A DNA stretch of 64,000 nt, taken from contig OZ059899.1 in assembly GCA_964057225.1 (NCBI GenBank), positions 11,718,001 to 11,782,000 of the forward strand, written 5' to 3'. This DNA is from Auanema rhodensis (Eukaryota; Animalia; Nematoda). The position numbers and the translations under genes were made by a program. Shown here piece after piece: positions 1 through 64,000 of this stretch (its first letter is position 1; every line of letters starts with the position of its first letter). The notes under the pieces were generated by a model. It saw only the letters and a program-made list of their open reading frames with translations. It was not told the DNA's origin and did no database searches.

Positions 1-31
1 GGATGGCCAGAACTTTTGCGCACACCTGATA
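1..31. mobile_element. Right terminal inverted repeat of a mariner-family element, truncated by the window start
   Basis: GGATGGCCAGAACTTTTGCGCACACCTGA followed by TA is nearly the reverse complement of the TIR TTAGGTGTGCGCAAAAGTTTCTGGCCATCC at 52954; a TA target site follows. Confidence 0.8.
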
Positions 32-86
32 ATTTTTGGAAAAAATTGAAAATCTACTATACAGCATCCGAAGGGGAAGCAGCATC

Positions 87-946
87 CTAGCGTGTACTAG
101 TGTTCCAAGCATGACGAACCTTTTCGCTCATGTCTTGTACTTCTGAACTAAACTTGTCGGATATTTCATTGTATTCTCTTTTCAAATGATCAATCACCCA
201 TTCGATTCCTTTTCTTCCCTATAACATATACATTGAGAACAATGTTTGAATTGTAGCTAACCTTATTGGCATTGCTGGAATAGACATTCAAAAAGGTTTT
301 TTCACAATAATCAGCAAAAGCTGGCAAAGTAATAGTCACAATAGCCTCTTGCATTAAAACAGTTCTGCAAGGTAAAAAGAGTTTAAAACAATCATTTTGC
401 TGATAACGTACTTGCTAGGATCGGAAGTGTGAGGCTGATATGTCAATTTTTCATCACAACGAAGAAAAGAGCTTCCATTCAACTAAAAAATTGTATAATA
501 AAACGATTAAAAGGTTTAACTAACGTTCCGTGTAGTCAAGGACATGGTTTTACTCTGTGGGTCAATGACACTATATTCATGGGAATATTGGGTACCAGAA
601 AACCCAGTTAACTAAAACATATAATTAATTAATGAGTAAATTACAGTAATATACTACCTTTGTAGCCCAAGAAGGAATTTGAAAATGTGACTGAATAAGT
701 CTTTCAGAATGAATAATACCTTAAAATTTTATGATCGTCATGGAAATTAATAAAACGAATGAATACCATCTTCAACTTTCTGCGATACAACATCCATTGC
801 TGTTACACCACTGTTACAGGGATTTGGATACTTTCTCCAGGCAGCATTCACGACAGTTTGCCAGTCATGCCTGAAACGTTAGAAATTTTGATGATCAAAA
901 AAAATTTTTCATACTCGAAGACGTGCTCGGAAGTCCAGATTTTCAT
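87..946 (-). CDS. PRELID3: PRELI/MSF1-domain protein, PRELID3/slowmo-like mitochondrial intermembrane lipid-transfer protein (7 coding exons)
   Basis: Spliced translation MKIWTSEHVFEHDWQTVVNAAWRKYPNPCNSGVTAMDVVSQKVEDGIIHSERLIQSHFQIPSWATK...GRKGIEWVIDHLKREYNEISDKFSSEVQDMSEKVRHAWNTSTR* matches the slowmo/PRELID3 N-terminus (MKIWTSEHVF..KYPNP). GT-AG introns; ATG at 946, TAG at 89-87. Confidence 0.9.
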
Positions 947-1452
947 TTTTTTTTATTTTTTAAATATAATCTAGAACCGTTTGTTACCTGAAAGTTGATT
1001 GGTAATTATTTCTTAAGAAAATATAAAAATGAATCATTTACAGCGAAGTTAAAAGGTAAAGTACTTCAAAAGTACAGAAAAAAAATCTTATTTTCAAACG
1101 ATATTTAGTGTCACAAGTTTGTTAAAGAGTATGATGGGAAAAGAAAGCTGTTATCACTCAGTAAATATATCGATAAAAGAAATAAAAGAATAGTTTTATG
1201 AGACAGCACAAGAGAATTTTTCGTCACGGCACCGCGCTAAAGGTCCTGGCACGATTTTGAAATTTCAACATTGGCTCACTTCCAGCAATTGGAATATTTT
1301 ATAGTAAAATTTTTACTTATGCTTTTAAATAAAGTTTTTTATTTTTTTAATTAATTTCTTTACAACGAAAATTTATGGATTTAATTATATATAAACAATT
1401 TTATCAACATAACTTAGCATAAATAATTAATTAAAAAATATTAAGGTAAAAA
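947..1452. promoter_or_regulatory. Probable bidirectional promoter/outron region between PRELID3-like and Tim23
   Basis: Divergent ATGs ~500 bp apart; central GC patch at 1222-1253; TTTCAG acceptor on the - strand at 993-988 just upstream of the PRELID3 ATG (possible trans-splice site). Confidence 0.55.
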
Positions 1453-2473
1453 ATGTCTTGGTTGTGGGGTGGTTCATCCAGTTCTTCGGAACCTGCACAA
1501 TCTAATAATCTAGATGTATCCAGTTCTGCCATAGACATGAGCGCAGGAATTGATTTCAGCTCATCAACAAGTAATATGAGCGTAAGTTTTTGCTTATTAT
1601 CGTTTTCTATTTTTTAAAATTATTTTAGCAATCACAAGCTGAAACAAGTGATCCATTTTCTACCCCCGTTCTCGCCTTAGACCAGATTAAGCATGCTGGA
1701 GTACCTGTAACTAGACAAATGGCTCCATATTTGCAGGTATATTCAATTATATTATACTCTAGGTTTACGTTATATTATAGATGGATCCTTCAATTTTTGT
1801 TTCATCAGCTCCACAATATGTTATGCCCGACGGCGGTGTAACAGGTTTGCACTATATTTAAAAGTTGACTCTTAAATATATCAAAATTTACAGGAAAAGG
1901 AAAATTTGAGTTTGCATTAGGGCATATAGGTTGGGCTGTTGCTGGTGGTTTTGGAGTAGGATGTGCAAGAGGTGCTTTTGGTGAATTCTTTAATAAAGAA
2001 ACTCAAAAAATGGTGTAAAAAATATTATTTTTGTTTCTAACTATTTGTATTCAGTCTGGAAAACCTTGGATGACTAGAATGGTAAATGCTACAGTAAAGC
2101 ATGGTTCTGGATTTGCCCAACCTGCAGGTTAGTTGTTTTCTTTTATTTTTACATTTTTTCAAGCTATATGTGCATAATTTTGTACTTTTATTTTTTTTCA
2201 GGAGCTGTAGTATTTTTGTATTCCGCCTTAGAGATTGGTCTCAGATCTGTAAGAGCGGAAGATGATTTGAATGGTCTCGGAGCTGGTGCTCTTGCTGGAG
2301 CCATTTACAGAAGTCCTCATGGTTTGAAAGCGAGTGGTATCGGTAAGTTAAACAGAATCATATACTAAGTATGTTGTGGTCATATAGGTGCTGCCGCTGG
2401 TGTTGTTTTATCTTTGGCTTGGCTCGTTGGAAACCCTGACAGTAGAAATAGACTTCAGGAAATGTTTAACTGA
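1453..2473 (+). CDS. timm-23: Mitochondrial inner membrane translocase subunit Tim23 (Tim17/22/23 family), 7 exons
   Basis: Spliced translation MSWLWGG...PYLQMDPSIF...GKGKFEFALGHIGWAVAGGFGVGCARG...KPWMTRMVNATVKHGSGFAQPAGAVVFLYSALEIGLRSVRAEDDLNGLGAGALAGAIYRSPHGLKASGIGAAAG...MFN* shows Gly-rich TM helices and the Tim23 signature. Confidence 0.92.
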
Positions 2474-5400
2474 ATTCAAAACGTGTCATCTTTTCAATTT
2501 GAATTTTTTGTGATCTTCGTAATTATTAGTTACCTGCCCTTGTTAGTTTTTTTATATAGATTTAGACTGAATTGTTATTGTTATTTTCATGAAATGTTTT
2601 TTTTTCTCATGAAGTGCTTGGAGAGTTGATGAATTTTTTGCAATTCAGTATTTTAATTTTTAAGAAATCTATGATGTCTTGAAGGAACATTTTAATTATG
2701 ATCAACGATTAGAATGCGTAGTTTGAAACATCAAGTTCTTTGATTTCTTTGTTTTCCTATCTGTGAATATATAATTTCTTAAATGTTAAGAAATCAACGA
2801 GCACAGTAATCATAGTTCTATATCATTCCCTCGAAACACTGTAGATTCTATTTCTTATATTTGTTATATATGTATAAGAAGTATGTGATGGGAAATTATG
2901 GTTTTTAACACTCAATAATAGGACAATGAACAACGGGGTGTCATATCTGACATGGTAACACGACAGTTTATGTCAGCAGGACGTGACTGGGATATTGTCT
3001 GTTGATGGATGGTCTTTGACTTAATCTTATAATTTCGTTAATTGTTCTGCATAAGTGTATATGGGATTAGCAAACAGATTCTAAGACTGAACAGTGGCCC
3101 TTCATAATATATTTGATATTTCATTAAATCTTTTCCTAATACATCAGAATGTTAGAATAATCTACTTGATATTCGCAGATGCTTTTAGAGCCCTGAACAA
3201 TGGTTTTCACGAGCCCCTTGTAAATAACTTCCTAGTTTGTTCAAATATGTTGTTTTCTTCTCAAAGAACAATAAAAGAATTGACTGACCGATGACTACAT
3301 AACTAATAATTATGTTTTATGTTGTCGAGAACAAAGAAATTTATGTTAGCACTCTGTCGGCATATTTCTTTTGGCAAGAAACCTTTGTTGCTCCACCTAA
3401 GTGATAGTACTGACCGCCAAATGTAATTTCCTTCCAGCATTTTTTGTATTGTTACTCATTATAATGAATAATGAACGACGAATGCTCCCCTAAGAGAAGA
3501 GTTATTTTCCCTTCAGATTATATGAGAGAAAATCTTTCTCTGAGATTATGCAGATATGAATATATTTTTATTCTCTCGCGATCTGTTTGGTCAATGTCTC
3601 ATATATACAACCCAATAGCACCAACTGACCTTATACGTATACAATAAGACATTTGTTATAAGTACTACTACTACCTGATAAACCACAAACTATAAACATT
3701 AAAAATGAATTGAGAGTATAAAGTATCATATCCAAACAAGTGAGAGAGAGAGAGAGAGAGAGAGGTAACTTATGCGAAATTAAATAATCGCTACCGATGC
3801 GCCCCAGTTTCAAAGTGATTTAGCCTTTTTTTCGTTTATTTCGTATTTTTACGACAGCTTAATCTCGGTTACCGTATAATCCGTGACGCAATGAAAAATG
3901 CTCATGATTTATATTGAGAAAAGGTATTTTTCCCCTCTTCCCGTGAATTCAAAGCACAAATTTTCCTGATACGTGTGTTGTACATGGTTGATGAAAGATT
4001 GAAAAAGAAATTGTTATACACCAGTTGTATAATGCACTCTTGTTTTTTTGGTTTCAAATATTAATGAACATTGAACAAAAAACATCTAAAAATGGAATCT
4101 AAGCACAAAAAAAAATATTTGTACTACAATATTTGTTTTGAACTATTGTGAAAGTGTATACTAGAAGTATATGAACTATAATGAAAAAACATCTTAGTGT
4201 ATAGTATTACATGATTAATTCCAATTAGTGTTAGCTTTTCAAATTCCTTTGTACTTACTTAACATCTGAAACAATTTTTTCTGAATTTTTATTTTGGAAA
4301 AAGCACAGGATTATGAGTACATAACTTTGTTGACGATCCAAACATCTGAGAACTATGTTGGAGTACACAAAACTGCAACTAAAGATCCAATCAAAAAAAA
4401 TTAACGGGTACTTCCCTTTTATGATATGGTCTTTACTCTATTTTCGTTTTATTTGTGACTTTTCCCGATAGTAGCTATAATTAAACTGAAGTAGTACATA
4501 GGTCCTAGTTGTTCAAACGTTAAGCCGTCTGTTTAACTACTGAACTCGCTGATAAAGGCAGATAAAAACAGAAAGAAACATCGAACGTTAAAGAGAAGTA
4601 TGTTGTTGACTGATTAAAGATCGAAACATTATATTGAAAAGCATATTTGAGGTAAACGAAATGATCACATGGCCTTTATAACCTTTATGTGTGTACAATA
4701 TGATATGAAACTATTCCACGTTAAGTAATGATATAAGGGATCAGAGTACAAAAAAGTTAATAACGATAAGAGTTACTTCAGTTCTATGTATTAGCATCAT
4801 GTTGTTGTAATGAGTGTGATCTATCACTTCTTATACTCCACGTTGTGTACTGAACTCCGTTCATGGATACAAAAATCAAAAGGCCACATTAAAGAAAACT
4901 GGTACTACCCTTCTATACCGCCTTTAGTTCTAACTAGATTTCATAAAATAATAGATATGCTCGTATTTCTTATCGTTGATTTCATACCTGATCAAAACTT
5001 AATTCTATTTTTTATGTCAAGATTAAATAAAAAGCTATTGAAAGCATGTAAAATAGTCTTTGTTCATTAGCGATAAATCGCATCCTCGACTGACTAATCT
5101 CCCTTACACCCCCATTTGCTGCATTAATCATGAGCAAATACAGACAAAAAGTTTTCTCACATTCACAAATACACACCCAGACATACAGACTAATTCATTT
5201 GTTTTTTATTTAAAAAAATTATTTTATGTTTCGATTGGGCATCTTGATGATAAGCACGCACTATGATGACAAGGGGGATAGTTGTTGTTTAAGAAAATGA
5301 TGTCACTCATCAGTCACCTCTCAAATTTCTCTCATTTGCTGATGAAAGAGCGACTAATCGTGGAGAAGTTTCTCTTTCTTTTCTTGTCATCTCTATTTTC

Positions 5401-6094
5401 CCCCTCGCTTTCTCTTTTGATTTAACGATGTATGGAGTCTATATTGGTATGCGTGTATGTGTCTCTTGTGTGACTAGTTCTTCAGATAAAAGCTTAATGT
5501 TAGAGTCAATGAAGTTTTAAGAGTGGAATGATCTCTCGTTCTCACCTTGTTCCACAAGGTACACTCCTCACTGCCAATAGATCATATAATGAGAGGCTTC
5601 AAGGAGATAGCACAGTCAAGGAACTATTTTTCTATGAATTTTAATTCGAAATACACAAGATAAGAGAATAAAAGAAGCAGCTCATGCTCCCAAACAATGA
5701 ATTTATATCAAGCGATATCATTTCGTTGACGAAAAAATGGCTACGGCTCAAAGATTAGGTGCATTAGTACCAATTATACTTCACAATGCTCGCAAAGATT
5801 AGTTTTAACAGCATAGACTACTATTTCATGTTATATAGGCCCCTCGTAGTATTAATTTTTCGATTCCCTTTCGTTCAGGGTTCCTGTATCTTTTGTATAA
5901 ACGTGTACATAGGTCGAAAGAGGTAGTCATCGTCATTACTCGCCAGACGAGTTTGCCCTTATACCCGCAACACTTGTTGCTTCACCTGACTGCGAGTCTA
6001 AATCACGTGTCACAGTTTATATTCAATTCTACGGAGGCACGAGTTTGCAGTTATCTAATGTGTGTACGTAGTCTCCGAGTTGAATATCTCGATC

Positions 6095-6316
6095 ATGACT
6101 GTTGCCGCCTCGTCTGAATTCATCTGCTGGCCATCACGTGTTCCAATGGCGATGCCAGTTGTCTATCGCCCACGATCGGCAAAAACAACAGAAATCCAGA
6201 AAACATCGAGTGAATTGGGGAGGGTGATAAAGTCTGCTGAAGAGGCGTTTGTTTGTGAAGGAAGCTGGTCAGATCAACGACTTATGACTTCAATTCGTCG
6301 AAGGTTTGAGTCTTGA
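6095..6316 (+). CDS. Possible small single-exon protein (73 aa) of unknown function
   Basis: GC-richer island with atcATG context and a natural-looking peptide (MTVAASSEFICWPSRVPMAMPVVYRPRS...EEAFVCEGSWSDQRLMTSIRRRFES*). No family recognised. Confidence 0.3.
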   Translation: MTVAASSEFICWPSRVPMAMPVVYRPRSAKTTEIQKTSSELGRVIKSAEEAFVCEGSWSDQRLMTSIRRRFES

Positions 6317-9300
6317 TGACCGGTTCACGCGAAGGTGTAACCGCTCCGATATGATCAGATTTGATTGAAGCTCATCACCTGGACAAACATCTTCAGAATA
6401 TAGAAAGTAACACTAAGCTGGTCATCATTATTGATCACAAAGAACATTTCAAAACATTACAAACTCTAACCAAGGCAAATCACGAGAACTCCATAAATTT
6501 CCTTTTCCTTCACTCAATAACAGATATTTATAAATTTCTAGACAGACATTGATCTCCTCAAAAACGTTTTTCCTCTTATTATTACAACACATCTTTTAAC
6601 TAAAATTAAAAATATAATATTATAAATACGAGTTTAAACGTCATTTTCATTTTCAGAATAGCTTATGTGATCATTGTTCCATTCATTTTCTTTAATATTT
6701 TTTCTTCTTTGTTTTTCCACCAATGTTTTCTAAATTCTATTTTGACGGGCCAACTATATTTTGCTTTTTGTTCTTTTGAATGTTCATAATTCAAGAATTA
6801 TTACAAACAATTAAAACATTCTAAATATTGCTTTACTACAGTCCCGCTAGTTCTTACAACTGTTATTTCTTAGAACAATAAACGCCCAAGGATGAAGATT
6901 AACTCTTCTACGGACAGATATTCTTTATTATATCAGCTGATCTATAATAGATAAGGTACCATTTTCTGGAAGCCGAGACCACGTGACATCAAATGACCGA
7001 CACAACAGAACTATGCCACATGTGGTATTCCTTCTGTTTGTACCACAATGCGCAACGATTGACATCTTATTAGGGGCAACGATGGAAATATTATCTCATA
7101 TGGTTTATATAGACTACCGAGAAACAATACAAAGGACCACCAGAATAGGTTAATTTCACAGCGGTTAACTCAAATACTGTCCTTGGTTATATTTGAAATA
7201 AAACGAGCTGATGAATGTCATTTGGTTGCTATTGCGATGACCTGACAACATACGAAAGTCAACCGAAAAAAACAGAAATGTTCGTAATGATTCGTCCGTT
7301 TTCGTCAGATTGTTGAAATTACAGTGCAAAATAGTTGATGCGACGAAACAATTCCGAAAAGTAATCTCATTGAGACTTCTCTTCTTATCGAGATCAGAAA
7401 AGTGGAGAAGATAAAGAAAAGAAGACGAAGATAATACACCTCAACGTTAACCATACGAAACAAAAACACTGATAAGGAGTCAGTTAAAGACTAATTCCGA
7501 AAAAACAAATCTGGAAAAATGATTAGTTCTTGGAGGCACAAATAGTCTGGTAAATGAGGTGATGAGCGTAGCATTGTTCAAAAACCTGTCTGGCTCGTCA
7601 ATGTCATATTTTAAAATATTTATTTATATATTTGTACTTTGAAAAAACATGTGAGGAATGTTACTGTTCTTATCAAGTTGTTTTTAAGAACAATTAACTA
7701 TTACACGTGTTATAATGGAATAAAATAAGAAAAATACATGAATGGTATACTTATTCTATATTATTTGTTAAAAGAAAATAACAAAGAAAGCATCTGGAAT
7801 CGATTTGAATTTACATCAACATCTTTTCAAACAGATTTAACGTCTGGGAGATATTCGGCTAGCTAGAGCTAAAGACCATTATCTCATAAAGAAAAGAAAT
7901 GGTATGAGAAGTAGTATGGCAATCCTTTCAAGTCAATATATTCAATTGGACACTTAGGAATGTTTTTTTTGTCGTAATTGGTCCCCTTGCGAAAACTGAC
8001 GTTAATCATTTCGAAATGCTCTTAATTCTTTTCGAAAGATGTTTTACACTGGTTCTCAAGCTGTCTTAGCAACAGCCCCCAAGAAGATACGGATCTCAGG
8101 TCCTTCTCTCTTTACTTTCAGGATATAAACACCTGTGCTTGTGGGTTTAAGGCATGAAGGGGCTCATGACACTGCCATCTGTGGCAAACAGATGGGCCAG
8201 ATGTTCATTATTCGTCCAACATCCACATAAAAATCTTTAGATTCAATGAAAAACAGACAATTTGTCAACTCTGCAAGTACCATAAGGCTTCATCACTGTC
8301 TGGGAATTTAGCCTTAAGAGAATTCCAGAGAAAACAAAAAAAATGTCAGCATAACAGATAAGACATCCAAGTAAAACGAAAATAGCTATGAGATAACACA
8401 CTAACCAATGTAGCCTCGCCTTCATAAAATATTTCATCACTTTTGATAATTATTTGTTTCATAAACAAGTCTAAAATTAAAAAACATGAGTCATTTCTGA
8501 TCTTTGACAGATATTTAGCTTCCCACATACACGTACTTAAACAAAATGACAAGTCACTTGGTATGCTCAAAGCACAGACTACATAACCTTCCTAATAAAG
8601 AAACAAGAAGTTCTTTTGTTTTACATCCACCTATCATCTTTAGCACAAACTAAAGGGCATGACCCATCCAACTTCTCTATCACTCACCTTCTAAACCATG
8701 GTATAAACGAGCTGTCACAGACACGATATAAACGTTACGAACGACCTTTCTATTTGAAGTACTAATACAGTAAAACTTAAAAAATTCAAATTAATGATCA
8801 ATGGACTCAAAACAGAATATACTGTCAGCAGGTACTTGAGAACCAGCATGGTCGTTTGCTCAACCCGCGTAGAGAAGATCCCAACAAATCACTATTCAAT
8901 CACCAATGAGCTAACAAAAGACGTGAATGAAAGACAGCAGTGAAATGAAAAACAGATTTAAGGTTGAGCCAATATGCTCATTATACCTCACAACTGCATT
9001 TAGACCCACCCAGGCGTAAACTAGTCAGTCGAACTAGTTTCAGAGAATATATCTGCTAAAACGGAAGTAAAAATTATTTCGAAGAATTAATAAAAATGCT
9101 TCATTTGCAAGAAATATAATCATCTTAGAAACTATATAGCGGTCGTCATTGCTCTCTCGTGCCTCTCACTATTGTTCATTCACCCCGTCTCTCTTCTTCC
9201 CCACCGATTAGCACATGTCACAGACATCTATTCGAAAGTCTACGCAACCCCCAGCGTAGAAAACGAATACCTTCGTATATTTCGAAAATAAGCGCATTGG

Positions 9301-10143
9301 AAATCGGAAATCTAGAATATCACTAGAACGAATATTGTGATCATTTACGTAGAATAACGAAAAATGTGCTGATGATACTGCGAATTACCAATTATGTTTG
9401 ATCACTGAACATTAAAGTAAAAACATGAGATTAACCAGCTATTGATGATCAGCACTATAAGAAACTTTGGTCTTCTTCGAAAGCAGCCTTTTTTTTTTCA
9501 AATAAATAGGAAAAACAAAAACAGACAGAAACTCAAAGAGCAGCATTAGTCTAGCTGGTTGGAAGTTTGATGTTTGTCTAATGGACAAATACCAGGATAA
9601 ATGCTATGCTGAAGACAATGAATCACCTTATCGATGGTGATTTCACAATTCCCATTTTTTGATAAATTCATGTCACAGGAATATATTATTGATACAGCCG
9701 GGAAAAATTAATGTTGCTCGTTGAAAGAAAGCGTACGATTTCAACAAAAGCACATTTGTCCAGTAATCACACAATATTCATCACAAAGACAACGTTAATA
9801 AACAATAATGCAGAAAATAGTTTACAACAAAAATGAACCCAAGGCATTCTCATGAATTTAGAACATTTATACTCTAGTTTGGTTAAAAAATTGCTTGAAC
9901 GATGAAATCAAGTTTAAACATTAATAATTATCATTTTCATCAATATATATATCATTATTTAAAATTTCAATATCTAATATCCTAATAAAAACCAAAATTC
10001 AAAAAAAAACCGAACAATTCTGTGTAATGTGTTCGAAACTATTCGAAAAACTTCGAAATCCGCAAATTTTACGCATTAATAAGACGAATCGCAATTCAAA
10101 TTTGTCGCGAGCGGTCGCGTCACGGTCGCCCCGCCTCTCCTCA

Positions 10144-10975
10144 TATAAAAGGCCGAGCCTCGATCAGTCAGGCACGCCGTTTTTGGTCGTCTCTGGCATA
10201 TCCCGGCATCTGCCGATTGCCGTGGATATGCCTCACGGGCTTTCTCAAGTATTGGGCGCTTTCTAGTCAAATTTACCCAATCAAGCTCTTCAAAACCAGT
10301 TAAACATGCTCTGTCTACTCAACTGGTGTGCTGTACTGCTGTCTACTTATTCCCGGATAACACAAGATGTCTACTTCAATGTTCCGGATGCCAATAACTT
10401 TTAAATTATCGGCAGTCAACTATTTCTGTATATATTCTATTACTTTACAACCTACTATTCTGTCTATCTACAGAAGATTTCAAGCCATCCAAGCCTACGC
10501 TAGCTTATTCGGATTTTCGGCTGTCAATATTTCTCTACCGCCTTCCGCTGTCTGGTCCACTTCTTACGATGTCTCCACGATCAATGGGATCGATTCCATT
10601 TGCTCAAAACCAGTACTGACGTCTTCTACTGTGGTTGGTTCTCAGGATTTCCGGTCTTTTCTAGTATAATTTTTTTTGTATTTTTTTTGTTAAGTCGTTT
10701 GTATTGTATTTGCTGCGTTTCGAATTGCGATTTGAAAACACTGGAGTTTACCGATCTTTCTTAACTTCCGGCCATACGGTGGGCCAATGGAAGATCCCGA
10801 AAGTAGCGGTGAACTCCAGTGTGTCATTTCCTTTCATGGTTGGTGCAGATGCGTCAGTGCTATCATGGGTGTACCTCACTTCCGGCCATACGGTGGGCCA
10901 ATGGAAGCTTTACTCTTTGCCATGATTGCACTGTGCTTCAAGTCACCGTGGCTTGTCTTAGATAACGGGTAGCTA
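10144..10975 (+). ncRNA. Candidate structured non-coding RNA / pri-miRNA-like locus (alternatively a non-autonomous mobile element)
   Basis: TATAAAAG at 10144 with a GC-rich upstream block and TCAGT at 10164; hairpins at 10195-10232, 10295-10327, 10738-10822 and 10851-10936. A G-U pair in the 10738 stem favours the + strand. No convincing ORF. Confidence 0.4.
10764..10907 (+). repeat. Exact 30-bp direct repeat ACTTCCGGCCATACGGTGGGCCAATGGAAG (10764-10793 and 10878-10907)
   Basis: Directly visible; copies are 114 bp apart, and each forms the tip of a larger hairpin. Confidence 0.97.
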
Positions 10976-13900
10976 GGCTTTAAATTTAGGCAGCGCCTCA
11001 GTCGTTTTTTAGCATCTCAAAAATCCCTGTGCTAAATTTTGCACTTTTTTTGTGAGCGCACGTTTCGTATGAAAAAAATGTATATAAAAATAGAAAAACG
11101 CGTAGAAAAATGTACAAAAAATTATTAAAATTTAAAAAGTCTTTCCGCCGGCGGTAGACGCGCAAAAAGTTCATAAGCAATTTGTTTTTTTAATTGTTCT
11201 TTTTGTTGTATCTCTATTCTGGTCGTTATTTGTATCTGTTATATTTATAATTCGTTTGACCAATCGAGCTAAGACGAGTAAAAATTACAAGTCTATTTGT
11301 TGTTTTTTTTTATTTGGGGATTTATGATGCAATTCTATTTGGAGGGGCAGTTTCAAGCTGTAGAAGTGTGGACACGATCGATAAACTAGATGAATCGATT
11401 TTCGTGTTGAGGAGTGTTCTTTGAGCTAAGGATTACTATTAGGCAAAATGGGGTTTACTTTGTGTCGAGCCTTTCTGTTTCCCCTTCCTTTCAGTGAGAA
11501 ATCATTGTTTAGAGAATGTCTTTTGTAATTACTTTTATTACATAGGAGTCTGAACAAGTTTCTATGTTTTCGTAGAAGTTGGAAAATCCAAACCACATGA
11601 TTGTTTTCGGAAAAATTCGTGAAATGATTGAAACTGTTCGGTATTGATTCGTATGATTCAAGGAAAAGAAATTTTATTGTTAACAGACTCCTACGTAGCA
11701 TAAACGTCGATTTTCGTTGAAAAGAGGACGCGTTGTCGTCGCGTATATAACCCGACCAATCAACGAACCAGCCTTCGTCGTCTCTGATCAAAGAGAGCGT
11801 GAGATTATAGTGTGACAACGGAAAGAACATTAGTATGCTGAGATATCAGAGAAAGAGGCAACTAGACAAACATAGTACATTAATATGTCTCGAGGCTGAA
11901 CTGAATCGAAAAAAAAAGAAGAAAATTTCGGAGCTTCACTACCGGTCTGCGATCCGACGATTTTGAGGATGAAGTAGTAACAGCGATCGATTCTTAGATT
12001 TTTGTTGGGGCGGCATTGTACTTCATTTTATTTGACTGTAAGAAGAATAAGAAATTCATCCTTTATTTCTATTCTCTCGCTTGGTTTCCTTTTAGTCGTG
12101 TTTGTCTTAGTCGCATCGAATTCTATTCATTTCCTCAATAGTCTCGTATGGATGTGGTCGTCGTATTACGTTGTCTGACCAAGGTTTTGAACCAGCATTT
12201 GGACCAATGATCTTAGTTACATATAATTGTCCATAGCAGTGAAATGGAATTAATTTTCATACAGTTTCTCTGAATATATATTTCTCCGAAGGGAAATATA
12301 TTCATATCTTAAGAAGGGGTGAGGCAGAAGAATTTCGTAATGCTTTTAGGGAGATGTTAGTTCTCAATCTTGAAAGTCTTGGAAAAGCTCTTGAAATATA
12401 GAACTTTTTGTGGACTTTCTCACCTAATGAGAAGATATTCGCATAAGGAAAGAGCACAGAGTTCAGCAAGATTTCAAAGTGCAATGTAGTGCGTACGAAC
12501 TCTGCCTCAAATGGATTATCATCTTTGGTTCTTTCTTTTCATGGTTTTGAGGTTGAATTCATTGCACATAAAATACAATTAAGGGCTGGCTATTTCAATA
12601 GAATTTAGTATGACATTCAACACTCAAACAATCAATGAAAGTTGTTCTTATGAATATTGGATTCATCAAGTGACTGGATTAAGATATTATATTAATATAT
12701 TCATGTCGTACATGTGTACGTTTTGATGTTTTCAAACGAAAAACATGAACTGAGAAGACTTTTTCGATTTATGTCTGACACGCATTTACGTGGTCATTTT
12801 GATCTTCGTTTTATTGCGTAACTATTTTTGATTTTGTGATCACAGACACAAATGTCTATTTCCTGCTTAGTATCAACATGTGACAAGTTTAGGAATTATG
12901 TATGTATCTCACGTAATCTATGAATCTTAGTTTTATGATGCTTCAGGCTTCTTTTTTGAATATTCTTTTGTGCAAGTAATGAAGGTAGATTGACGTCTCT
13001 ATTTCAAAAATGGTTTCTTTGAGGATGAGGATAGAAATTAAGAGGACAATAATTCAAATCAGAATGCATGTCTATTAGATTGTTCGCGTTATCTATTAAT
13101 TCCGAGGTCATTAAGTTTTGAATTCAAATACCCTAGTAATTGATATGACTTTCACCTAGATTTTGTCTAATTTAAACTCATTTAAACATCTTTCGTATTG
13201 AAACGAGATAATTGCAGTACTCTAGGATGTCTATAGAAGTAGTATAGATCCAATTTTGTCGGTGGTTCTTAGCATTCTGTAGTAGCTATACAACTTTCAA
13301 ACATGGAAACGTTTTTTGTTCGAACAGCTTTCCTTTATGCTATGCCAGCTATGTTCAACATCCAAAGGTTATCCTTAAAAAGGAAAGCAGTAGTACTAAT
13401 GTCCTTTCGAGCTTTTTGGTCTCACTTAGTTCCTATATTGTGACAAGTGAATTAGCATGTTTGATGGGGGGAATGCTGCTGACTACGCCCTTACAACGTG
13501 GAAAGACAGCGGACTTCGCTAGTTCCAACAGAAAACGTTTGAACGTTTTGGTTGACTGTTTCCTTGAGAAAAAGATTGTAGTTCTGCATTGAATCTTGTG
13601 GAGATTCGAATACGTAAAGAAACTGTATAGATGTTACAAAACGAGATTGAATAGAATGATGATAAAGAACATTGAGGGTAATAGCTTATATGAGTCACTT
13701 CAAGTTGTTGAAGGAGAAACTATGATCATGTTTGATACATGGTGCGAAACGTGATAGTTTTTAATGTGTTTCTGTTGATGATTGAAAGCCAGAATGTATG
13801 ATCTTTGAATAGAGAAGACCTTTTCATTCTTCATGAATCTGTAACAATCGCAAAGAAACAGGAGAAAGCCTTGACACAGTGGTTGTATGCTATGCTCGTC

Positions 13901-15992
13901 GTTGACAAAACGACTATCTTCCCGTTCTTTCATAGATATACCTGTGATTGGTTAAATGTACTCCTTCCTTATGGTCGTTGTTTGTGAATGTTTGATTATT
14001 TTTCATCATGATTAACTTCGGTGTAGACGGAGAAATCTGAAGACATGTCATCGACAATGCAGACAAGATATTTCCTATTGTAATGGCGAGTCACAAGACG
14101 ACCACAGCAGGTGATCATGAGTAATATTACGTATATTGGCTGGCTTAGGTCTATAATCCTACATCTATAATAACTTTGAAATATGTATTATGTGCACGAG
14201 ATTGCTTACGTGAAATTCGCGTGGAATTCAAAATTTTACTTTTCATTAAAATTTATGATGGTTGGTTGTTTCCTCAATTTCCCATATTTTTAAATTTAAT
14301 TTGCATATAGCTGTTACATTTTAATGATTTATAATGATTTATTCATTGCATTAGATACAAAAAAGAGGTTTCACTTCCTGAATTGACCTCGTATGATCGT
14401 TACACCTGTTTAGTTCAATATAAAATATATTTAATATATATGTATTTAACAATGATTATGTATAGAATGAATGTGAAAAGTGGTTGAACTTATAGTTATT
14501 TCGGATTGTTACGTTTTTGTGAATGGTGAACATTTCAAAATGTTTGGAATCCAACCCACGTAAAATGTTTTGATCATATTGTATCTGGTGTATTATTCAA
14601 TTTCGAATTCTTCAAAGCTCTAAGAAAACTCTAATTTGGTTGTTCAATGTATCAAAGCATTTCTCAATGATCAGCTTTTGCAAGTACATGTGTTAGGCGG
14701 AGAAAGACAAAGAAGGAATAAAGTGCATTTCTTTGATATTGTCGGAACTGTTGCTTTCCAAAGAAAGGCCCACAAGACTGTTTGCAAGGTCTTGATGCAC
14801 TTTCTCACAACAATGTGATTTAGCTCATCTAATATACAAGCTTGATTATAAAAGAGAATATAAATGACCTTTGTACCAAGTGAAATGCTAAGAACAAATT
14901 TTATCTGTGACAGTCAATCTTGTCCCTCCACTCTGCTTTCCTATTTGACGTAGGTATCGCCGACAATGAAGCAAATTAGTTTGGGAAATTTTGAAAAAGG
15001 GAAACCTGAAACTTAGCTAACGCCCGAGGGACTTTGTGAGGCCGGTCTATATATGTATGTGAGTTACTAAGAGTTTCCACTGGGAGTATGATTTATTTCC
15101 GATACGAAGTTTCATCAAGTTTTTCTACTATTCATTCGAAAACATCTAACTTAAGTTTTCAGAGATTTATTAGAAATACGTACGCAACTAGAATATTGGC
15201 TACATACACACATATGTATGCAATTGATTATAGCTTGTAGACTATAAACATCCAAAGATGAAGAAAAGACAACAAGAAAACATTTAAAAACTATTTTAAT
15301 TACTTTAATTCATCGACATTGTTACTTATTATTTTGTGAAACTATCCGAGGATCAAACTTGTTTCATCATCTTAGATTAATCTATCGAAATAATCCTTTT
15401 CTGTTCTTTGCACGTCACAAGCTTTTGGGTCAGATCAAGTCTCGTATCTCGATTACAAACATGGGGTATTGAGGATAAGCATGTCATTCAAAACGGGGAG
15501 AAATGAGAAGCCAACAAATACGGTGAAATATATAAGTTATTTCATATGCTGAGCTTAGAATGATCAAGATGTTCGAGATGTCTATATGTTCACATGATTT
15601 GTTATATCCAAAAACTGCTAGAATACTAATATTCCTGTTAATTCCAAAGAAAAAACTGAAAAATCCATCTGAGAAATCTGCATTACACTGAACACATGGT
15701 GGAGAAAGTGAAACGACTTTTTTCATAACTCCATTTGGAATATATAGATTTAACTCCGAAAATTATTAGAAATGAAAAACTGACGATAAATCACAATATC
15801 TACTAATGTGTTTTTTCCAAAAAAAAAAAAAGATCGAAAAGCTATGAAGGAATCTGATTGTAATAAAGTGATTTATAAATAATCGGATAAAATTACAAAA
15901 TATGCTTGGCTATTGTACAAATTATTTACACTTTTAGTGATCAGCATGTTGTTGATTTCAGAAAAAATATGACAACACCCATCATCGGATCA

Positions 15993-16021
15993 TATTTCCT
16001 AAAAGGGCTATATAGGAAATA
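15993..16021. other. 29-bp spaced palindrome TATTTCCTA-AAAG-GGC-TATA-TAGGAAATA (SFE-like architecture)
   Basis: Perfect 9-bp arms, 11-nt spacer, GGC exactly at the centre (16006-16008). The palindrome is certain; its function is inferred. Confidence 0.35.
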
Positions 16022-17404
16022 CTCAAATGAATATGTCACATGATAATAAATGACCATTAAGCTGAATCCATTTTTTAATATTCATATATAATCCTCTAGG
16101 AAGTTATAATGTGATATTAGATTAATAAATTATTAGTTTTTTTTGGCCAATTTAATTCAAATATACTTATAATATATAAATATACATATATATACATCTA
16201 CAATTATTAATAAATATATAAAAGACTGAAGTTTATTAATGAAAAGTTTATTTTATAATATAATTAGGAACTGAAAATTGAATATATATAGTATATATTC
16301 AAAATATTAATAATATATTATTAAGAGATGGTTCAATATTATGGGACACATCATACTTTTTACTTTCCTTAACTTTAATAATGAATTATTTCTAAAACTA
16401 TATATGATATATGTCATTATCTTTAATTTTTATTATAATTATTTGAAATATACTAAGTATTCAATGTTTATATTCATATTATTCAATAAAAAACAAAACA
16501 TATACATATATATCGATATGTACATGTACATTAATTTCTTCCTGGTTCACTGAACACAAAATTTTTTTCAACAAAAAAAATAAAAAAATTTTATTTAGCT
16601 TTGTGTTGACAGCTGAAATATTACATAGCAGATATCAATCTGACCAAATTATATCTTTAGAGCCATACTTATTGTATTGGGAGTGTAAAAGGAACTGCAT
16701 CAATAGCTTCTTGCAAAAAAACATGTGTGCTTCCATTTATCCAATTTTTTTGTTGATTTTTTGTTGTTTCTCTTTATTATAATAAATACTGTAAAATCAT
16801 ATAAAAAGCTACGACAAAAAATAATGGACAAGGGGATATATACGAGATTTAAGCGAGAATAAGCGAGAATATGAAAAGCATAAACATATACAGACAGTAA
16901 TATATAAAGATAAATTGTTTTTTTAATTGATTATTAATATATATATATCGAATATATATATATAATTATATATATACTACATTATATATGAGATAATCAT
17001 AAGAGTCTAGTTGATATGCTGCGAAAAAATGGAGAGGTGGGGGAGAATTAGACAGCTGATAATCATGATAATAGAGATATATCGTAAAATTATCGTCTAT
17101 GTATTAGTCTTAATACAGATCCATCAGATAGCTAGTCTTAGACTGGAATGTCCTTGGACAAGCGCCAAAGCTTGGAGGGGCAGTTTCTTTTACTTCTCAT
17201 CATCATCTGTCTGTTGGATTCATAGCACAAGAGACCTGCGAAAATGAGATATAAATTCAATAAAATCCATAATTATCAAAGGGATATTATGCATATATAG
17301 TTATATTAATGACATAAAAACTTTAAAAACTTATTTAAGTTGTTAGAAAATCAAATTGAATCTTGTCTAATCTATATTGAGTTATAGTTTAATGATTTGA
17401 CAGT

Positions 17405-17594
17405 TAGCTCGAACTGTCAGGTCAGCATATTTCAAATTCGAAATGTCGGAAATTCATTCAGACAATGAGCTGTTTCCAAAGATATTGTGTATACAAATGC
17501 AGTTTACAGATCAATCCAAAGATGAATAAAGCTAAAACTTCAAGAAATCTGCTCATTCCGACAAGTTCGAACTTTCAATATAAGATTTGAGCTA
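17405..17594. mobile_element. Degenerate foldback/MITE-like remnant
   Basis: Blocks TAGCTC.AA, ATATT..AAA.TTCGAA and TGTCGGAA at 17405-17451 recur in inverted order and orientation at 17550-17594. Confidence 0.35.
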
Positions 17595-17773
17595 TTTATT
17601 ACAATCAATTAAAATTTGAAAAGCAAGCAGCATGTACGTACGTCCATAATAAATAAAATGAATTAAAAATTAGAATAATAGTTAAATTCACGTGTTACGT
17701 GTGATTTTGTTTATTGTTTGACTTTGAGCTATTAGTTAAATAGTTAGATAATCATACTTATATCAAAATCTCG

Positions 17774-17804
<31 letters not shown>

Positions 17805-18652
17805 ACTCTCTCTCTCTCTCTCTCGCTATTTCTCTTTCTCTCTTTATCTATTATATATAGTAAAACTTAACTATTTTTAATTTTCAATTCACATTCATAC
17901 ATATCTATTGTTTATTCAAACAGGAATTTATTAAAAATTATTCTTAAGAGGTTGTTCTATTTGCTTTTTTACATCAATTGTTCATCTTTAAAATATTTAA
18001 GAAAAGCTAATAAAAATAAAAAATTTCATAATAAAATAAATCTTATATAACTATATACATATAGTTAAATATATTTAATATTTAAACATTGTATAAAGAA
18101 TATATTGTTGTTAGTTTTTCATATGTATATCTTATGTAGTATTATTCTTCTATTGTTCTTAGATTCTTTCAAATATATTAGAATCTTTGTTAAGTTTATC
18201 TATTACTAATATGTATTTAAACAAAAAAAAATAAATTTATACATATATATAGTAGTATTATATATAATTTTATTTATAATAAATAAATAAAATATTATAT
18301 AAATTATGTGATTATACTAAATGAAAATAATATTTTTTCTGTTCAAAAAATAAAGAACAGAAAGAATTATTTTCTTTTTTTTATTTTAAAATTTATTTAT
18401 AGGATTATTATTACATATTTTTCATTATATGAAACCGTTATGATATAGTGAGAATTTCCGATTATCTGTGTATTATAGTGATCAAAATACTATTTGTTCA
18501 GCAACGACTGAATTCAACACTAGCTGATTGACTCTGCGTTCTGTTTCGTTTTCAAGGCTAATACATATACATATAGAGAAAGTGAACTTAATAATTCCCT
18601 CTTTATTCATCCTTTTCTCTCTCTCTCTCTGTTTTACTCTCCCTCTCTGTAT

Positions 18653-18752
<100 letters not shown>

Positions 18753-19863
18753 TTCTTTCCTTTACGTACCATTGTAATATTGCTCACAAAGACATTTTTG
18801 TATTTGTATCAAAGACATTTTTTAGTTGAAAAGATGAATCTGAGTATGGAAATTTTGATTGTTTGCCAGACCTTTGTGACTGTGAAAGCTTGTCCTGTTG
18901 TGTCAGATTGAAGGGCTCTTTCTCTCTTTCACAAGGTTTCATCCGTTCTTCCTTTACATTCTCTTCAGATAATTTCTCTTTTCTTTAGAATATGTTGATG
19001 TTGTCTCCAATTCTTCTCCTATTCCAACACCTCTCTCTCTCTCCCCCTTGCCCTCTCTCTCTTTCTCTCTTTTTCTGATCTAGCTCTGCACTTGTCCCTG
19101 GTTCTCTACATCTTTCGCTATGCATACTGCTTTCTCTCTTTCAGAAAAGCATGTGTAATGTTAATCTCTCATGCGGCTATCTCTGCCATTTATTCTGAAT
19201 TTTCTCCATCCATCCATGTTTTTACGATTTTATCCTGCTCATACTTCGTTTTTTCATTTCTCCCACATGTCGTCAAGTTGAAAAAAAAACATTTCGCCTC
19301 CAGTGTTATTGACAATTTTTTCATAATCGTCTCACTTCTTTCACTACTTGCCTTCTTTACATTACATAACTTCGTTATTCTTCATTTTGTCCCTGACGTT
19401 GACCTCAATCATCTGATTTTGCTTTTATTTTTCTGGCTGACCTTGTCGCTTAATAAGCTGCGACATGGTTTTGGGCCATCTGATAGACTTTTCATCCCGT
19501 TCTCATCCAATAAGCATCAAGAGTACTAATTGTTCGATGAGGCACGTCCTGATCGCCAGGAAGAGCTTCTCCTATTCCGACTTCAAGGCAATGCACAGGG
19601 CTATGCAATGTCTGGTGGTCCAGCTTATTGATCGCTTTCAGAAGCTTCAAATAACGTTAGTAGTAGTCATGCTGCTGTTAGTTTCTGATATTTTCCCGCA
19701 TATTTCCTGTCACTCATTAGCCATTCCCAGCTCATATTTGCTGCCAAAAGTGCTTAAAACTTATTATTTATAGTTTTACATAGTTAAATAAACACCTTAT
19801 AATCTTTTTATAATACATATATATATATATTTAAATTTTATTTTGAAGGTGAATGGCTCAGCA

Positions 19864-21446
19864 ATGGAGGAACAGGCTGATGAATCTTCTGACTATGTAT
19901 GTTTATTTTCAAATTTAAATTTTAATATTAATACTATGGCTATCAAAAATAATTCAAATTTAAAAGGAAACAACGGAAAAAAAAACAAAGGAAATTTCAT
20001 TATCAATAATTCGATAAAAGTTCTTTCTTCATTAATAAATTTAAAATTAATTTTATATTCATGTAATCTTAAATGTTATATGCAAGATAAGATTATTACT
20101 ATTTTCTACAAATTTATGAGGAAGGGCTGAGTGCAGTATAATAGATCGAAGATTATGTACATTTTCTTTTAATTAATTATATATAATATTATATTTAAAA
20201 TAATAGAAATCTATATATATGTATATAGTTAGTTATATTCTTTATTTTCTTTTTTTTTTTTAGATCTCACAACTACCAACCGAGCTAATCAGCTTGATAT
20301 TGTCCCATTTGGATTTTCGTGATCAAATTAATTTCTCATCAACATGCAAAAAAGTTCGTTACAGTTTTCGAAATTTAAGGAAAAAGTATAATGTTGTAAG
20401 TTTTCAAGGATCTCCATCAACAGAGGTTTGTCATCATTATTCTATAAATTATTATTAACTATAATCATATTTAAGTGGTATATGATTGATATTAAAACAC
20501 ATGAATATACATGGAGACGTGAATTCTTTTCAAATTATCGAAGTATTACTGAAATCAAATCAACTATTCACTACAAGTATTTAAATTGAAAAAATGAATT
20601 ATTTTGATTAATTGACTCTTTTATAGAAATACAAATGAAGAAAATTGGAATCATTGTCGTATACGTGGAATACGTCCAGGATTATTGGTTGAAAAACATT
20701 TCAAATTACTATTAGATAATGTATATGTTGAAAGTTTATTACTTGGTTTAGTAAGTTATACTAGATAGATATAAACATATAATTCTTTTATTTTCAGTCG
20801 TCGATAGTCTATCTTGTTCCGGAATGTAGAGTCCGAGCTAGAGTGCTAGTTGCTCCATTCACAAGACATTTGGAGGAAGCTGTAGATCATTTACGACCAA
20901 CAAGCTTACATATCTCTTCGGTTCAAGATAATTCTAAATTTTTCTGTAAATCATTCATGAAAGTAAATTTAAATATAACTATTAATATATAATAAGCATA
21001 ATTAAGGATTATATACAATGCTTATCTTGTGAAAATGTGGATGAATTTTGTCAAATGGAGGATTTGGTATCATCTAAGCTTCGATCTCTTACATTAACAA
21101 CAGAATTCGATTGTTATAAAGTTAATGATATTCTCACATTTCTACAGGTAATCTATATTATATGAATTATAATAATATAGTTAATCGCTATGAACTTCAG
21201 GCATGGAGAAATGGCGAGACGAAACTTGAGCATTTCAAAGTTTCTGGCAAATTTCATGTTGATCTAACACAATGTCCAGGCTTCGAAGAAGCTGAGCATC
21301 TGATCGAGATTATTGAACCAGCTCAAACATTAGATAATTATCATAACAATGAACATCTATGGAAAATCAAACAATATGGAACAGGTCGCGAAGCTTACAT
21401 TCATTATGAAAATCGAATCGTAACATTTACAACAATTGTTGTGTAA
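19864..21446 (+). CDS. F-box domain protein (7 exons)
   Basis: Exon 1 MEEQADESSDY (19864-19896) splices in phase 0 to ISQLPTELISLILSHLDFRDQINFSSTCKKVR (from 20264), a typical F-box (LP.E.....I...L...D......TCK). Further GT-AG exons run to the TAA at 21444-21446. Confidence 0.85.
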
Positions 21447-21996
21447 ATATGGAATTTTAAAAAAAAACTGAATAACAAAAGAAAAAAAGTTTAAAAATCA
21501 ATATTTTCGTTTAGATTTTTTTAGAATTTTATTAGAAATTTTATAAATTAATCAAATGTTGTTATGAATACTTGCTCAATACGGATTATCTAGTATCTCA
21601 TCTAGTCCAAACCTCTCCTTCAATTCATAAAATTATGATTTTCCGATCATAAATTCAAAATATTTTCATGTAAATATCTATATATACTATGATATGATAT
21701 GTTGTTTTATATTTTTATTTTCTTTATAAGATGATTTGTATAAATTTTGTTTTATTCTCAACGAGATATTAAGTGACACAACAATACGGTGAGCATTTAC
21801 AACAGAAATATTAAAATATTATCTTGAGAATTATACAAAGAAATTTAAAAAAAAAAAAAGACAAAGTATTATAAGAAGAAACCAATACTTATATATAATA
21901 TAATATAATATATATCTACTTTATATGATAATATAATGAAATAGTTAAACAACCCGTTAGGTAGAACTTTTTTTTATTTAGAGAAGTTGGCAGTAT

Positions 21997-44030
<22,034 letters not shown>

Positions 44031-45962
44031 ATCTGCTGCTAAGCATTGAGAGATTTGTAAATTTGAGGTTTAGGTTATATAGAGACGAATAGTTTATATA
44101 ATATTAGGAATCACAATCTGATTCGTAGATTCTGAATATGGCACGTCTTCTATATTTGTACCCGTGTGCCTATAATTAAAGAAAAAAATTAATAGAATAT
44201 AGGAAAGAATGAAAGAAAACAAGACGAAGACAGAGAAATAGAGAGAGAAAGATTATATGCGAGAAAAGAATTAAAAGACAGAAATGATTGAAAAGAAAAG
44301 GAGAAGCAACAAAAAATAGAAATAATTGAGGAGATGAGAGTACTATCATCACTTGAGAACAAAAAAAGTACGGAAATGTAAAATGGTATGAGAGGTAAAA
44401 ATGGTTTAAGCGATAGAGATACATTTAGTTTGAAGAAGATGAGTAAGATAAAGGTTACAGAATTTAAAAAAGACAAGTATTGTAATTGGCTAAGAGAGAA
44501 AGAGAGAGAGAGAGATAGAGAGAGCAATAGAGACATAGAGAGAGGGAGAGAGAGAGAGATGGGTTTAACATGAGGAAGTATCGGCAAACTATCTAAGAAA
44601 ATCGATAATTACTTGGTGAAGACAAATCTAGACGACCATATATGGGACGACAGACTGTGAAGTACGAGAAGGACAGATAGACAAGATTAAACTGTTGGAT
44701 CGGAAGACAACGAACTTTAAGGTGTGTGGTGAGCATGTTGAAAAGTTGGAAAAGTTGAAAAGAAAGGTTGAAAAATGCTTTAAAAAAAGAAATGAAGATA
44801 TTTTATAGAAAGAAAAACATTGAATGGTATAGATAAACAATCAGATGAATGTTTGGTAGTAGTAGTATAAGGAAAAGAGGGGGGGGGAAGAAGTATAGAT
44901 GAATGACAGGACAGCTATGATGCTGGATGTAACTGGTTCTAATCAAACTATTGGCTATGAAATCCTAACAATCACTCTAACTCTTTGAAGAAGAAAAAGA
45001 AGATTCGATAAGTTAGGAGTTGCGTGAGAAAGTGATGCCAAAAGAAGATGAATAACTGAGTTAGATTGGATAAGTTGATGAGAGGTAGTTATGGAGAAAT
45101 GCGGAAAGACAAGAGTATGAGTATGTAAGTAGGAGGGAGCATAGAGAGGGGATGGGGGAGGCTCATCTAACTATAAGGCCATGGCCGGCACCATAAGAAA
45201 CAAAGATTAGATGTTTTATCTGTTGTCAAGGACTATATTTCATATTTTTTCAATTTTTTTCTTTATAATTAAAAGAAATGTTTTTTTTAAAGATTTGGTA
45301 ATGCTGAAGGAGAATAAAGGAAGGGAGAGGGGGGTAAAGAAGAAAAAGAAGACGACAACGACAACGACAACGATAAAGATGAGGATAAAGAAAGAGGAAA
45401 ACTTGTTATATCAAGAGATAATTGGATAATTTCAATGTGATTAAAGACAATTCATCCTAAAATATTTAAAAAATGGCAGAAAAAGGATAAGATTAGATAA
45501 AAATAAAAGAATTATATCATATAATTATTATATTATATGTTATATTATGATTTTTGATTAAAAAATTACAAAAAACCTAACAACACGTCTCATGTTTAAA
45601 TTTTTTTTCAAATTTTACCTTTGAATTGACCATGAACATTGAGCGTAGCAAGAATAAAGCGAATGAAAAGGAACGACTTAGTCTGATCTGAATTGGGTCG
45701 ACATCAAACAAGGATGAAACCAACTGATCAAAGCTGGCTCGATTATATGCTGAATTGGACTCATATACATATACAAGCAATATATATAGACGATATATCT
45801 TCAGATGAAATAGTTTATTTGGTGTTTTTTTGCATTCAGGAAAATGGCTGCCAGCTAATTCCACCTGTAATATCGAGAGAATTCTCTAACGATGTGGATA
45901 TGTCTGAATCTCTTCAACTATCTTTCTGTCTTTTTTCTTTTCTGCTTTCGTCTCTAGAAGGC

Positions 45963-45971
45963 TGACCTTGA
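45963..45971 (-). promoter_or_regulatory. FTZ-F1/NHR-25-type nuclear receptor site TCAAGGTCA upstream of lrp-1
   Basis: Perfect YCAAGGYCR match within a GC-richer block (45950-46080), 1.9 kb upstream of the lrp-1 ATG. Confidence 0.35.
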
Positions 45972-47639
45972 ACCGTTCGGAGGCAGAGAAGGTTGGTAAC
46001 GAGGGTCGGCAAGGACCAGATAGACGAGACTGTGTAGGATGAGATGGTTGAAAAAGAAGTCGATGGTCAGGGCAACACGATTTGATAGGAAATGAGAAAA
46101 ACAGATTAAACAAAATTGCGTTAAAATGTTAAATTGGATATGATGTAATAGAGAACAGTTATATAAATAGCATATAGTTATAAGGAAATATATAGTTATT
46201 GTGGAAAAGATGAAGAGAAGAGTCTTAAGTTGTAGGTAAAGTTTGAGAAAATATATTGTTCGAATATCAAAGATTACATATCCAGAGGAATACAAAAAGA
46301 AAAGAAGGCAATATCAACGATGCAAAGTTGATCTGATGACAACGATAGCAATAGCTAGGTGATACAGGTATGAACGGATAATAAAGATGAATGAATATTG
46401 CCTGAGGCGAAGATTGAAAAGGTTCAACGATGCGGATTCTCGTAGTCACGGTGAAACGACGGTTGGGTTGAACGAACCGATGTAGAAACGATGGTGAAGA
46501 CGGTGAACGAGTGAAAGAAGAAGAGAAAGAGATAGGGGAAAGAAGGGAGAGAGAAAGAGAGAGAGAGAGATAGCTAGGTAGAGATGACGATCAAGTAAAC
46601 AGCAAGACACGTTGGTCAGTTGAGAGAGATATTAGAGATAGTGAGTTGGTTGAAAGGAAGAAAACGGTTGTGAGCATCAATTCCCCCAGTTAGTACCTTT
46701 CTCCTCGTATTCTCTCTTTTCCTTTCTCGCGAACTCTTCTAACCTATCCCTCTCACCATTTCTACTCGCACCCATCCTATCCCTGTGGTCAGTCAAACAC
46801 TTCTTGCTCATAATCGAGCACTTGTACTGTTTTCATCCACTTTGACTGCTTTTCCGCAATGTTGTAACCGTAAAACAGACGCATTAAGAGGTAAAACGAC
46901 CAAACAACACAATTTTACCGAAAAAAGGTGTTTAAACTGAGAAATAAACGTGAAAATTCCATCTGAACATGCTTCAATTTGAAATTCTCCTATGAGCACA
47001 AACATCATTATCGTCAAATCAAATGTCAAATGAACCTGATTTTCAGTTGTTAACTATGCGTAATCTCTCTTTCCTTTTATTTTATTTTATAAAAATAAAA
47101 TTTTCTTTTTGTCTACAATGATTATGAACTTATATCAGCTGATTAACTACTCGATTGAATTGCAGACAAGAAAGTCACGACTTTTGACGGCATGACCAAC
47201 TGATGATGATGATGATGATGTTAGAAGGGGGAAGGGAGAACGGGGTAGAGATAGTAGAAGAGAGGTGATTGGATAGCTAACAGAGGCTGGTAAATGAGAA
47301 GACGTATGAGAAGAGTTGTGTAGATGTGAAAAGCAGAATAAAGACTTGTATCTTCCAATATTTCAGTTTAAATTATAATCAATAGTACATAGTTAGTTAG
47401 TTTATACTATTATAATATATTTTTCTATAAAAATAAGTTGAAAAAATTATTTTATTGAATGGATTTAATAAAGTTTTTTTAAAGAAAAATATATAATTAT
47501 ATAGTTAATGATAACATTATCAGTTTAGGAATACGTAATCAACTGGATACGCTCATTGAATTGACTAAAAACTGGCTGCAATGTTGTAGAAAGATGTCTA
47601 ATAAGGCTCTCTCTCTTTCTTTATTTCTCTCTCTTTCTT

Positions 47640-47683
<44 letters not shown>

Positions 47684-48650
47684 TATATATAAATCTTTCT
47701 TCTTTAATTTGTATGAATGATAGAATACTGTAAAATGTTAGTAAGTGCATTTGATTTAAGTAAGACAGACTTCTAACATAACGAAAAAAAAAGAAAATTT
47801 TATGACTTCGCCTTAAATGGAAAAACGAACTAAAGAATAAGATAAATAGTAAGAATTCTATTGTTATTATTCAATTAAAAACTAAAATAATTATAAATTA
47901 CTGTAATCATTTCTTAACTATATGTATTATTATATTAACTATTTGTTTATTTTTTTTTATAAATTGATTATTCTTTATTCAATTGATATTTCATTATTTC
48001 CAAATATGTCTTTCCTCATCAACATCTCATTCTCTTCGTTTTTTTCTCTCAAAAAGAAGTTTTCTAAGGTTGATGATTCAGGAAATTTCCAAAAAAAAAG
48101 GTAAAACATTGAAATAGGAAAAATATTAGAAGAATTTTTTCTGTTTGAAATTTGAAAATAAACAGAAAAATAGTTGTAGAAACATCTGGATGATAAACTG
48201 GTTCGCGATCATATTACCAAAGAGTAGTAGTTAATTGCCAAAATAATTTGAAAAAGAAAAAGAAAATTCCCTTTCTACTTACAGAGTTTTCACGAAAAAA
48301 TTAAAGTTTAAGATAAGCATCTAATGTATGTTATAGATGTAAGTATATAGATTATTTTAATAAATATATATGTATGTATGTAGATGAGATTCTATATATC
48401 ATATATAACTTTTCAATTTATTCACATTTTATATGAAAATTAATCCTTTTAATTGGATTTTAATTAAAATATTTCTTCATTTCATATTAAGTACATTTTT
48501 AAGAAGAAATCAGTATATTATGAATTAATGTGGATGATGATGTCTCTTTCTTCAAGACGAATGAGAAAATGACGTGGACATTTGAATGATGATAGTCATG
48601 CAATGAACAAGATTTTTTACTTTTCTTATTTAGATTAAGAACAATTGAAA

Positions 48651-48707
<57 letters not shown>

Positions 48708-49740
48708 GGGAAAGATCAACTATTATTACAAAGAAATAGTACATGTTAAGTGAATATATCCAAATATTTATATATATAATTAGAATATTTTATTATTATT
48801 ATTATTCTAAAAATAAATAAAAGAAAATAAATAATTTTTTCTACTAATTCATTGAATTTAATGAGAGAAATTTGTGATTTGTTTCAATGCGATGACCTGC
48901 TTTTCACATCACAGATCTTTTCATGTTTCGTAAAAATGTTTAAGAAATAAGAAAGTTATTGTAAATTAAATATTATTTTTAAATAATATTCTTTATTAAA
49001 ATATATAAAATAATAATAATAATTATTATTATATTATAATATTCAATGAAAAGTTTAAAAGAAACGAAGAGATATATAGAATGAGATTACCAAAGAATCA
49101 GCGAAAATGTTGAAAAGGTGAAAGTTCTTTCAACATTTTCAGAAGAAATTTCAATAAAAAAAAACATTAAAATGGTCTTGCTCTCGTGATATCAAAATAG
49201 AAAATTTGAAGAAATTGAAAAGACAATTTGCTTTGAGACGAATGTGAGAAATTGCAGGTTAATCGTTTTCCTTTTACTAAAAGAAGAAATCGGGACTACT
49301 GTTCGAATCAATATGCTAGGACACGTCTTCTCGCAATCTCTCAATTACCGTTTAAAATTAAAAAGAGAAAAGATTTAAAAAAGTAAAATTAATAATTTAT
49401 TTATTTATAATTATATATATATAGTTTAAAAAATAAAATTAATTATATATACATGTATAGATAGATAGATAGATAGATAGATGTAGATCTCTATATATCA
49501 TATAGTATATTATTTAAATTATATAATATAAATTATTAAATAAATACATTTTTAACTTTTTTTTATATTTATCTTTAGAAAGTTTTGTAAGAAAATGATA
49601 GTTTATTGTTGGTCCGGATGATATGAGAAGCAAACTGGGTCTTGCGACGACCCAGATTCTTGTATCAGAATGTTAGTACTAATGTATTGGGGGTGCCAGG
49701 TATAACACAACAGTAACAATATAGAAATATAGAATAAAAA

Positions 49741-49892
49741 TTAGATTTTGATCAACTGGAACGTATCCTTTTCCCAATCAGGCACGATCCCCACTCCCAG
49801 TTTCCTCAAAGAGTCCAATCCGAGTAGATTGGCTTCAGCAAAATGTTGCTTAGAGGTTAGTGGGGTTATGAGTTTAGCGAATGAAACTGTGT
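49741..49892 (-). pseudogene. Orphan 3' exon of a retropepsin-like (clan AA) aspartic protease
   Basis: After a TTTAG acceptor the frame reads TVSFAKLITPLTSKQHFAEANLLGLDSLRKLGVGIVPDWEKDTFQLIKI*, containing the NLLG.D.L..LG..I motif of retropepsin C-termini. No intact upstream D-T/S-G exon found. Confidence 0.5.
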
Positions 49893-50668
49893 CTAAACGT
49901 ATGAAATATCACAAATGGTATTATAATCTTTCAATACATAATTACTAATGTTTTGATCATTTTAAATACTTTTTGTTAAAACATAGTACATGTATAAATA
50001 ATATTTTATATAAACATTTACATGAAATTCAACAATACTTGAATGGTTCAACAATATATTTTGTGGATGACTAGATGAGTATCATCAGTGAAAGTTCATA
50101 CATCTCATCTATGCTACAGTGTATGATGATGGATACGAAGTCTGAAATAAAAGAAATTATTAATTAAAACCTTCAAAAAATAAAAAGATTTTTTTTAAAT
50201 GTAAAGTTTGTAAAATATAATATTTTTTAAATTTTAAATTTATTTTTTTTAAATTTTGTAAAATTAGCATAAAAATCTGAATGTTTCAAAGGGGGCCGGG
50301 AATCAATACAACCACCTAAATATAAATAAAATATAATTTTAATTATTAATAATAATAATAAAGAAAATATGTTTATATAATACATATAGATCTATATATA
50401 ATATATATTTATTATTATTTAGTTTAGTTTATTAACATTAGTCACATAATAATAATAATAATGACTTGTACAGATTGAAAAGCAGAAGCAAATGTTAAAC
50501 ATAAAATACATATATCACTATTTTGAAGGCAATGGGGTCAAGCCTATTGCACGGCCATAAATGTCTCTTTTCACTTGCAAGCTTCTATAGCCGGCTATTT
50601 GTGAAAGAATGCTTTGCCATATAAGTCTGATAGGCATAGATGGAAAAAGAGTAAGAAATAGTTGAAAT

Positions 50669-50718
<50 letters not shown>

Positions 50719-52953
50719 ATTGAAGAAATGGTTTGAGTATGAGAGAGACAAGGACAAGAATAACTAACAGGCCGTTTGGGGTCTTAGGAGACCATTTAGG
50801 TCATTTATCAAAGCATTAATAATCTCGACTGGTCCATCTCAAGCTTCTTTCCTCTTTTGCACTCCAACACACATTCTCTCCTTCTCTTTCTCTCTTATTG
50901 GCTTCTCCCTCATTCAGTCCCTTACAAAGATATCTTTCAGTTTCAATTCTATCATTAAGACAATGACTATCAAGCTGAAATTTCAAGTTGCAAGACTAAC
51001 AAAGCTCTTAAACCATTCATTTTCTATATGGATGCAAAGCAATTCACAACTTTGTTCGCCAAGTTTCATTAGATGGCTCATCTCTTCTGTATAATACAAA
51101 GTGTCTATGTTATGTTTATATTTTAATAAAAACTTATAGAGAGAATTGTTCTCTCTCTCTCTCTTTCTCTCTCTTAGCCTCTCTATCTTCTCTTATAGTA
51201 ATCTAGTATGAATCAAAAAAAGTCTCATATTTGACCATCGTCTGATCCATGCTATCCGTCATTCGTGCCAGATTTCAGAAGCCAGCTATTCGTTACTTAT
51301 CTATCATACTTCTTCACACTTCCATCTACTCCGTTTGTGACATTTCATGAAAAACAAAGGTCTTCTTGTCTTAAAAGATGGCAACCAAATGAATTTTTCT
51401 CATCCATCTACATATCGTTTTTAGTTCTTTTCCATTTTTACATTCATTCATTTTCAAATATAGCATATAAATTTTAAAAATTCAGATATAAATAGCATAA
51501 ATAGTATAAAAGATTTCTCCCTAAAATTTATGTAAAGGCAATTGTCTTCTTCTTTTCTCTCACTCTTTTTTTTTAAATTTTCAGTTTTTTTTCCTCCTCT
51601 CCATCTCATCCGTCCCTCCTTCTCTCTCCCTCCTTCTCTCCCTCTCTTCCTTGTTCACTAAAACAAATCTACTGTAATATTATTTATTTTTCAACTAAAT
51701 ATACATATAATATATATATATAACTACCGTATATAATATATATAAAAGAAAACTATTAGATAATATGAATGAGATGCGGAAGAAAAAGCATAAAATAAGA
51801 TTTTTTATAGTTAAAAATACAAATCAATAAGTTAATTTTTAAACATTTAAATGAAAGAACGAAAAGATATTACATTTATTGGTACCACTTATGTTTCCAA
51901 ATGAGCAATTGTCAAGATTCACAAATCGATGAACATGAAGCTTCAAATATTTCACTAACCTTATATGTTTTCTACCTTTCATGAATATTTTTTTGTAAAA
52001 AAAAATATAGTTTCATTAGATTTATTCATAATTTCAAAATAAAATAAAAAACTTATTTAGTTAGAGCTTTGTTGTTAAAACTTCATTATACCGTATACCA
52101 CATATCACTAGAACTTACATCCTTACACTCTTTCAATATATTTCTTTCTTTATTTTTATTAAAATTAACTCAAATAAACTGTTTTCCCTCCATTTTGCAC
52201 CAATATTCGTCTTGTATGGAAAAACAAAAAAAATCTCAAACGACATTATATAAGAATCTCTATTTACTACTGATCCCATGTATTTATACATATAAGACTG
52301 CGTCCGATTCAGGCAAGTAAGTCCAAATATGGAGAGAAGAAGTTGAATCAGAAATCCCAGATGATAAATGACTAGACTGGTCGGCAGACCCTCGACTCGA
52401 TGCACAAGAAGTTGGATGAGCTGCAGACGAGGGCGACGAAGACAACGCGAGACAGACACATTCAATGTTTCTGCTTCATCTTCGGAGTTTAATCAAGCTC
52501 ACTTGTAAAAAAAGTATATATTTCCAGGAAATTCGCTTTGAATCAATCTCATTCATCAGATGATTTACTTTGAATTTTAAATTTTTTCTTAATTTATATG
52601 TCGTATTAATTGAAAAATTTCGGTATTTTATCGTTAAATTTTAGATGATTTTTTGTGGATTTATGATAAAACAAAATATATCACTAACTATATGTATAAT
52701 ATATATATAACTATAACTATAACTATATATAGTATATGTATGTTTTCTTTATTTTATTCTCTACAATCTCATCCCTCATTCTTTTCTGCTTATACAAAGC
52801 TGAAACTATCAATTTCTTAGGCATAACTGAACAAATGCCATATTTTGATTTTTTTTTTAAAAACTTGAACTATCTATCTAGATTGAAACATTTTTTTATA
52901 TTTTAAATAATATTGATTTAAAAATAAAAACTTTAATAGAAAATAATGATTTA

Positions 52954-53265
52954 TTAGGTGTGCGCAAAAGTTTCTGGCCATCCGCATTGAAATTTTAATA
53001 AAAATTTTAAAATTAAAAATTCTCATAAATCAAATTCAAAATTATATTTAAAAAATTGTTTTAAATTTAAATTATTAAAGAAAATTTCTTTTTTTTACTT
53101 TTATTTTCACTTTTGCTCTCGTTTTCTGAAATGGCTTTCGACAAGCAAGACATTCCGTAACTGTCTGAAGCTGTATTTCAATCAAGGTTTAATGCTTTGA
53201 AAGCTTATAATCTTCTTCAATCCATGTGGGCACGATGAGGGCCAGAAACTTTTGCGCACACCTAA
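52954..53265 (+). mobile_element. Internally deleted mariner-family transposon (~310 bp)
   Basis: TA + TTAGGTGTGCGCAAAAGTTTCTGGCC ... GGCCAGAAACTTTTGCGCACACCTAA TIRs. From ATG 53131, a frameshifted MAFDKQDIRNCLKLYFNQG.NALKAYNLLQSMW resembles the N-terminal HTH of mariner transposases and runs straight into the right TIR. Confidence 0.88.
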
Positions 53266-54559
53266 CTATTTATTTTAAAATAATAATAATAATAATATAA
53301 ATAAATAAAAGAAAAATAAAAGAAAAGTAAGAAGTAGCTGATGATGATGATGATGATGATGATGATAGAACTTGTTCTTTTTTCCTTAATAAATTAACTA
53401 AAAAGAAGAAATACATCAACATTTACATTAAAAAGTTCATTAAATCATCATTTTCTAAAATTAAATTTCATTATAATTATAATGAATAAATGAAAATGTA
53501 AATTAATTTTATGTAAACATTACAAATAAATAATTTTTTTTCATTTTATTAAAGAAAAACTTTTTCTTCTTCTCTTTACATAACCTTTTTTTTCTTTTTT
53601 AATTTATATTTCTGATTCTTATCTCATTTCAACCGTTAATTCAAAATCTGTCACTTTATATTGTGAGTTCTGTCAATATAATATGTTATTCATCTATATT
53701 CTATACATATAATCAAGATCATCTTCATTTCCCGCCTATTTTAAAACTTTATTTCAACTTAATTTCTTAATTACACTCATAATTAGAATAATATTATGTT
53801 TTTTTAAACTTAAATATATACTATAACATATAAATATATACATATATATACTATATAGTTATAATTATTTATATAAATATTTCTAAATAAAAAAGCTTAG
53901 TTATATAAAGTTCGGCCGATTATTCAACTTAATCCCTTGTTTTATAAACATTTTTCCGTAATTTGCCGGCATTGTAGTAACATCATCAGCACCATCATCC
54001 ATCCTTATATACTATATCCCTTTTAACTAATACTCTTTTATAAATTTTCTTGTAGTTATAACAAATTTTCATTTATTCAAACATTTTGTTTATTTTCTAT
54101 GAAAATATTTCTTTTTTTTTTAGTTAATGATTATACTATTTGTCTGCTCATCTTGCTTTCACCCACCCCCCTCTCTCTCTCTTCCTCTCTCTCTCTTTCT
54201 CTCTATATCTCTCTCTCTCTCTATCTCTCTATCTCTCTCTCTCTCTATTACTTACTATGTCTTATTATATAAACATTAAAAACAACTATTTCACTCCTTT
54301 TCATCACAGTCGGTAAGTAAACTTCCTATACTAATCATTACTGTATACAGAAAATCATCTTTATTCGGAAACAAGGTTCATAACTATGTAACCTCAACGC
54401 ATCGTCTCTTACTGCCTATCTCTCTCATTATCTCTCAATCTCTATGTCTTCCTCTTCCTTTTAGTCCTTAACCTCTCTTGATTAACTAGGTGTGGTATAT
54501 TGTAGTTTTGTATCACATACACTTGTATAACATAAACATATCATTCAAATAACTTCTTG

Positions 54560-54563
<4 letters not shown>

Positions 54564-54627
<64 letters not shown>
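54564..54627. repeat. (CT)32 microsatellite
   Basis: Directly visible. Confidence 0.98.
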
Positions 54628-54631
<4 letters not shown>

Positions 54632-55768
54632 GTGTCATATATACATCTTCACAGGCTTATATTCTCAAGTTCAACAACTAAATTACAAAGCTTTAAGGCT
54701 TCTTTGATCTAGAAAGAAAACTTAAGATTTATATTCTATTCATCTTTCTTTGATACAAACTATTATAATTACTCTAACCATTTTGATAGTTAGGAAAACT
54801 AAGTAATTATTCTTCTTTCCTCATCAAAGACTTTTCATGTAATTCTTCCATCTACCAGATCAAACTCTCTTCTTCTCTCTCTCTCTCTCTCTCTTTAGTA
54901 ATTTTTTCTCTTTATAATAAGATTTGTGAATGTAAATGTGTCCAAATGCGGCAACGGTGATTGACGAGTTGTAAAGAGATTGTTTAAGGCAATTGGAAAT
55001 ATTTTTTTCTTAAAGAGAGAAGACACAAAAAGAACATTTAATATCCAATTCATTTCGCTTCTTCATCCCCCTTTCTTTGCTTTTCACAATAATTGTCTAA
55101 TGTAATTGCAACCCAATTATAGTTATGTTCAATTACCGTATACCGACAACGACATGGAGGTAAATGACAGATACGTAACAACTCTTTTCAATCACACGCT
55201 CTCTCATCACTCTCATAATCTCTCTCCTATACACATGCACTCTCTCTCTCTCTCTCTCTCTCTCTGTTCTATTCACCTTTACGTCTTCAAAATTTTTTAA
55301 ATTTCTTTCTTTCAACTTTGAACCATTTGCACTTCATTCAACTTGAGATGAATAAAGTTATAGATATGATGTCTGATTATAAGAAGCCTTTTGCACATTT
55401 TGAGCCTGTTGACATAGCAAAAGAGGATGTTAGTGGCCCACCCAGATAACCTGCTATGGTCATCTTCATCACCAAATAGACATCTTGTTCTTCAGCTTAT
55501 ATACATCACTTCTATATCTTCTTCTAGATTGTATTTATACGATCTTATACCTCTCTTTCACTCACTTCACTTCTATTACCCTCAATATTTGGATTCATTC
55601 TTTCACTCATTAACATCAACATCATCATCATCGTCATCATTCTTCAACTAATCAACTTAATATAAGCTTATGTGGAACTTTTTCTCAACATCATATCTAT
55701 CTCATTCACAATATCTTGTCGTTGTCCTCTTCATTGTCACATACACCTCTTCCTCAAATTATCTTCCC

Positions 55769-55824
<56 letters not shown>

Positions 55825-58800
55825 ATCTATTTCTTTTCCACATTCTTCATTACTTGACCTCTTTTTGCTACTCCACCTACCGTAATCTACTTCAATCAAA
55901 CTTTTAATATTTCACTGAAATACATTTGAAATATATGTATTTACCCTTAGTAACAGCTTCTTATATTCAGAATAACTTGCATATGTTTCATGTCTTTTCA
56001 TCTAATATGTTATTCTCATTCATATATAGAAAGCTCATCTGTTGCTCTTCTTCTTTTCATTATCTACCTTTATGAGAAAACAAAACGTTTTGACTAATTC
56101 ATGATATTTCCGACTGCACCTGCCTATTTCTCTCTCTCTATCTTTCTCTCTCTCTCCCTCTCTTTCCTATATTCTCCTAATTTGTAATACTCTCTTTATA
56201 TGTTCTTCTCTTTTGTATTTCTATATAAACTCAGAAATGCTTTATTATACAAAATACATTATTTTCTTTTATTTTCTAATTTGAGGTAAATCATAAACAT
56301 TCTCTTCTTTCACCCCCTTTCTCTCTCTCTCTCTCTTCTTCTTTCTCTTTCTGTATTTAACTCCTTTTACTTCCCATCTCAATTCAATACATATTATTCT
56401 AAAAAGTACTTTAAATGAAAACAGATCATGAAGAGCCTTGTGACTATTAGCAGATGATACAACGCAATCTCATTGACACTTCAATTATACTTCATCTTTC
56501 TTCTTCCAACTTTGCTGCAACCTTTTTAGCTTCCAGATGACAATTCTCTTTATCCTTTCATAAACATACGTCTTTAAATTGAGTAAATAATTGTATTTTT
56601 CCTCATTCATCAATAGAGTTATGAAATTGAGAAGTTATTCAATAAGCTAAAGCTATAAGCCTGGGATAGTATTGTCTATGAAATTGAGTCTCATCATCAT
56701 CTCAAAGAAATCTGAGAAAAATTGGAGATAAAAGTTTGTGACAGAGGAAAAAATGACACAAGATACACACTAAATGTAATAATTCTGTCAGAAAGTCTGA
56801 AGTATCTCTGACAACATAAGAAATATTTTTTAAAAATGATGTAACTCGTCAAAAGGGATGAATGATTTGTCTGAACAATGATGAGTCCTTTTCAATAATT
56901 TGAATTTGTGATTCTTAATTTTGACTGTCTCTCTCTACCTCTACCTCTCTCTCTCTCTCTCTTTACCTCTCTCTCTCTCTCCCTGTATGTTGATTTTCTT
57001 CTGTATATCATCATGATTAATTGAATAGAAAAGAAGATAGTAGTGTATGTACATGTAAAATACAACAGGAAATGGAGAGACGTATGAGCACAATGAACTA
57101 AATGCTCACGATGAAGCAATTCGAGACAGTTTTGAGTGAGAAGTGCGTCGAGAAATGAGAACAAGACAATGTATTTCCAATCAACTAACATCATCATCCG
57201 CTATGTCCTTCCTCTTCACTCTCGTCTTCATCTTCTTCTTATTCTCAATAATCATTTTCTGATATCAAACAACTGTAGCAACATTCAAATGTTTGAAATC
57301 AAATTATCACCAATAGTTATTCATTTCTGGATCTCTTTCATCTTTTTGAGTTTCTAAGCTTTTTTTGGGGGGAGGACTATTCAAATTAATTATTTCTTTT
57401 ACTGTAATTGAATACATACAATATGTATGTACAAGTTTTTCTCCTTTCTATAGTCTGCTAACTAGATGGAACTTTAAACTATACAATATGTATTATGCTT
57501 TAAACGGTTTAAAACTTTGAATAATATCATTTACTGTCTCTCTCTCTCATTCTCTCTCTATCTCTCTCACTCTCTTTCACTCTTTTTCTTTTTTCCTCTC
57601 TTTACTTATTTCCAAAATTTGCGTCAATTGCTTTAACTCTTTTTACTCTTCTCTTAAACCTGATTTTTCATCTTCATTTTTATATTTACAGTTCTAGAGA
57701 AAAAGAATATGAAAGAAAGAGAAAGCCAATGAATAACCGTATTCTTTTCTTCAATTTTCTTTTTTTTTTCTAAATTCTTCTTTCAAACTAATTTACTTAG
57801 GAATCTTATTTACAATAAATTGTTCGAATACTTACAACAGAATTACAATCAACCGAATCTCATGTTCGTTAACTTAAAAATGATTTTCATCTACTGTACG
57901 TGAAATCACGTAATATACTTAAAGTTCAATTTAAGCTTAATTATGCATTTCAAGCTTAATTATGCAAATTTATATGCTAATCTGTACTATTTATATATGA
58001 AAAAATATATATAAACATATGTATATGTACATGAGACTCTATATCATAACTATGAAAATTGACCATGACTGACCGGGTCGAAGTCTCATTCTCCCCTCGG
58101 GGCGTTCGTCGTGTGAGTTGGCTGTGACCCAATAGCAATATTTCTTTGGTCGGCCATGAGCATGATAAATCATGACGACACGGGGGCATTCTTGGGCTGC
58201 TCTCTATCGTCTTCTTATTCTTCATTGTCGTCTTTCTTTTCCTCAATCATTCCGAAAGAGAATGAAAAAAAGATATTGAAAGACTACGAGGGAAAAAAAA
58301 GGAAAAGAATGTGATATGAATTGAAACGATAGAAGAGAGATATGGATGCATAGAAACGACAAGTTGAACGCTTAGAGGCTAAGGGACGATCATTCTTTGT
58401 TGTATATCATTGATTCTCTTAGCTTTTCACAATCTTCCTGTGAGCACATATCATAACTACTGAAAGGGACGCTGAAACGTGGCCAAGTTGTTGGTCAACG
58501 AATCTTTGAAATGTATGACAATGAAGTAAGAAAACTGAGATAGGAAGCAAAACTTTTCTCAAGCTATCAGATGTTGCTTCATCTCTTCAATGTATCTTAT
58601 CCCCACTATCATCTGTTCTATCTCTAATTTAAGCTTAATCTTTTGCTTCTTCTTTAGTATAAGACTTGTGTTGAGAAAGGAAGGAAGGAAGGATCATCGA
58701 ATCATCTTCTACTACCTCTTGCCCCCGTCTCTTTTATTCTGTCAGTCTACTCTCATCCCACCCCACCTGCTACAACTGCGATTTATCTTCAGCATCCCCT

Positions 58801-59295
58801 CATCTATTCATCCCGTCCTTTCTCCCGTCAATCCTAAATCTTATCAGCTTGTCTGCGTCGTCACTTCCGAGCCATAACATGCGTGAACAGCAAATTCCAT
58901 TCAATCATCATCATAATTACCAATTTATCATTAAATAATTACAAAAATCTTCCATATATGGTATATTCAATATTTGAAAATGAGGATTTGAGCTGAAAAA
59001 ACAACGAAATGTCGTTGTTTCTTTTTTCAAAAAAAAAAAAAATAGTTTGCTTGTCTCTTGTTAAGCAATAAAATCTCAAATCAATTTCATTTGTTTCAAA
59101 TTTCGATCGTACTTTTGAGAAAAAGAAATAAAACATTTCACATAATATTATTTCTTATTATTATTATTATGTCAATCATATTAAATTATAAATCTTTCTT
59201 CAATTATTGCCCTTTGTATTGATTAAATCAATGAGGAATTTTTGAATTACATATAGTTAATGACATTTAATTATATAATTTTAAAATAAAAATGA

Positions 59296-59298
<3 letters not shown>

Positions 59299-59332
<34 letters not shown>
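59299..59332. repeat. (TA)17 microsatellite flanked by AAATGAAT/ATTCATTT, forming a longer palindrome
   Basis: Directly visible. Confidence 0.95.
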
Positions 59333-59336
<4 letters not shown>

Positions 59337-61389
59337 TTTCTTAACTATAAATAAATATATTTTTTCAAAACTTAATAACACACTCACACACAAAGATGAA
59401 GAGTTGTTATACATTTGTATACCTAAGACTTCATTTTGAAGAAATTAGAAAAGATTATGAGAATGATAGAGAGATAAATGAATACATAGATTGAGTAAAA
59501 GAAAGAGAGAGAGAGAGCTCAAAATAGAGGGAGAGAGGATGAGATATCATACGAAAACTGAAAAGATAAGATATCATCGTCAAAATGTAATTGAATACCT
59601 TCTACTCTTGCTTGCTTCAAATTCATATCCACATTCTTACTATCAACTCATCTTTTCATATCTATCGTCCACTTCTTCTTTCTTCAAATATTCTTGTTAC
59701 TTGTCTTCACTTCAACTGCTTTATTATCAAAATTTTTAAAACTTGAACTTGAACGAGCATATTCTCTACAACAAACTTGTTGAAATATTGTGAATTGATA
59801 ATCATCTCCTATTCTATCAACCATATATTTCATATAAATATCTGAATAATCTAGAATTATATGCATAATTTTCTTTATTTTTTTCTTTTTTTTTCAAAAT
59901 AAATTTATTAAAACAAATATTTTTCAGCAATTATCAGTGTTATTATCAACTTTATAGTCGTCAATCATCATTCTTCAATGAACAACTTTTGAATTTTCGT
60001 GTGGCTTTTCGTCTTTGTTGTAATATATGTAGGTGCAATGATGACGATGACGATAGGTGATCTAAAACGAATCGAATTTCGAGATCTCAAATTACGTAAC
60101 CCAGCTAAGAGACATATTGCTCTTCCTATCAAAATCATTAATTTTCATCTATGAATATAATATTTCGATTATCACAACAGCAGCAGTCATCATCTATCCA
60201 TCTCACATTCTCTCTGATCTTGTTTTAACTCTTTTAACTTCACATCATCATCATCATCATCATCATCATCTTCAGCTTCAGCTTCAAGATCAGCCTCAAC
60301 CGATGTGCTTAGATCATAGTTATTCTTCTTTTTTTTCATTAAAATTATAACAAGTTTCAACTTGAACCATCTTGTTCTGAAACTATGATATCTGAACTTT
60401 ATTCAGCACAGATCCTTCATTCTACCATGTATGGTCATCATCTACATTTCATTATTTAACAATTTCTATGAATAAAAATTTTAAAAAATGGTCTCAACAC
60501 GACATGTGTCCTATTACCTGTTTTACCTGACTGATTAAGATTGTATGAAAGATGGTAGTTATTTCTGTGTATCTTGTGCATATGTATGTGTTAGTTGCTT
60601 GGCTTCTTCGATTTGCGAGAACGTGTTGGGCTCGAAGAAGCGGTAAATACTATTTACATAGAAGACATATTCAATGTCTTCGTTTTCTTCGTTCAACCCA
60701 TCACTATCTCTCTCTCTCTCTCTTTCTTATTCCCTCCTTACCTCTCTCTCTATCTTTCTCTAACTTCTCTCTTATACTCTTTTCACATTGACTACTTTCC
60801 TCTATTTTTCCAATTTATTCTCTACCTTGTCTTCTCTTCTTCATCTATGCTTTTCACAGTTCATTGCAATGTCGTTGACTGTCTTTACCTTCACTTTATC
60901 GTCATTAAACCCTCTGATGTCGTCGTTGTCGTCGTTGACGTCGTTATCCTTGTCGTCAACGCAGACCTCCTTATCCTCGTCATATTCCACCTCTCTCTCT
61001 CTTTCTATCTCTCTCAATCTTACTCTCTCTTTCGTTTTCTTCCATACAACCCATTCTCTTGTTAATTTCACTCCACTGCTTCATAGTATTAGTATCTCAA
61101 CTTCCGATTATTGTTCATTTCAGCTCATATTCTATGTTTTAAACACAAAAATTGAATAATAGAAAACTTTGTGAACAATAGAATAGAATATCCAAAAAAG
61201 TAAATATTCAATCTTTGATCCAAACACCAGCTGCAGTAGGAGATAGCTCAACTGCTACATCTAGTTGCAACGTAAACTTCAAAATGATGATACTTGACAT
61301 TTATCTCTAAAAAAAGAAATTTATATTTCATCAGCTCTTTTTTTCCATTTTTGTCCACTTTCTTTGTGTTCCATATCCTCAACCTCCCA

Positions 61390-61441
<52 letters not shown>

Positions 61442-61926
61442 CTTGTTTCTGCTTCATCCCTACTCTTGAATATCGTTTTCCCTCATCGTATCAGCCCCCT
61501 CCAACCCTCCTTCATCATCTCTTGCTGCCCAGGCCAACTTTATCGTTTTTCTTTTACAATTTTAGGAAAATTCATTTAGTTCTTAGCCTCCTTATAGACA
61601 ATATAATTATCTTTTTCATTTTATTTAACTTTCTTTGCAAAAACATTATTGAGAAACGACCATCAGACATTTTCTCTGTTTATTACGAACAAATTGTATT
61701 CAACTAAACATTCGTCCCCCCCCCAAAAGCCTAGTCCGCATAATTCATTTTCCGTCTTTTCTTCGTTAGCAGCCTTTACTTTATAAATATTTTTTTCTTT
61801 TTACTTCCATTTCTGAACATTCTTCAACTTTGTTACCTTTTTGTTGTTCACACCGCTTTCTGTCTACTTCATACATACGGAGCAACTTCGCGGGGTGGTC
61901 CAGTTGCGTGACTAAATGCTGCAGGT

Positions 61927-62028
61927 GGGCGTGGCTTAATTCGCCAACCAATCAGCATCGTCCGCCTTCTATAGTCAGAAGAGAAGGGGGCGTGGCTTGT
62001 TTGTCCATTTGTATCGCCAACAGCCAAT
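61927..62028 (+). promoter_or_regulatory. Duplicated GC-box/CCAAT module
   Basis: GGGCGTGGCTT at 61927 and 61988, each followed by TCGCCAAC and CCAAT (61948, 62024), in a GC-rich island. Confidence 0.4.
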
Positions 62029-64000
62029 TTGATGTTGATCGAATATGGTCAACAAGGATTAATTCCATATTAATCAAAAAAACTTTAATTTCTGAATTAT
62101 ACAGAATTTTTCTTTGAATTTCCTGAAAAAACCCGAGATATTGAGATGCTTAACGAATTACTTTGATATCTTTCTGAATATTTTCATATCTTTCTCTTTC
62201 ATTATCTCTCTATTTTCTCTCTTTCGATAACTTTTTTTTCTTTTTTTTTCTTATTTTCTACTCTTGTCTCTCATCGTTAACCTTCTATTCGCCTCAAGGT
62301 GTTTCTTGAAGCGAAGAGAGTAAAAGCAAATGCGAGAGGAGATATACAACAGAGAGGGAGAGATTAGCAGATAAAGAGAAATAGTTAGACGAACTAAGAG
62401 AGAGTGAAATAGAGTAAAAGAGGAAAAACGAAAAGAAGGATCTTCATCTAATGTTTCTATCTCTAAGCAAAAGGTTGATTGAAATCTAAAGAGAGCAAAA
62501 CTAAAGAGAGAGGGAGAGAGAGAACACAAGAAAAGAGCTTAATCACAGAGTTGTGAACGACAGCTACTCCATCATTTCATCGTTATCCGTCCGTACATTT
62601 TCCAATTTACAGATATTTTTTATCGTTTTAGTTGCCATAAATCTTTTAGCTTGATATTGCTCACAATTCATTGAAATCTCTCTAATTTCCATTGAACTTG
62701 AACGCATCCAAATGAATCAAGAAAACTGAGATGAATGTGCTTTGAATGATGTTTCTCATCTCAATTCGAATGGCTTTTGCTCTAAACATCACCATATTGC
62801 TCTTGTTATCATTATCATTAGTACTTCTTCTATCGTTCTTCTTCATTTTTCATCTTCATCTTCTTATGCTTCACTATTTGCTTAGAAGAAGCATTGGCAT
62901 TGTCGATGATGATGACGACGACAAGCCGAGAAATGACAATTGTCACCGAAGAAGCCGAACAAGAAGAAAGTTCTTTTTTTTCTTCCAATTATCATCTGTC
63001 CTTCTGATGACGTCAGACTTCGTGAATTTCTCTTCATCAGCTCTCCTCTTTGCATTTGAGACTTTCAATAATGTCCACGGATGGAAAGAATAACAAGAAT
63101 GAAGTTTAAGACGTTTCACGTATTAATTCACGTGAGTACAACACGTTCGAGAATCGAATAGAATTACCGTAATCAAGTTAAAGCATCTTGTCTCAAGACA
63201 TTTACGACATTCATCCGGTTTAGAGGCCAAGTCAATTCAATTCTGAACTATTTTCCTCTGCGTTTTCCGTATTATTTCATCCTTTTTACCTTATTTGGCT
63301 CATATTTTCTAATTAACAATTGACTTCTAAACGCGTTTTCCAATCATTTATAAGTTCAATTCATTTCATATTCTTTTACGAATACTGTAACTTTATTCTA
63401 TAACTGTTCAACATCAAGTAATAATTTAATTTATTTTATTTGGTCCTAAATGGAAAAATTAAAAAAATTGAACGGAAAATTAAAATACATATCAAAAAGA
63501 TAACAGTTGTTTCAAAGAAAACTCACTGATCATCTTTTTTTCCATCATAATATCCCATTTCTCATTTCAGATTTTCCAAATTCTTAAATTAAAATTTCAT
63601 TTTCGTCCCAAAATCTTCAGAAAAAATTACTTCCTCATGTTGATTTTATCATGAAAATATATATTTATATGTTTTTATATTAATTTGTATTATTTCTGTG
63701 GTCTTTTTCAGTTGTAATACACACAAATCAATTTGAAAAAACGCTTTTGAAAAGTCGTATCCTTCCTTACCTTAGTCCTTTCTTCCTTTTCTTTCCCATC
63801 TTCTTCTCTCCGTTTTTCATAATATCTCTTTTTATCTTTTTTTTCTTTTTAATGAGACCTACCCCTCTGAATAATCGGCTCTGATTCATTTATTTTTCTT
63901 CAAATTTCAAAGAAAATTTTGCATATTTTAATCCATTAAATTTTATATTTTGTCATTAAATTGACAATATTATGTCTATAAATCTCGTTATTTTCTTTTT

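Follow-up and report, generated by a model that had tools for sequence, protein, structure and literature searches.

By the stem rule for pri-miRNAs the stem measures roughly 35 bp, and a canonical miRNA precursor has at least about 16 paired positions in the duplex of ~22 nt. Genuine miRNA paralogues usually retain the stem sequence and leave the loop free to vary. Other structured RNAs, such as the roX-box stem-loops and the Xist A-repeat, have short conserved protein-binding boxes set in stem-loops. Vertebrate pri-miRNA motifs are, to our knowledge, not used in nematodes. Conserved terminal loops of pri-miRNAs act as landing pads for processing factors (PMC2631628). Complete hairpins can also be made in one step by template switching (PMC10710096, PMC8794818), and templated inserts identical to sequence near the break are a hallmark of polymerase-theta end joining (TMEJ) in the germ line of C. 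elegans (PMC4490562).

The locus described here lies in a window of 64 kb of a nematode genome, the window being the whole stretch of DNA that was analysed. It comprises two hairpins that are real, statistically strong and structurally homologous; the pair is single-copy and falls outside the described families (Table 1). Both hairpins carry the same 30-nt tip, hereafter called the apical module. The locus is most likely a young gene for a microRNA-like or protein-binding RNA.

Table 1 Features of the hairpin locus and of the region upstream of it (positions in the window)
Feature	Position	Strand	Remarks
TATAAAAG TATA box, putative Pol II promoter	10144..10151	+	sequence only
GC-rich 38-nt hairpin, putative 5' leader	10195..10232	+	9+5+2 bp
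Hairpin 1	10738..10822	+	basal helix of 16 bp with one U.G, topped ultimately by the module
Apical module, copy 1	10764..10793	+	5-bp and 4-bp helices, AAU bulge, 8-nt loop
Linker (32 nt) separating the hairpins	10823..10854	+	no ANANNA (H box), read directly
Hairpin 2	10855..10933	+	14-position basal helix, 10x12-nt unpaired internal loop, module
Apical module, copy 2	10878..10907	+	identical to copy 1
First T-run of at least 4 (T6)	11005..11010	+	after 316 nt without one

Structure and stability of the two hairpins

The basal helix of hairpin 1 pairs positions 10738-10753 with 10807-10822, and above it follow a 2x3 internal loop, a 5-bp CUUUC/GAAAG helix, a 4x5 internal loop and the module. 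From base to loop the 5' strand measures 36 nt and the 3' strand 41 nt in the RNAfold structure. The basal helix of hairpin 2 pairs 10855-10868 with 10920-10933, with 13 of the 14 positions paired and one U.U mismatch, and in the predicted fold the internal loop separates this basal stem from the module. A weak basal extension, which contains one G.U pair, reaches out to 10848-10938, and the stem length is 33-40 nt depending on the base chosen, interrupted by the 10x12-nt loop.

Folding of the + strand with RNAfold, a check that the preliminary description of the locus had called for, gave -46.4 kcal/mol for hairpin 1 (z -7.1) and -37.4 kcal/mol for hairpin 2 (z -3.8), and none of 200 shuffles folded as stably as either hairpin. 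Among 5112 windows of 100 nt, taken from both strands of the 64 kb, the most stable fold was that of hairpin 1, and hairpin 2 was among the four most stable loci. When the pair was folded in a context of 320 nt, the centroid structure retained essentially these two hairpins alone. The structure first described for hairpin 1, 16 bp with one G-U and a CTTTC/GAAAG extension, was thus recovered. The statement that both basal stems are fully paired was right for the 16 bp of hairpin 1 and slightly overstated for hairpin 2, because of its U.U mismatch.

The same 5-bp duplex, CACUG:CAGUG, is found at both stem bases, strand-swapped between the hairpins (10738-10744/10816-10822 in hairpin 1 and 10855-10860/10928-10933 in hairpin 2). 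This duplex may serve for recognition at the stem base, or it may be coincidental.

The apical module is an exact 30-nt direct repeat on the + strand with a start-to-start spacing of 114 nt, and exact copies were found at both of the hairpins to which an identical tip had been ascribed. RNAfold predicted a 5-bp and a 4-bp helix, a 3-nt bulge on the 3' side and an 8-nt loop for the module. With up to three mismatches allowed, these two copies were the only matches in the 64-kb window, and two matches were obtained in 0 of 100 shuffles. An octamer, UCACCGUG, is present at 10944-10951, 11 nt 3' of hairpin 2, and is complementary to UACGGUGG in both modules with six Watson-Crick pairs and two wobbles. 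The UACGGUGG string covers the apical loop plus the first G of the upper helix in each module, and the match could reflect loop-tail pairing or chance.

Common register of the stems

Positions 10738-10822 were aligned without gaps with positions 10852-10936. The basal helices of both hairpins fell in the same alignment columns, 4-16 paired with 70-82, with standard pairs in 97.7 % of the cells; this value was 27-43 % when the 3' partners were slid by 1-3 columns. Eight of the 13 basal pairs were changed on both sides, one was changed on one side, one was broken and three were the same. Three identical pairs is the number expected by chance of unrelated helices, and so no residual homology of the stems is indicated. 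The identical columns outside the module (15 of 55) were also at the chance level. The 5' spacers (~10 nt) and the 3' spacers (~13 nt) keep the same length from one hairpin to the other. The stems and spacers of the two hairpins are thus without residual sequence homology, in agreement with the initial statement that the basal stems share no sequence. The associated argument, that simple duplication and decay would not account for the pair, was likewise borne out by the helices lying in the same columns with most of their pairs changed on both sides.

Two histories fit these observations: an old duplication of the whole hairpin, or a recent copying of the tip into a second hairpin. An old duplication would imply selection on the sequence of the tip, on the pairing of the stem and on the geometry, and the best-fitting known mechanism would then be a pri-miRNA-like tandem precursor. 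A recent copy may instead be a neutral by-product of mutation without function, in which one hairpin is original. Either an unrelated local palindrome would have been broken at its tip and polymerase-theta end joining would have inserted 30 nt copied from the module, or template switching during replication would have built inverted arms around the module. Both TMEJ and template switching explain the sharp 30/30 identity and the closeness of the copies, the distance between donor and copy being just 114 nt. The razor-sharp boundaries, the chance-level identity of the flanks and the position of the module of hairpin 2 near the centre (9|12 nt) of an otherwise 21-nt loop are also as expected of such an insert, as are the presence of two copies only and the failure to find targets of the variable parts in the genome (see below). 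The neutral origin nevertheless requires that two strong palindromes arose independently in a span of 120 nt and that the insert landed in the register of hairpin 1, for which the chance was estimated as ~0.03, and it leaves unexplained both the promoter-like block on the same strand and the + strand wobbles of both hairpins. Templated inserts of 30 nt are at the long end of their range. Taken together, a neutral origin is considered rather unlikely.

Copy number, relatives and targets

The genome searched comprised 180.9 Mb in 112 contigs. The 29-nt core of the module had two matches genome-wide with up to three mismatches, both at this locus, which answered the question raised in the preliminary description of where else the 30-mer occurs. 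The 401-nt block containing the locus was single-copy in the genome. When the entire hairpin was used as a covariance model (R1; 85 positions, 22 bp), the search found nothing beyond the two hairpins in 181 Mb, and nothing meaningful beyond them in the 64-kb window with the filters off. Of the arms, the 16-mer from hairpin 1 had no genomic match apart from itself and the arm with which it pairs, and the 14-mer from hairpin 2 had one further match, which is the chance expectation.

A repeat, MITE or transposon remnant was rejected as an explanation, since the 401-nt block, the module and the hairpin model are unique and the arms are not transposon ends. A match to the interior of a known repeat had been named at the outset as evidence that would count against a structured RNA; the block, the module and the hairpin model were all confined to a single locus in the 181 Mb. 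The term modular cassette, which had been used for the pair, was not supported, as a cassette would be expected to belong to a family and the genome contains just these two copies. A dispersed modular RNA family with a constant handle and variable guides is thus not supported, no further copies having been found.

Near-complementary targets were searched for in the whole genome, on both strands and with up to three mismatches, using stretches of 23-27 nt from the 5' arm of hairpin 1 and from both arms and the spacers of hairpin 2. Each stretch matched itself alone. The absence of near-complementary sites does not support a siRNA-, hpRNA- or guide-like role with extended complementarity, and the initial suggestion of guide-like flanks was not borne out; the search does not bear on seed-only targeting. 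Of two scans of metagenomes, one gave no match and the other only two bacterial matches, both without the basal stems and about as many as expected by chance (an estimate), and a search for the sequences in the full texts of papers gave one match, which was irrelevant.

Strand and genomic context

The U.G pair of hairpin 1 and the G.U pair in the extension of hairpin 2 form on the + strand only, and the folds of the + strand were more stable than those of the - strand by 4.4 kcal/mol for hairpin 1 and 2.5 kcal/mol for hairpin 2. The locus would probably be read from the + strand. The TATAAAAG box, which precedes hairpin 1 by ~590 nt and shares its strand, lies in the GC-richest block of the neighbourhood (~10100-10260). 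From the usual -30 spacing, a Pol II start would be placed near 10175. The chance that a TATA box would occur there by composition alone was ~5 %, a figure estimated from base frequencies and not computed with a tool. The 38-nt hairpin just 3' of the box ranks with the most stable local folds anywhere in the 64 kb, and box and hairpin may represent a Pol II promoter and leader.

A 13-mer, TTSGTCGTCTCTG, follows two TATA boxes of the + strand that are 1.6 kb apart (10144-10195 and 11744-11786), and the combination of TATA box and TTSGTCGTCTCTG was found at these two places only, genome-wide. A second paralogous unit at the TATA box at 11744 was considered and set aside, as the spacing from TATA box to 13-mer is 30 nt there versus 39 nt at the first box and the downstream sequences are dissimilar.

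The hairpins lie within a gap of ~20 kb without coding signal. A codon model, crude and trained on the neighbouring LRP-type exons, detected no coding signal in 1-18.8 kb of the window, and within ~8 kb on each side of the hairpins there was no coding signal, Pfam match or protein homologue. The ORFs across or adjoining the hairpins had no Pfam family above threshold, and neither the ORF spanning both modules nor the ORF ending upstream had a homologue in the protein collection. A coding reading of the ORFs at the hairpins was rejected on these grounds. Farther along, the minus strand at 21997-30000 carries a large gene of the LDL-receptor-related (LRP/megalin) type, from ~22 kb on; its exons include LDLa, EGF and YWTD-like ones, and it has an NPxY/NPxF tail. 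At 18482-18911 there is a long microsatellite, (GA)n/(CT)n, which appears as RERERE or SLSLSL in ORF translations.

The ORF ending upstream, an ATG ORF of 100 codons at 10367-10669, stops 68 nt before hairpin 1 and contains a 46-nt GT..AG interval (10428-10473) resembling the short introns of this genome, so the hairpins might be paired cis-regulatory elements of a small coding gene that has escaped recognition, lying in its 3' UTR. This is highly improbable: the ORF is without codon-model signal, Pfam family above threshold or homologue, removal of the 46-nt interval shifts the reading frame, and by chance every 64 kb should contain about a dozen ORFs of 100 codons (composition-based estimate).

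At the DNA level, a perfect match to the CCAAT-box consensus (RRCCAATSR) was read directly from the + strand of the module and a perfect ETS core, CCGGAAGT, from its - strand. With their intergenic position near promoter-like blocks, the module copies could accordingly be paired composite sites for transcription factors that belong to the enhancer or promoter of a gene nearby. The motifs were matched post hoc, with hundreds of known ones to choose from, such sites require no 30/30 identity and no inverted repeats in register around them, the stems are left without an explanation, and the 29-mer was found nowhere else in the genome, all of which makes a DNA-level element very unlikely.

Comparison with known RNA families and classes

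The window had no match in Rfam 15 at the gathering score, in line with the preliminary description, which had recognised no known RNA family in the pair. At E≤10 the matches were noise, the best being plant MIR162 (16 bits, E 1.3). Membership of a canonical miRNA family, or a shared seed, was not found. In the would-be duplex of ~22 nt, 13-16 positions are paired in hairpin 1, the number varying with where Drosha is assumed to cut, and ~11 in hairpin 2 in any register of its RNAfold structure. The 5' arm of hairpin 1 has a likeness to mir-64, and that of hairpin 2 to mir-46/281, and the AUUGCACU string in hairpin 2 resembles mir-235/92; all these likenesses were set aside because of seed mismatches or wrong position and the lack of support from Rfam. 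A screen of titles and abstracts identified no small-RNA study of the genus Auanema in the literature.

An H/ACA RNA was rejected on both strands. Direct reading of the + strand found no ANANNA in the linker and no ACA after hairpin 2, and the - strand has H-like hexamers and no ACA after its second hairpin. The geometry also differs, as the lower stems of 14-16 bp are too long and the loop is ~26 nt from the box site, not 14-16 nt. C/D boxes, looked for by eye on both strands, were absent from the required places, and a telomerase-RNA template was rejected, there being only a single TTAGGC-like unit nearby.

No T-run of four or more occurs in 10689-11004 of the + strand, which is preceded by two T8 runs and followed by the T6 run. 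Gaps of that length rank no higher than about the 95th percentile for the window, and hence a Pol III unit is possible, not indicated. A Pol III gene of the U6 type was rejected, since the upstream spacer of the U6 genes of this genome had no counterpart in 10600-10700 when compared by eye. The U6 snRNA genes themselves form a head-to-tail array with a period of 226 bp (G000:C1:6375156-6386113, loci L005-L016), with at least 48 identical full-length copies scored and ~13,000 first-look candidates genome-wide.

Discussion

The tentatively preferred reading, with a confidence well below even, is that the locus encodes a lineage-specific Pol II non-coding RNA. This RNA would contain a pair of paralogous, pri-miRNA-like stem-loops, and their constant apex would be a conserved terminal-loop handle. 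One + strand Pol II transcript would start downstream of the TATA box at 10144 and bear the two stem-loops of ~85 nt, each with a sequence-free basal helix of 14-16 bp at a fixed distance below the sequence-specific 30-nt tip. An RNase III-type enzyme (Drosha/Pasha) would dock on the basal helix and its junction, small-RNA duplexes would come from the variable stems, and the constant apex would be the handle for a sequence-specific RNA-binding factor that steers the processing of both hairpins together. Among the ideas of the preliminary description, that of a constant handle on a processing hairpin is probably the best reading. A miRNA-like pair whose 3' products share a 5' end had also been suggested. 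This fits the Microprocessor ruler poorly: a 3p product cut from the basal junction would take in no more of the module than its final 4-5 nt, and products measured in this way would come mostly from the variable stems, which makes the shared 5' end the weaker alternative.

The pri-miRNA-like reading is supported by folds far more stable than those of the shuffles and kept in the 320-nt centroid, by basal helices in one register with gap-free spacers despite identity at the chance level, and by the 36-nt 5' strand of hairpin 1, which fits the stem rule of ~35 bp. The 114-nt spacing of the hairpins is typical of nematode miRNA clusters and argues in the same direction, as do the wobbles and more stable folds of the + strand together with the TATAAAAG box on that strand in a GC-rich block, and the lack of coding signal, Pfam match or homologue within ~8 kb on each side. 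Against it are the pairing of only ~13-16 of the ~22 duplex positions in hairpin 1, the lack of a match to any Rfam miRNA model, the reversal of the usual pattern of conserved stem and free loop, and the ~5 % likelihood of the TATA box by composition (an estimate). In addition, the 10x12-nt loop of hairpin 2 lies where the duplex should be, and would make this hairpin a poor substrate for Microprocessor or Dicer.

The same loop keeps a second RNA-level explanation a serious rival, namely a structured lncRNA in which the 30-nt module is a binding site displayed twice, on rigid helices, for one RNA-binding protein and the basal helices merely present it and set the spacing. It draws on the same structural evidence (folds, centroid and register) as the pri-miRNA-like reading and on the gene-free gap with its TATA box and leader hairpin, and it accounts better for an invariant apex on free stems and for a middle region that is paired in hairpin 1 and open in hairpin 2. 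There are, however, only two copies of the module in the genome. We know of no RNA-protein motif that the module matches and of no protein that binds it. A protein-binding lncRNA module of this kind is regarded as fairly unlikely.

It is doubtful, and distinctly improbable, that the locus is a modular RNA gene of a new kind, in which a dedicated protein reads the 30-nt apex and acts at a fixed distance on any double-stranded stem below it. If such an apex-reading system existed, new stems, products and specificities could evolve freely under one constant handle, and processing would be measured from the apex, distinct from the base-measured Microprocessor rule.

If the pair were found to be expressed and conserved, it would offer a clean natural case in which the sequence of the tip is absolutely constrained and the stem is constrained to pair only. 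This would be the opposite of the usual miRNA pattern and would point to a sequence-specific factor in a nematode that reads terminal loops. If one copy were a recent templated insert, the locus would record a natural case of repair by polymerase theta at a palindrome, and would show how look-alike RNA modules can arise without selection.

Among the known systems, H/ACA RNAs (hairpin-hinge-hairpin-tail) also have tandem hairpins, and hairpin 2 shares with them a large internal loop between stems, but the + strand here is without H box and ACA, the lower stems are 14-16 bp long and no Rfam model matched. A single step of template switching or polymerase-theta end joining yields inverted repeats that are locally perfect, or short and exact copies of adjacent sequence, as could have occurred here, but these mechanisms predict neither stems in the same register nor a promoter-like block on the matching strand. 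The roX-box stem-loops and the Xist A-repeat resemble the locus in having a short invariant GC-rich core repeated within helices of free sequence. Here, in contrast, there are two copies only, the core is itself the tip of a hairpin, and the RNA is predicted from DNA.

The closest likeness in arrangement is to clustered pri-miRNAs, such as pri-miR-18a with hnRNP A1 (PMC2631628): intergenic tandem hairpins that lie on one strand at a distance of ~100 nt, a stem of ~35 nt in hairpin 1, and a sequence-constrained apex that may serve as a landing pad. The locus differs from them in lacking a seed or family match and in the 10x12-nt loop that interrupts the would-be duplex of hairpin 2, and in its apex, which is an identical, structured 30-nt stem-loop in both hairpins, on stems that share nothing.
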